Of a DNA stretch of 64,000 nt, positions 1 to 64,000 are shown in pieces. Made by a program: the position numbers and the translations under genes. The notes below the pieces were generated by a model. It ran no database searches. It was not told the DNA's origin and saw nothing but the letters and a program-made list of their open reading frames with translations. The stretch covers positions 38,068,001 through 38,132,000 of the forward strand of contig OX638158.1 of assembly GCA_951804945.1 (NCBI GenBank), read 5' to 3'. The stretch is from Podarcis cretensis. Taxonomy: Eukaryota. Each line of letters begins with the position of its first letter. Within the stretch, counting starts at the first letter, position 1.

Positions 1-3000
1 TCTTCTTTAGCTTCCAAGTTCTAGGAACTTGGCTCCTTTAAAAATATTTCATCCTAAGGGGGCTTATTGTTCAGGAGAGAACTGAGGAAAAGAAAGATGC
101 CATTCAAGTAGATAATTTATGTGTCTGCTGCCAAGCAGAGACAACAGGAAAAAGGAAATGTTAAAAGAAAATAAACATAAGAACAAGGAAGGGATGGTTA
201 GGTCCAGCAGGAGAAAGAGACTAGAAAGGGAGTGCAATTTGAGGAGTAATCTGTACTTATTTTCATTTTTGAGCTGAGCCTCAAAATGTTCCTCAAGCTT
301 CTGAAATATAGTATTTATATTTTTCTTTGGGGTTAGCGTATCAGTCTCTTTTGAGAAACGTGTCCATGTTTGCCTGTAGCTGTTGAAAGATTCCCATGTC
401 TATAAAAATCTTAAAGTGGAAACATTTTTATTAGCTCTGATTCAAACTCCAGAGCTGAATAAGTAAGCTGAGCTACCTGCCTGAAAATGAAGATGTATGG
501 GAATTCCCTTTCAAATGCTTGAACCAACCCTAGAATAGCAGAAGAGGGAATTGTAGTTCTAGGCAGGAGTGTAAGTCTGAAAACAAGACAAGTCATATGA
601 GACATAACAGAGCAATGTAAGACATCCTCCTTCACACAGGTGGGGAAAGGGGTGTTTCTATTTGCAGTCCACATTTAATAAGATGCAAATTGCACTTACT
701 GACACATGTATCATTGTGACACATGTACTATACTCAACTCATGTGTCTGTACTCTTATGATAGTATTTATTTATCACATTTATATACTGCCCATATAACT
801 AAGTTGTTTGCAGCATCTTATGTATAAGATGTATAATGCATTTTTATTATACAATCCAAAGTTTAAAACAATAAAACCAGCAGTAGAGAAAAGCCAGCAT
901 AAACAGAGCAGCATAAATGCAAACCACCATAAAACCAGCCAGGGCGAAGAACTTGGTACAGTTATTTAAAAGTGCCAAACAAATATGCCTATTATAAAGG
1001 TGTGATAAAATAAAATTAAAAAGGCTTCACCTTTTCCTTTTTACTATTCCTTGCACCCTTCTTGGCAAAAGTCATCCCAGAGGGCAACAAAGACATTTTC
1101 CATTCCAAAACTAGGCCTGAAACCCAACTCAATTAGAGAAAACCCAACTCAAATAGAAAATCAGCGTTATCCATGAGATCTAGAACTACTTAGCAATCGC
1201 CCAGTAAAATACCATACTTAGGAAGGGGATATTTGTGACCATCTTGGACCTGTTAATAGGTCTAGGCTAGTTGTTTGTTTTTCAAGACAATCTAATTAAC
1301 ATCTCTTTTAAAGTGCCTGGGACTGTTTCTTCTTGCAATGAGGAATTCATAGCCTACTGGATCCAGATAGACATTTGATATAATACGGCAAGATATGCAA
1401 GGGTCAAGCACATGTGATTGGATGAAGTCAGTCTTCCCTACTAAAGTTTAAGTGCCAGTAAAATAGGACATTTAACATAGACTCAGGTAGCATTTTCCAT
1501 TACTTTCATAGAAGTAATCCTTAGCATAATGTGATAAAATTAAAAAGCAAGGATATCAAGAGAAGCATCCAAGAGAAAATTGCTAAGCAGCAAAAGTAAG
1601 GGAATGACTACCCCTCCTTTAGAATCCTTGAAATTAAATTTGAACTAGGGCAATGGACCAGCGGGGGGGGGGGGAGGATGTCAAAGTCTCTTAGATGGTA
1701 CATGTTTAAATTATTTAAAAAGAATGAAAATTCCTGTGTAATCATTCTGATTAAAAGGCATATTTAAACATGATGATTTTCTCTTCCTTGAAAATTTTCA
1801 AGACTAAATAATAGCAGAAGGGGGTAAAGCTAAAAAGCTGACATAATGAGAGAAAAATGTTTTCAGCTGTGATGGTATAAGAGATTGATTGTAGCAGGGG
1901 GGAAATGAAAGAGAATCAGCATACACAACTCCTATCAGCCTTGACAAAAATACTACATGGTGATCCTACATGCATGTATACAGGCTGGGAAGCAATTGAC
2001 TATAGCTTCCCAGGTCATGTTACACTATGTGGACAATCACGTCAAAAAGGATGCTTAGAATTGTGGGTTGGTTTTTAAATAATGCATTAGAAAATGCCAA
2101 ATTGGTAATATCATGTATTTGTACACATCTGTCAACAGTGCAAAAGTTCATTTACTTTCCATGGTTGAACGACTGCTGAAGGTTTTTATCAGAGGAAGGA
2201 GATGAGGATGCAGCTCATTTTCAGGAAGATAGGTGTGCAGAAATCAGTGGATCCTCATGGGAGGATTATGCTCCTCCTGCTGCTACTTCTGTCTTGTTCA
2301 AAAATAGGCTCTTACACCTTCTCCCTCTGTTGGGGTTGAGAGGAGATAAGAGCAGGGTAAGAGGAGAAGGATCAAAGACCTTAAATTCTTTGGGGGGGGG
2401 TTAGGTCAGGTCTTACTCAGATGTAGCAAAGGGGCTTTGTTTACAGCACTTCTAGCAGCAGTTTTCTGAGCTCAAAGATTATAGGTGATTGCCTCACCTG
2501 TTTTACAAACAGAGTTTGAGTTGAAAGAGAAAATAATGTCATCGTGAGCCACTTGGGTTGGGACTAAGTGAAGATCTTTTGATCAGCTGGTTTTGATACA
2601 AAATCATTGGGAACTAGTTTACTTTGCTTTTTTTTTTGGAAGATGCAGATCCAAATAACTACTTGGGCTTCTGTTGCTAAAGGTAATGGTTAAATAATGA
2701 TTGCCGAAGGGAGAAAAATTAGCATTCATATCCATCAGCTATGGAGGCCAATATGCAGTTAAGTTCACATATACTGTATAGTGTAGGTCATGTAAACAAG
2801 GGTGTGTGTTTTCCCTGAATAATTTTCATTTTCCACAGGTATTACATTAACACAGAATTTTCTGAGGGTTTCAGGACTTTAGGTGGCTTGGGGGTTTTGC
2901 CAGGGTAAGCCAATGGGCACTTAATAGAAACCACTCAGGAAACCATTTTAAAATTGCATTCCTGTTTACCACAGAAAACACAGTAGCAGACTGCTTTGGA

Positions 3001-5412
3001 AGAAACTGTAGAATATATGCTTAGCTTAGGAAAACTGAATGGAAAGTGCATAAGATGGACATTAAAAGGTTTTTAGAATGTATTTAATACTTTATTTCCC
3101 CCCGTTATACCATTCACAGTATGCAATTTGACTTTGAAGAAACATGTACTACTGCATATCTGAGAATCCCCATACTCATGCTTATGTAGCCAAAACCACA
3201 CTACTTGTGGACAAAAGAGAGGTATTGCTAGACTTAGGGTAAACTGAAGGTATGAGAAATTTTTAGAGGAAAATATCCCAAAGGGGCAGAGACTCCCCAA
3301 AGAATTCCATAATAGCCCAATTACATTGAATTGGATTCAGTGAGAGAAAAAACATGACAACTGGATGGAAAGGAGGACTAGAATGGAGTGACTAAGAAAA
3401 GAGGACAAATACACATGTTTGTGGTAGGAGGAGCCATTTCCTTGTACAGATACGTAGTTCACTTCCTAGGTTAGGCTGAGAAGCTATATTTAAATACCAA
3501 CAGGGACGGAAGAGAGACACGGCTATATACATGAATGGGGAAATAAGAGAATTCATTGGAGCTGAAATGGTGTACATGTGTATCCCCTGGCAACCGAGCC
3601 CCTCCAAATAAATTCTAGACAGCCCAACGGGTACTGACTAAAGGCTTGGCAAACAAAGGGAGGGGGGAACAGTGTTTGTGTGAGCAGATTTAGGTGTCTG
3701 GTACCCTGAACACAACCACTTCACAATGCAACATTTTGTTGCAGGCCACCACTTAGACATTCTAGGTAAGAGTAGCAATGTTGCCTTCTTGGCAAGCATA
3801 AACAGCACCCAATCAAAAGTTTTACAAGATCCCTAAAGGCATTTCAGTTACTTCAGTTTTATTTGAGAATCCGTAAGATCATAATGAGGTCAAACTTACA
3901 AGGAAGAGTTTAAGTCCCATTGATTTCAGTAGAAAAGTCTTTATGGGGATATCTTATTTCTTCAATTATACAGTTCAGATACTTTGCTTGTCCCTACTGT
4001 TTCTATTCACATGAACTAAGTGTCTTGATGTCATGCTGTTCATGAGACCTTTCAATGGGACACTGTATTATTAATTTTATTAAATTATATACTACTGATA
4101 TATGAAAATTGCTTCTGTGAAGCAAACCTCTTTTTACTTTTTACTCCATATATGACATATAATTTCCACTGTATATTTATTTGGAGGGAGAAAATGCTTT
4201 CTTAGAACAGCAGAGGAAATAAACAAAGGGGGGGGGGGAAGTAATACATCACACGGACTATTCCTCTGCCCCATCACAATCTCACATTTCTGATTTTTCA
4301 AGTGTTGCCAAAAACAAACATTTGGAAGATAAAAAACAATTTTCTGCATTATTGAACCTAGCAACATCTTTGTCTTGTTAAGCTCTTGTTTGAGCTGTCA
4401 AATATGTAAAAGACAGAATAGTGCATGGCTTAGGATAAAACTAATGAGAAACAGATTTCCCTTGTAACCTCCAGGTCACATGTTCTCATTGTGTGAAATG
4501 GCATAGTAGCATATTGATCAGTGCTTTAAATCACCTGTCATTGGATTGATGCCCAAAAGACAGCCAGAACTATCATTTTATTGACATTCTTGTGAAGCTT
4601 AAGATTTAGCAGTCAGGAAACACATCTTTGATTCTCGTTTTTTGGAATGCTTTCTGAAGTGTTTAACTATGGAAGAGTCATGTCAGAAATTTCAGCATCC
4701 CAGTTCATTCTAGATGGAGTAAATACAAGTTCTTGCCCAAGGCACAGCCACAGAGAGGGTGAATATATGAAGGATTCATGAGGAGTGTGAAACTACATCC
4801 ATGAGTCATTATCCCTTATGTTCCATTTCCTGGTTTCTTCAGCTGAATCTGTCTGTTGAGAGATTGTATTGCCTCCTGCCTTTCAGATCAGGACTTGTTT
4901 GCTTTCAGATTTTGGTGTGAATTTGCACCATTACACCAATGCACCACAGCATGGCTGTACACCTAGCAAATTTTGATTTCTTTAGCTATGAAAAGAAATA
5001 TATGCATGTGGTATTGTGAGAGGAAATGCTTGTGGAACAAAGAGCCATTGTGGAAAGAAGTGAGAGGAACAGGCAGAAAGAAAGCAGAATAAGGTGAGAA
5101 ATGAAAGAGTGTTGGTGCACGAACACACATTTAAGTTGGCATCCCTTATACCAGCATTACTTTCTAATGTTAACATTTTTGCAGAATACTAGTGGAATCC
5201 TTGTCGTTCATCTCTCTTCCAGACCAAGCCAAGTCCCCTGAGTTGTTGCTGCCATAAAGTGATATTTCAGAAAGAGAAAAGATCATAAGAGCTGCAAAAG
5301 CTTTTATCTAAATGTAGATCTTTAACACAAATAGCCATAGTGATAAAATTAGTAACCACAAATTGAAGCTTCAGTTCTTTGTGCACTTACCTAGGAAGCA
5401 GTGAGATTTATC

Positions 5413-5416
5413 ATAA

Positions 5417-5451
<35 letters not shown>

Positions 5452-5453
5452 AT
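5413..5453 (+). repeat. (AAAT)n microsatellite, tail of an adjacent L2-type 3' fragment
   Basis: Direct tandem repeat. Confidence 0.9.
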
Positions 5454-5538
5454 GCTTATAACCCGTCAGTCTGACTGGGTTGCCCTAGTCACCATGGGCA
5501 GCTTCCAACATAATAAAAGCACAGCATTAACATGCATG

Positions 5539-6231
5539 GTCTGAAGCTCAACATCAAAAAAACGAAGATCATGGCCACTGGGCCCATCACCTCCTGGCAA
5601 ATAGAAGGGGAAGAAATGGAGGCAGTGAGAGATTTTACTTTCTTGGGCTCCATGATCACTGCAGATGGTGACAGCAGTCACGAAATTAAAAGACGCCTGC
5701 TCCTTGGGAGAAAGGCGATGGCAAACCTAGACAGCGTCTTAAAAAGCAGAGACATCACCTTGCCAACAAAGGTCCGTATAGTTAAAGCCATGGTTTTCCC
5801 AGTAGTGATGTATGGAAGTGAGAGCTGGACTATCAAGAAGGCTGATCGCCGAAGAATTGATGCTTTTGAATTATGGTGCTGGAGGAGACTCTTGAGAGTC
5901 CCATGGACTGCAAGAAGATCAAACATATCCATTCTTAAGGAAATCAGCCCTGAGTGCTCACTGGAAGGACAGGTCGTGAAGCTGAGGCTCCAATACTTTG
6001 GCCACCTCATGAGAAGAGAAGACTCCCTGGAAAAGACCCTGATGTTGGGAAAGATGGAGGGCACAAGGAGAAGGGGACGACAGAGGACGAGATGGTTGGA
6101 CAGTGTTCTCGAAGCTACAAACATGAGTCTGACCAAACTGCAGGAGGCAGTGGAAGACAGGAGTGTCTGGCATGCTCTGGTCCATGGGGTCACGAAGAGT
6201 CGGACACGACTAAACGACTAAACAACAACAT
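5539..6231 (+). mobile_element. RTE-BovB LINE, 5'-truncated
   Basis: Uninterrupted 229-aa RT C-terminal ORF (GLKLNIKKTKIM...IDAFELWCWRRLLRVPWTARRSN...HGVTKSRTRLND), (CAA)n tail, TSD catgcatg at 5531-5538 and 6232-6239. Confidence 0.95.
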
Positions 6232-7459
6232 CATGCATGCTGTTACACTGTAAGAGATATAGCTTCCTAAATGTAAAAACACTTCTATAAGCTCGTCAGT
6301 CTCTATTGTATTTTCTAAACATGCTGCAATTACTATTAAAAAATCATTTTAGAAAAGATGATATTCTCTGATATGGCCTTGATCAAAAGTAAATTGCTCA
6401 TCATGTCTGCTGCTTCAAGTGGATAAGCTGCCATATTTTTACATGGCATATGTTAGCACTTTTGCATAATGCTCCTGCTGGGTCAAGACGTCTGGAATGT
6501 GTTCCTCCCTCTAGACTTCCTCCATGAAGAAAACATCTGCCTTGATTTCCTGTGTTCTTTTGGTCTTCTTTTGATTTGTCCCAAAGTCCATTCTTGTCTA
6601 AGCTGTCTCCTTTTCAAAATGACAGATGGGAACAATGTGTTTTAGAGACACGCATCTGATTAACAGTCATTATCCTTGTCACCCTGCCTAGAGGGACAAG
6701 AACTTATATCTCATCTCATCAAGATACTGATATCCCGAAAACATTTTCTTAGCTACATAGTCACAAAAGAAGGCATTGATGGTGGCGGTTCCTGTTCTCT
6801 GCAAAGAAGAGGAATTCCAGGTTATCTATTGAAGGGGGAGGTGGGGTGTCTTTTGCCTCTTTGCTCCCTGTCTCAGGATTACAAAACTAATCAAAACCCT
6901 GTGAGGGAGGTGTATGTGAGGAGTAAAGTGAAGTAAGGTGGCATGCTTCACTGGTGCCTAGCCTGCATTAGAAGAGGTTGGACCAGAAAACATTCAAGGT
7001 TCCTTGAAGCTGTACCATTTTATGTGGATGGTATTGGAATGTGGAACTGTAGCTTCTGCAATGTGGAACTGTAGCTTCTGTTGCATGGTGTGTTCTCTCT
7101 TTTATTTCAACATCGCTTCCCTAATCACTGCAACTTGAGTGACCTTAGGTTTAATTTTTAATAACAGTGAATTATTTTCTATCAGTCAAAACACGAGATA
7201 CACAAACACACAGACACCCCTCCTCACCACTCAAGCTCTGTCAGCTTAGTTTTGATTCTTAGAAATGAAAGGAGAGGAGGAAAGTTTATGTGTTTAACTT
7301 CTTGGGGGAAAATAGACCTCAGGAAAAACTTGGAAGCTTAGTAGGTCCCTGATCTTCCTTGTTAATAATGTGATCTGGTCAGGAACATGGAATCATGACT
7401 GGAATAACCCCAATTCACCTTATTCAGCACGCACACAGAACTTACGCAGACCCCTAATT

Positions 7460-7844
7460 TTTATTTTTTTTATCACTTCATCCAAAGATCACATGGCAGT
7501 TCACAACATAAAAATATAACATTAGAACACAGAATACATAACAAAACAATCAAAAGCAAACCAGTAAGCAGCCTCCCACAAACATATTTAAAGGGCCATG
7601 TAATGTTGATCAGCCAAAGGCCTGGTAACAGAGAAATGTTTTCTCCCAACAGCTGAAGATATGTAATAACGGTGCCAGGCAAGTTTCCCTGGGGAGAGCA
7701 TTCCACTAATGTGGAGCCACCACAGAAAAGTTCTGTTTTTGTTGTGCCATCTTCAGGCCCTCATGAAAGAAGCACACCAAGAAAGGCCTCAGATGATGAT
7801 TACAGGGTCAGGGTTGGTTCATATGGGGAGAGGCGGTCTAGGTT
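7460..7844 (-). mobile_element. L2 LINE 3' fragment (old)
   Basis: Antisense L2 3' motifs (ggggagagcattccac...ggagccaccacagaaaag); interrupted by an L1. Confidence 0.6.
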
Positions 7845-8318
7845 CTGTTTTTTTAAAAAATACTTTTTTATTCAAAATTAAAACAAAACATATTATCCAG
7901 AAACATATCATCCTTATTTTCCCCCTTTTTTCCTCCCTCCCCCCACAGAACCCACCCACCCTCCCTCCCCCCATAGAATCCACCCCCCAACTTCCCCCTG
8001 TTCCAGTCTTTGATTTCTCTAAGGATGTTGTTTTCTGCATGTTACACGGTTGTATAGATCCTCAAACTATTTAGGTAATAATTATCAATAAAAAGTTTGT
8101 GAATGTTTATTCAAAACCAGCCAAGGAGTCCAGTTTGCTTTGTTGCATCTTCAAATACTTTGTAAAGAGTTCCCATTCGTCTTTAAAGTCACAGTTATCC
8201 TTGTCCCGTAGCTTGTATTTGTTTTGCCAGTTCTGCATAGTCCATCAATTTTTCTTGGGGTTTCTTCAGTCTTCCATCCTTGTGCTATTAAAACTCTCGC
8301 GGCCGTTGTCGCATACAT
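7845..8318 (-). mobile_element. L1 LINE 3' fragment
   Basis: Minus-strand MYATTAARVLIAQGWKTEE...KLMDYAELAK (L1 ORF2 C-terminus), A-rich tail; 17-bp TSD gagaggc(g/a)gtctaggtt at 7828-7844 and 8319-8335. Confidence 0.85.
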
Positions 8319-8334
8319 GAGAGGCAGTCTAGGT

Positions 8335-9193
8335 TGTGGTTCGAGGACCCGATCCCTGCGTAGTGAAATGAAGACACGAGGACAAGTAATATAAGGTTAA
8401 TGGGCAAGAAAAGGCCACAACTTTATTGATTACAGCAAGTGAAAAGGTATTGGCTTAGGCATTGGATCACGTGACTTGACTCCACCCACTCGGAAAGGGG
8501 TGAGTCTGAAAAGGGGGGGGGTTATTCACCAGTAGGTGGAGCCCGTTGATGCTAATCCAACTATAAGCTCTCCCCTGATGTCACCGAGGGTCGTGCCATG
8601 GCCCCCCGCCACACAGGCATCGGACAGGATCCCTTTAACGGAATATCCAAATACGCCGGATTCCTTTAACGGAATACCCAAAAATTGAAGGCGTAGGCGA
8701 TGGCCACACCTAGCCCGATGGCCACACCTAGCTACGAGGTAGGCGAAAAAACCACAAAGCCTAATGCCAAATGGAAAAATTCCTACCAGGCCCCCCAGCC
8801 ATCCAGGGCAACCAACCTAAGATCCATAGCAAGGCCAAAAGAGAAATTGGAACCCTGAGCCCTAAGGGAGTGGAGGGTGGGTGACTCGCGACGGGACGAC
8901 GAAAAGTGAGGCCACGTGGCTAGCGCAGCAACAAGTTAAGTTGCTGTCCATGCTCCCTTCTAGCCGCCTGGTTGGCCGCCTGCCCGTGGGCGTGGTGCGC
9001 CAGCCAGGTGAGTGGGCGGCAGGGGGCTAATGCCCCCTGCTTGAGGCTGGGATCGGATCCCGCCCACAATCCCTCCCCTCTCTTGAAGGAGGAGAGTCTT
9101 TCTTAACCAAGTTCTTTGTATTTGCAGCTTTGCAGGCACTGTTTTGGTTCTTTGCTGAAATTCTGAACAATGGTTGCCCCCATAAACACACAT
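8335..9193 (-). mobile_element. ERV/LTR element: 3' LTR (8335-9068) plus polypurine tract and short internal stub
   Basis: TG...CA ends with imperfect inverted termini; minus-strand caataaagttgtggcc polyA signal; PPT aagagaggggaggg+at immediately before the LTR; CpG-rich. Confidence 0.75.
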
Positions 9194-10129
9194 GGGAAAT
9201 GTTCATTCAAACAGTTGGGGGGGGGATTAAAAAACAACAAGCCAGCAAATGATTTATTAACTCAGTCCTTCACTCAATTTATTTCAGTATATTGAGAATA
9301 CAGAAAGTTTTACAATTCCATTTAAAAAAAACAGCCCACCAACAACAACCATTTGGATTTTATTTTATTTTTGCAATATGTTACTAATTTATATACTCTG
9401 TTGCCAGCTTTCTCCAGAGAAAACAATCTAGCATGTATGAGAAAGAAAGCTTTACTGAAAAGAAAAATTAAAGTGAATTTTAAAGAAGAGTGGGTTAATG
9501 TACGATTCTATAAATTTGTAGAGTTATGGAGCAGAAAATAAGCTGATATTGTTGTGTTCCAGGGAGTATGTGCCATCTACTGGTAAAATAGGATTCTGAA
9601 ACTATTTCCAATCTGTGTTGGATACTTACTACGTAAACTAAAGAGCTATTCTAAGTCTCCCAAACATGTAGGTATACAAAGTGGGATGCTTTTGTCAGAA
9701 ACCACACATTTAATCTTGTAGGGTGACCCCTGCCCAATATCTTAAGGTGTCAAGCTTCATGAAAACTGCAGGTTATCTGCCAAGTTTGGGTTGCAAAGAT
9801 AAATTGGTTTTTAAGTATGTGAACCTAGAGTGGTTGGTTACAGCAGCAAGATGGTGAATGATATATCCTGCTGTAAAAAGTACTAATTTGTATGTGATAT
9901 GGATATTTTACATTTCCTCTGAGACAACAGAAAAAGTCTTCCCACCACACATTCTGCCTGCATTTAGTGAATAATGCTTTCTTACTGACACATTCTTGCT
10001 CCAACCTCACCAGAGACTCCCAAGCCTTTAATATAAGTCCAGGTAACTTGAATATATGGCAAATTATAATAAAAATCGACATTGCATACCGATACCACAT
10101 TACTGCTTTAATATGTGTGTGTCTCCTAG

Positions 10130-10283
10130 GTAGAGATTGGAACAGTAGTACCATCTGTAACTCGAGAGATTTATTTACCTTCTCCACTGCCAGAAGAACC
10201 CGAAGAAGAAGCATCCACACCTAAGCTTATTGATGGCTCTTCACCTCATGGACCAGGAGTTCTTGGTCCCCATACACATGAAG
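10130..10283 (+). CDS. EPYC: Epiphycan coding exon 3 (VEIGTVVPSVTRE...IDGSSPHGPGVLGPHTHE)
   Basis: ctcctag acceptor, gtttgt donor, 154 nt (phase 0 to 1); matches the epiphycan N-terminal region (STPKLIDGSSP...GVLGPHT) and splices in frame to the next exon. Confidence 0.9.
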
Positions 10284-10913
10284 GTTTGTAAGAGAGAGTT
10301 GAGGGACATGATTTTGGCTTTCTGCTTAGTCTAGATTTGGGCCTATAATTCCACACAAGCTAAGGAGCCTTTTCATCAGGGAATATGTAATGCAGTTTTC
10401 TATACAGGTTTGCAGTATGCAGACTTGCCTCTTTACCATCTAGACTTCTTAAATTATCTAGTGATGAGGGGATGGGGGAGGCACCGTTGCGCTGCTATAA
10501 CTACCACCAGTAGATGGAAAGAAGTATGGGAATGAATCTGTGTTCTTCCCACAGTAGTTACCAGGTTTATGAGTGTGTGGACATTCAAGAGTGACAGATA
10601 AATTGGGTAATCTAATCTATTTTCTTCCAGTTTTGAAAAGCAAATTGCTGATTTTGTGTTATTTTACCAGTTATGGTAGAAGCTGAGCTGAGTTGAGCCA
10701 AGCAGTGAGATGTCAGTTGCTAAAGAAAAGGAAATAACTAAAGCCTCCTCCCCAGAACACAACATTGATCCCTCCTATAAGTCAAACAAGCCTTAAAGCT
10801 TGGTTGTATGTTAATTAAAATAATGTCACTAACTTTTAGGTTAATTAGTATAATTATACTAGTACTTCCTCCCTGGGCAATGTGGTTGAGAGTGTGGTGA
10901 CTAAATAGCTGCA

Positions 10914-11151
10914 GGGACGGGGTGAGCTCCGTTGTTCGGTCCTAGCTCCTGCCAATCTAGCAGTTCGAAAGCACATAAAAGTGCAAGTAGATAAATAGAT
11001 ATCACTCTGGTTCGCCAGAAGCAGCTTAGTCATGCTGGCCACATGACCCGGAAGCTGTGCGCCGGCTCCCTCGGCCAGTAAAGCGAGATGAGCGCCACAA
11101 CCCCAGAGTCAGCCACCACTGGACCTAATGGTCAGGGGTCCCTTTACCTTT
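10914..11151 (+). mobile_element. Sauria SINE, internally deleted
   Basis: ctagcagttcgaaagcac...catgctggccacatgacccggaag...ggggtccctttaccttt. Confidence 0.9.
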
Positions 11152-12698
11152 TAGACTTGTAAGAAACAGATTCTAGTCTGGTTTCAGGCCCAGAACAATT
11201 TGGCCCTTTCCATGTAACCTCCTTAGTCCCACTCACATGACCTTATTGGTCCCCGCCTACATAACCTCATTGACCACAGGTTGCCTCACACCAGGTTCAG
11301 GGGCGACCAGTCACTGCTCAGGAACAGCAAGGGAAAAGAGACGAGCAGAAGCAAGGGCAGTGGAGTAAATGGGGCTTTAGGTCTTGAGCAACATGGAGGT
11401 GGGAGGCCCTGAATTCCTTACTTCTGGAAAACACTCCAAATCCCACTAAAAAGAATCCAGTAACGTTAACCAGTAATGTTAAATATTGCTTTCCAGTCTA
11501 TTCTAAACACCCACATTAACAGCATTAGACATATAAAATGGCGTCATTTTGCACTATTATGTTCTATTTTCTACAAATATTTGTGATGTTTCTCAATCCC
11601 ACCTCCTTTTTCAGAAGGCAATAGGGAAATGCAGAGCTCTTCCCAATTACATCCACACACCTGTTAATGAAGCCCTTTCATAAATTGGTTTAAATGCTTT
11701 AGATCATTTTCTTATGTTCATTCAGCAGTAGTTTGATGTTTTATTTAATAATCTACAGCTTTCAAGCAGTTTTTCCTCAAGGGTTGGTTGAAGCCTTTCC
11801 TGATGTCATTGTTCTGCATGAAAGATGCTAATTAAAAACAATTCTAAGGAAATTGAGGTCTCATTGGGGGGGGGACCAATTTCCTCAAATATCAAAAAAG
11901 CATGCTGGATACCAAACTAAATGTATGCAGGTTTATTAAGTTTTAAAGGGAAGACACAGATCCTGGAGGTAGAATATAAAATGAAGATATCTTCCTGACT
12001 ATGGCTTGAGAAATCTAGTAGGGACAAAATGCTCCATTATTCATAAGAGTATTTCCTATAAAACATTACAGATGTAGTGAATCACTCGGATTATTCAAGC
12101 AGCAATTTTCATATCCAGACCAATCTAATATACAAGGGAATCCACTGGATTTGATTACACTGAGTCTTTGAAAGCTGTTGGTTTTGAACAGCCACATAGC
12201 CTCCAAGAATAAATCCACTTAATAACTTCTTGTGTGTTTGTTTCATTTAATTGTAAATTTACAAAAGCGTGGTTTGCAACTTTTAAAATAAATATTAACG
12301 GCAAAAAAATGGAGCATTGATATTGTACACATCTTTGCATGTGCACCTAGTTGTGAATGGCGTAACACAAAGTGCATGAAATATTCAATATAATGTTTCC
12401 CAATATCTGAAAAATATCACTATGCATTACTCCACAAATTGTGTAAATGTGGAACTTTTTATTCTGCTACACTAAGAGGAAAGTTATTCATGAGGAGGAA
12501 AGTTATTCATGAGAACACATGAGCCTAAGCCTAGAACAACTAGAATAAAAGGAGCCAAATGCTTTTCAAAATCTCAAACAAAACCATAAACTGGTTCAGC
12601 AAGATACTTAGACCGTGTGGCTCTGTAGGATGGTATGGCTCTGTGTGAATTTTTACAAGTGTATAGCTAAGTGAATGGTTTCTTCTTTCATGTTTTAG

Positions 12699-12857
12699 GC
12701 CTCCCAACTTGTCTTCTGTGTATGTGCCTAAGTACTTCTGTCTACTGTGATGATCGTGAACTCGAAGATCTTCCCCCCTTGCCGAAGGAAACCACACATT
12801 TCTACTCTCGCTATAACAGAATCAAAAGGGTCAACAGGGATGACTTTGCTAACCTAA
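12699..12857 (+). CDS. EPYC: Epiphycan exon 4 (class III SLRP cysteine cap CX2CXCX6C and first LRR)
   Basis: ttttag / gtatgg splice sites, 159 nt; GLPTCLLCMCLSTSVYCDDRELEDLPPLPKETTHFYSRYNRIKRVNRDDFANL. Confidence 0.96.
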
Positions 12858-13113
12858 GTATGGATAACTTTAGTATTGTTTAATACACTTTATTTTATTG
12901 CATGCTATGCAAAGTACTTTCTCATACTGAAAGATAAGTGCATAGTAGCATACATCTTCTGGACATAACATCATATTGTGAACTATAATTTGGAACTATT
13001 TGCATCCAAAGAATAGTGATTGTCTGTCCTCCCCACCCCCACCCCTGGTGTTGGTCTTTAAAAGCAGGCAGAAAGGCAGTAATTATTTTCCCTGCTTTGG
13101 TGTCCCTGACTAG

Positions 13114-13316
13114 GCAACTTAAAAAGGATTGACTTGACTTCAAATTTTATATCTGAAATTGATGAAGATGCCTTCAGGAAACTACCACAACTTCAGGAAC
13201 TGATACTTCGAGATAACAAGATAAGGCAGCTTCCAGAATTACCACCAACCTTGATATTCATTGATATTAGTAACAACAGGCTTGGTCGCAAAGGAATCAG
13301 ACAAGAAGCATTTAAA
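13114..13316 (+). CDS. EPYC: Epiphycan exon 5 (LRRs)
   Basis: gactag / gtgagt, 203 nt; NLKRIDLTSNFISEIDEDAFRKLPQLQELILRDNKIRQLPELP...GIRQEAFK. Confidence 0.97.
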
Positions 13317-14120
13317 GTGAGTTCTGTATTTAACTGCTGACTAATTTGAAAAAAATCCCTCAATTTGACTAATAAAAATAGCCATTATAAGAGCAGGAGG
13401 GAGTTCTCTCATATAAAGTGATGTGAGATAGTTATTCCAGTGCAAAACAACATGGTGGCGGAGGCTTAATTCCTAAGGTCAGTGTAGAAAGGATCATGGA
13501 TTAGGCACATATTATTTTCCTCTTATTTATTTTATTTTATTGTGCACTGCTTGATTGTGAAAAAGCTCCAAGCAGTTTACAAATATAAAACAATAACATT
13601 ATCAGTAAAAACAACCAAAAGATTTTTTTAAATCGAAATTTGCCACTAGCATGTATTTTTAAGCAACCTGTGCCATGCACATATACATCAAAACTGATAC
13701 AGAAGCCATATTTTTGTACTCAAATTTAATACTCAAATGGAAAAAATACCTTGCATGAAGTCACTGTCAGAGTAAGGTGGCAGTTGTATGGCAGCATGGT
13801 ATGATTCTGTCTTCCGTGCTCTGAGAACAACGGGGAAATTGTGCAGTAATAAAGAGAGAGCTGCAGTGAGGTCAAGCTCAGTCTTATGGCCTGAAGTAGC
13901 CAGGCTTTGCAAACTTTAAAACAAGCAAATAAAACCACTAAGCCGATTGTTCCACACAACTGGAGCTTTGACATTCATTGAATCTCTAAAAAGAATCAAT
14001 CTTGGTACAGATGTTTAAAATGATTGGCTGAATTTAAGTGTCTGTACTCATGTGTGGCTCAGAACGAGAACAAAGAAATCACTTCTTTTAAAAATAATAA
14101 TAATAGTTTGTTTTCTTCAG

Positions 14121-14216
14121 GATATGTTTGACTTGCACCATCTTTACATCACTGATAACAACTTGGATCATATCCCACTTCCACTCCCTGAAAGCCTCCA
14201 GTCTCTTCATCTGCAG
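14121..14216 (+). CDS. EPYC: Epiphycan exon 6
   Basis: cttcag / gtgggc, 96 nt; DMFDLHHLYITDNNLDHIPLPLPESLQSLHLQ. Confidence 0.97.
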
Positions 14217-15341
14217 GTGGGCTAAAACAATCAATAAATTCTTTTGGATATAGTGTTGACTGCATAAGAAGTGTGCCAAATTTCATACAAATAGGTTCAG
14301 GGGCTTTCGTGCTAGGAAGAACTAAATATTATTTCCTTTTGTTAGAAGTTGGACCCATTGGTTACAAAGGTGCTCTCTCTCCCCCTCCGCATCCTTGAGC
14401 TTTTCTTAAATTTGGAGACATAAATTACATATGTATACACAAAAAGTATCAGGTGTTATAACAATAATTGAACAACAAACCAACAACACCAGAACTGGCT
14501 TGTGAATATAAAGAACAATTTTACTGGAATAAATATATACCCTCATAAACCAACTAGACAATGGGCAAACTAAAGTCCAATGTGCATAACCAAGCCTGTA
14601 CTGGCTGTACTGGTTATGTATGCAATAAATATGTCATAACACAGCTGGAACAAATAGTCGTTCACTGGAAGCACAATGCAATAAATGTAGGAGCGGTTGC
14701 CAGAAGGCGTTCTTCAAGTGGTTAGCTGGAAACGCAAAGCCAAATGATCAATTGAAGCCAAATAGATGAGACCTGTTGTCCGGATATTATCCAGGTTTTG
14801 CAGCAAGCTTCATCAGTCCATGATGCTAATCACTCAGCACAGTTCGCTCAAGACAAAAGGTACTCACAGGCACAGCTTACATGTGGTCTTGCAAAGCTGC
14901 TTCCCTCCACCCCCCATAGCACGGGGATTGTGGACAATGGTAAAATCATGTCCTCTGATAGCAAGCTAGACCTGTCAGTCACAACAGAGTTCCTCCTCTC
15001 TGGTCTCTCTAATACTAATGTTCTCCCTCTTCCCATCCTCCCAACATAGTGGGTAAGATTAGACACATCGGGCCACATCCAGCGCTTCAGCTTTCCTGAC
15101 GCAACAGACATCAGTGTGTGCAGTATATCTTCCTTTCCCCATCCTGTCACCCTCCGACCTTCCCACAAAATCAGCTTGGAGGCAGGGAGGAGATTCCGGT
15201 ATATGCAAGAGGTGGAGAGAAAATGGAGGTCCTATTGCACCAGTGGAACCACATACATGGAGCATTGGATAAAACCAATATCTGGTTGCAGCAGATATTT
15301 GTCTGCAGCATTTGATGTCTAGATATCTAAGGTGCCACAAA

Positions 15342-16200
15342 ATAATAATAAATAATAATTATATTATTTATACCTTGCCCATGTGGCTGGGTTTCCCCAG
15401 TCACTCTGGGCAGCTTACAGCATATCTTAAAAATATATATAAAAAAACATCAAGCGTTAGAAACCTCCTGATACAGGGCTACCTTCAGTTTATGTAATTC
15501 TTTATCTCCTTGACATCTGAAGGGAGGGCGTTCCACAGGGAGGGCACCACTACTGAGAAGGCCCTCTGCCTGGTTCCCTGTAACTTCGCTTCTCGGAGTG
15601 AGGGAACGAAACTAGCAGAAGACCCTCGGAGGAGGATCTCAGGGTGTGGGCTGAGCGATGGGGATGCTCCTTCAGGTATACTGGGCCGAAGCCATTTAGG
15701 GCTTTAAGGGTCAGTACCAACACTTTGAATTGTGCTCTGAAATGTACTGGGAGCCAGGGAAGATCCTTTAGGACCAGTGTTATATGGTCCTGGCCGCTAT
15801 TCCCAGTCACCAGTCTAGCTGCCACATTCTGGATTAGTTGTATTTTCCAAGTCACCTTCAAATATAGCCTCATGTAGAGTGCATTGCAGTAGTCCAAGCA
15901 GGAGATAACCAAGGCCTGCACCACTCTGGCGAGACTGTCTGTGGGCAAGTAGGGTCTCAGCCTGCATACCAGATGGGGCTGGTAGACAGCTGCCTTGAAC
16001 ACCAAATTGACTTGCACCTCCATGGACAGTTGTGAGTCCTGGTTGCACCTGGTCTTTCAGGGACACAGCCACCCCATTTAGGACCAGGGAGTCCCCCACA
16101 TCCGCCCGCCCCTTGTCCCCTCAAAACAGTACTTCTGTCTTGTCTTGATTGAACCTAAACCAGTCAGCCGCCATCCATCTGTCAACTGCCTCCAGACACT
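15342..16200 (-). mobile_element. L2 LINE 3' part in EPYC intron 6
   Basis: Minus ORF ...VQALVISCLDYCNALY...IQLIQNVAARLVTG...LPWLPVHFRAQFKVLVLTLKALNG; (TTA)n tail. Confidence 0.92.
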
Positions 16201-16507
16201 GACACTCAGAGCTCCCTGCTCTTATTATTCAGAGTTCTTATTACTTCAGAGTTCCCTGCTCTTTTTATTATTGATTCAGTTTCTCATCTGACCTTCATCA
16301 CAAAGTCCTAGGGCTTTGACTTGTGCCTCTTTGATATCCCACTTCACCTCTAAAAACCCCAAAATTCCTCTGAGGCACCCTGCTTGGCCCCAGGATCTAT
16401 CCAAATCCAGTGCACGCTACTACTAATTATTAGGTTATTGTTGACAAACTGACATTTAAATTGGAATTTAAATAGTGGCTTTAATAAATCTTTTGTTTTC
16501 TTTTTAG

Positions 16508-16678
16508 AACAACAATATACAAGAGATGCATGAAGATACTTTCTGCAAAATGAAGGATTATTCTTACATCCGCAAATCTCTTGAAGACATCAGGCTAGAT
16601 GGCAATCCCATTAATCTGAGCAAAACCCCTCATGCGTACATGTGTCTACCCCGTCTGCCTGTTGGGAGCCTCTTTTAG
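16508..16678 (+). CDS. EPYC: Epiphycan exon 7 (last coding exon, stop TAG)
   Basis: polypyrimidine tract + ttag acceptor; NNNIQEMHEDTFCKMKDYSYIRKSLEDIRLDGNPINLSKTPHAYMCLPRLPVGSLF*; the C-terminus and adjacency to CCER1 favour EPYC over OGN/OPTC. Confidence 0.97.
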   Translation, partial: NNNIQEMHEDTFCKMKDYSYIRKSLEDIRLDGNPINLSKTPHAYMCLPRLPVGSLF

Positions 16679-17717
16679 GCTTAGGCCATAACGAAAATGT
16701 CATGTAACATAATTTCTTTTGCAAGTATGCTTTCTAAAGCAAACTGCTTCAAAAGCTTGTGACAGTATGATATGGTTGTATTGGTGTAAAATAATAAGTA
16801 AACAGTTGCAGTCAGTAACGCACAGTGCTGAATACTAATTCATTCTCTATTAAAGTATACCATGCTTCCATATTGTAACCAGTGCATTGTAATCAGTGCA
16901 GAATAGCTGACATGATAACTATGATGAAAGGAGAAGGGAATGAATAAGTATTAGAGAAACTGAATATTAATGATACTTGGTTCATAATTTTATCCACATT
17001 AAAATTGTAATAGTAAAGCTATAAGAATTGTATATAAATAGAAAATGACCCATGCTACCTTGTTTTTAATCATATTCTATATGTAAAGCTTTTCCATAAT
17101 TTTTTTCATAAAAATGTAACAAAAGTCCTGTCTGGATGAAACCAAAGCTCCATATAGGCTAGCGTCCTACTTGCTATAGAGGGCAGCTAGGTGCCAGATC
17201 AGGTTATTTTACTAAAACATTAATATTAAAAATAAATATACTCTCTTGTAAAATGTTGAACATTGCTTTGTACTAGAGAGGAAACATGGAAACCGTCCTT
17301 ATACTGTATAAGTAAAAAAAATGTACACCAAGTATGTGTATTGTCTTCACAGTAATTTTGTGCTAGATAATAGTGAAGAAATAAAATTCCTCGCTTCTCT
17401 ACTAAGCTCACCAACCAACTCAAAGCAACAGTAGAAGACTTCTGTGAAATGATATATTTCAATAGTTCCTGACACTATGGAAATAAGTGCAGAGCAATAC
17501 AAAGTGCATTGTAGAAACTTTACAGAATGTTTCTGTTCATATATTTTAATACACCAAAGGAGAGAAAACATTCAAATATGAAGCACTCCTTCCTAAGAAA
17601 CTCTGTCCCCAACATTCGGTCAGTATTTACCTTCTACATATATGCTTTCCTCTCTAGCATCACACTACCTAATACTTACTTCAAGTGTCTATGACAGTTT
17701 AGAAGATACTGTCCTTA

Positions 17718-18536
17718 TTGTCTTGGAAGATGTTTAGTAGGGCCAATTCTGGGGTGGTTTCTAATACTTGCTTAGTTATTTTACATATTTCTCGTATGGC
17801 TGTTGTCCAGAATAGTTGGATTTTGGGGCACTCGCACCACATGTGGAGGTATGTGCCTGTGGAGGTGCACCCTCTCCAGCATTTTGGTGAGGTTCCTGCC
17901 CATTTACATCACAAAGAACTCATAACCCACCTACTTTCAGCAGCCAGAAACATAACCAGACACTGGAAGGACCTGTCAGGAGTAAGCATGGACAAATGGT
18001 ACCAAATAGTATGGGAAACAGCCTTACTAGAAAAATTAACCAATAAACTGAAACTGACACGGAGACAAATAGAAGAAGACACCTTCACCCTGGTATGGCT
18101 CCCCTTTATCACATACACAACCCAGCAAGACAATGACAAAAATCCACCAACAGCATACAAATCAATATGGCTAACCTGATCCAGAACACCTACCCACCCC
18201 ACTCACACATGAAAACAAAGACCACCACAGCCGATCACAAACAACCACACCCTAGGCCAACCCCAACCTCTCTCACCACCAAAGGAACGCAAGTGAATAG
18301 CAGAGAACCTGCACAAGCGATGCTGACACAAAACCCCACATACATTAAGTAAAATAGAAACATCGTCACCCAACCCCAACCACCCCCCACCTCTTTCCCC
18401 CTTTTCTTCCTAATGTCTCAACAAATAAAACTGATCTGTAAAAAAATGTTACGGGGAGGGGGGGAGATAGAGAGACATTGCACATACTTTTGTAAACCAA
18501 GAAAATCTTTAATTAAAATACTTTAAAAAAAGAAGA
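17718..18536 (+). mobile_element. L1 LINE 3' fragment with 5' inversion
   Basis: 17-bp TSD agaagatactgtcctta (17701-17717, 18537-18553); sense ORF2 C-terminus from ~17898; inverted CCHC knuckle at 17718-17898; A-rich tail. Confidence 0.92.
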
Positions 18537-18606
18537 AGAAGATACTGTCCTTAAAACAGAGCAGTGCCTACAGTGGTCAGTTCTTCTGCTTAAATTAGAA
18601 TTGGCC

Positions 18607-19073
18607 TGTCCTGGCTGTGACCGGCTCCAATAGACGGAGATTACATGGCAGACAGAAGGAATGTAGCAATTAGTCAGGGTCAGAGCAGATAGATGGCTTG
18701 GACTTACTGAAGCAACTGACCTTCCCAAAGCTCTGAGTGTGGCAGTTTGCTCCATCTCATGCTGCCACAAGCTCCCCTCCCTCCCTGCTTTCCAGAACCA
18801 GAATTGGGCTGAAATGGACGGAGCAGCGACAGGCTGCACATAGGCTTAGTCCCTGATTGCTTGGGGAAAGCTCTGGAGAGGAGAGACTTAGAAGGCTGCA
18901 GGGAGGTTGGGACTTTTTCTTGGCAACTGATTCATGGCATAAAACTACCAGGGATGAGCTGCTGTGCTCGTTAGGCCTGACACTCAGCCAAGTCTGTGAA
19001 GGTTGTGTTTTTGCTAATAAAGTGTTAACTCCAACTTTGAATGGTGTGATTTATTGCAGACTCGCACTTTGAC
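18607..19073 (+). mobile_element. Decayed Gypsy-like solo LTR
   Basis: Starts TGTC; cataaaa TATA-like, aataaa and TG-rich U5 near the 3' end; decayed SRTR..LK..EQ...HRLSP*LL peptide; TSD not clean. Confidence 0.5.
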
Positions 19074-20549
19074 TGTCTGTATTTTAGGCATTTGCTTTTT
19101 TTATTTGTATTATATGCAATGGTCTATAGCTATAAGCAATAAATCTTCTATTGAATAAATAAATAACATTCATTTGAGAGCAATGCGATTTGTGCTTAAA
19201 GGGGCATTCTGACATGTATTCCAATGTGTACTCAGATGTTCACTCCAATGCCCAGCCAGCCAGTGCTTCCCATTCTGCTGCTCTACTTTCATTGCTACAT
19301 TGTGGCCCTCTAAGCCAGTCCTGGTACATTTTAAAACAATACTTTAATGTATATATTAATACATATTAACTGATTGATCCCATAGTCACCCAACTATAAA
19401 AAGCATGGGAACCCTCGGAGTTTTCTTTAGAAAAGAAAAAATCATCACATTCGTTTACATTTTGGCAACCTGCACTTTGGCATGCAGTCGCTGGGGGGGT
19501 TGACCATGAGTCAATGCAGCCTTCAGCCCAAAAGGTTTATTGCCTCAGTTGTAAGAGTTGTTCTTAATACTGGGTGCAGATTAAAGTCAAAGCCATACTT
19601 GCACGCATATGTGCAGTAGAAATGATAGGAGACACATGCATCTATCTTTAGACCTCTCCTTTTCCTATCCATGTGGTTTCTGTCAACAACTGTTGATCTT
19701 TTTTACTAGCAACTAAGACAGCAAATACTCAGAAATTTAGCCAACCTCTGGTTTGTTTGTTTTTTAAAAAAATCTTTGCAAATAATATCAGGTTCTTAGA
19801 ATGTTGATAATTTACTTGCATTGGTATCACCATTTTAAAGAGTACTACTGCCATCATGTGTTGAGATATTATAAATAAAGCTTGTCAAATCCTCATATTT
19901 GTATTTTGTGTGTGTATTTAAAGTTGGGTGCTCTTTAACAACGGACTTGATAAGTTATCTAGTAATTCTGGCTGAAGTTTCTATGTATCAGGATTACAGA
20001 ACTCTCATGCTTTTTAGCTTCCCTAAAGTGTCTGGAGAATAAAGCTAGGCAAGGTGGAAATTAAGCCTGAGTCTGAATATGTGACAGCTCCTGTACTGAT
20101 AGAGAATGAAAGGAGATAATTCATTATCTTTTCAAATGGTCATTCTTCTCAGCCACGCTGATAAGAATCAATGAAGGAACATATTAGAAGCAGAGCCTTT
20201 GTTTTATTTAATGGCCAAGTTTCTGAAGCTGAACTTTCAGCATAGTTTAGAATGGTACTTTGGTTTCTTTCCAATAGAATGCAGTGTTTTGCTTTTTTCT
20301 CATAGGAGTGAATAGCAGCCTTTTATCCGAGAAAGCAAAAGGCTGCAGCATTCAAATGTTTATGGGGTGAAATTTGCCACCTGGCCTTGATGACATAGGG
20401 AAATTAATAACTAATAATAATATTTATATGCTTCCCATCTGACTAGGTTGCCCCAGCCACTCTTGACAGCTCCCAACAAAGTATTAAGAGCACAATAAAA
20501 TGCCAACCATTAAAAACTTCCCTAAACAGGGCTGCCTGCAGATGTTAAT

Positions 20550-20775
20550 GAAAAGCCTTCTGGGTCAGACCAATGGCCCATCTAGTCCAGCATCTTGATC
20601 TCACGGTGGCTGACCTGATGCCTGTGGAAAACGTGCATGCAGAATTAGAGCATTGCTGCACTCTCCCATACTGTGGTTTCGAATAATTGGTATTCAGAAG
20701 CATTTCTGCCTCTGATTGTGGCGGCAGAACATAACCATCATGGGACGTATCCATTGATAACTCTCTCCACCATGA
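20550..20775 (-). mobile_element. Old CR1-type 3' fragment
   Basis: cagaccaatggcccatctagtccagcatc motif typical of squamate CR1 3' ends. Confidence 0.55.
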
Positions 20776-21130
20776 ATGAAGGAGCAGATTTAGTCCCATC
20801 AGCTGAGCCCTAGATTAAACCCTAGTTACTTTATTGCATACAAATCCATAGACTATTGATAGGTGTGGTTACCTGCATAAACACAAAAACTTGGATCCTG
20901 AGCTCCATGGCAACATTCTGCTTATCATGGGGCTTTTCAACACACAAACCCCGTCTCACTGCAGCCCCTCCTTTCCCCCTGGAAGCTAATCCTGAGGATT
21001 GGGAAACACATTAGAAAGCCATGGGGTAGTGTACAAGGGACTGAGGAGCAATGGGGGAGTCAGGGGAAAAGAACCTGGGATAAACAGAAGTGTTTCTGAT
21101 CATATTGTGGCAATTTTGGATCCCATTAAG

Positions 21131-22092
21131 TTATTTTTCAAATCAAATCAAAGACCTTATTGGAATCACAATCTAAAACATTTCAGGTCACTAGGATAAT
21201 TAAAAGGACAAGGGTGAATCTGTTGAGGGTCATAAGGTCACACTGTGATCGTGTGCACTTAGATATTCTGCTTCGCCCTGTCTGTTCCCTGAAAGGATGG
21301 TTCATTGGGAACCCTTTCGGGCAAAATTGTAGCTAAAAAGGAAGCTACTAAAGCAGGGACATCTTTGTCCTGATCTGTCATGAGAAACCTCATTTGACGA
21401 CTTCTCAGAGTTACAGGCCGGAGGTCCAACATTTTGCTCAGCATCAGTTGGCAAGGTCTACTGTGTAGAGAGCAATCTAAGAGAATGTGGTTCATTGAAT
21501 CAGGTACTTTTTGGTTGCAGGCACACAGATGGGCTTGATATGGGGCATGTGAGAATCTACCTTTGGTCACTACAGAGGGGAAGGCATTTAATCTCGCAAG
21601 CATAATCTCTTCGATGGGAAGGGAGTAGTAGATCCTTTAGATATTTGGCACAGGTTCTGTAGGGTGTTGTAATACCTAAGGCCTCCAGAGAACAGGATCT
21701 AGTAGTATGAGGTAACAAGCGCTGTCTTTCATGGTCGTAGAGTCGCTGTTTGATTATTTAGAATATGTAACTTTCGTCACATGCTTCAAGGCTCTCAAGA
21801 GCAATGCCCAAACTACGGATTTTATCTTGAATTGCTCTATACCATTCCAGGTCTTCATGCATTGAGCTTAAGAAGGAGTTAGTTGTTGTTCTAAAGTGGA
21901 CTTTCAGCCATGCCTTGGTTGTAGTGAGCCATGCATTGATTTCCATCAGATGTTGACTGGTTTTAACACATAGGGTTAAGTAACTTATGCATTTAGGGTC
22001 ACCATGGATCTTAAGAAGAAAAGTCACTTGAATTTGTTCAACTTCTCTATTAAATGCTTGTACCCAAATTGGAATGCCATACAATAACTGAG
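21131..22092 (-). mobile_element. RTE-X-like LINE 3' part (degraded)
   Basis: Minus ORFs YGIPIW...EVEQIQVTFLLKI and LARLNAFPS..GRF....LCAC.....DSMNHILLDC (CCHC); (tttga)n tail. Confidence 0.75.
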
Positions 22093-23211
22093 AAAGGGAA
22101 TTATGTGATATTCTGCTTCAGACCGAACTACACATTACACAGAGACATTTGAAACTGAATCCAAACCAGCTTTCTTAAAAACAACAACAAACCACCACAA
22201 CAACAACTGGAAGGGAGGAACAGGAGGGGCCCAGCGGCCCTTATACTGCCTGCTAGGTCTCTGCTACAAACCGCCCTGAAGCCTTTCTCCATGCATAGAT
22301 CAAAGCACATTTGTAGTTAAGACGAGGAAAAACCAGCTGGAGCAGACCTACTTGTAGCTGAGTAGCACTGGGAAAGGAAAGGGTTAAGGGAACCCTCTCC
22401 CTGCTACTTGTCTGCTCCAAGTCACACACACACACACCCCAATATGGCTGTCCTGGAAATAAAAAGGACAGCAGGGTTTGGTTATATGTATTTGATTGCA
22501 GTGTGTAGTTAATCCTTTGGGTATTTAAAAGTTAGCTTCTTCTGCCTTCAACCTTTTGATAAACTGGAAGAAGGGCATATTCTGTAGGGTGTGTGCTATC
22601 AACTGAAAATTAAAATTTAACTATAACCAAATACATACATTTATAAGAAACAGAGTTTCTAGCTATAAAATCCATATGAGCATTAATATATTTAGCAGTT
22701 TGTGGGCCCAGACATTCTGCGCAAAACAGAATGTTAAGTGTTACTGCATCAGTAGTTTGGGTAGATAGAAACATGTTGACTGTTACCCAAGCATCATTTG
22801 TAGGAACTGTCCAGAAATCTGATATATATATGGCAGACATAGAAAATTAAATATGGGGTCATGGGCGGTTTATTCACATCATCCCTGTGTAATTTGGACA
22901 GGAAAATCATGAGATGGGTTTGTTTTTCAGCCTTCTTTTCTGAAAAGTAGAACGGATTCATTACTTAATCTTTGGTAACAGCTTACATTGAAGTCGTTAA
23001 AGATGTCATGTGGCATCGGTCAGTCTTTATTGATTACTGTTACACTGGATTGGGGTATCTGAAAATAGTATTTGCCTTAAGCTATGTCTGGCTAAAGATG
23101 CACACCAACATGGCTACCATGACAGTTGTGTGGAGTCAGTTGCCCTGGAGCCTAAAGAAGACAAGAGTATTTGATTCTACAGAGCTGCTCTCAAAAGAAC
23201 ACCTATCACAG

Positions 23212-23299
23212 CCCCACCCTGTTAAAAGCTGGCGGAATGTCCAGTTACAGCCCCACCCATTGCTTTATGATTGGTTCCCTGTTGCCTAGGGTGATGACG
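23212..23299 (+). promoter_or_regulatory. Candidate CCER1 proximal promoter
   Basis: Two CCCCACCC boxes, CAGTTA (MYB-like), ATTGG inverted CCAAT (23270), GTTGCCTAGGG (RFX-like, 23281) and TGACG half-CRE (23295) within 90 bp. Confidence 0.4.
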
Positions 23300-23662
23300 A
23301 TGCTTTATTCAATCTATACAAGGCTCCCAAGAGGAAAGGAAGTTACCACCCCTAGTGGCATGACACCTATGGCCCACTGAATCTGGGTCAAAGCAGCATC
23401 TCACACCGGGGTCTCATTGTATTACGAGCAGTGGCACCAAAGCCACAAAGAAAGAGGGAGCAACAGAAAACGACCAGGAAAAAAAAAGTACTGGAAAATC
23501 AGGAGTGTGCGCCCAGCTGGTTAAGGGCAGAAGGCACAAACCACACAATACAGAACTAACAGCACAAGCAGTGGCTGCTGTGGAAGGAGAAACTCCTAGG
23601 GAGGAAAAATCGAAAGTTGGAAAGGTAGTTTTTTGGAAGAGGCTTCCCAATTATCTCCTGAA

Positions 23663-24427
23663 ATGTGGAGACAGGGACGGCGGTGTTATCAGCAGCTGTC
23701 TCTGCAACTAGGATATACCAAACAATGGCCCAACATGGGAAGAAGGGACCAAAATGGTGAAAGAAGTGATCCAGGAGTGTCTCATGGTAGCCATCATGAT
23801 ACCAAAGTGAAGAAGCCCAAAGCTTGTCACTTTTCCGAACGGAAGAACGGTACGCTCTCTGGGAATGGTAGACCATGGAAGAAAAGGGGAGGCTATTGGA
23901 AGAAGAAAAGATCACCTAAGAAGGAGAAAGCAAAGCATTGGTATGCAAGTCACCAGTGGAAATCCAGATGTTGTAGGATTGGGAGAAGTCACCGCCGTAA
24001 TCGGAAGCGGAAGAGTCAGCGTTTGTTAGCATTTATGCATGCAGCTGTAAAGGGGAGACTGCGCCCCATGAATCTGTGTGGATGGAGGGCACCAGGAATG
24101 CGTGCCCCTAGGAACACAACACAGTTTATCATGCATCAGGTGTACCAAGACATGCGCCAGGAGGAGAAAAGGGCAGCAGCGGAAAAAGCAGCTGCTGCAG
24201 ACAAAAGAGAAGAAGAGAAATCAGAACAACAGCAATCCACAGGAGAGAATGATTGTGACATGGTATTTCCAAATGCCAGTTGCATGGCCACCATTTCGGC
24301 TATGAGCCCACAGATAAATATTTTCATGGGAGATGAGGAAGTTGGAGAAGATGAGAGTAGTCAGAAAAACCAAATATATGAAGATATAGGTCTGGAATCT
24401 CACCTGAGTATTTCCTGTGAGCCATAA
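23663..24427 (+). CDS. CCER1: Coiled-coil glutamate-rich protein 1, intronless, 254 aa from the first in-frame ATG (true start uncertain)
   Basis: Contains LRPMNLCGWRAPGMRAPRNTTQFIMHQVYQDMRQEEK, matching the recalled CCER1 core (WREPGMRAPPNTTQFIMNQIYEDMRQQEK); basic N-half, acidic C-half; downstream of EPYC on the same strand. Confidence 0.88.
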   Translation: MWRQGRRCYQQLSLQLGYTKQWPNMGRRDQNGERSDPGVSHGSHHDTKVKKPKACHFSERKNGTLSGNGRPWKKRGGYWKKKRSPKKEKAKHWYASHQWKSRCCRIGRSHRRNRKRKSQRLLAFMHAAVKGRLRPMNLCGWRAPGMRAPRNTTQFIMHQVYQDMRQEEKRAAAEKAAAADKREEEKSEQQQSTGENDCDMVFPNASCMATISAMSPQINIFMGDEEVGEDESSQKNQIYEDIGLESHLSISCEP

Positions 24428-24498
24428 AAATACAATGACTGGACTATGCGTTTGTATTCCTCGATAGTTCAGAATAGATCTTGATCTCCAGATTCTTA

Positions 24499-24504
24499 AA
24501 TAAA
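24499..24504 (+). terminator. Candidate CCER1 polyadenylation signal
   Basis: AATAAA about 70 nt after the stop, followed by a T/GT-rich tract. Confidence 0.5.
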
Positions 24505-26349
24505 TGTATATTCTGCTCTCTCAGCTCTGTTCCGTCTTTATCTGGTGTGGTTCACATGCTTGCAGAGATGTCCAAAAGGCAAAGATACTATTCTTAAAAC
24601 TCTGTGTCCTCAAAGTCAAAATTGATTCAGGAAATCATTTAAGCTTAAATCCTGATGAATATAAACTGGCCCTAGAGAAAGTTAATTATTCAAAAGTCTC
24701 ATTGAAAATGAAGTGGGAGTTAAGTGTGGCCAAATTTAATTAAATTGGGGCTATTGAGTTTGATTTTGAGAAAGCTTCACATGCTGTGGAAGTGTTCAAT
24801 AGGTCTTACTCCCAATGTATAAGATTGCCTCTTTTAAACCTCTCAGTGACAAGTTCCAAAATGTTAGTGCCACTACCAAGAAGGCCCTGGTCCATGTTGC
24901 CACTCACTGTATTTCACATTAAATGGGTAGGTCAAACATCTGAGGAAGATCTTCATGTGAAGGATGGTTCACATGGGAGACAATCCAATGTCTCCCATAC
25001 AAATCCAGCCCACATTCCAACTTGTAAATGTGGTATCCAGTACTGTACAGGTGTGTGCCTGTGTCTTAGTCCCTATACTACAGTAAGCCCATAGGGGGAA
25101 CAGCACACACACAGGTTGGGTGGGTATCAGCAAGGATCCTAATGGGCCTTGGTCAGGAAGGTCAAGAAAGTAGCCAGGTGGACTTGTACAGTTTGGTTTA
25201 ACCTTCATCCAGAAACCACAGGATCTAGGAGGCCAGAATGCATGGTACCAGCTGGTTTCTCCCTCTTACCTTGGAAGTCAAGGTTCTCAATATGATCTCT
25301 GTGCCCCCCCCCCCAAGTCCCTGACTGCATTGCACCCTTGCTTGGGACAGAGCCTCTGCATAGCCAGTGAGTAACCTTCACTCCTGGGCTGTTAGCCTTG
25401 GTGTCTTGCCAAAGGGGCGGCAAACATCCCATTGCTAGATCACTAGGTTCCATCTGGCCTGTAGTGGCAATTGTGTGATTTGACTTCTGTGGGTCCATAT
25501 GAGAGATGACAGGATTGTTCTCTCCAACCGAAAGAAGCAAGATGTCTACTACTATTAATAATAAAATACGTCAAATGTATTCCACAGTGAGCTTACTGTA
25601 CAAACTCCATTAATCCAGACTGACTCCATAAATTCAGTGCGCTCGTTCTGTCTCATTCTGTGCCCTGTCAGACTGATCACTAAATCTTTGTTTCATGGTT
25701 GGGTTGGAGAGTTTAATTCTGGAACCTGTGAGGCCAATAAATTGTAAAAAAGAATAGATCAGTGTAGAAGAGTGATATCTTTTGTATTCAGTAATGCTTC
25801 CACAAATAGAAAATCGATTCCTATTTCCTGTTTTTCATTATAGAGAAAAGATTATGGCAATCCTCAGGGTACTTACTCTAAAGCAGTCTTATTGATTGCA
25901 TTCAAAAGCTCTAGTTCAGGTGTCTACCATTTCAATGGAAAAGACATTCAGAGGAGTACTTAGGATGACAGTCTGACTTGGTGTTGAGCTGAAACGATAT
26001 GTTCTGTGGGGTGCATTTTTCAGGGGATTAAAATGTCTGTAAGATGTGCTGAATGTTCCCAGCACCATTACTTTCATAGGACCCCTGTAAAAGTGGGAAG
26101 GATATTTTCAGGAGGGGAGTTTAAATAATTAGGTGGAATGGGCAGGTCTTACTCTTAACAATAAAATGGGCAAAGGCTCTTTCTGTAAAATAAAAAATAG
26201 CCTCGCCACTGCTCCATATCAGATTCCCCCCCCCCCTATTTTTTCAAAGAGGGCAGAGGAGGATAACTTGACCATTTTGAAAGGACTAGTAATAGTCTTG
26301 ATACAGCAGTGATTAGAAAGGTGTTTGATAAATTTTGAAATATTCCTCT

Positions 26350-26520
26350 AGTTTCCATGGCAGTTTTGGCTGTAATCCCCTTTCCGAGCCATCTACGCCA
26401 GGAGCAATTGCGACAAATGGTAACAAATTCTGTATGCTAATCATACATTGTGCGAAAAAGCAATGTCTTTTCTCTGTCCTGATTTGACTGACAATCATTT
26501 TAAATGAATGACCCTGAGCT
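26350..26520 (-). mobile_element. Old CR1 ORF2 C-terminal fragment
   Basis: Minus IRTEKRHCFFAQCMISIQNLLP, similar to the CR1 RT C-terminus. Confidence 0.55.
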
Positions 26521-27047
26521 CTTATGAAAGAGGGAGAGAGAGAAAACCTCTCAACACAATTTCTCTTTTAAATAAGCTTCAATCATGGCTCCTCCTTAGC
26601 CCAGAGGCTTTAGCTTTAGTTGCCCATTTCCAGCCTTTTTTAAAGGTTTATAATATCCTTATTGAGATTTTCAGTGAAATATCAATCAAAAGTCCAAACT
26701 CCTCTTCCTTATTAGCTACCACCAGATCAGGCCCATCATCGTATTTGGGGCTGGGGGTTTGTGTCATAACTTAATGCTTACATTGGGTATAATTTGCCAA
26801 TTTTTTTTGCTCCTGAAACTGCTGGGCAGCTTTGGACCCTTAAACTATTGGTGAATCTTTGGGGAGGTTGGAAGGGTTATAGGATGGAGGTGTGTGCTCA
26901 GGGCCAGCCCTACCATTAGGCAAAATGAGATGATGGCCTCAGGCAGCAGTTACTGGGGGGACCAGTCCCCTAGCCGTTCCTAAGCCTCCTTTCACTCCTA
27001 GTCATTCTGTCAGAGAGCAAAGCTTCAGATGCTTTTAGGGTAGTTTA

Positions 27048-27397
27048 AAGGTAAAGGGACCCCTGACCATTAGGTCCAGTTGTGGCCAACTCTGGGGTTG
27101 TGGCGTTCATCTCGCTTTATTGGCCGAAGGAGCCAGTGTACAGCTTCCGGGTCATGCGGTCAGCATGACTAAGCTGCTTCTGGCGAACCAGAGCAGTGCA
27201 CAGAAACGCTGTTTGCCTTCCTGCCGGAGTGGTATCTATTTATCTACTTGCACTTTGATGTGCTTTCGAACTGCTAGGTTAGGTAGGAGCAGGGACTGAG
27301 CAACAGGAGCTCACCCCGTCGCGGGGATTCGAACCGCCAACTTTCTGATTGCAAGTCCGAGGCTCTGAGGTTTAACCCACAGCGCCACCTGCGTCCC
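27048..27397 (-). mobile_element. Sauria SINE, full length
   Basis: Consensus head and tail; 14-bp TSD tttagggtagttta (27034-27047, 27398-27411). Confidence 0.95.
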
Positions 27398-29250
27398 TTT
27401 AGGGTAGTTTAGGCCAACCTAAACTAGCTTGTTGTCTCAGATTCAGTGGGACTGGCTGAGTGGCAAGCAGGGAGGGCAACAGCCAGAGCCACACCCTGGA
27501 ATTGTTATAAGTAAGAAGGCAGGCAGGTGGGGGCTGGCTGAGGACAAACTGTGGTCGGTGGGGCAGTATCTCATTTGTCCTCATAGACCAGCCTCCACTG
27601 AGCAGAGGGCAGTGTCATGTCACCAGCGCTGAAGAAAGATTCAACTGGAAGTCTAGTTGAGTTTTGTATGTGGGAGGGAGTGCCATTTTATTCTTCACCT
27701 GAGAAAGCAAACCTTCTTAGGTCAACCCTGAGGGTTCTTATTATTCCCAGCAAACAGTGGCATTTTTCTTCTCTCTCTGTTTTTATTCGCTTAAAATTTT
27801 TGTTGTTGTTGTTCTGTGTGGAGTGCAGTGGTGCTCCTGCTGGCTGCATTAATCTCCACCACTCACTTGCAGGAGGTCACAAAACTACATTTTAAAAAGT
27901 GAAAGACCTGAGAAACTGCCATTGTTTGCAGCCAGCAGTAAGTGTCCCACAAATTGTTCTAAAACAATCTCTCCTTCTGAAAGATAAATGAAATGTCTCC
28001 TTTTTGTTGCCCATGAGTGGTGTAGCAAATTCAGAGAGGGTTTTTCACCCCCCCTTTCAGACCTCTAGTAAGGGAACTGGTTTTAATGATAGATTGTGTC
28101 ATTCTCTTAGGAGGTCAGCAATTTCACTTCACGTCTTTCAAGAACTTTTATATCATATGGACCCAAGGATTTGTTGACTGTTAATTTGTCAATCAACATA
28201 GAACTTCATTTCGTCTTCTGTATGTGACTTACTTCATCTGGCGCCCTCCCTGAATCAAGTGGTTATGTGTATCTGTACAGTACTTATCACATTCCCATTT
28301 TATTTTGAAAATAGATAGATTAGGTTAAGAGAGACAGGGACAAATCCAAGGTCACTCAAGGAGCTTCATGGCTGAACCAAGATCTCCCTAGTCCTAATCT
28401 GACACCAACTACTTCACCACACCTCAGTGTGAAACTCCATGAAAGCTTGCAGGAAGCTGGCAAATACTGAATTGTGCTGACCTATGACTAATTTCATAAT
28501 AGAAATACTTATAACTTTGTTCCAAATGAATGGTCTTCTCTCCAGATTCTCTCCTGATTTTTTTATTTACCTGGCACTCTGTGTGTGCACATGTGTATAA
28601 TGAATGATCAAATGCAAAAATAATAATGTTTGTCCTTAAATTTAATTCACGAATCTTGGATGAGTGTAGTAATGATCTCTTCCACTTGGAGGCAATCTTT
28701 TCAAAGAAGAAATTAAACATTTTCAATCAGATCTTGTTATGATTGACTGGACAGATTAAATAAATAGTTCCAACCTAAGGGAGAAAGGATAAAGTATTCT
28801 CTGTGTATTTCAGCAAAAAAAGTCCTGTCATTTGTCTATGGTAGGTTTTTTTTAAAAAAGACATTTTTTCTTAAAGTGTGTTCTGAAAACTTAAACTGAA
28901 TTTAAAGAAGCTTCAGACTCCTTTTAGATATCTCCATGCTTATAAGATGTTCATCATAGACTCATCCACCTAAGTAAAATAAGACAAAAGACCAATTCTG
29001 AAGTGAATCAAACCCAGAAATGTTAAAGCTAGTTGATCAGCAGAATGAATAAACCAATATACTGTATGTTGACTGTTGTGTAAAAACAGGTTCATACTGA
29101 GTACAATTTTTTCAGGAATGAATTTGGAATGAAACAGAATGGTGATTTTCAGGGAGGAATATTTGAAGTGGTTAAGGAAGGGAGAGGAGGTTGTGCATTA
29201 TGTTTACTTTAGGTATGCTGTGTGACAAGTGCTACTGCGGGGAGCTTCCT

Positions 29251-29387
29251 NNNNNNNNNNNNNNNNNNNNNNNNNNNNNNNNNNNNNNNNNNNNNNNNNN
29301 NNNNNNNNNNNNNNNNNNNNNNNNNNNNNNNNNNNNNNNNNNNNNNNNNNNNNNNNNNNNNNNNNNNNNNNNNNNNNNNNNNNNNNN
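29251..29387. other. Assembly gap (137 N)
   Basis: Run of N. Confidence 1.
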
Positions 29388-32300
29388 AAGGGCAAATGCT
29401 CTGCTAGCAGAGGCCTGAGTAGAGGATATTATTTTCCACACCCAGAAAGATGCTCTACAGAGAACCAGAGGCAGCTAGCAATTCTATATTAAAACGAAGC
29501 ACCATTTTTAGCTGCTGTGGATTGGTCTGAGGGAAGTATTGTACTTTAAAAAAAAATCATCAATAACAATAGTATTTTCCTAACTTCAATGCCTTAAATC
29601 GGATCTCTGCCAGTAGTAATTAATAACAGATAATGACTTGCAGGGAGTTAAGTAAGGCAAAATGAAATATTAACATGAGTGCAAAAAATAGAATTCATGT
29701 GTTGAACAAATTATAGAGAAGAATAAAGAAAGTAAAAGTTGGAATACAATATTCAGTCTTGGAAGAGTTTTTATTGTTTAAAAAAGAGAGGCATGTAATG
29801 AACAAAATACACAGATCATTATTCTTCCTCCCCATATATTTCCACTTGGAGATGCCTATTTCTAATTTCTCTAACAGCTGACACCCAGTGAATCAATGAA
29901 GTTGAACTATTGCCTTTGCTATTCTTCACTTTCACAATTCCCACATTGCCTCTTAGTCACAGTGAGAGGCTGAATACATTACACACTTAATGACTCTTAT
30001 TGCAGATTTTTTGTTCTGGCAGAAGAGCACTTCTCCTACACTTTTTTAAAAAGCAACAGTGAATTGGGCTGGGTGGGGAGAAGGTTATATTGAAATACAC
30101 TGATGATTCATCATGAATCTCTCATCTATTGCATAATTGGCCTGAAATCAGTAAGATGTCAAGTGCGAGACATTTCAAAAAGCACCTTGAAAGACCAATG
30201 AAATGCTAGAACATTCATTTTGGTTCTTGTTTGAATAGGAGATGTGGGCATGGGTAAAAACTAGTGTAAATTAGATCCTTTGTGTAAAATCCTTATGCAC
30301 TGCTGTTCAACATTTGAGAGTTCTTTGTTATTTGCCTCTATAGAAATAATTTGCTGTGAGTCCCTTCAGAGACCCTTAATCAAGACTTTTGGTGAATAAA
30401 AATAATCATTAAAAATAGTTACACAAGCATGGACCAAGGGCAAAGCCTCGTGCATGTTTTGATTTAATAAGCCAATATATGATCCTCCAAAACAAACCAC
30501 AGACACATTCATATGGGAAATGGATGGATTTTTACTGCTGCAAAATTGTTACATAGCCAAGCATCATGTTTCACAAAGGGTATTCTTCAAAGCAAAAGAG
30601 GGGGAAATAGTCGCAAACTATTTATTAACAAGAGTTTTGAGGAAATGGTGTGAATATAGAGAGTGCATACTTTCCGCTGTAGTATTTTATACTATCTGAC
30701 TATGGGGTCTGTGACTATTGTAATGTATTTGAGAAAATATGTGTGCCTTCATATGTGATTTAAATGCAAAATTGTCTTTCTGGCATTTGGTCTCAAAAGA
30801 TGATGTTCTAACTCTGTTTTGCTATAAAAGGGACAGTACTGATGTGAGCTTAATTTGTAATGTAAAACACTTTCCAAGCTTGTTTTGAGGCCATGTGGAT
30901 GACTTTACAAGACTTAACATCATGGGTTTTTTTGTCTTGGAAGACAACACTTTATATTTGATCATTGTTTTAAAATAATTCAATCAAGTTTGTTTAAAAA
31001 CAATGGGTTAGTAAAATGAGGTTCCATAATCAAAACACAATTGAGGGTTCAAGATTTTGCAGGTACACTTTTCTGAAAAGGGTGGTTTATTATTGGTTGA
31101 AGAGAGAAGATTATTTAAATGAGAAATAATGGAAAGAAGAGGCTCAGAAGTGCAATTTAAAATTTGATGAAAATAATATGTAGTGAATGCTATTATTTCA
31201 TATCTCAGTAGTTCAGCAGAGTAGATTTTCTCCCATTTCCAAAGATTAAAAAAGAAAGAAAGATTCAGATGGCTGTTTTAATCTGGTATGGAGATATGTC
31301 TTAGCAAATATCAGAAATGTTTGGATAAGCTGTACAAATATGAGAATGTGTAAGGAGATATCAACCAAGGGTAATGCAGGATAAAGTGCTAAATTTTTGA
31401 AATATGGACATGTAGTTAGGAAGGCTCAACAGAAGTGTTAACCTCCTTTGTTGACTTGCTTGCTAAAATGTGAATTCATATTCCATCAGGTAAATGCTGC
31501 TAACAAACATATTCATCAGTATAAGAAAATTGACTTCCTAATGCAAAATTGACTTTAAGTCATCAGTAGATGGCTTTTTCTTTCAGTAGACTTTGCAAAG
31601 AACATAGGAAGTTGCCATCTTCTGGGGGAGGAGAAGGAAAGGACATTCTATTGCAGAAGGTGTTCTTCGTGCTCAATGACTTTCCTGCATTCAACCCAAA
31701 GCAAGCAGATGGGATAGGCAAAGGATAGGTTATTGGTGCAATGTGGCAGACAGATCAAGCCTGATTTAGTCTGGATTGCCTCAGCGTAAGTCAAACTATT
31801 TGCTAATATCATGACAGGCTTAAAGATAACACTACTTATTTTGAGTCACTTGGAGGAGATTAAGATGGAAGGCTAGGTTCACCTGATCTTTACTCTTAAC
31901 TCCTTTCTGCCAAGACAACCTGATCCGAACTGCATGAGCAATGCAGATGTCAGCTACGCCCTTCAGCTGCATGTCATTTCCTTCTTCTCCCCAAACGCAT
32001 GCTGCATTTTACTTTTGCAGTACAGAACATGCAATGACATTGGAAACAGAAAAACACTAGTAAACTAGTGCTTTTCACATGCCAAAGGGAATCTTGTCAG
32101 TGAAAAAACCCCATTTTGCTGTGCATGAGTTTCCTGTCTTCTGTTTCCAAGCTACTTTCAAAAGAGTGCAGAGTTTCAAAGTTGAACCTCCAAGATCCAC
32201 ACATTGGATCTACAGATAAATCAAGGATCCATCTGAGATGGCCCACTTAGAAGGTCAGGTCATGGACACTGGCAGTCCATGATAGGAAAACTTTGTTCCT

Positions 32301-33290
32301 GCCAACATGTTGTTATTGCATGATTGTGTAGGTAGCTAATTGCCCTATGATTACCTTCATGGTTCTAAAATGACTATTTTCTCCTTTTTGGAAAGTACAA
32401 CTTTAACACTAAATATAGAATTTGAATCATTATAGGTAACAATTTTTTCCATGTGAAAGTAAATATTAGCTGAATATTTTTTTAAAAAAACTATGTAAAA
32501 GATGCAAGAGTTTAGTTACACCAATTATTCAACTGCTTTAAAATTCTCTTTCAAAAAAAAAGGAAAGAAAATCATTTCCCTTAATCTTACATTAAAATGC
32601 TAATGATATCGTTATATAATTTACTCCCTATTGATAGATTAAGTTTGTATTGGATCTTAAAAGAGCACACAAGCATTAAGAGCGATTATTTTCTAATAAT
32701 CTACTCTAATTACAAATACTTAGCCAAGTCTGGTACTACTGAGATGGAAAGTTTTATTAAACCAGGTCTCAGCAGAGGCAATTGCTGATTACTTCAACAG
32801 AAGTATATTATTCCTTAAAACTTTTGGATCCTGCCTGGTTGGGACACTTATACTCTGATTTCCATAAATCCTAATGAACACAGATTGCTGTTGGCATCCA
32901 TCTGTCTCTGAGCCAATGGAGTGCACCTCCAGGGGTCAAGTCAAACTGCTGTGTTAGCAGCACCGAAGTGATCTCCCCAGGTTGCAAGTCTGGACAGTGT
33001 GTATGGAGGACCTGGGCTATCCAGACAACAAGATTCTGCTCTTAATGTGCAGCACTTCCCTTTTGACTATATGTAGCCTGAACCACTAAAGGCCAAATGC
33101 AGGATTTCTGCATTCATAACAGCCTGTCCCTGTTTTTTGCACCACTCTCCATGCTCCTCAGGCTTCTCTTAGGAAATAGGGTCTGATCCTGAGCAATACT
33201 GTGGTAGGGATTGCAGCTGGCTTCCTGGGTCATTTCTGCTGCTTGGGTCCCAACTATCATACTTTTTAGACCATTACTTTTGCCAGCAAC

Positions 33291-33949
33291 TGTCCTGAAC
33301 CACGGGTTACCTGGTATGTCCCACGAGTGTACACGAACCCACAGCAGATATTAGCGCATAATCCGGCAGGCCAACAGGTCCAAAGTCCAGTCAGACCAAA
33401 TTCCCGCCTCGGCAGCCAATCCAGGAATCAAGGCACTAGGATGTTAGTCCCACACAAGCACAGTCCCAAGGAGCTCCCGATAACATCCAAGCTTTGGTCC
33501 AACCAATGTGGGAAGTTGAGCAGACACAGCACCTCAGCTCTGCTTCCCTTGTATACCTTGCATGCTGACTGCAGCATCTGGGCTTGATGAGGTATGTGAC
33601 CCTCACCTGTCCCAAGCCTACTCCAGCTGAGGAATCACACACTCCCTCCCAGAGCTAATAAGCCCCACCTGGCCAGCTGGGCTGTGGGCCTTTGCCTGCC
33701 TCAGCCTCCTAGATCATCCCATACGCTGCTTCTTATGTCTCATAGACTGCCATGTTTGGGGATTTGGGCCCCTCTGGTGATGGGTCTTGCTGCTCTGGTT
33801 CCTGTGCACTGACCCCCATCCCCCTCACTATCCTCTGTTGCCCCATGAGTACTTTATACACCAACCTTTCCTTCTCCAACCCTAGCTTGCTACATCCCTC
33901 ACTGGGATCCTCTTCCTCCTTCCTGCTTCATGACAGCCAGTTTATGACA
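33291..33949 (-). mobile_element. Gypsy-like solo LTR
   Basis: TGTC...GACA termini; perfect 5-bp TSD gcaac (33286-33290, 33950-33954). Confidence 0.85.
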
Positions 33950-34560
33950 GCAACTATTCCTTACAATACATTTTGTAACATGAGAAAAGGGACCCTTGTT
34001 GGTTGACTCCAATGTTCAGGAATTATAGGAGTTGGGAGTCCGACAACATCTGGAACACCACAGCATAGACAACAGAAGTTAGGCTATCCCTGTCCAGATA
34101 GAGACACAGGTGGGCCACCAGCCAAAGCTGACGGAAGGCACTCATTGCCATTTAGGCCACTTGAGCCTCAAGTGACAGCAAAGAATCCAGGAACACCCCA
34201 AAGCTACGTACCTGCTCCTTCAGAGGGAGTGTAGCCCCATCAAAAGCAGGCAACCTCCCACCTATCAGGTCTAGGGAACCACCCTAGTGCCTCCATCTTA
34301 TTTGGATTGAGCTTCAGTTTGTTGGCTCTCACCCAGTCCATTACTGAGGCAAGACATTGGTCCAGCACTTCCACTGCGATGCCTGCAGATGTGAAGGAGA
34401 AGTAGAGCTTTGTGTCATCAGCATGGGAGCTGGATGTGCATAATTCTTACCTCTCTCCACTTTTGAGGTATGCTACACTTATGTCTTTGTAGGTCTCCGT
34501 GTATGTTATATTATTATGATCACAATTGTGATTTTAAGGTATTTCTATCCCACCTTTCAA

Positions 34561-34910
34561 GGGACGTGGGTGGCGCTGTGCTCTAAACCACTGAGCCTAG
34601 GACTTGCCGATCAGAAGGTTGGCGGTTCAAATCCCCGTGACGGGGTGAGCTCCTGTTGCTTGGTCCCAGCTCCTGCCAACTTAGCAGTTTGAAAGCATGT
34701 CAAAGTGCAAGTAGAAAATAGGTACTGCTTCGGCGAGAAGGTAAACAGCGTTTACGTGCGCTGCTCTGGTTCGCCAGAAGCGGCTTAGTCATGCTGGCCA
34801 CATGACCCGGAAGCTGTATGCTGGCTCCCTCGGCCAATAAAGTGAGATGAGCGCTGCAATCCCAGAGTCGGCCACGACTGGACCTAATGGTCAGGGGTCC
34901 CTTTACCATT
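34561..34910 (+). mobile_element. Sauria SINE, full length
   Basis: gggacgtgggtggcgctgtg head to ccctttacc tail; TSD tatcccacctttc (34546-34558, 34914-34926). Confidence 0.95.
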
Positions 34911-36207
34911 TTTTATCCCACCTTTCTCCCAAACACATTGTATACAATCACATTGTGAATGCACTGAGCCTGAGGAAGCTAGTTTCTACTGAATCAGACC
35001 ACTGGTCCATCTATCTCAGTATTGTTTACACTGACTGGCAGCAGCCTTTTGCCACACAAAGGTGTTTGTAGACTCAGTGTTTCTGTAGTTGATAATAGTG
35101 TCTCCATTCACCTCACCGAGAAAGAAAACATTTCACTTGTCTATCTACATTATAAATAAAGTAATTAAAATAAGAAATGCCATCCATTTCCACATCTGCT
35201 TTATATAATGGGGTCACAGATGTCTTTCTATCATTTGGATTATTAATCTTCAAGCATGGCAGGAGAAAATGCAACCTATTTCTTCAACATTTTATGATAT
35301 ACTTTGCTGAAAAGTCATTCATGAACTAGGGTATATACAGTCAACTAAAATTCTAGGGGTTTTCCCTATTAAAATGCATCACGTTAAACCGGGAAGCACG
35401 TTGTGCAATTTGTCATTATTTTTTAAAACATAAATTTCATGTGTGTATTTTCTTATCTGGTTTGACCAGGTATGAGAAATAAAACTTGAGAATAATTTTA
35501 ACTGTAGAGTAGGTAAAATGTGGACATCTTTTGAGGGCAGCTTATCTTGGTCCTCAGATACTCTTAAGACATTTGTTAATACCAAATTCTCTCCCAAGAA
35601 AGAAGCCAGGGAACAGCATGAATTATGCTGACCCCCCCCCCCCACACAACCCCCTATTTTTACACACAAACACACAACAATTCCTATTAAAAGAAGGACA
35701 AATGCCGCTGCCACAGCACCAGCGGAACACAGCACACAAGCCCCCCACTATCCTGAGAAAAACCCTTAATCATGATTTGATTTTATTGTGTTCTTGGTAG
35801 TTTTACGGAAGGAAAAACACACACCAATAAATAAATTTTAGAAAGGGGCAATATTAGATATGGACACATAATATTTTTTATTTTATTTTAAAAAATCAGT
35901 ATTCCTTGTGCTGTCCTCTGCTCCGCTCCACTCCCCCTTTCTTCCTGCCCAGGGCAGCCGTGCTCTCTGCTTGCCCCAAATGTCTTAAGAGTATCTGAGG
36001 ACCAAGAGCTGGCACATCACGTGGGGCTGTGCCTCAGTAGCGGCAGCCTTTCCTCCTCTTCACCTGCTCTCCAGCAGCTACTATGAGCTGCCCAAGGGAG
36101 GAGGCTGGTGGCAGCGGCCATAGAAAGGCCATGGCTGAGAGCCTGGAACTCCTGTGATATTGCTACATCTCAGCAGAGAGTGGGAGTGGCACTCAACCTT
36201 TGTAATA

Positions 36208-36216
36208 ACATATATA

Positions 36217-36289
<73 letters not shown>

Positions 36290-36300
36290 CACACACACAT
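36208..36300. repeat. Compound (TA)n(CA)n(TA)n microsatellite
   Basis: Direct observation. Confidence 0.95.
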
Positions 36301-36434
36301 GGGGAGCGCCATTTTCCCCAACTGACAATTCCCAACTGCCATTCTCTCCCCTGGATTCTGTTCAGGAGGAGGGACTTCCCCCTTGACGAACAGTTCTTCC
36401 AGCCAAGCTGCAGAGACTGCAAAATCTCTTAGTC

Positions 36435-36572
36435 CAGCCTTTCTCAACCTGTGGGTCCCCAGATGTTGTTGAACTACAACTCCCATCACCCCTAGCTAGC
36501 AAGGCCAGAGCTCAGGGATGATGGGAGTTGTAGTCCAACAACATCTGGGGACCCACAGGTTGAGAACCACTG
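36435..36572. mobile_element. Palindromic hAT-type MITE
   Basis: Near-perfect ~55-bp inverted arms (ttctcaacctgtgggtccccagatgttgttg...). Confidence 0.85.
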
Positions 36573-39145
36573 ACAGTCACAAGGCTATCAGCTGCTGGGG
36601 GTGAAAGCAAACATGGTCAATGGACTGCTTGGAGGAGAGCTTTCATGCAGGGCCAGGAGATGCTTGGCAAGTTGTAAGGCTAAAACTCTGGGACAAGAAG
36701 TATCACTTTTATATCTTGCTTCTCATTCTACATGAATGACTGAGGGCCACTAGGGCATGTGGGTGGCAGGTGGAGGACTGTAGCTCTGGGAGGGGAATAG
36801 GGGGTCTCCTTACAACTCTCAGCACCCTTAACAAACTACAGCTCCCAGGAGACTTTGGGAAAAGCCATGACTACTACTAGTACTTTAAATATACTGTATG
36901 TTGCAAATGTTTTAGACACATTTTTCCTCAGTGTATACAAGCAACTTTTTCTTTTCACTGTGACCCATGTCATGTGAACAGAATGGGATTTTAGTAATTA
37001 CTGAACTTTCTTTTTTAAAAAAATAAATAGATAAATCAACAGTTAAGGACACTTGAGTAATTTGCAAAACATGAATTAATTTGAATATCATTAATTTGAC
37101 CTGAACTTGGAGTTTCAAAAGCAATTAATGCTCTGGGATGCCAAATGCAAGGCTCGTGTAGGGCACTGAGATCCACTCTTGACAAAAAGATTCATGGCTA
37201 AGGTTGACAGCTTCTGACTCAAAGATGACCTCTGCCTTAAATAGTTGCATGACAGTGGGAAAGAACGGCTTCCATAATGACAGCGTAGCAGTGACAACAG
37301 AAGCTGTACCTGTCAAACTTCTTCTGGCCATGTAATTTTTAAAAATAGCCCCTAAACATCCTATAAAGGCACGTGTCAGGACACCAATCTAGAAAAAAAC
37401 ACTTGCCAATGGGCAATTCCAGTTCTCTAGATCAGATATAACCTGAATGCAGAGGTTATAACTAAATGAAGCATGACTTCATTGAATATATGTTTCCATG
37501 TGTTTATTCCGCACTTTTTGGAATTTGGGCTAATGGATTTCAACCAGTTTAGAGCCCAGGTCTCCCCCTCTTCTAACATATCTTCCTTTTTCCTTTGATT
37601 AAATAATTCACACAAAGAAATGAATGTCTGTGATAGGCATTGATGCTGAATGCACATTCTGCTTGGATTGTGCAGAAGAGGTCTAATAACAGAAAAATGA
37701 GAATGGATTTCTTAATCCCAGCACAAGGTATCTTGATGGCACTGAAAATATAATGTTTATAGGTAAGAGGCCCTTGTCTCTTAGTGTCCACTTTCAGTCA
37801 ATCAAAGCCCATAGGGCAAGGTAGCACCCATGGTGGCAAACAGAAGGCACACAGAGAGAAACCAGAGGCAGCAGACAGTGATGACACAATGTCGAAGGCC
37901 TGGGCTAAATGTGGTAGAGATCCAATAGTCAAGGAAGGCAGTTGTCCATACATGATAAAGCAGATATTTTCAAGCACGTATTTTGTTCTAAAGCTCCCAT
38001 AGAAGAGCTGCACCTTATATAGCACTAAATGTGCTAAAGACCAATTTAAGCTATGTCCCTTTGATGAAGAATGAAACTTTTGGAAGGTTGTGTTCCTGCC
38101 TGGAGTCTAGAACATTTATTTCTACCTTCTACCTTCTCAGCAGGTCCCACCCTACCATTAGGCAGAGTGAGGTGGCCACCTTATGCACCAACTGATGGGA
38201 GGCAAAGAACAGTAGGGGGGAGGGTTGGAGGATACAGATCAGAAGTTGACAATGGTGCAATTTGGAGAGACTATCCATAGCCTTTATTCCATCATGGAAC
38301 CCAAGGTGGCAAAGGGGTTGTCTTTCATCCATACACTGACCAGATCCAAACCTGCTATCCAAACCCATCATGTGTGCTCAGACCAAATGGGGAACATTGT
38401 GTATGGGGGGGTATGATGTGGTAACACACACATAAAGCCACTCTGAGGCTGTTTCCATAGGCTGAGTGCTTTCACATTTGCCAAAGAAAGATCATTTAAA
38501 ATAAAAGGCTAAACTGCCACAGATTTCATAGTCAACCTTCTTATTATGCACCAAATGCAAGACTGCAGCTTTTATTAGCATAGCATCTGAGGGTATCTGC
38601 CAATAGAATATGAACTGTCAAGAGATTAGAATGCTATTTTTATAATCAAGCTTCTTTCACATTCTGTTGAAGCTCCACTATGCTGGCATGAGCTCAGGGG
38701 ATTGAGCCTTGGCCTAGCAACTGTTGCATGGCTAATTACATGGGACACAATGGGCCGTCACTAACGTGCTAATAAATAATTGGAGTCAAAATTAAATTCA
38801 CCCATGTATGAATTGTTACAGTGAAGACAAGACCTCATTAGGCTATGAACCAAAATGGGTAACGCAGAGAAGTTAAAACAGATCTGTGATCATGCATTGC
38901 ATTTAATTACATTTCTTTTTACTAACTATGCTGCATTATTATATTTGCTTTGGATTTGGCAAACACATTAAAAAATAAGTGGCAGATTTTGTGATATTAA
39001 ACATATGGTAAATGTTTCCTGGCATTTAATAGCTGTCTACGTTAATTTGCATCTAGTGAGTGAAAGTCAGCATGGGAAGAGGAACATCACAAGTTATTGC
39101 TCACTACTTCAATAACTATATTATGATGGAAAACCCAGATACTAA

Positions 39146-39275
39146 AGCTTAGTTGGTAGAGCATGAGACTCTTGATCTCAGGGGCATGAGTCTGAGCTTC
39201 ACGTCGGGTAAAAGATTCCTGCATTGTGAAGTTGGACTAGATGATCCTCGTGGTCTCTTCCAACTCTACAATTCT
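39146..39275 (+). mobile_element. tRNA-Lys-derived SINE with CR1-like 3' tail
   Basis: Head resembles tRNA-Lys(CTT) with a decayed B box, followed by ttggactagatgatc...ttccaactctacaattct CR1 end. Confidence 0.8.
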
Positions 39276-39676
39276 CTGACCAACACACAATGTTCATGTT
39301 CAGGAGTCATGCTAAACTATATTTTAGTGTGACAAAAATGAGCCTAGGCAATCCCTGGTCCTTCCCCTTTTCCTGAATGTCTGCAAGGAAAGTTTTGTGT
39401 CTATTTTTGTTTAACCATTGTTTGTTGCCCTGTCCAAACCAGCAAACTGTGGTTAATGTTAACTCTTGTTTATCTGAAGCAAGCCAACTTGAAACCATGC
39501 CTCCGAAGACAACTCAGACACTGCAATTAGTGTAGAATCTAGCTGCCAAGATGTTAATTGGAGCATGTGGATGAGAATGCATAACACCAATATGACAATC
39601 TGCAATCATTACCTATTTGCTTCCTGAATTAATTTAAAATGCTGGTTCTAAATGGCTTTGAACCAGAATACCTTAA

Positions 39677-40112
39677 GGGACGCAGGTGGCGCTGTGGGTT
39701 AAAGCCTCAGCGCCTAGGACTTGCCGATCGAAAGGTCGGCGGTTCGAATCCCTGCGGCGGGGTGCGCTCCCGCTGCTCGGTCCCAGTGCCTGCCAACCTA
39801 GCAGTTCGAAAGCACCTCCGGGTGCAAGTAGATAAATAGGGACCGCTTACTAGCGGGAAGGTAAACGGCGTTTCCGTGTGCGGCTCTGGCTCTGGCTCTG
39901 GCTCTGGCCAGAGCAGCGATGTCACGCTGGCCACGTGACCCGGAAGTGTCTCCGGACAGCGCTGGCCCCTGGCCTCTTAAGTGAGATGGGCGCACAACCC
40001 CAGAGTCTGTCAAGACTGGCCCGTACGGGCAGGGGTACCTTTACCTTTACCTTTACCTTTACCTTTACCTTTACCTTTACCTTTACCTTTACCTTTACCT
40101 TTACCTTTACCT
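39677..40112 (+). mobile_element. Sauria SINE (young subfamily) with long (TTTACC)n tail, inserted in an old L2
   Basis: Intact CpGs, about 12 tail units, duplicated ttaagg target. Confidence 0.95.
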
Positions 40113-41602
40113 TTAAGGAGTGCCTCCTCCCATAGGAATCTGCTCAGTTCTCAGAGTCTAATTCAAGGGTTAACCAAGGCAGTGCCTGGGGGAACCATCA
40201 TGCCTGCAAGGACCTCCTATGGCACCCCAGAATATCTCAATATATATCCCACTCCAAAATCCATTATGCACCAGAAACTGTTCACTCTTCCAGCTCGGTT
40301 CCTGTTTGCACTAGCTTGACCTTTCCTGCACTGAACATGGTCCCTCAGACACACCACCATTTCATTTGTTACCAAGATAGGACATCCACCTTCCCTTCAT
40401 TTCTGAACAGAGGACAGGTGCAAAGAGATTCTCTCTGTGAGTGCAGATGTAGTGGTTGATGTAGGTTCCTGTATTCCATTGATTGGGATGGCAAATGTGT
40501 CCACTGATCCAACAGCATTGATGGTGACTCCTAGTTTAATTTTCAGTCTCTGCTCCAAGTTCCCCGTATGGTGGATAGGTATGAGAGACAGAGCCTTTTC
40601 AGTTGTGGTGCCAAGATGCTGGAACAGCTCTGGTAAAGGTAGAAATGCATCTGGCTCCTTGACTGCTCACCTTTCAGCAGATAACCAAGAAATGCATTCT
40701 TTCCAGCTGCCATTTTTAGCTGTGGTCCTTTAAAATGGATTTCAGTGGCTGATGTTGGAACCATTTTTTAAAACTTTTATAGTGTTTTCATATAAAATTC
40801 AGGATATATTAAAAATTTCTGCCCTAAATATTTTTATAGGAAAGCAAGGAAAAAATTCTGAAGATCAAATATTTTATTTCATCTATTTGAAAACATTTGA
40901 GCAGTAACTCTTTTCTTTATGCTTTATCTCTTTGTCGGTATTGTACAGAAAATAGCATACCATTTTACACGGTGAAGTGAATTTACTGATTTACCTACAG
41001 CAGCACTAAATCATAGCTGAATCAATAGATCTACCTATCAGGAAAAATTACTAGGGCCCGCTTATTACTGCAAGCTTAGAAATAACACTCTATGCCATTC
41101 CTTTCCCACCAATATGCACCATTATTTTTGTATTTCCTTGCTTCAATATGAAATAATGTCTCAGGTGATCAGCAGCTTCCTTCACTACAGTTTCATGGGT
41201 TTCATTATCAATAAGCCAAGCTATTTCTCCCTCACATTTGAAAAGAGTTCTGACACATCCTCATATCATTTGCTTTAGTCTCATGTGCAATCCTGTAGAT
41301 TGAAAAACATTTTCCTCCTATATGAAGCAGACAGACAGAAGAAACCAGTGCTGGAATATATCAGCATTTCCTAACATTCTGACCCACCATTCTGCTGTAA
41401 ATTCAACCTTCCATATTCCACACTGCCCAGGCTACAGAACACAATGTGTCAGAAACACATTTGGTTATCTTGGACTTCCCAAGCCATTTGGTCGGATTAA
41501 TATTTGAATATTAGTTATGGAAAGTTGTGCTCTATTTTCAGAGTTTAGTCTGCATGTAATGCAAAATTGCTCCAAATTTGTGCACATCTCTCCTTAAACC
41601 AC

Positions 41603-42059
41603 TGTAGTGGTTTCTAAGGGGTTGCTCGTGCATAAGCAGGTACCTATCTCCCTGGCTGGGTGCAAACACCTGGCTGGGCTGCCAAAGTGAACCTTATCTG
41701 TCCAGACCGCCACTCACCCGTGGCTGACTCAGTCGCTGGCAGAATCCGTGAGTGGGCGTTTCTTAAACTTCTTCCAGCAAAGAAGCTCTTTGACGCCTAG
41801 TCTCCGCCTACCCTCTCTGCGCGAAAGCCTTCTGCGCAGGGAGGGCGTGGGCAACGGAGGACCCCTACTCTCCCTGCTGGTCCCAGGCAAGGAGTCATGA
41901 GACCGCCTCGCCACTTCCCCCAGCTGCACCCCTTCTCCACTGGTGCTATGCTGATTCTCTTCCCCAGAAGAAGGGCTGCTCCTCCCGATCCCTGGACGCT
42001 CTCTGGAATCCCTCTGGCTTTTGTGCTCTCCCTCCAGGACTGATGGCAGGTCCCTGACA
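41603..42059 (-). mobile_element. Gypsy-like solo LTR (copy A) containing a 109-codon ORF
   Basis: TGTCAGGGA...CTACA termini; perfect 5-bp TSD accac (41598-41602, 42060-42064); homologous to 51559-51952. Confidence 0.88.
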
Positions 42060-44669
42060 ACCACAAAGCATGTATCATAATAAAGTTATTAATAACAGTG
42101 ACTTCTCCAGGTTTGAGTCAGAAGTCTAATTTTATTTATTTATTAATTGGTGGGATGGTAGAAGTGGCACAGGCAATGAGTATTTTTCCAGCTTGAAATC
42201 GCAATCTGAGCTGAAGAAGAACTAGCAAGGCTATAATGCACACTATGGCTTGAGGATAATCTAGATATAGATTTTTTTTTTCCTTGGAAAAAGCATGAGT
42301 CATAAAACATTCACTGGATGTGACAAAGTAAAAGAACCACTGTAAGTCTTCCCAAAGAGCTCCACATTCCCTTATAAACAAGCCAAGTGTAACTATTCAA
42401 TAATGGGATCTTTATAAAAGTCCATCACCAATTTCATTATGGGCCAAGAACAATCAGGTCAGCTCAACTATTTCTTTTGAAGTTATTTATAAATGATACA
42501 CTGAGTTGTTGCTGGCAAAGTTAGTGGAAAATGTAAGATGATGTAAGATTCATGAGCTTCTAATATTTTGAGCACCAAGGAATATGATAAATCTTTAATG
42601 CTTGAGAGCACAGATTTGCAGTAACATTGGATTTCTTGAACAATGAATCAAAATCCTGGGCACTGTGTACCATTCACCTTCTGTCTGAAATTCCTATTGA
42701 AAACAGTGGGATTTTTCCTCTTTCGGTTCTTGGGTCCTCTTAGTTTTTTCCCTGACAACTCTCAAACTAATCAACCTCACAGGGTTGTTGTGGGGATAAA
42801 GTAGGGGGCTGAACCTGGTGCACCAGGCTGAACTCCTTGTAAGAAGAGTAGAGCACAACAATGAATGGCTTCCAGAAAATGAATGGCTCCATTCAAAAAT
42901 GAATGGAGAAATGAATGAATGGAGTCACCTGCATTGCTAATATCCATTTTTATAGTTCTTCTGGCACATATGGTGTTTAGATAAATGTTTATGGTGCTTG
43001 GATCAATGGTATATTCATGCAGATCTGTCCCCTGATCCACAGTAGCTTACTGGTTTGATGGTTATCTTCCGACATCTCGCTACCCAATGATTGGTGACCA
43101 TTCTGTGATTCTCCATCTCATCTGTTACAGCAGGTGTACAGAGATCAAATTAAAAATATTTGACAGGATGAAATAATAGAAGCTTGGCATAAATTTTATG
43201 AATTTTACCTAAAGTTGGCCTGGAATAATATATACCATTTAGAAAACGTTTCATATATGCAAATCGGGTTTTTCAGATTTGATATGAAAGCAAGGCAACT
43301 GATGTTGTCTCAGTAAGTTAAGTTCAATCAAGTATAATTAAGTACAATTGGATATACTTTGGCTTGTAATTATCCTTGGACTTCTTGAGTGGGTGGGATA
43401 TTTTAATCTTGCCTTTTAAAAACATGATTGCATTTTATAGTTTTCTGTTTTGTTTTTGTTTTATGCTGGTTTTGATGTATGTGTTTGTTTATTTTTCTCT
43501 GTAAGCTGCTGTGAGTTTTAGTAAAATAAATAAATAAATCCAACCAACTAATAAGTTTAAGAAATAAATAAAAAGTGCAAATCAAGTACTCACCACCACC
43601 TGGTATATATGATGTAAAAATAAGACCCAGCCAGTCAGATGCATAGAGTTCAAAAGATGAAAATCCAGTGCCAAGAAAGATTATTGCACAAGGAGTTGTT
43701 GCTGGCAAAGATGACCTTTTCTTAGTGTTTTCAGATGTGGGCTGACCAGATTGGATCTTTATGTTCTTTGTAGAGATAATTCATGCATCCCAAAGAGCAG
43801 CCATTGTTTTTGAAATATCAACAGCTCAAGTTGTGGTTTGTATTGTTGCACAAAAACACTAATCAACACCATATTATCAATTATTATCACAGTGTATGAG
43901 TCATTCAAGCAAACCATTCGATTCCTTAGCACCGTGTGGTGAATGCCAGCAGTACTTGGAAATACTGTATTTGCAGCAGCAGTATTCAATTTAAATTGAC
44001 CTCTTTAAGCACCCTTATGTAGGAAATAGCACTAAGACGACCCTCCCTTATGTGCAGCCATTTTTTATTAATTCTGTTCATTTGAGGACAGCTGGGGGAC
44101 TTCCATTGTGAGAAGAGATGGTGGAGGATTCTAGTTATTTCCTTGCCACTTGGAAGCAGTGGCAAAACTGTAATCATCAAGCTAGAAATGGTTGCAATGT
44201 CCTCCTACACAATGGCCCAATGAAAATGGCACCATATCCTGGTCAGTGGGGGCATCTACCTTTCTTCCCCCACAATGCCCCTGGTGCTACATGATGATGC
44301 AGCATTGCTCCCATTGGACCACAGGACATCGTTACGTTGCCAAACTGCTCATTGTAGCCCTGTTGTTTTTGAAGCAGTGTCAAAGCATTGTTGTTGATGT
44401 TTAAAAGAAAGGAAATGGAACCCTTTGGCCATAACCGCTCATAATGGAAAGCCCTCCATCTCTGAAAATGAATAGATTTTGCCATGCCCATGAAAAGATG
44501 GACATTCCTGTCATTTAAAGTCTACTCAGTATTGATCCAGCATAGATTCCAATGTATAGTCAGCAGAGTAAAAACTTAAACACGTTGCAGGATTCCCCCC
44601 CAAAATAGACCAGGGGAAATTGTATTTCATCCAGCAGAGCTTTACTGCTACTGAAGACAAATGAGAATA

Positions 44670-44911
44670 CAGTGGTACCTCGGGTTACATACATTTCAGA
44701 TTACATACGCTTCAGGTTACAGACTCCGCTATCCCAGAAAAAGTGCTTCAGGTTAAGAACTTTGCTTCAGGATGAGAACAGAAATCGTACTCTGGCGGCA
44801 TGGCGGCAGCAGGAGGCCCCATTAGCTAAAGTGGTGCTTCAGGTTAAGAACAGTTTCAGGTTAAGAACGGACCTCTGGAACGAATTAAGTACTTAACCTG
44901 AGGTACCACTG
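44670..44911. mobile_element. Tc1/mariner (Tigger/pogo-like) MITE
   Basis: TIR cagtggtacctc...gaggtaccactg flanked by TA dinucleotides. Confidence 0.92.
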
Positions 44912-45000
44912 TAATGGTCACAAATCCAATACATTCAGGATTGGCACTGTCCATAAGAAATCCAGTTGCAGCAGACTTAACTTAAACTTACAATAACTTA

Positions 45001-45367
45001 GGTAAAAAGGTAAAGGTACCCCTGCCCGTACGGGCCAGTCTTGCCAGACTCTAGGGTTGTGCGCTCATCTCACTCTAGAGGCCGGGAGCCAGCGCTGTCT
45101 GCAGACACTTCCGGGTCATGTGGCCAGTGTGACAAAGCTGCTCCGGCGAACCGGCAACAGAGCAGCACATGGAACGCTGTTTACCTTCCCGCTATAAAGC
45201 GGGACCTATTTATCTATTTGCACTTAGGGGTGCTTTCGAACTGCTAGGTGGGCAGGAGCTGGGACCGAACGACGGGAGCTCACCCCGCCGCGGGGATTCG
45301 AACTGCTGACCATGCGATCGGCAAGTCCTAGGCGCTGAGGTTTTACCCACAGCGCCACCCGTGTCCC
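45001..45367 (-). mobile_element. Sauria SINE, full length
   Basis: 14-bp TSD cttacaataactta (44987-45000, 45368-45381). Confidence 0.95.
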
Positions 45368-47339
45368 CTTACAATAACTTATAGTAAGACTAAAGCTTAA
45401 CCCTACATACAGACCACCACACCAGAAAGGGGGGGGGGGATAGAAACAGAGTGTGTGAAACCCAGGCTCCTTCTGGCCTCACTGTTATAGTCAGCATGAC
45501 CTTGACAGAAAGAGATAACAGAACCAGTTTAAACCAGCTGTACTCAGCTTCTCTAAAGGAATAGCCCAAACATCATGAACCTTCTGCTTGTTTCTTTCAC
45601 ACAGAGAAACTTCCAGAAGCTTCTTGAATTAAGCAGAATAGGAAAGATCTCTACACATCAGATCAATACTTTCTGTACAAAGACCGATCTTCCCAGGTTT
45701 GCCAACATTTTTGCTACTGTGGTTTGCCAGAGACAGCCACTGAGAGAGCATAAGCACAAGTGCAGAAAATGAGTTTAAGCCAAACCTTTCCCTCTCACTA
45801 CAAGACCTTTTCCCTTTCCAAGCCAGGTTGTGTACCTGTCAAAAGTAAATGAAATGGTCCTCATCTTGAGCACTGAAATAAGATACAAACATGAAGGTGG
45901 GCAGCATTTTCTTCATCTGCTCCTACGCCTGTGCTAGAAAGAAATACGCAAGGCTGGCACCACGTAACAATTATCATAAAATGTATGCATGCCGGCCTCT
46001 TATTCTGACAATGCAGTACAAGTTGACATTTCCAATTTTAAGGAAAGCTAAGAGAACCTTATCCTTCATTAACGAGGACAGAGCTTCCCACTCTTTCCTC
46101 TGTGCAAACCAGAAACCCAAAAGCCTCATATAAACAATATTTCATGACATTCAGAAACTTTGAAATGAACCTATTTAGCAGTGATCCATTTTTGGGGAAG
46201 CCTGTCCAGTTTAATGAGAGTGGTAGCGGTGCTTAGCCTACTAAATAAAAGCAATTGCCACTCAAAGCTTTCATAAGTTATTTGAAGTCTCCGAACTCAC
46301 TTGTCAAAAGCAGGGAACAAGACCATCTGACGGGTGCTTAACATAGCTCATGCAACGTCTGGGGTGATGTCTTTAGATTTAAATGGGATTCTTTATTTAT
46401 ACAAAGCATGGGCATCTATGATTTAGAAAGGAAAAAGGAAAGAAATGGGCCAATGAGGAAGAAGAAAAGGAAACCATTTTTTCCTGTTTTTCTCATTCTC
46501 CCTCTTCCATATCTGCCATATCTGCATACATACAGAATTAGGCCTTCCTGAATGCTTCTTACTAAAAGCTATTATATAATAACTCATTTGAACTGGTAAG
46601 GCTCACAATGACAAGGCATCCCCTGCAAAGTTAATAAAATGAATGTCTCTGTGACTGAAGAAATGCAGCTGTGCTAATATTTAGGTATTTAAAATGTTTA
46701 TATATCACCCTTCATCCTATTTAGGATGTTAGGATCAATTCCATCCCCATAGAAATAATAGTAAGGCAACATGTAAGATACTTCAAATAATTAAACTTTA
46801 AAACCTTGAAGTGCCTGGGTGAATATGGAATAACATTTTTGTCAGGCACCCAAAAAGACTTGTAGCACAGGCACCAGATGCACCTCTTTGGAGCCCCTTA
46901 ACCAGGGTACAACTGCCAAAAAAACCCATTAATTTTGTTGGAAACTAGTGTAAATAGAATAAAGAATGTATCTGGAGAAAGGCCTTGACATAAAATCTCA
47001 ATATCATTATTTGTTGACCTCATGAAACCATGAGCCATATGTGCAGAATCAATGCTGACAGTAAGTGAATGCAATGAGAAAACTCTAGTGTAATAACCAA
47101 CTGTTATAAACTATGGGTGGTATCCAACAAAGTAGATCTCCTAGGGCAAAGATTTTCAGCTGCACAACAGAACTTTCCCTCCCTCTCCCCTCTCCCCATG
47201 TGCATTCTCCCCATTCTGGTCTGGATTGTCCTCAACCCTCTAAGTCAAATTTGGGGAGGGTACAAGAGGTGCACAGGAAGAGGAATGGAATGGGAAGTTC
47301 TATTGTGCAATGTTAACTACCATGGAAGACAGAACAGAA

Positions 47340-47690
47340 GCCTGGGGAACCCCACAGGCCAATGACAGAGGAATCAAACAGAAGTTCTCCAGCACCACCT
47401 TCTGGGTTCACTTCTCCAGGAAGGAATGGAGCCACTGTAAAGCAGTGTCTCCAAGTTCCATCCCAGCAAGGCTGCCCAGAAGGATATCGTGGCTGACAGT
47501 ATCAAAAGCAACTCAGAGGTGCAGCAGAACCTACAGGGACACACTTCTCCTATCCAGTTTCCAGTGTACATCATCCACCAAGGTGACTAAATCTGTCTGC
47601 ATCCCAAATGGATCTAGATGCTCAGTCTTCTCCAGTAACCTCTGGAGCTGAGATGCCACCACACGCTCCAGTACATTGTCCAAAAATTGG
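47340..47690 (-). mobile_element. Old L2 RT fragment
   Basis: Minus ...LLILSATISFWAALLGWNLETLLYSG frameshifted from the L2 RT 'LDLSAAFDT..H.ILL.RL' region. Confidence 0.6.
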
Positions 47691-48349
47691 TTATCAGAGC
47701 AAATTGTTTACAACTCGGGCTGTCGAGTGGTCTAAATTATTTTCACATGGGCCAGAGTATAAAACACTCCTGACCACTTGAAACAGGTTCGCTGGACAGC
47801 TCCTTGTTGATGCAATGGAGGCCGAATAGTTTGTGTGTGTGTGTGTGTTTGCTGCCTCCACTGCCACAGAATAGGGCTTAAAACATACTGTATTCCAGCC
47901 TGTGTTCAGTCAGACTCATACTGAGTTTTCCAGCAAGTTGCTGTCTTACATGTTTCATCATCACCAGCTCTCCGGAGAACCAGAGGGCTGGTTTAGCTTC
48001 ACTTTGCGAGAGGGCAAGTTCAGCAGCTAGTATGTCCACCGTCCTGGTGATTGCTCCAATCCAAAGATCCCTGGCCCATGTGTGGGAGATCCGGTAATCA
48101 GAGCACCCCACTCTGCCCTTCCCTCCCCACAAACTTTCCTGCTGCCACCAATCCAAAGTCTTTATTTTTCCCTGGCTGCCTCCACCAAATAACCTAAGCA
48201 CCTTGGACTGCCTAGGGAATGTAGGGTTTGGCTATTAAGTGTGGCATGTATTATAGAAGACAAGGATTTATGAACCAAGTTTAAAAGTTTACAAGGAGAT
48301 TATTCTTAGGAAAAAGGTCTTGCCATCTGAAAAGACACATGCACACACA

Positions 48350-49984
48350 CAGGGCCGGATTTAGATGAAGAGAGGCCCTAGGCTACTTCACTTGTGAGGC
48401 CCCTCCCCATCCCCCACCCTCACAACTAGGAGAAAATGGAAGAGTGTTATAAACAAAATTGAGTGAAGCCAAGAATGATGACGGGTATTTAAAATTCTAC
48501 AATTCACAATTTCTTCTCTAAACGACATAATATATTATTGTTAAATACCATGGTGATTTTAAATTCAAGTTGCGCCCCACTGCTTATAGAATCATAGAAT
48601 CATAGAATCATAGAGTTGGAAGAGACCACAAGGGCCATTGAGTCCAACCCCCTGCCAAGCAGGAAACACCATCAGAGCACTCCTGACATATGGTTGTCAA
48701 GCCTCTGCTTAAAGACCTCCAAAGAAGGAGACTCCACCACACTCCTTAGCAGCAAATTCCACTGTCGAACAGCTCTTACTGTCAGGAAGTTCTTCCTAAT
48801 GTTTAGGTGGAATCTTCTTTCTTGTAGTTTGGAGCCATTGCTCCGTGTCCGCTTCTCTGGAGCAGCAGAAAACAACCTTTCTCCCTCCTCTATGTGACAT
48901 CCTTTTATATATTTGAACATGGCTATCATATCACCCCTTAACCTCCTCTTCTCCAGGCTAAACATGCCCAGCTCCTTTAGCCGTTCCTCATAAGGCATCG
49001 TTTCCAGGCCTTTGACCATTTTGGTTGCCCTCCTCTGGACACGTTCCAGTTTGTCAGTGTCCTTCTTGAACTGTGGTGCCCAGAACTGGACACAGTACTC
49101 CAGGTGAGGTCTGACCAGAGCAGAATACAGTGGCACTATTACTTCCCTTGATCTAGATGCTATATTCCTATTGATGCAGCCCAGAATTGCATTGGCTTTT
49201 TTAGCTGCCGCATCACACTGTTGGCTCATGTCAAGTTTGTGGTCAACCAAGACTCCTAGATCCTTTTCACATGTACTGCTCTCAAGCCAGGTGTCACCCA
49301 TCTTGTATTTGTGCCTCTCATTTTTTTTTGCCCAAGTGCAATACTTTACATTTCTCCCTGTTAAAATTCATCTTGTTTGTTTTGGCCCAGTTCTCTAATC
49401 TGTCAAGGTCGTTTTGAAGTGTGATCCTGTCCTCTGGGGTGTTAGCCACCCCTCCCAGTTTGGTGTCATCTGCAAATTTGATCAGGATGCCCTTGAGTCC
49501 ATCATCCAAGTCATTGATAAAGATGTTGAATAAGACTGGGCCCAAGACAGAACCCTGTGGCACCCCACTAGTCACTCTTCTCCAGGATGAAGAGGAACCA
49601 TTGATGAGCACCCTTTGGGTTCGGTCAGTCAGCCAGTTACAAATCCACTGAGTGGTAGCATAGTTAAGACCGCATTTTACCAGCTTCTTAGCTTCTTTAC
49701 AAGAATAAAATTGGGCCCTGAGTCTAATGAATTGCCCTGCCCTTGCATGAAATCTTGGGTTTACAATTTTTGGAGAGGGGAGACTGCGGCACTGGGAAGA
49801 GGGCAGGCTGGCGAGGCCCCCTAGATTTAGAGGTTTGAGTTGCCCTGCCCTCACATGAAGTCTTGGGTTTGCAATTCTGGGAGAGGGGAGACTGCCCGCT
49901 GGGGAGCGGACTGGCGGGCAAGGCCCCCTAGATTTAGAGGCCCTATGCTTCAACCTACTTAGCCTATACATAAATCCGGCACTG
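48350..49984. mobile_element. hAT-type non-autonomous element hosting a CR1
   Basis: TIR cagggccggattta...taaatccggcactg; 8-bp TSD cacacaca (48342-48349, 49985-49992); internal ~105-bp tandem duplication at 49729-49940. Confidence 0.85.
48586..49689 (-). mobile_element. CR1 LINE, 5'-truncated, young
   Basis: RT motifs [47 protein letters not shown]; (GATTCTAT)n tail; one frameshift at the T9 run 49321-49329. Confidence 0.97.
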
Positions 49985-50254
49985 CACACACAACAATCCC
50001 AAAGGAACATTTGCGTACAGAAATAAAGCAGGTTAAACACATCTAGCTAGTCCTAGTGAATACTGATTCCTATCAGCTAAGATTCTGTTAAGCAAGTCTT
50101 ACAGTTAGAGTTCTTGAGATCTTAAGACAGTTTCCAGTGATGGTCTTCTTTCTCTTATCTCATTATTTTCTAACACTTTGGCTGGCTACCTGCTCTCAGA
50201 CCACCTCATACGAATTCCATACATTATCTAGGGAATCCAGCAATCTGTGGATTC

Positions 50255-50589
50255 CTGAGTGGACACCCAAGTCAATCCTCATGTTGGCCGGGAGGGAGCC
50301 GGTGTTTGTCCACAGACAGCTTTCCAGGTCATGTGGCCAGCATGACTAAACCGCTTCTGGTGCAATGGAAAACCGTAACGGAAACCAGAGCACACGAAAA
50401 TGCCGTTTACCTTCCTGCCACAGTGGTACATATTTATCTACTTGCACTGGTGTGTTTTCAAACTGCTAGGTTGGCAGGAGCTAGGACAGAGCAACGGGAG
50501 CTCACCCCATCTAGGGATTTGAACCACTAACCTTGTGATTGGCAAGCCCAGGAGTCTCAGTGGTTTAGATCACAGCACCACCTGCGTCC
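50255..50589 (-). mobile_element. Sauria SINE (older subfamily)
   Basis: ggtcatgtggccagcatgact...aactgctaggttggcaggagct...cagcaccacctgcgtcc. Confidence 0.9.
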
Positions 50590-51558
50590 TGTAAGGAATA
50601 AAAGGCTGGTTCAGATAAAATATGGCATGTTCTCCACAACTAAGAAATTGGGAAACAGTTTGTTCCATTAGTTTGCTGGGAATCAGAAAAAGAAAACAAA
50701 TAGTGGATGCTGTGTTATTCTGCATGTAAATACTAGAAACTGTACAGCTAGCTTTCCTAATTTGGTCTGAGAAGAGACATGCATAAAAAAGACTTTATAT
50801 GCAAATTGGAAATTAGACAAGGTAAAAAAATGTATAGCAAAGTTTTTGACAGAACTGCTTAGCATTGCAGAAGTGCTCTCACCTCCTTCTTTATCCCATT
50901 TTGGCATTTCACACGCAGAGACAAATTAGAGACACCCTTTGACATTTCTGTCTGTTTCATCTCCACACAAGTGATATCAGTCAAATAAAAAGAGGGAAAA
51001 TGGCAACTAGCTTCTTGTGTGTTGATAGAAAGCCATTGGTGACTTTCCACAGAAGATTTGGATTGGGAATCAGACATGAATCTCCGAGGTAAAGCCCTTC
51101 CAAAGTGACCCTAAGTGAATACCACCTTCCAAGCTATTCAAAATATTCAGAGCTATTAAAAAACAAAAAAAAATCATACACAGTTGCCTAGACTAAGGGT
51201 GACATCCACTTGTAGCCTTGTGCAGGACCCAGAAGAGAGTCTTTTCTGTAGTGGCTCCCTACTATAGAATTCCATCTCCTTGGAACATGAATGGTCCCAC
51301 AAAGACCCATGTATTTTCTGAAGCCTTTTGAAAGATGAAACTTGATTTATTTTTGCCTGGATCATCCCAGATATGTATGTATGTATTATTATTGGAATGA
51401 AACTGCCCACTATGCTTTAATTGCATTGTATGATGTTTTAGTGATGTGGAAACTGCTTTGAGATTATTCTGATAAAAACTAGTATATAAAAGTCTCAAAT
51501 AAATAAAATAAATAGATCTTTCAGAGTAGGTATCCAAATTAAAGTAAGTCAATGGCAC

Positions 51559-51952
51559 TGTCAGGGAACTGCCATCGGAGCTCAGGGTGGTGGAGAGGCT
51601 CTCGGATGCTGAGGAGGGAACCAGCAGGGGGAGAGGGAGAATTTCCACTGAAGAAGATGGGAAGGAGGTGAGGCTCAGAGACGCTTCAAGCAAGACCAGT
51701 AGTGAGAGCTCAGGACCTCCCCTTGGAACGCCCACTCTGCGCAGAAAGCTGTCGTGCAGGGAATCAAGGAGGAGACTTTCTGTCAAAGAGCTTTTATGTT
51801 GGAAGAAATTCAGGAAACGCCCACTGACGGATTCTGCCAGTGATTAAGGCAGCCACGCACGCATGGCTGTCTGGTTAGGGAAAGTTTGAAACTAACTACA
51901 AAACTGGGAGCGTTTTAGCGCTTACGCACAAGCAACCCCTTATCCCATTACA
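51559..51952 (+). mobile_element. Gypsy-like solo LTR (copy B) containing a 95-codon ORF
   Basis: TGTCAGGGA...TTACA termini; perfect 5-bp TSD ggcac (51554-51558, 51953-51957). Confidence 0.88.
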
Positions 51953-52027
51953 GGCACATATGATTCTTTGTCTTCTTTCCTATTGTTTCAGGCACAAATA
52001 ATCTGAGCAGATGTCAATATGAAGAGT

Positions 52028-52371
52028 ACAGACCCTCCAAGTGTCCCTATTTTCCAAGGACGTCCCTGATTTAGAGAAGCCATCCCAGTTTCTGATTTGA
52101 TCCTGGAATATCCCACTTTCCTTAGGATGTCCCTATTTTCATTGGATAAATGTTGGAGGCTTTGTAATTATCTGACTCCCCCAGCCATCTGAAGGCAATG
52201 CTATATAGGGAAGGTTTTTTTTAAAAATGGTTAATGTTTTATTATGTTTTTATATATGCTGGAAGCTGCCTAGAGTGGCTGAGGCAACCCAGTAAGATGG
52301 GTATAAATAGTAAAATCATCATTATGGAATGGGACATCCCTATTTTCATCGGAGAAATGTCAGAGGGCATG
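52028..52371. mobile_element. Non-autonomous DNA-type repeat (tgtccctattttc family)
   Basis: Imperfect inverted ends cagaccctcc / gagggcatg and three internal tccctattttc repeats. Confidence 0.55.
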
Positions 52372-53228
52372 CGAGTAGAGGTATTTCAAGTGTATCACTG
52401 AGGCTTGTAGTATGAAATTATTCAAGGCTTTGGCAGCAAACCAACCAAAAAGTCACTACTGTAAGACACACAGAGAGAAATATTCCAGGTGCTTGGAATA
52501 TGACTTGGTCCAGGCTCAACATGTTTTGAGATGAATCCTTCTTCAGAGGTACATTTCTAGCTATATCCCAATGTGTAGAATATTGTCGTGACTGCTGTAC
52601 TGTATCCCATGTATACAATGATAACCACTGCTAAAAACATGCCCCAAGGAAGGATTTCTTCCATAATGTATTGGGCCTGGAATAAATATCATTCTGATCA
52701 CTTGGAATTTTCTCCCTCTCTCTTTATTTCTCATTCAGGGCTTGAATAAAGAATGATGTTTCAGGCCTACACTATTAGATTGCTCCCTGCTCCCTTAATT
52801 TTTTTTATTGGCAAGGATTTATTAATACATGTTGGTGTTAATAAACTAATCCCGAAAACTTTAATTGGTAGACTAATTAACTAAAGTTTTACTTGATCGG
52901 TAATGGTAAACTTTAATCAGCAGGTTGAGACTAAAAGGCATGTTTGTTTATATTTTAAGCTGGTTTGGCTGTGCCGTATTACTCTTAAAGGGGAAGGAAA
53001 AGTAAACTCTTAAAAGACAAGCACCTCTTGCTGCAACAAGAGTGAGCTTTGCTTGATTAAATTTAAATGATCTTTCAGTTAAAAGCTCAAAAAGGCTGAT
53101 ATGCAGAGGGGTTTAAAAGGCAGGTGATAAAGCAACTAAAGCAAATCTTGAATCATGCGCACATCAAGCTCTTCTCTTAGGGAAGCTCAGGGGATGATAG
53201 AAAGGGAGAGGGTATGAATGGAGTAGGC

Positions 53229-54749
53229 CAGGGATGTCCAACTCCAAAGAGAATGTGGGGGGGCCACTAGGGGGCGCATCGGAAGATGGCTGACAATAAC
53301 ATCTCTCCGACCCACACGAGGTAATTTGGAGGCTATGATGAGAGTAATTAGCCTCCCTACCCCGCCCCAGGATGGTGGGGGGGGGGACTGCCTTGCCTGC
53401 TGTGCCCTATACCACCCTCGAATTTGTGGGGATGGGGGCACTAGGCACAAAGCCCTCCTGTGGGATTCCGGTGCTCCTGGACGCCGTCCCTGATCTGCGC
53501 CACTAGCTGCAAGAACTTCAAAAGAAACAATTTGGATCAAGGAATGCACATATCTCAAGGAAGAAGGGGGAGTAAAGACTGCTAACAGAAGAGATCTCTG
53601 ATAAAATAAGACGAGTCGGAGGAACAAGAGAAATCATGAGAAGATACGCCAAGACTCGGTATGGCAAATGACTGATGGGGGAGGGGAAAAAAACTTTCCT
53701 TTCTTTCCTTATGTGATTAAACAAGAATCCCCTCCCCTCACGAGTCAGAAATGTCGTTTTAAGGACTTAAGCTGTGGATTTAAGGCTGTGTGGAGATAAA
53801 CTTTCGAACCAAAGTATGTTTTAAGAAGAGCGTGGAATGTATAAGAGCTTTGGAATGACGCAGTTAAAAATGCCGTCACCATATTGGGAAGTTCTGTCAG
53901 AGGACTTAAGTCTGAGAGGAGAAATAGAGAAATAGAGCTGTTTTTATATTGTGGGTGAAACTCCTCAGTGGGACTTAAGAGCGACAGTTTTGCGAGATTA
54001 ATGATGGAAAGAGCGATGTTATCTATGAAGGCGATGATATATGGAAACCATCTCGATTTGAGGATTGGAAGAACGGAAAAATTCACACAGGATTATTATT
54101 GGTGTTTATCGGCTTAAGGAGACTATCAGAAGAGATCATAAAGAAAAAAGAGAAAATATATGAACAAGATGTGATGTGGAAACAGCAAGATAAGACTGGA
54201 TAGAATTATGAACTCTGCTTGGATTGATTTGGACTGATTTGGACTAACGCAGTAGCAAGAAGATGATCAGAATCCCCCTTCGAATCTTGAAATATGGGTC
54301 CCCCCAGCAAAATTTAAAATTCGGCTTTGTAATTTGGAATTTATGTGATGTAATTTAATTTGATTTGATTGGCCGGTTAATAAAAATTATTTTTTAAAAA
54401 GAGAGAGAATGTGATCTACTCATAGAATAAAAAAACTGGCAGTGATCTACCCCTTTTTGGCAGGAAAATCCCATTTTTTTAGGGAGAAACGTTCTATTTT
54501 GGGGAACATGTCAAAATTTAGTAAAGAGGAAAAGTCACTAATAAAAGTATCACTAAGGAAACAATCTGCCTCACAGCGAAAGCTCCATCTTAGGTTCCAG
54601 CGACCAAGCGGAAATGGAGGAGGGGGTGAGGGGCCGGGGCTGGATGTTCTTGCCACCGCAGAAGAAAGGAAGCACGTGATCAACCGCGATTGACCAGAAC
54701 CTCCCGGGGATCGGCTGGTAGATCCCGATCGACCTGTTGGACACCCCTG
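53229..54749. mobile_element. hAT MITE hosting a retroposed insert
   Basis: TIR cagggatgtccaac / gttggacacccctg; 8-bp TSD gagtagg(c/g) at 53221-53228 and 54750-54757. Confidence 0.88.
53258..54403 (+). mobile_element. Full-length non-autonomous L1-type retroelement (~1.15 kb)
   Basis: G-run start, cggaagatggc (ETS/YY1-like), AATAAA at 54379, A tail; TSD agagaatgtg (53248-53257, 54404-54413); no sense ORF of 60 aa or more. Confidence 0.75.
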
Positions 54750-54789
54750 GAGTAGGGAACTGGATTCAGGTCTCATTTGAAGCCACATA

Positions 54790-55165
54790 TATCAAACCTG
54801 CCCTTTTCTAAACTATATGTGAACCAAAATACAACCTATCCTTTGAAATTTGTACTGTGCAGTTAGTCAACTAAACAATGTATTTTTGAAAATTCCTATC
54901 TTAAGGGAAAGCATGCTGAAAAATGAATATATTAGTAGAGTTAACACAAAAAATGCATTACATTGGAATAAATTGCTTACAAAAATGTGTACATTTGTCA
55001 ATACTGCATATTAAAATGTGTTTATTAGGAGAAATTCACACTAAAATGCTGATGAATTCCCATTAGATTTTTTTAAAAAAATTGTTGCAAAATGTGGTGA
55101 ACTGAATTTAAGACTGGGAAAATCAGAAACTGAGAGAACCAAGATTGGCAGATCTTTCCATCCCT
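54790..55165. mobile_element. AT-rich MITE family copy
   Basis: Homologous in inverted orientation to 60310-60721; ends in catccct. Confidence 0.55.
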
Positions 55166-55492
55166 TGCAGAAGGTCTTTTCATTTGTGATTCCTCATCTG
55201 CTCAGTGTTGTCCCCAGTGACATCTGCTTGGTGCTTTTGCTGATATCTTTTCAGCACATGCTGAAAATTTACCCTTCCCCACACAGCTTTTGATGGACTA
55301 GGATAATGTTGCTTTTGTTCTTAGTGTGAGGCCAAAGCTTTTTGTGGCTGTTGGGTTTCTCTTATTATTTTTAATTGCATGTGTTTTTGAAATGATATGT
55401 TAATGTTATAATGTAGTTTACTGATGCTTATGTTTTAAAATATGTTGTAAGTTGCTTAGAGATGTTTGCATAGCAAAGAACGATCTAGGCTA

Positions 55493-56082
55493 GGAATTAA
55501 GGAAAATGTTGAAAATCCCAGTTGTTAAAAAAACAGAGGCATATCTCCTAGGCTTGATAGTGAAAGATACACCGCAAGTGAAAAAAAGAATTTTCTATAT
55601 GAAGCTACAGTAGCCAGAGTAGTGATTGCTTCTAAATGGAAATCTCAAATCTTGCCCTCAAAAGAGGAGTGGATATGCAAATTAAATGAATATTTAGAAC
55701 TGGCAAAGCTAACATAAATCATAAGATATCAGTCAAATCAAAAATTAAAAAAGGAATGGAAATGTTTTGAAGATTATATGTTAAAGTATTGTTCTAAGAA
55801 AGATATGCTAATATGCTTAGAATAAAAATGTAAAATATATGTATGGATTGGAAAAGAAAAGAGATAAAAGAAGTACAAATAATGATACATTTGGAGAATG
55901 CAGGGATAAATGTGGAGATAAAGATTTAAAGAAGTTGAATTGTAGTGGAGGGAAGCTGCGGGTGGGTGGGTGAGGGGAGTACTACACAACAAATATGTTT
56001 GTTTTCAATGTTTTTTTCCTTCTCAATTTCATTTTTCCTTTCTGTTGATGTTCTGTTTTTACTGTACTATTTAAAAAAGAAG
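55493..56082 (+). mobile_element. L1 LINE 3' fragment
   Basis: Decayed ORF2 C-terminus (ATVARVVIASKWKSQILPSKEEWICKLNEYLELAKLT); 17-bp TSD aagaacgatctaggcta (55476-55492, 56083-56099). Confidence 0.9.
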
Positions 56083-56991
56083 AAGAACGATCTAGGCTAA
56101 TGATGATGATGATAATCAGGGCTATTTTTTTCAGTTAGAACTCACCAGAACTGAGTTCCGGCACCTCTCAGGTGGGGCACCACTGCCATTATAAGAGAAC
56201 AAGGAAAGTGTTCATGCTGGACCCATGCCAATTTGTGGGCAGACTAGAATCCACCCAGGCAATTTTCCCAGGTCTCAGGCATGGCTGTGGCCTGATTGCA
56301 ATGTTGCTGACCACGGAAGGTAAGCAGATTTGTGGAATTTGTCATTTTAAGACTCTAATCCTGATCATACTTACTCGGAAGTCAGTGCAACTGATTTTCA
56401 TGCAATTGATTTCCACATTTATGTGAATAAGTCCCTTGAGGTTCAAAGTTTGCTAGAGGACTGAAGCTTTTGCATGAATGAGGACAATAAAACCACAGAC
56501 CAAATCTGAAAAACTCAAAACAAAATGTGCACTCTCTTGCTCTTCATATCTGACAAAGAAAAGATGAGTGGCATTAAAAAAAAAAGCCAAATCAAATTGA
56601 TTTTGGTGGAAAACGTCCTGTACTTTAGCACTGAAGTGTTTATTGGCAGAGAGGCAAATATGCTTCTACACTATTTTCATTTTCCCAGAGCACAACTTAA
56701 TTAATGCTGTCATCTAGCTGAGGGAAACAGACTCCCACCATAACAGTCCTCCCACGCCAGAAGATCAATGGACCCCTGCAAGGTACAACAGAAAGAAATT
56801 AGAACGTGCATCAAATTTGTGAAGCTGATAAAGAAAACACATTTGCCCTTCATGTATTTTTAAAGAGGCTCTTTTTCATTATTCCTTATAAATGACTGTT
56901 CAGTAAAAGCTACAAGACTATGTGGAAATAAGCGTTACTCCTTCGCAAATTGCCAAGTTTTCTCTAGCTTCGCACCGAGGCTCGTATGAAC

Positions 56992-57558
56992 TGTCAGCAT
57001 CGCCCTTGAGCCCGTGTCACCAACTGGACTCATCCACTCAGCCTGACTGGGCTAGGCGAGCTGGGTAGCACTTCCAGAGACCACCTTCTGCACAGGAACA
57101 GGTCAAAGTGCTGTGGACTCACAGCTTAGAGTTGTGAGCACCGGATTCACTTCCACAAGAAGACAGTCGTCAGACAGCAGAGTATAGCAGAGCATAAACG
57201 ACTCAGAGAGCAGCTCTGTAGAATCTTCTTTATTCTATCTACAACTATAATGCACAACTATATACAGAGCTAAATGAGGTCTAAACTGAAAAATGCTGAA
57301 CTGCACTGAGTGTCTGCAGCTGCTCTTAGCAGCAACCTTATCTATACACACAATCTCTCTCTAACACTCAGTCTCTCTCTCTCCGACATGTGAGGCTGGA
57401 GCGGAATAAGTAGAGAGCAGAAACCGCCCCTCCTCTCTGGAGAATCAGCAGAGCACATCAGCACATCAGCAGATTCTTGGATATGGGAGGGATGAAATCT
57501 CCTCATGAACCTCTGTTCTGACGATTCTTTACATTTTCTTTCATTCCTCACTCAAACA
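56992..57558 (-). mobile_element. Probable LTR (Copia/Gypsy-like), boundaries uncertain
   Basis: TGT...ACA ends, minus-strand aataaa followed by a U5-like tract; no TSD identified. Confidence 0.4.
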
Positions 57559-58080
57559 GTTTCTGGGCTGCTTCTTCCATAGGATCAAAATGAGAAACAA
57601 TGGGAAACGAATAAAACAACATGCAAAACTGTAGAATAAAACACAGGCCCAAGTCATTCTGAATCTGTTTACTATTGAGAAGTCAACACTGACATCAACC
57701 AGAACTTATAACATCTTTCATTTTTGTTCTGGGGGAAAAAAAACTATCTTCAATGAGGCATGTATCGTTGAAATGCTCTACGCCACTGATCTCCAACTGG
57801 TGGGTTGCAATCTGACCCAAGGAGGACCAGGAGCATTACCACCATGTAAATCTGTTTTAAAAGAAATGGGTTAAAAGTGGGTTAAAAGAGCCAGTGTGGT
57901 GTAGTGGTTAAGAGCGGTAGTCTTGTAATCTGGGGAACTGGGTTCGGGTCTCCGCTCCTCCACATGCAGCTGCTGGGTGACCTTGCGCTAGTCACACTTC
58001 TCTGAAGTCTCTCAGCTCCACTCACCTCACAGAGTGTTTGTTGTGGGGGAGGAAGGGAAAGGAGAATGTTAGCCGCTTTG

Positions 58081-59703
58081 GACTTCCGGGTTGGCGCCAT
58101 CGTCGAATGGCGGACTCCCTCCGAGCTCCGGAGGGAGCCTGCTCGGCAGGGGCTGGGTTCTACCGCGCCGGCGACGCGGGGACCCTCAAAAACCATGGGC
58201 GCTGAAACCCATGGGCATGGTGACTCGGCGGGCACCGTTTGCGCCCCCCCGACCTGCGAAGGAGCCTTTTTAAAGGCTGCGGAGCGGGTGACAGGGGGGG
58301 GGTGGTGCTGTGAGTCCTCCGCTTCCCCTGCCGAGCGAAGCCGCATGCCATTCGACGGAGAGCGCTGACTTCTTCCATTGAAAATTTGGTCTTTAAAAGA
58401 ATAACCCGTGAGTAATTGGAACTTGGATTAAAAAAGGGGAAAAATTCTATTTAAATTCGGAGCGAGCGGGGGAAGTGCAAAAAGGAAGTCAGCCTCCCCC
58501 CTGTTGTAGAGGAGCTAAAGCAAAGGATTTGACAACTAAGATCGAGTGTAACCTTTTTTTGATAAAGTTATTAACTTCGCGATGGAAAATTATAAGACTG
58601 GGCTGGAGGAGAAAAGTGGAATGTGAATTAAAATGCAACCCCCCCCCCCGAAACCCCGGGAGCGATCTGAAAGAGCGCCGGGAGAGGAGAAATAGAGGTT
58701 TTGACAGCTGTCAAAGGAGCTGTCAAAGCGGAAGAACAAAAAGAGAACTTTGTTACGAGGACTTTGCTGGTCACATTTGTTACAAATTGGATATAAATTG
58801 TTTAAAACAAGGAATAATAAGTTACTTTGACTGTTGGGTGTGATCAGGAAGGAAACTGAGTTACTATAATCCCTCTAGAGGAGCTGTGGGACACTACAAG
58901 TATTGTTGGCATCGAATTTGAATAGGACTTTTTATCGCCTGGGAAACTGCAGAAATGGAACACTATTTTGTCTACAGAGGTCTACACACTAAAGGAGACA
59001 ATAGATTTATCTATTGAAGAATGGAAGGGACTTGACGTAATGTTTTGTGCCTGAATAACAAAGCCTCTGCAGAGGAATTAGAAGCTTTTTGGAATTAGAA
59101 CATTTGTGCAGGAGAGCAGGGGGGAAAAAAAAAGAGGAGGAGAGAGAACAACAAGAACAATAAGAATAACAAGAACTGGACAAAGTTGGAAGATAGACTC
59201 CTTCCAAGACTGGACATGTGAAACCAAAGATGACCAAAAGATGGCAAAGACTAATAAAAAGACGGCAAAGCAGACTGGTGAAGGACTGTGGTTTAGATGT
59301 GGGAGCTCCAGGATGACAGTAGACATTGATGGACATTGGGAACGCAACCGGGAAAGGGGGGAGGGAAATTTGGAATCCAAAGGGTGTTAAATTACATTTT
59401 ATTCTTTTTTTTATCTTTCTGTTTATCTTAATCTGTATTGCATATTAAAGACGGGAACTCGTGGAAGGGAACAGGTTGATTTTAGGGGATGGGAAAATAT
59501 TTTTTTTAAATTGGGCCAATGATAATAATTTTAAAATTTGGGATAAGAATTTGTTGAATCTATTTGAAAGAATTGGAATACAAGAGGGGGAGGGGAGGGG
59601 AAGTCCTGGAAAGATGCCAATGAAAATAAGGTTTTAAATTTGGATGTTTTTCTTTTTCTGTTATATTTGAAAATCTTTAATAAATATTATTTAAAAAAAA
59701 AAA
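58081..59703 (+). mobile_element. Full-length non-autonomous L1-type retroelement (1.62 kb)
   Basis: Perfect 19-bp TSD gagaatgttagccgctttg (58062-58080, 59704-59722); CpG-rich 5' end starting gacttccgg...ggcgccat...aatggcgg; AATAAA and polyA. Confidence 0.88.
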
Positions 59704-59736
59704 GAGAATGTTAGCCGCTTTGAGACTCCTAGGGTA

Positions 59737-59794
59737 CTGCTCTGGTCCATGGGGTCACAAAGAGTCGGACACGACTAAACGACTAAACAACAAC
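59737..59794 (+). mobile_element. Minimal RTE-BovB 3' end (58 bp)
   Basis: Nearly identical to the 3' end of the copy at 6173-6229; TSD agggta (59731-59736, 59795-59800). Confidence 0.92.
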
Positions 59795-59909
59795 AGGGTA
59801 GTGATAAAGCAGGATATCAAATCGAAACTCTTCTTCTTCTTCTTGGGTCTGAAAAAGTTGAAGATACCTGCTCTACGTGAATATGTGACACGTAGAAGAA
59901 TGTGTAGAA

Positions 59910-60234
59910 CATGGGTAGGCAAACTAAGGCCCAGAGGCCGGATCTGGCCCAATCGCCTTCTAAATCCGGCCCACGGATGGTCCAGGAATCAGCATGTTTT
60001 TACATGAGTAGAATGTGTCCTTTTATTTAAAATGCATCTCTGGGTTATTTGTGGGACCTGCCTGGTGTTGTTACATGAATAGAATGTGTGCTTTTATTTG
60101 AAATGCATCTCTGGGTTATTTGTGGAGCATAGGAATTCATTCTTTTCCTTTCCCCCCAAAATATAGTCCAGCCCCCCCACAAGGTCTGAGAGACAGTGGA
60201 CCGGCCCCTTGCTGAAAAAGTTTGCTGACCCCTG
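59910..60234. mobile_element. hAT (Charlie-like) MITE
   Basis: TIR catgggtaggcaaact / agtttgctgacccctg; perfect 8-bp TSD gtgtagaa; internal ~70-bp tandem duplication. Confidence 0.9.
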
Positions 60235-60309
60235 GTGTAGAAGAAGGATTGACAGCATGGGAGTGTGATGGAATACTGAGCGGCATTACAGACAGTGGTA
60301 TCTGGCTAA

Positions 60310-60721
60310 AAAATGGCAAATCTGTCCATTTTCATTTCGGTTTTTCATTTTTCCAAACATGAGTTCAGTTCTCCACATTTGCACATCAGTTTATCAAGTC
60401 CTTGTGAAAATTTTTCAGCATTTTAGAGCAAATTTCTCTTAACAGACACCTTTAATGCAATTTTGCCAATATATACAATTCAAAGCATTTCCCCTAATAT
60501 AATGCGTTTTTCTCTCCTGTTTTCAGTGAGATATGCATTTTTATGCACATTTTTAGTAGCACATGCATTTTTGCACACAAGCTGAATAACTGCACTGAAA
60601 AGATCAGAGAAATGTGAATTTAGAAGGATGATTATTTTTTGGTTTGTGTATTGTTTCAGGAAGTGCAGATCAGGTAGATTCACCTTTAAATGTGAACAAA
60701 ACTGAATTTCTCCTACATCCC
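60310..60721. mobile_element. AT-rich MITE family copy
   Basis: Reverse-complement similarity to 54790-55165. Confidence 0.55.
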
Positions 60722-62219
60722 AAAATCTAAGAACAGACTATCAAAATCAGTCGACTTCATTTCAGTGTGTGGTTGTGCATCCTGGAAGACCTTTTCCCTG
60801 TCTTTCAGGCCTTTTTCTACCTGGCCTGGGAAGAAGGGAAGGACTGACTCCAGCTACAAAAGCTGAGGCTGTGAACTAGGGTGGAGTGTTGTTTAGAGCT
60901 TATTGTTGTGGGGTGTGGGGGTTGTTGCTGTTATTTATATTTTTTTGTATTTTAGATCTTACGATTTATGTGGAATTTGGTTGTGCATTTTTGATGCTTT
61001 ATTAATTATTTATGACTACTTTTGTTATGTATGTAACTAGGACATTTTTACATGTTGTAAGCATGAGTGAAGAAAGGACAGAGAATGTATAGAAAGAATG
61101 CTAGATTAATCTTGCCAGCCTCTTTAAATGTCATGGCACATAGGAGAGCATGCAGATTCTGCACCTTCTGTCATTCTCTCTACTCATTCACTTCTCCCTC
61201 TCAACTCATGTCCAAAGCTCTCATTTTCAAAAGCATTTTTTGAATTGAAAACAACTCCATAGTAGAGCAACTTTCACCAAGTATATCAGGTTAGAAACCC
61301 TCAATACAAATCCTCTTCTTCAAAGCAGCATTCCTTGAGCTACAAGTGCTACTTTGTTCACACCTTAATGTAGATACTACAAGAACTGGGTATCTCCTCA
61401 TCCCTAAATGTGATGCTTTTGTGCCTAGCTGAAATTCAAATGACATACTCTTACATGCAGTGTTGACCTTGTGTATATATATATTTATTTTAAAAACTTG
61501 CAATTTAGTTTCTGTGAGTTCTTAATCTCATTTTTTTCAATTGTTTGAGAACCTCTATTTCATTGCTCAAGACAATTGACTAGTGTTGCAAACATAATGC
61601 TTATATAAATGGATTCACATTTTCAGGATGATAAAATATCATCTAATTTAATTATTCAGCACACCTCTCTCTTTTAATGTCTTGCTAATTCAAGCAAGAA
61701 ATTAACCTAAGGAATCAGTCTAAACCCCTAAGAAAGAAAGAACTGTGCCAGCAGGACACTCAGTATGTGCTGCTTTTGAAACTGTATATGCTAACCCTAA
61801 ATACTCCCAGATGCATTTGAAAGAACTCACAATTTAAAGGGACTGATGCCTTAATAGGGAGTGATTCATTTTCATTCACTGAATCTAATATCTGGTAAAA
61901 TAAGACTAAGGGTAATATCCAGTGTTGCACAAGCAGATTTCCCCTTCCTGCCTTCTACCAAGAGGCTCCCTCAACCTTCTGATACACGTATAGGTTGACG
62001 TATAGGGAACGGAGTGGAAGGGAAAGTCCTGTTGAATGAGCAGATGCCAATTTCATTATTGGATAGACATAATTAGATATCACCCATTATGATAACCCGG
62101 GAATGCTGTTTCACTCTTTCGTTAACATCCATCAATCTACATGTTTTCTTGGATCTGGGGGTTTTACACTTCAAATTTCTGTTTGAGCTATGAAGGGCCA
62201 ATATTAACAGATGATGATC

Positions 62220-62615
62220 ATAAAATCATAGAACTGTAGAGTTGGAAGGACCCAAAGGGTCTTCTAGTCTAACCCCCCCCCCCCCCATGCAGAAATCACA
62301 ACTAAATAATCGCTTGACAGATGACCACCCAAGCTCTGTTTAAAAACATCCAATGAAGGAGAGTCTACCACCTTCTGAGATAGTCCATTCTACTGTAGAC
62401 TAGCTCTTAACACCAGAAAGTTCTGCCTAATATTTAGTTAGGATTTTCTTTAAATTTGAATCCATTGGTTTGGATCCTACCCTTAGGAGCAGCAGCAAAC
62501 AAGCTTGCTTCATCTTGCACGTGACCACCCTTTAGATATTTGAAGATGGCTATCATATCATTTCTCAGTCTTCTCTTCTCTTTTCCAGGCTAAACATACC
62601 CAATTCCCTTCAACT
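62220..62615 (-). mobile_element. Older CR1 3' fragment
   Basis: Diverged homolog of 48600-48980. Confidence 0.85.
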
Positions 62616-63339
62616 GCCTATAGTCCCTACTTTCTTTATTCACAAGTATCAAGATAAAAGGTATTATTTACATCAGGATACTTGTCATGCTTTTGGTTGT
62701 GCATTACAGCACACAGGCAGAAGAGGAGGAAACTATTACTTGAAAATTTCTATTGCATCAGTTAAACATAGATGTGAATAAGGAAATCTGGTAGTCTTAC
62801 TTACCGAGAGTTAGGGTTTCTTACAATAGTTTCTAGAAGGCCCAGTCCAATATCTGCTCCTGCTTTCTGTATTAGCCTCCACTTCCTCCTTGAGTGTAGC
62901 TGCGAGATAGGGCCATGTTCAGAGAGGGGCCTGTGGGGAGAAAGGGGACTGGCTGCAAAAAGGCTATTACAGCTCTTGTCTCTGAATGGAAAGTCGTGGA
63001 GGCAATGCCCTACATGGTTTCTCATCAAGTAATACTTTAAATACTTAAAACAAATGAAGTTATTTGTACTTGTGTTCTATCTGTTCTGCAAGGATTTCCT
63101 ACTCTTTAGGTTCATTCACCACAATATTTATGATCTTGCTATGAAAGAGGATGTCTTACAGGGAAAGGAGTCTTTATTGTAGTGTCATTCAATCCTGGCA
63201 AACAGAACAAACCCGGTTTTGTTCTGAATCACAGGACAGTGGCAGCACCATGGATAGCTCAACTCGCTCCAACAAAGGGTGAAGAGGAACTGAGGCCTTG
63301 TGAATCTCTTCCTCCAATCCACACTGCCCAGGCTCTGTC

Positions 63340-63478
63340 CCAGTGGTAGGGGACCTGAGGCCCTGCAGATGTTGTTGAGCCACAGCTCCAACCATCCTTG
63401 ACCATTGGCCATGTGGACTGTGACTAACAGGATTTGAAGTCCAATAGTACCTGAAGGGCTATAGGTTTCCCACCCTTG
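63340..63478. mobile_element. Decayed palindromic hAT-type MITE
   Basis: cagatgttgttg...ccatcc...gaagtccaa arms related to 36435-36572. Confidence 0.6.
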
Positions 63479-64000
63479 CTCTATCTCCTTGGCCTGAAGA
63501 CTATGGATATTAAAGGGCAGCTGCTGCCACCCAGCCTGAAAACAGACATCATCCTCTTTCTATGGCCTGTGTCTTGGTGTGTTCCTCATGCCTTTGGGCA
63601 GACATGGCACTTGGGGAAGGACTTGGATCTTCAGTTGAGTCAAGCTTGGGGAATGGCATCTATGAGGGTCCCAGCACCACCAGCCTCCGATTGGCTCTAG
63701 CAACAGGAGGTTGATCCAGGTCTCCAGCAAGGTGGTACGGCAGCCCTGGACTCACCTGGCTTCACCTCCTCAGATTCTGAGCTTTAGACCAAAGTCACAA
63801 CAGGTTGTGATTTCATTTAACTCCATGCACTATATTCACCTTCACTTTGTATCTTCCCCCTTAATACTTGGTACAACCAACATTTGGCAAGTTTAGAATA
63901 AGTTTAAATGGTGATGCCTAAACTGATATGTCTTGTTGGCTAACTTGTTCGTACAGGTTTTTGTCTCCTATTCCTCACTGCAATCCTCCAGAATTCTGGT

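Follow-up and report, generated by a model that had tools for sequence, protein, structure and literature searches.

Lizard CCER1 carries a HEXIM-like ten-residue motif and is a likely relative of HEXIM

Introduction

Does CCER1, a protein of spermatids, descend from HEXIM, and which of the HEXIM properties has it kept? The question is raised by a CCER1 gene in a 64,000-nucleotide stretch of Podarcis cretensis DNA, the whole of which is called the window hereafter. The original prediction, made from the letters of the window, read this gene as a possible HEXIM derivative that engages 7SK and P-TEFb. Mice without CCER1 are infertile, loss of the protein has been linked to azoospermia in men, and the only mechanism described for it is phase separation, for which no partner is named (PMC10713660).

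An intact CCER1 gene in the window

The open reading frame at 23663–24427 on the + strand is an intact orthologue of CCER1. It encodes 254 residues in a single exon and matches Pfam family PF15482 with an E-value of 1.6e-19 and 71 bits, above the curated cut-off of 27. The 77 relatives found for the protein all belong to PF15482, and those with names are reptile or mammal proteins. The lizard gene shares with mammalian CCER1 (C12orf12), a spermatid condensate protein, the conserved core, the single exon, and the site after DCN, LUM, KERA, and EPYC (PMC3997350). Compared with the mammalian protein of about 400 residues, it is missing a cysteine-rich stretch and a long run of glutamates that work in mouse has tied to condensates (PMC10713660).

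The three peptides on which the original prediction drew lie in this one frame, two as basic stretches (23900–23959 and 23984–24067) and one as the motif (24104–24133). All features of the protein are given here on the + strand. The Lys/Arg-rich region (23900–24067), which is placed as the basic region of HEXIM is, ends in a predicted helix (residues 112–132), and the 60 residues upstream of the motif contain 30% K/R and 0% D/E. The conserved core (residues 133–164, 24059–24154) encloses the motif and is followed by a single long predicted helix rich in E, K, and A (residues 152–192, 24116–24238) and by an acidic tail (24239–24424) that is predicted to be disordered and contains neither F-x-x-x-D-F nor a leucine zipper. 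The structure prediction (mean pLDDT 59) is mostly disordered apart from the two helices, the second of which has a pLDDT of 80–97 per block of ten residues; together with a D/E content of 23% in the tail, this bears out the helical stretch and the acidic tail that had been noticed in the letters.

Residues 133–164 are the sole strongly conserved stretch of CCER1 and are centred on the HEXIM-like motif. In an alignment of 32 CCER1 proteins there are 9 invariant columns, every one in residues 149–164, and an alignment of 52 sequences likewise contains 9, every one in residues 133–161. A tandem G-x-R-A-P unit (24080–24109) precedes the motif; its HEXIM equivalent is one G-x-P-x-A-P. Searching the window protein against PDB sequences returned ribosomal S14 alone (E about 0.3), which was dismissed as composition, and in the ESM Atlas only CCER1 clusters were retrieved, with no HEXIM neighbour found.

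Transcript evidence and flanking DNA

Contigs from sequence runs X1 and X5 span 23330–24523 (+) without a joint, and those from X7 cover parts of it. Depth reaches about 2,200 in X1 and is zero in the flanks. The RNA status of the three runs is a guess, and the unspliced transcript is therefore termed probable. An AATAAA polyadenylation signal (24499–24504, +) lies about 20 bases before the contig end. Run X15 had zero reads on CCER1 and was uninformative. Among the 40 of 53 contig differences listed, two fall in the core; both affect the third base of a codon and, by our reading, are silent.

The segment at 23140–23658 is similar to the long N-terminal extension of turtle CCER1, but in another frame and with stops crossed. 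Since the contigs start near 23330 and relatives show single-base indels upstream of the CCER1 start, it probably represents promoter and 5' UTR sequence that has been conserved, and the extension annotated in turtle may be an over-annotation. Two tiny upstream ORFs of 6 and 3 codons, at 23360 and 23369, share the reading frame of the main ORF and lie at the 5' end of the probable transcript. Downstream of CCER1, a low-depth X1 contig over 25595–26084 leaves out 151 bases with CT..AC ends, which suggests a spliced minus-strand transcript.

The ten-residue motif is shared with HEXIM

The motif predicted at 24104–24133 was located exactly there, and the claimed match of eight in ten residues holds against the lizard's own HEXIM, with R replacing Y and I replacing L in CCER1. 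We searched the 1.5-Gb genome with the degenerate DNA pattern A-P-x-N-T-x-Q-F-hydrophobic-M. Three matches were obtained, namely HEXIM, CCER1, and a sister gene of CCER1 described below (CCER1L), and the reversed control pattern gave 0 matches. By our arithmetic about 0.1 matches would be expected by chance, for a pattern that was designed after the three genes were known. The motif match of CCER1 and HEXIM thus appears to be more than chance, and since the motif is encoded only three times in the genome, CCER1 is likely an offshoot of HEXIM.

The residues A, P, N, T, Q, F, and M of the motif are retained at 98–100% in the CCER1 family, and HEXIM keeps the same residues. At the Tyr position, CCER1 reads PRNT in 71 of 77 sequences and CCER1L reads PRNT or PKNT in 120/120. 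Arg or Lys occurs there in none of the 145 HEXIMs with a readable motif, 15 of which carry some other residue than Tyr. Because of this variation, and because a published inactivating mutant of HEXIM changes two residues (PMC6245832), the Y to R change by itself would be no proof of lost inhibition. We further speculate that the invariant A-P may mimic a CDK substrate's S-P acceptor.

Profile similarity between CCER1 and HEXIM is confined to the motif

The HEXIM set comprised the best 150 of 431 representatives plus the lizard HEXIM (151 in total), of which the 145 with a readable motif were aligned. Only one lizard HEXIM locus was found above the cut-off (contig C13, 16.19 Mb), such counts being lower bounds. 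Comparing the CCER1 profile with that of the 145 HEXIMs in hhalign gave a probability of 95.6 and a P-value of 1.1e-8 over 15 columns only, and in a subsample the score of 55 exceeded the maximum of 16 in 60 column shuffles and of 17 in the reversed control. HEXIM (PF15313) is the second Pfam family for lizard CCER1, with an E-value of 2.4e-4 and 21.8 bits, and at E up to 1 it is also detected in 12 of the 16 other CCER1 proteins scanned; none of the Pfam HEXIM scores reaches the 29-bit cut-off, the best being 22.1. A HEXIM HMM detected lizard CCER1 at 6e-4 (Z 20,000) and 22/77 CCER1 proteins at a domain E<0.01, and at E<1 it detected 0/985 shuffled sequences. In the opposite direction the search was weak, the CCER1 HMM finding 0/151 HEXIMs at E<0.01. 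A six-frame search of the genome with the HEXIM model gave three matches, which were HEXIM, CCER1, and one broken by stops, with CCER1L not among them. The second rank of CCER1 in this search is suggestive, at an E of 3 that is not significant.

When the motif was cut out of CCER1, no further similarity to HEXIM was seen on either side (upstream P 0.27, downstream P 0.29). The profile–profile comparison that had been proposed along with the derivation from HEXIM therefore supports it over about 15 columns and not beyond, the significant match of CCER1 itself covering 12–15 columns. Additional similarity to HEXIM is contributed by the sister gene.

Lizard CCER1 lacks several other defining sequence features of HEXIM

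CCER1 and HEXIM1/HEXIM2 have in common, besides eight of the ten motif residues, the order of basic region, helix, motif, and acidic region, and in the lizard each is encoded in one open frame. The helix preceding the motif in CCER1 (residues 112–132) loosely resembles that of HEXIM1 in the structure prediction. Unlike HEXIM, CCER1 carries Arg for Tyr, its motif forms part of a longer core specific to the family and runs on into the long helix, and it has no alignable 7SK-binding ARM, no F262/F267, and no zipper. The bipartite ARM with W-K-P-Y was sought in CCER1, and its region is basic yet unalignable to that of HEXIM (P 0.27–0.28), with PY present in 3/69 CCER1 proteins vs 136/142 HEXIMs; the proposed engagement of 7SK is accordingly left without sequence support. 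A 'KK..HW..W echo' of HEXIM upstream of the motif was also dismissed, as the profile similarity of nine sauropsid CCER1 sequences to HEXIM was not significant (P 0.28 and 0.09), the echo is missing in mammals, and the X5 contig, from a close relative, has lost the HW codons through an in-frame deletion of 15 bases at 23930.

The Cyclin T-binding peptide with F262/F267 is absent from lizard CCER1, the C-terminus of which shows no trace of its register, and the corresponding regular expression F-x-x-x-D-F matches 8/77 CCER1 proteins. In mammals the C-terminus keeps to this register only weakly and is at best degenerate (38 of 68 sequences, chosen by a regular expression; P 0.017 to CCER1L and 0.44 to HEXIM). 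The best share of hydrophobic residues at a/d positions is 0.375 in CCER1 vs 0.625 in HEXIM by a crude heptad count for a leucine zipper, and Pfam finds 0 families on the CCER1 tail.

On these comparisons CCER1 is a relative of HEXIM and not a full HEXIM, since four defining tests come out negative; of the reading as a HEXIM derivative, the descent is supported, and the alignable 7SK region and the full HEXIM build are not. It is accordingly very improbable that CCER1 acts as a true third HEXIM that binds 7SK, clamps P-TEFb, and shuts transcription in elongating spermatids. The HEXIM-like order of its regions would fit such a role, as would the granules of CCER1, which peak at steps 9–10 and are gone at step 11 (PMC10713660), and a review naming CCER1 among RNA-binding proteins (PMC12766463). 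Against it stand the lack of an alignable ARM, of the Cyclin T motif, and of the zipper, and the finding that the knockout reduces rather than raises the main target transcripts.

A sister gene, CCER1L, carries both P-TEFb contact motifs of HEXIM

The CCER1 model detected a second lizard locus above the cut-off, at 77.725 Mb of contig C2 (L005:1141–1899, − strand), which encodes a 252-residue protein in a single frame. We refer to this member of the wu:fb55g09 family as CCER1L; fish genes of the family are often automatically named CCER1. We found 282 relatives, which include at least ray-finned fish, coelacanth, frogs, reptiles, and birds among the 120 listed, and the protein is conserved over its full length across these groups in the matches listed. 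A mammalian CCER1L is not named among those 120. A C12orf12 homologue has also been mentioned for shark heart (PMC3832898). CCER1L and CCER1 are alike in a core of 37 columns (probability 99.1), the single open frame, and the site by a paralogous proteoglycan cluster. CCER1L differs in being conserved over its whole length and in ending in a HEXIM-like Cyclin T motif.

Against the HEXIM profile, CCER1L aligned with a probability of 94.3, and Pfam HEXIM was found at E up to 1 in 32/32 members scanned. The C-terminal part of CCER1L reads F-M-x-[RK]-D-F-x-E-F-C, the HEXIM counterpart being F-L-x-[KR]-[DE]-F-x-E-x-Y. The two phenylalanines correspond to human F262 and F267, which HEXIM needs to bind Cyclin T1 and the second of which is conserved to nematodes; the likeness of nematode HEXIM to the human protein is limited to three parts, namely the basic region, PYNT, and the Cyclin T peptide (PMC4227133). 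This second motif had been noticed by eye before testing. An alignment of CCER1L to HEXIM at F-x-x-x-D-F persists after excision of the first motif (probability 46, P 2e-4), and in a subsample the score of the second motif was 23 vs at most 19 in shuffles, 0/60 of which reached it. F-x-x-x-D-F is present in 119/120 CCER1L proteins among the matches listed and in 104/145 HEXIMs. CCER1L, to judge from its sequence, carries both HEXIM motifs that contact P-TEFb. It stops at a median of 15 residues past the first Phe of the second motif, has no zipper, and contains a further conserved acidic block. The order of basic region, motif, and acidic region, each time in one open frame, is the same in HEXIM, CCER1, and CCER1L.

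Other searches with CCER1L were negative. Its tail alone matched 0 Pfam families, its profile had 0 matches in PDB at E 10 and did not recover the two solved HEXIM1 chains, and the ESM Atlas, with CCER1 clusters skipped, gave nothing usable. In bowfin, sturgeon, and eel CCER1L (P0112, P0117, P0114, P0119), P-Y-x-K occurs 33–36 residues before the motif, KPYY of HEXIM being at 36. As an echo of the HEXIM KPYYK, PY-x-K was rejected, since it occurs in 13/110 CCER1L sequences vs 9.2 expected and is unenriched family-wide, and it serves as a lead only.

The sister gene bears on the possibility that the family of CCER1 has no common origin with HEXIM and that the ten-residue likeness arose independently, by convergence or chance, which we consider unlikely. 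The match is short, the Pfam scores are sub-threshold, a few chance matches near E 2e-4 are to be expected by our arithmetic when a proteome is searched against all of Pfam, and the second motif was picked by eye ahead of its test. The two separate motifs of CCER1L, however, stand in the same order as in HEXIM and each scores above all shuffles, the genome holds three matches only, and the charge layout and single-exon build are alike.

The two genes lie beside paralogous proteoglycan clusters

Upstream of CCER1 lie a decorin exon, two further proteoglycan genes, and, within the window, a leucine-rich-repeat (LRR) exon (13110–13337, +). This exon belongs to the final proteoglycan gene of the cluster, which its position marks as epiphycan, and served as a synteny marker outside CCER1. 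A PDB match identified decorin, and the remaining three genes were named from their position and LRR content. Human CCER1 likewise sits with EPYC, KERA, LUM, and DCN (PMC3997350). Osteomodulin and an OGN-like exon lie 70–90 kb from CCER1L, and the latter exon is 49% identical to the LRR exon of the window. Of the four clusters that arose in the two vertebrate genome duplications, related as (A,B),(C,D), the one ending in ogn is A and the one ending in epyc is C (PMC11917481). Because CCER1 and CCER1L are both found beyond the same end of their own paralogous clusters, it is likely that they split at the first genome duplication. This dating is qualified by the position of CCER1L on the opposite strand and by at least one long ORF that separates it from its cluster. 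A 602-residue open frame with no Pfam match (L017:5009–6814, +) lies between the OGN-like gene and CCER1L, and may be NOL8, to go by human gene order.

HEXIM itself lies on C13 near a formin gene and a CDK5-activator gene and has no synteny with CCER1, a point in favour of an independent origin. CCER1L as HEXIM's own ohnologue beside formin was rejected, since formin matches on C2 occur only at 6.2 Mb and CCER1L is at 77.7 Mb.

A possible route from HEXIM to a condensate protein

The rarity of the motif in the genome, the second HEXIM motif of the sister gene, placed in order, and the paralogous synteny together strengthen the case for common descent of CCER1 and HEXIM, which we regard as very probable. 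With the same high probability for the whole sequence of events, a HEXIM copy would have settled beside the ancestral proteoglycan cluster and been doubled with it; CCER1L would have kept the CDK9 motif together with the two phenylalanines for Cyclin T and come to end before the zipper, and CCER1 would have kept the CDK9 motif only.

Besides contacting CDK9, PYNT forms the hub of self-inhibition in HEXIM1 (PMC12901311, PMC10083321). The region of Y271 contributes to inhibition (PMC1885667, PMC10996279), and a 12-residue HEXIM piece tethered by the binding domain of Tat inhibits without the zipper, an effect abolished in the two-residue mutant (PMC6245832). We propose as the best explanation, at somewhat less than even probability, that CCER1 is HEXIM-derived, keeps the CDK9-contact motif, and docks on P-TEFb without the 7SK-controlled switch. 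Binding of P-TEFb by CCER1 taken by itself may be judged nearly an even chance, and for CCER1L it is rather more probable than that. Of the two genes, CCER1L is arguably the one to try first in a P-TEFb pull-down.

It is also possible, with a somewhat smaller probability, that CCER1 was derived from HEXIM and then repurposed, P-TEFb having been dropped and the 32–37-residue core binding another partner, such as another kinase, a chromatin enzyme, or the charged regions of CCER1 itself. Conservation reaches well past the HEXIM-like residues, and the core exceeds the HEXIM-like part about threefold in length, a possible sign of a new partner. That a Cyclin T motif, a zipper, and an alignable ARM are gone from CCER1 is in line with repurposing, and the motif of HEXIM1 as a hub of basic–acidic contacts (PMC12901311) would suit condensate formation (PMC10713660). 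On the other hand, the seven residues retained in CCER1 are those that HEXIM keeps, and CCER1L retains the two P-TEFb contact motifs and drops the rest.

For docking on P-TEFb, the motif of CCER1 is predicted to bind CDK9 weakly, with avidity provided by self-association in spermatid condensates. The Arg-bearing motif would then tether P-TEFb or displace HEXIM from it, which we consider clearly likelier than inhibition because Arg or Lys occupies the Tyr position and the Cyclin T clamp has been lost. The P-TEFb so tethered or freed would support the high output of protamine and transition-protein genes. H2B ubiquitination depends on CDK9. Mouse CCER1 forms self-associating, euchromatic nuclear condensates up to step 10, and the Ccer1 knockout mouse has lower levels of Tnp1/2 and Prm1/2 transcripts, of ubiquitinated H2A/H2B, and of acetylated H4 (PMC10713660). 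Counted against docking on P-TEFb is that the knockout alters only 182 of 22,259 transcripts, with increases in 110 and decreases in 72 (PMC10713660).

Taken as a whole, the scheme is doubtful. It would comprise a hidden second HEXIM branch, doubled at the first duplication, in which CCER1L is a zipper-less P-TEFb binder and CCER1 its germline sister that tethers or frees P-TEFb in condensates, and from which protamine silencing and male infertility on loss of CCER1 would follow.

Significance for the CCER1 family

No link between CCER1 and HEXIM was found in the literature searched, which did not extend to subscription papers, PANTHER, InterPro, and interaction databases, where an automatic link may exist. 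CDK9, P-TEFb, and 7SK do not appear in the text of the CCER1 knockout paper, nor do five P-TEFb/7SK gene names in its two text supplements, outside which data tables may lie (PMC10713660). CCER1L (wu:fb55g09) is uncharacterised in the literature found, its name appearing in one paper.

Control of P-TEFb is usually described with HEXIM1/2 alone. HEXIM ancestry, if true, would narrow the mechanism of CCER1 to ten residues and one kinase, in a form that can be tested, and with CCER1L an unstudied gene, present from fish to birds and apparently equipped with both HEXIM motifs for contacting P-TEFb, comes to light.

Follow-up and report, generated by a model that had tools for sequence, protein, structure and literature searches.

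Evidence that the LTR-coded peptide of a lizard Tf1/sushi-type chromovirus is the conserved C-terminal tail of Pol

INTRODUCTION

Coding sequences that overlap the U3 region of an LTR are familiar from HIV nef and MMTV sag, both of which are separate proteins produced from spliced RNAs. For vertebrate Ty3/gypsy elements, the questions of how the nucleus is entered and how insertion sites are chosen are, to our knowledge, largely open. In plants, a pol gene extending into the 3′ LTR has been described for group A of the CRM elements (PMC3059260) and for the beet elements Bingo1-4 and 7 (PMC3605345), and plant chromoviruses prime reverse transcription with tRNA (10.1101/2022.12.06.519325). In yeast Ty1, the integrase carries a C-terminal bipartite NLS, the linker of which holds a short conserved host-binding peptide (TD1; PMC7459421). 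On the host side, the TND-interacting motif (TIM, also IBM) consists of a helix ending in F, an acidic S/T/G linker of 8-16 residues and an FxGF sequence that is essential for binding to the TNDs of LEDGF and HRP2 (PMC9987994).

Here we describe two solo LTRs, A and B, found in a 64-kb stretch of Podarcis cretensis DNA, the whole of which will be named hereafter the window. The original prediction, made from the letters of the window, held that both LTRs encode a peptide under purifying selection. The feature proved to be real; A and B themselves are ordinary fossils, and it is the integrase tail of the family from which they derive that constitutes the lead.

RESULTS

Two solo LTRs and the element family to which they belong

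A and B belong, as solo LTRs, to a family of Ty3/gypsy chromoviruses of the Tf1/sushi type. LTR A (41603..42059, minus strand; 457 bp) represents the A-type subfamily and LTR B (51559..51952, plus strand; 394 bp) the B-type subfamily. Both have TG...CA ends and, as originally claimed, they are independent insertions with perfect 5-bp TSDs, ACCAC for A (41598..41602 on the left and 42060-42064 on the right) and GGCAC for B (51554..51558 and 51953-51957). LTR A has matches of 93-97% across the genome, and an identical LTR type flanks gag-pol in the two-LTR copy L066, while LTR B, which is 18 bp shorter than a 412-bp class, corresponds to the LTR flanking gag-pol in L031, L032 and L033.

Both LTRs lie downstream of a CCER1-like gene, a single-exon frame at 23600-24427 (plus strand; Pfam CCER1 E-value 4.5e-19, with a weak HEXIM match). 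Three leucine-rich-repeat exons ending in ...LPRLPVGSLF are located at ~13100-16700 (plus strand) and resemble epiphycan (EPYC), the usual neighbour of CCER1. No host gene was found around A and B using long ORFs and the leucine-rich-repeat pattern, a search that would miss most exons. The window also contains LINE fragments at 5517-6221 (plus strand), 48672-50046 (minus strand, with an RVT_1 match at 49321-50046) and 15550-16056 (minus strand), which we take to be of the BovB/RTE, CR1 and L2 types, as well as a dispersed SINE-like repeat family near 10.9, 27.0, 34.6, 39.7, 45.0 and 50.4 kb, presumably the Sauria SINE. A run of N at 29251-29387 is unrelated to the LTRs.

Over the last 39 codons plus stop (41729..41848, minus strand, in A; 51728..51847, plus strand, in B), the alignment of A with B contains 33 identical residues, 12 synonymous codon differences and 6 replacements. 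Within the last 21 codons there are 7 synonymous differences and a single K/R exchange, and the stop is in register (TGA vs TAA). These counts, together with the peptides and the position of the stop, reproduce those of the original prediction codon for codon. Third positions account for 14 of the 24 nucleotide differences. When the block is read in four other frames, the synonymous to replacement counts are 4:16, 3:16, 2:17 and 3:17, and in the antisense frame with the same third positions they are 9:10. Since the same synonymous-rich pattern is seen family-wide (see below), it is not due to chance.

In the 1.5 Gb of genome searched, at least 2,398 LTR copies match the codon pattern for ELLCWKKF exactly (0 in the control), following a first look that gave 2,462 candidates for B and 2,948 for A, and 808 PPT/LTR junctions were counted. 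Copies are spread along the contigs, occurring on all 19 large contigs with a mean flank GC of 0.42; the family is young and most copies are open in the motif frame. Ten two-LTR copies were examined, with lengths of 3.9-6.2 kb, LTR identities of 94.7-99.3% and a 5-bp TSD in nine and a 6-bp TSD in one. Their interior encodes gag, protease, RT, RNase H, integrase, SH3_Tf2-1 and a chromodomain (Pfam order PR-RT-RH-IN), with pol in the -1 frame relative to gag. The Pfam Chromo model scores 39.3 and 37.1 bits in L071 and L042 (cut-off 25.1), L031 being under the cut-off, and the chromodomain also matches HP1-type PDB entries. Among 94 copies, 44 have a perfect 5-bp TSD, the flanks of which show a weak symmetric target preference, with A/T three bases out on both sides (39/44 each) and T two bases out on the right (27/44).

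The nearest named proteins are Pol models of Podarcis muralis, which are 79-89% identical to the frame of L067 and carry the same motif at their C-termini (71% identity in P0006 and 80% in P0008). As the homologue search was dominated by one long row (P0001), it returned whole Pol proteins, the motif being present only in the Podarcis rows P0006-P0008. In a quick RT-RH tree of 51 of the 119 rows, which covered fungal and squamate relatives without named reference elements such as Tf1 or sushi-ichi, the B-type copies group with P0006-P0008 (SH-aLRT 96) and the A type falls outside that group in the same clade (98), an arrangement that makes the subfamilies appear older than one species. Long but different tails, continuing beyond both the chromodomain region and a PPT-like peptide, are also found in sister and more distant squamate elements, namely P0009 and P0010 (both from Podarcis) and P0011, which suggests that read-through into the LTR is common among squamate chromoviruses.

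The pol frame runs into the 3′ LTR

In the two-LTR copies the pol frame passes through the integrase, the chromodomain and the polypurine tract (PPT), and reaches its stop ~300 nt inside the 3′ LTR. The B-type copy L031 has a 543-aa frame with rve and SH3_Tf2-1 matches that extends from the integrase core to PLTDSASD*. In L067 the frame spans 1260 aa between the protease region and this stop, and contains an in-frame gap beyond the chromodomain. The A-type copy L042 is open over 609 codons, in which rve, SH3 and Chromo score above cut-off. The PPT and the LTR start are themselves translated within the pol frame, as G-E-G-G-P-G-G-E-V-D-V-R-E, and all 40 loci picked on one contig by their PPT/LTR junction were family members. 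In solo LTR A, the LTR-coded end of the pol frame comprises 109 codons plus stop (41729..42058, minus strand) and is continuous with the chromodomain and integrase in L066 and L042; in B it comprises 95 codons plus stop (51560..51847, plus strand) and is continuous with the integrase in L031 and the pol frame in L067. Neither solo LTR contains a Met in the motif frame. Because the frame is continuous with pol and lacks a Met in both A and B, the peptide is to be regarded as the C-terminus of Pol and not as the product of a gene of the nef or sag kind. We estimate at roughly 0.95 the probability that it represents the C-terminal tail of Pol/integrase and has been under selection at the protein level. 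Judging from the reading frames, Pol would probably be made by -1 frameshifting from gag, and its processing would probably leave the tail on integrase.

The original prediction had instead proposed an accessory ORF analogous to nef and sag, an interpretation that fails on the continuity with pol and the missing start codon; the ORF upstream of the LTR in two-LTR copies, to which it had also drawn attention, was identified as pol (integrase plus chromodomain). It is true that the frame is open across the whole of U3 in most copies and that a splice into U3 is conceivable. However, a Met upstream of the motif is present in only 9 of 94 copies, and the predicted LTR transcription start lies inside the last eight codons (see below), so that an LTR transcript would not contain the motif. 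An independent accessory protein, expressed from a spliced or LTR-driven RNA, is thus very unlikely.

Selection on the tail acted in active elements

Selection was assessed using natural copies. The LTR start could be placed in 94 of 105 motif matches; after removal of one gapped copy and of nine LTRs that were the second of their element, 84 copies in eight groups remained. The between-group dN/dS over the last 46 codons, calculated as pairwise Nei-Gojobori averages over non-independent pairs, was 0.16 (kappa 1) or 0.23 (kappa 3); the antisense shadow frame yielded 0.28-0.39, and the other four frames 1.2-2.6. Groups 1, 3, 4, 5 and 7 had been picked in part by a pattern that fixes eight motif codons, and dN/dS is 0.30 when those codons are left out. 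Values of 0.13/0.20 were obtained with DNA-picked copies only (26 A x 28 B), and of 0.17/0.25 with the copies picked by their PPT/LTR junction (6 groups; 33/40 anchored, of which 31 ungapped). In the seven junction-picked copies that were not anchored, the motif was in frame in five, frameshifted in one and truncated in one. Purifying selection on an LTR-coded protein in the active family, as originally proposed, is thus borne out by a dN/dS of 0.13-0.25 between subfamilies, and the comparison with the other five frames that accompanied the proposal yields a low ratio only in the motif frame and, less so, in its antisense shadow.

The distribution of variants indicates when this selection took place. 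In the two large groups, of 28 and 33 copies respectively, the non-CpG variants that are private comprise 27 replacement and 11 synonymous changes, for ~98:40 sites, i.e. a ratio of ~1, whereas shared variants comprise 3 replacement and 16 synonymous changes (Fisher p=1.6e-4). Private variants being neutral and shared ones not, the elements must have been under selection while active, with the solo copies left as fossils. The notion that the peptide of the solo LTRs as such is selected, as the original wording implied, does not hold, given that solo copies lack a Met and their private changes are neutral. The same observations bear on host exaptation, i.e. selection of the peptide at the A and B loci themselves: A and B are both still open, but so are most copies of this young family, and the changes specific to B include a CpG-type R-to-C replacement. 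We consider the probability of exaptation to be negligible.

Length is constrained as well. For 89 of 94 copies, spanning nine length classes, and for 32 of 33 junction-picked copies, the distance from LTR start to stop leaves a remainder of 1 on division by 3; R+U5 lengths follow no such rule. Between A-type and B-type copies, amino acid identity is 0.84 in the motif (last 44 residues) and 0.83-0.84 in the integrase core, compared with 0.61-0.67 in the chromodomain and 0.32-0.35 in the middle of the LTR. The pN/pS ratio of the LTR middle is 0.90-0.98, implying that constraint there is on length and frame only. On these comparisons, the last ~40 residues of the tail equal the integrase core in conservation, and the LTR middle is a spacer, free in sequence but fixed in frame, which delivers the conserved terminal motif.

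The last codons of pol overlap a predicted self-primer

An 11-mer two bases past the 5′ LTR matches, as its reverse complement, a run of 11 nt that covers the P-L-T-D-S codons at the end of the frame. These 11 nt, located at 41743..41753 (minus strand) in A and at 51823..51833 (plus strand) within the last codons of B, would form the 5′ end of the transcript and are predicted to act as a self-primer. Pairing with the PBS is 11/11 in 9 of 17 copies and 10/11 in the other 8; among 20 further regions, 6 of which were without an LTR, 11 pairs are formed in 10 of 14 copies and 9-10 pairs in 4. The self-primer of A is complementary at 11/11 positions in the A-type copy L066 and at 10/11 in L060, and the A-type pairing contains a compensatory change relative to the B type. 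Altogether, primer and PBS fall into five co-varying sequence types, including some that switch residue -6 among T, S and A. A second duplex is predicted between U5 (41621..41633, minus strand, in A; 51924..51936, plus strand, in B) and the leader downstream of the PBS. Taking the two duplexes together, pairing holds in 96% of cells, and both partners have changed in 8 of 25 pairs. Pairing in slid controls is 23-41%, but this comparison is lenient, the structure having been derived from the same sequences, and the weight rests on the compensatory changes.

The predicted transcript start is 25 nt before the end of the stop codon. Synonymous divergence (pS) is 0.21 in the last eight codons vs 0.71 in the 21 codons upstream, which argues that the former are held partly by RNA and the latter by protein. 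We predict that the last eight codons are doubly coded, as the C-terminus of Pol and as an RNA self-primer: transcription would begin ~25 nt ahead of the stop, and the initial 11 nt of the RNA would fold back onto the PBS and prime reverse transcription. Given the predicted start site, core-promoter elements probably overlap the same codons.

Could the whole block then be conserved for its nucleic acid only, as self-priming RNA or core promoter, with the open frame representing neutral read-through of pol? In part this is true of the last eight codons, with their low pS and the T/S/A alternation at residue -6 accompanied by compensating PBS changes, and the pN/pS near 1 of the LTR middle is also in line with it. 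The RNA-structure alternative considered in the original prediction thus applies to those eight codons; it does not apply to the 21 codons upstream of the predicted start, where pS is 0.57-0.84, i.e. near saturation, and dN/dS is 0.05-0.12. Constraint from a DNA or RNA element should act on third positions as well, and indels in U3 preserve the frame. The frame-specific dN/dS largely rules out conservation for nucleic acid alone, which we regard as highly improbable.

A conserved, predicted hairpin lies directly after the stop (41707..41727, minus strand, in A; 51848..51871, plus strand, in B), and genomic RNA must reach beyond the stop. No shared canonical AATAAA was found in R/U5 (within 41603-41728 in A and 51848-51952 in B) in any of the eight groups, and Rfam gave no match in the 64-kb window.

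The terminal motif resembles a bipartite NLS enclosing a conserved, predicted helix

A classical bipartite NLS consists of two basic residues, a linker of 10-12 residues and a segment of five residues of which at least three are basic. The conserved end of the tail contains two basic clusters about ten residues apart, flanking V-K-x-L-L-C-W (41756..41809, minus strand, in A; 51767..51820, plus strand, in B). Of 37 junction-picked copies that keep the motif in frame, 36 show the bipartite pattern, which is of low specificity and easily met in a basic stretch. No substitution of V, K, L, L, C or W was seen among 31 junction-picked copies. The basic clusters tolerate change, with S/G before V and K replaced by S, R, T or H after W (9/31 junction-picked copies). 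A helix, V26-R36, is predicted with a pLDDT of 77 over residues 21-30, in a 46-residue model of mean pLDDT 64.6 and pTM 0.26. Its hydrophobic moment is 0.06-0.31 (11-residue windows covering VKELLCW), so that it is barely amphipathic and the earlier description of the motif as amphipathic is poorly supported. The peptide has no match in Pfam, PDB sequences, Foldseek PDB or the ESM Atlas, which agrees with the original remark that it is not a described domain and does not imply that such a match is absent elsewhere.

Partial likenesses to what we take to be eh1/Groucho (FxIxxIL), SAP (LSVKEL), PIP-box, PKA/Aurora, and palmitoylation plus polybasic motifs were considered. The kinase-site reading was rejected as the required Ser is Gly in A-type copies, and the others were set aside as partial matches only.

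On this evidence it is likely that the LTR-coded tail, as part of Pol, serves as a bipartite NLS and offers a host nuclear protein a helix to dock on; nuclear import or tethering, as suggested in the original prediction, is the best available guess. Taken singly, the NLS role is reasonably probable, with the two basic clusters binding to importin-alpha, and for an additional docking role of the VKxLLCW helix we consider the odds to be even; this helix would bind another partner, by analogy with the NLS linker of Ty1 integrase.

Alternatively, the motif may be mainly an integration-targeting domain that binds a chromatin or transcription factor, with nuclear import being incidental or residing elsewhere in integrase. 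Invariance is highest at the hydrophobic residues V, L, L, C and W (31/31 each), and a plain NLS linker needs no invariant hydrophobic residues. Furthermore, the chromodomain of L071 is without the first and third HP1 cage aromatics (see below). As a vertebrate counterpart of the plant CR motif, the lizard motif would occupy the same position, at the C-terminus of integrase, downstream of the PPT and inside the 3′ LTR (PMC3059260, PMC3605345). Against this, the flanking basic residues are conserved too, the motif has no match in Pfam, PDB or the Atlas, and the dispersed copies (all 19 large contigs, flank GC 0.42) show no apparent centromere-like clustering. We find a targeting domain rather unlikely and retain the combination of NLS and docking helix as our preferred reading of the motif.

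TIM-like motifs between the chromodomain and the PPT

Internal copies of the element, which lie outside the window, contain two blocks between the chromodomain and the PPT, each composed of an aromatic helix, an acidic S/T linker of 8-9 residues and FxGF. The pair is located at positions 5046-5270 of L032 (plus strand) and recurs in equivalent internal copies and in P0001, P0002 and P0006-P0008. Their linkers include 3-6 D/E and 2-5 S/T, compared with linkers of 8-14 residues, 4-6 D/E and 1-3 S/T in four solved TIMs. Spacing and charge agree with those of the KMT2A/MLL1, JPO2 and POGZ TIMs (motifs taken from the solved constructs); the helix of one element motif is near-identical to that of MLL1, with RWRAVF in the element paralleling RFRAVF in KMT2A. 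Two such motifs are present in 34 of 40 junction-picked copies, one in four and none in two. None of 20,000 shuffles contained two, the pattern having been written after the motifs were seen. Among 120 Pol-like proteins the pattern occurs in only four, three from Podarcis and one from Anolis. The latter (P0120, from Anolis carolinensis) has a single TIM-like motif (residues ~970-995), which strongly resembles motif 1 of JPO2; the protein belongs to a more distant element whose tail is without an evident chromodomain, and its motif may lie past the PPT, inside the LTR, as judged from the peptide.

Conservation of the TIM-like blocks between A and B types is only chromodomain-like (identity 0.65-0.71; pN/pS 0.34-0.55), the first F of the first motif is L or M in three Podarcis proteins, and the helix of that motif (104-112) appears only in a low-confidence model of the 300-residue tail (pLDDT 43). 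A phmmer search of the PDB with the 75-residue stretch holding the motifs gave no match. The host genome encodes LEDGF-family domains at two loci. In the chromodomain of L071 (query residues 42-94), two of the HP1 cage aromatics, the first and the third, are replaced by S and E, so that another tether could be accommodated; P0006 retains Y at the first of these positions. The loss seen in L071 is the ʻgroup IIʼ cage pattern, which according to PMC3605345 had previously been seen only in plants.

If functional, the two helix-acidic-FxGF motifs would bind to TND domains such as those of LEDGF or HRP2. It is a tentative proposal, for which we put the odds a little short of even, that the integrase tail mimics host TIMs and would tether the integration complex to LEDGF/HRP2 on transcribed chromatin, the LTR-coded end adding import and the docking helix in sequence that would double as promoter and RNA primer. 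TIM-like motifs in a retrotransposon were not found in our literature searches.

DISCUSSION

The class of element, self-priming, and, in plants, pol running into the LTR are already known. Our literature searches found no description of this lizard integrase tail or of a self-primer inside pol codons, parts of which may be covered by Butler et al. 2001, Gao et al. 2008, Repbase or Dfam. The locus represents a case of layered coding, in which the PPT, the att site, the promoter region and the self-primer are all within the pol frame. It also carries a caution: open frames with low dN/dS in thousands of such solo LTRs have been passed down by ancestors that were active, and should not be taken as a sign of exaptation. 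The family offers short conserved modules, namely the LTR-coded terminal motif and the two TIM-like motifs. If the latter bind to LEDGF/HRP2, this would be a retrotransposon that, by means of the motif of its host, uses the H3K36me reader familiar from lentiviral integrases and MLL leukaemia.

Compared with known systems, the lizard element shares with HIV nef and MMTV sag a coding sequence that overlaps the U3 of the 3′ LTR, but the lizard peptide, unlike those separate proteins, is the end of the Pol polyprotein. The NLS of Ty1 integrase with its TD1 peptide is a functional analogy only: Ty1 is a copia element, its linker is 29 residues long, and it is not reported as LTR-coded in PMC7459421. 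HIV integrase has the same LEDGF anchor, which the lizard element, should the TIM proposal hold, would reach by true motif mimicry; unlike host TIMs, the element motifs, as putative TND ligands, are part of the Pol of a retrotransposon, where they precede the LTR. Like plant CRM group A elements, the lizard element has a pol frame extending into the 3′ LTR. However, CRM has a CR motif in place of the chromodomain, whereas the lizard element retains a chromodomain upstream of the PPT, and unlike the tRNA-primed plant chromoviruses it is predicted to self-prime, with dispersed copies. It is likely that the two arrived at this layout independently.

The closest likeness is to the Tf1/sushi group of the Metaviridae (Tf1, sushi-ichi, MAGGY), with Gag, the order PR-RT-RH-IN, SH3_Tf2-1, a chromodomain, pol in the -1 frame and a 5-bp TSD, and the predicted self-priming duplexes recall the ʻpretzelʼ structure of Tf1 (10.1101/2022.12.06.519325). 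The Sushi LTR model has an AATAAA (PMC3601003), whereas the lizard family is without a shared canonical one. In relatives of fungal and other types (P0015, P0016 and P0032) Pol ends just after the chromodomain. Unlike in the Tf1/sushi group, ~200 residues follow the chromodomain in Pol of the lizard element, and its frame covers ~100 codons of the LTR, which places the predicted self-primer inside coding sequence.
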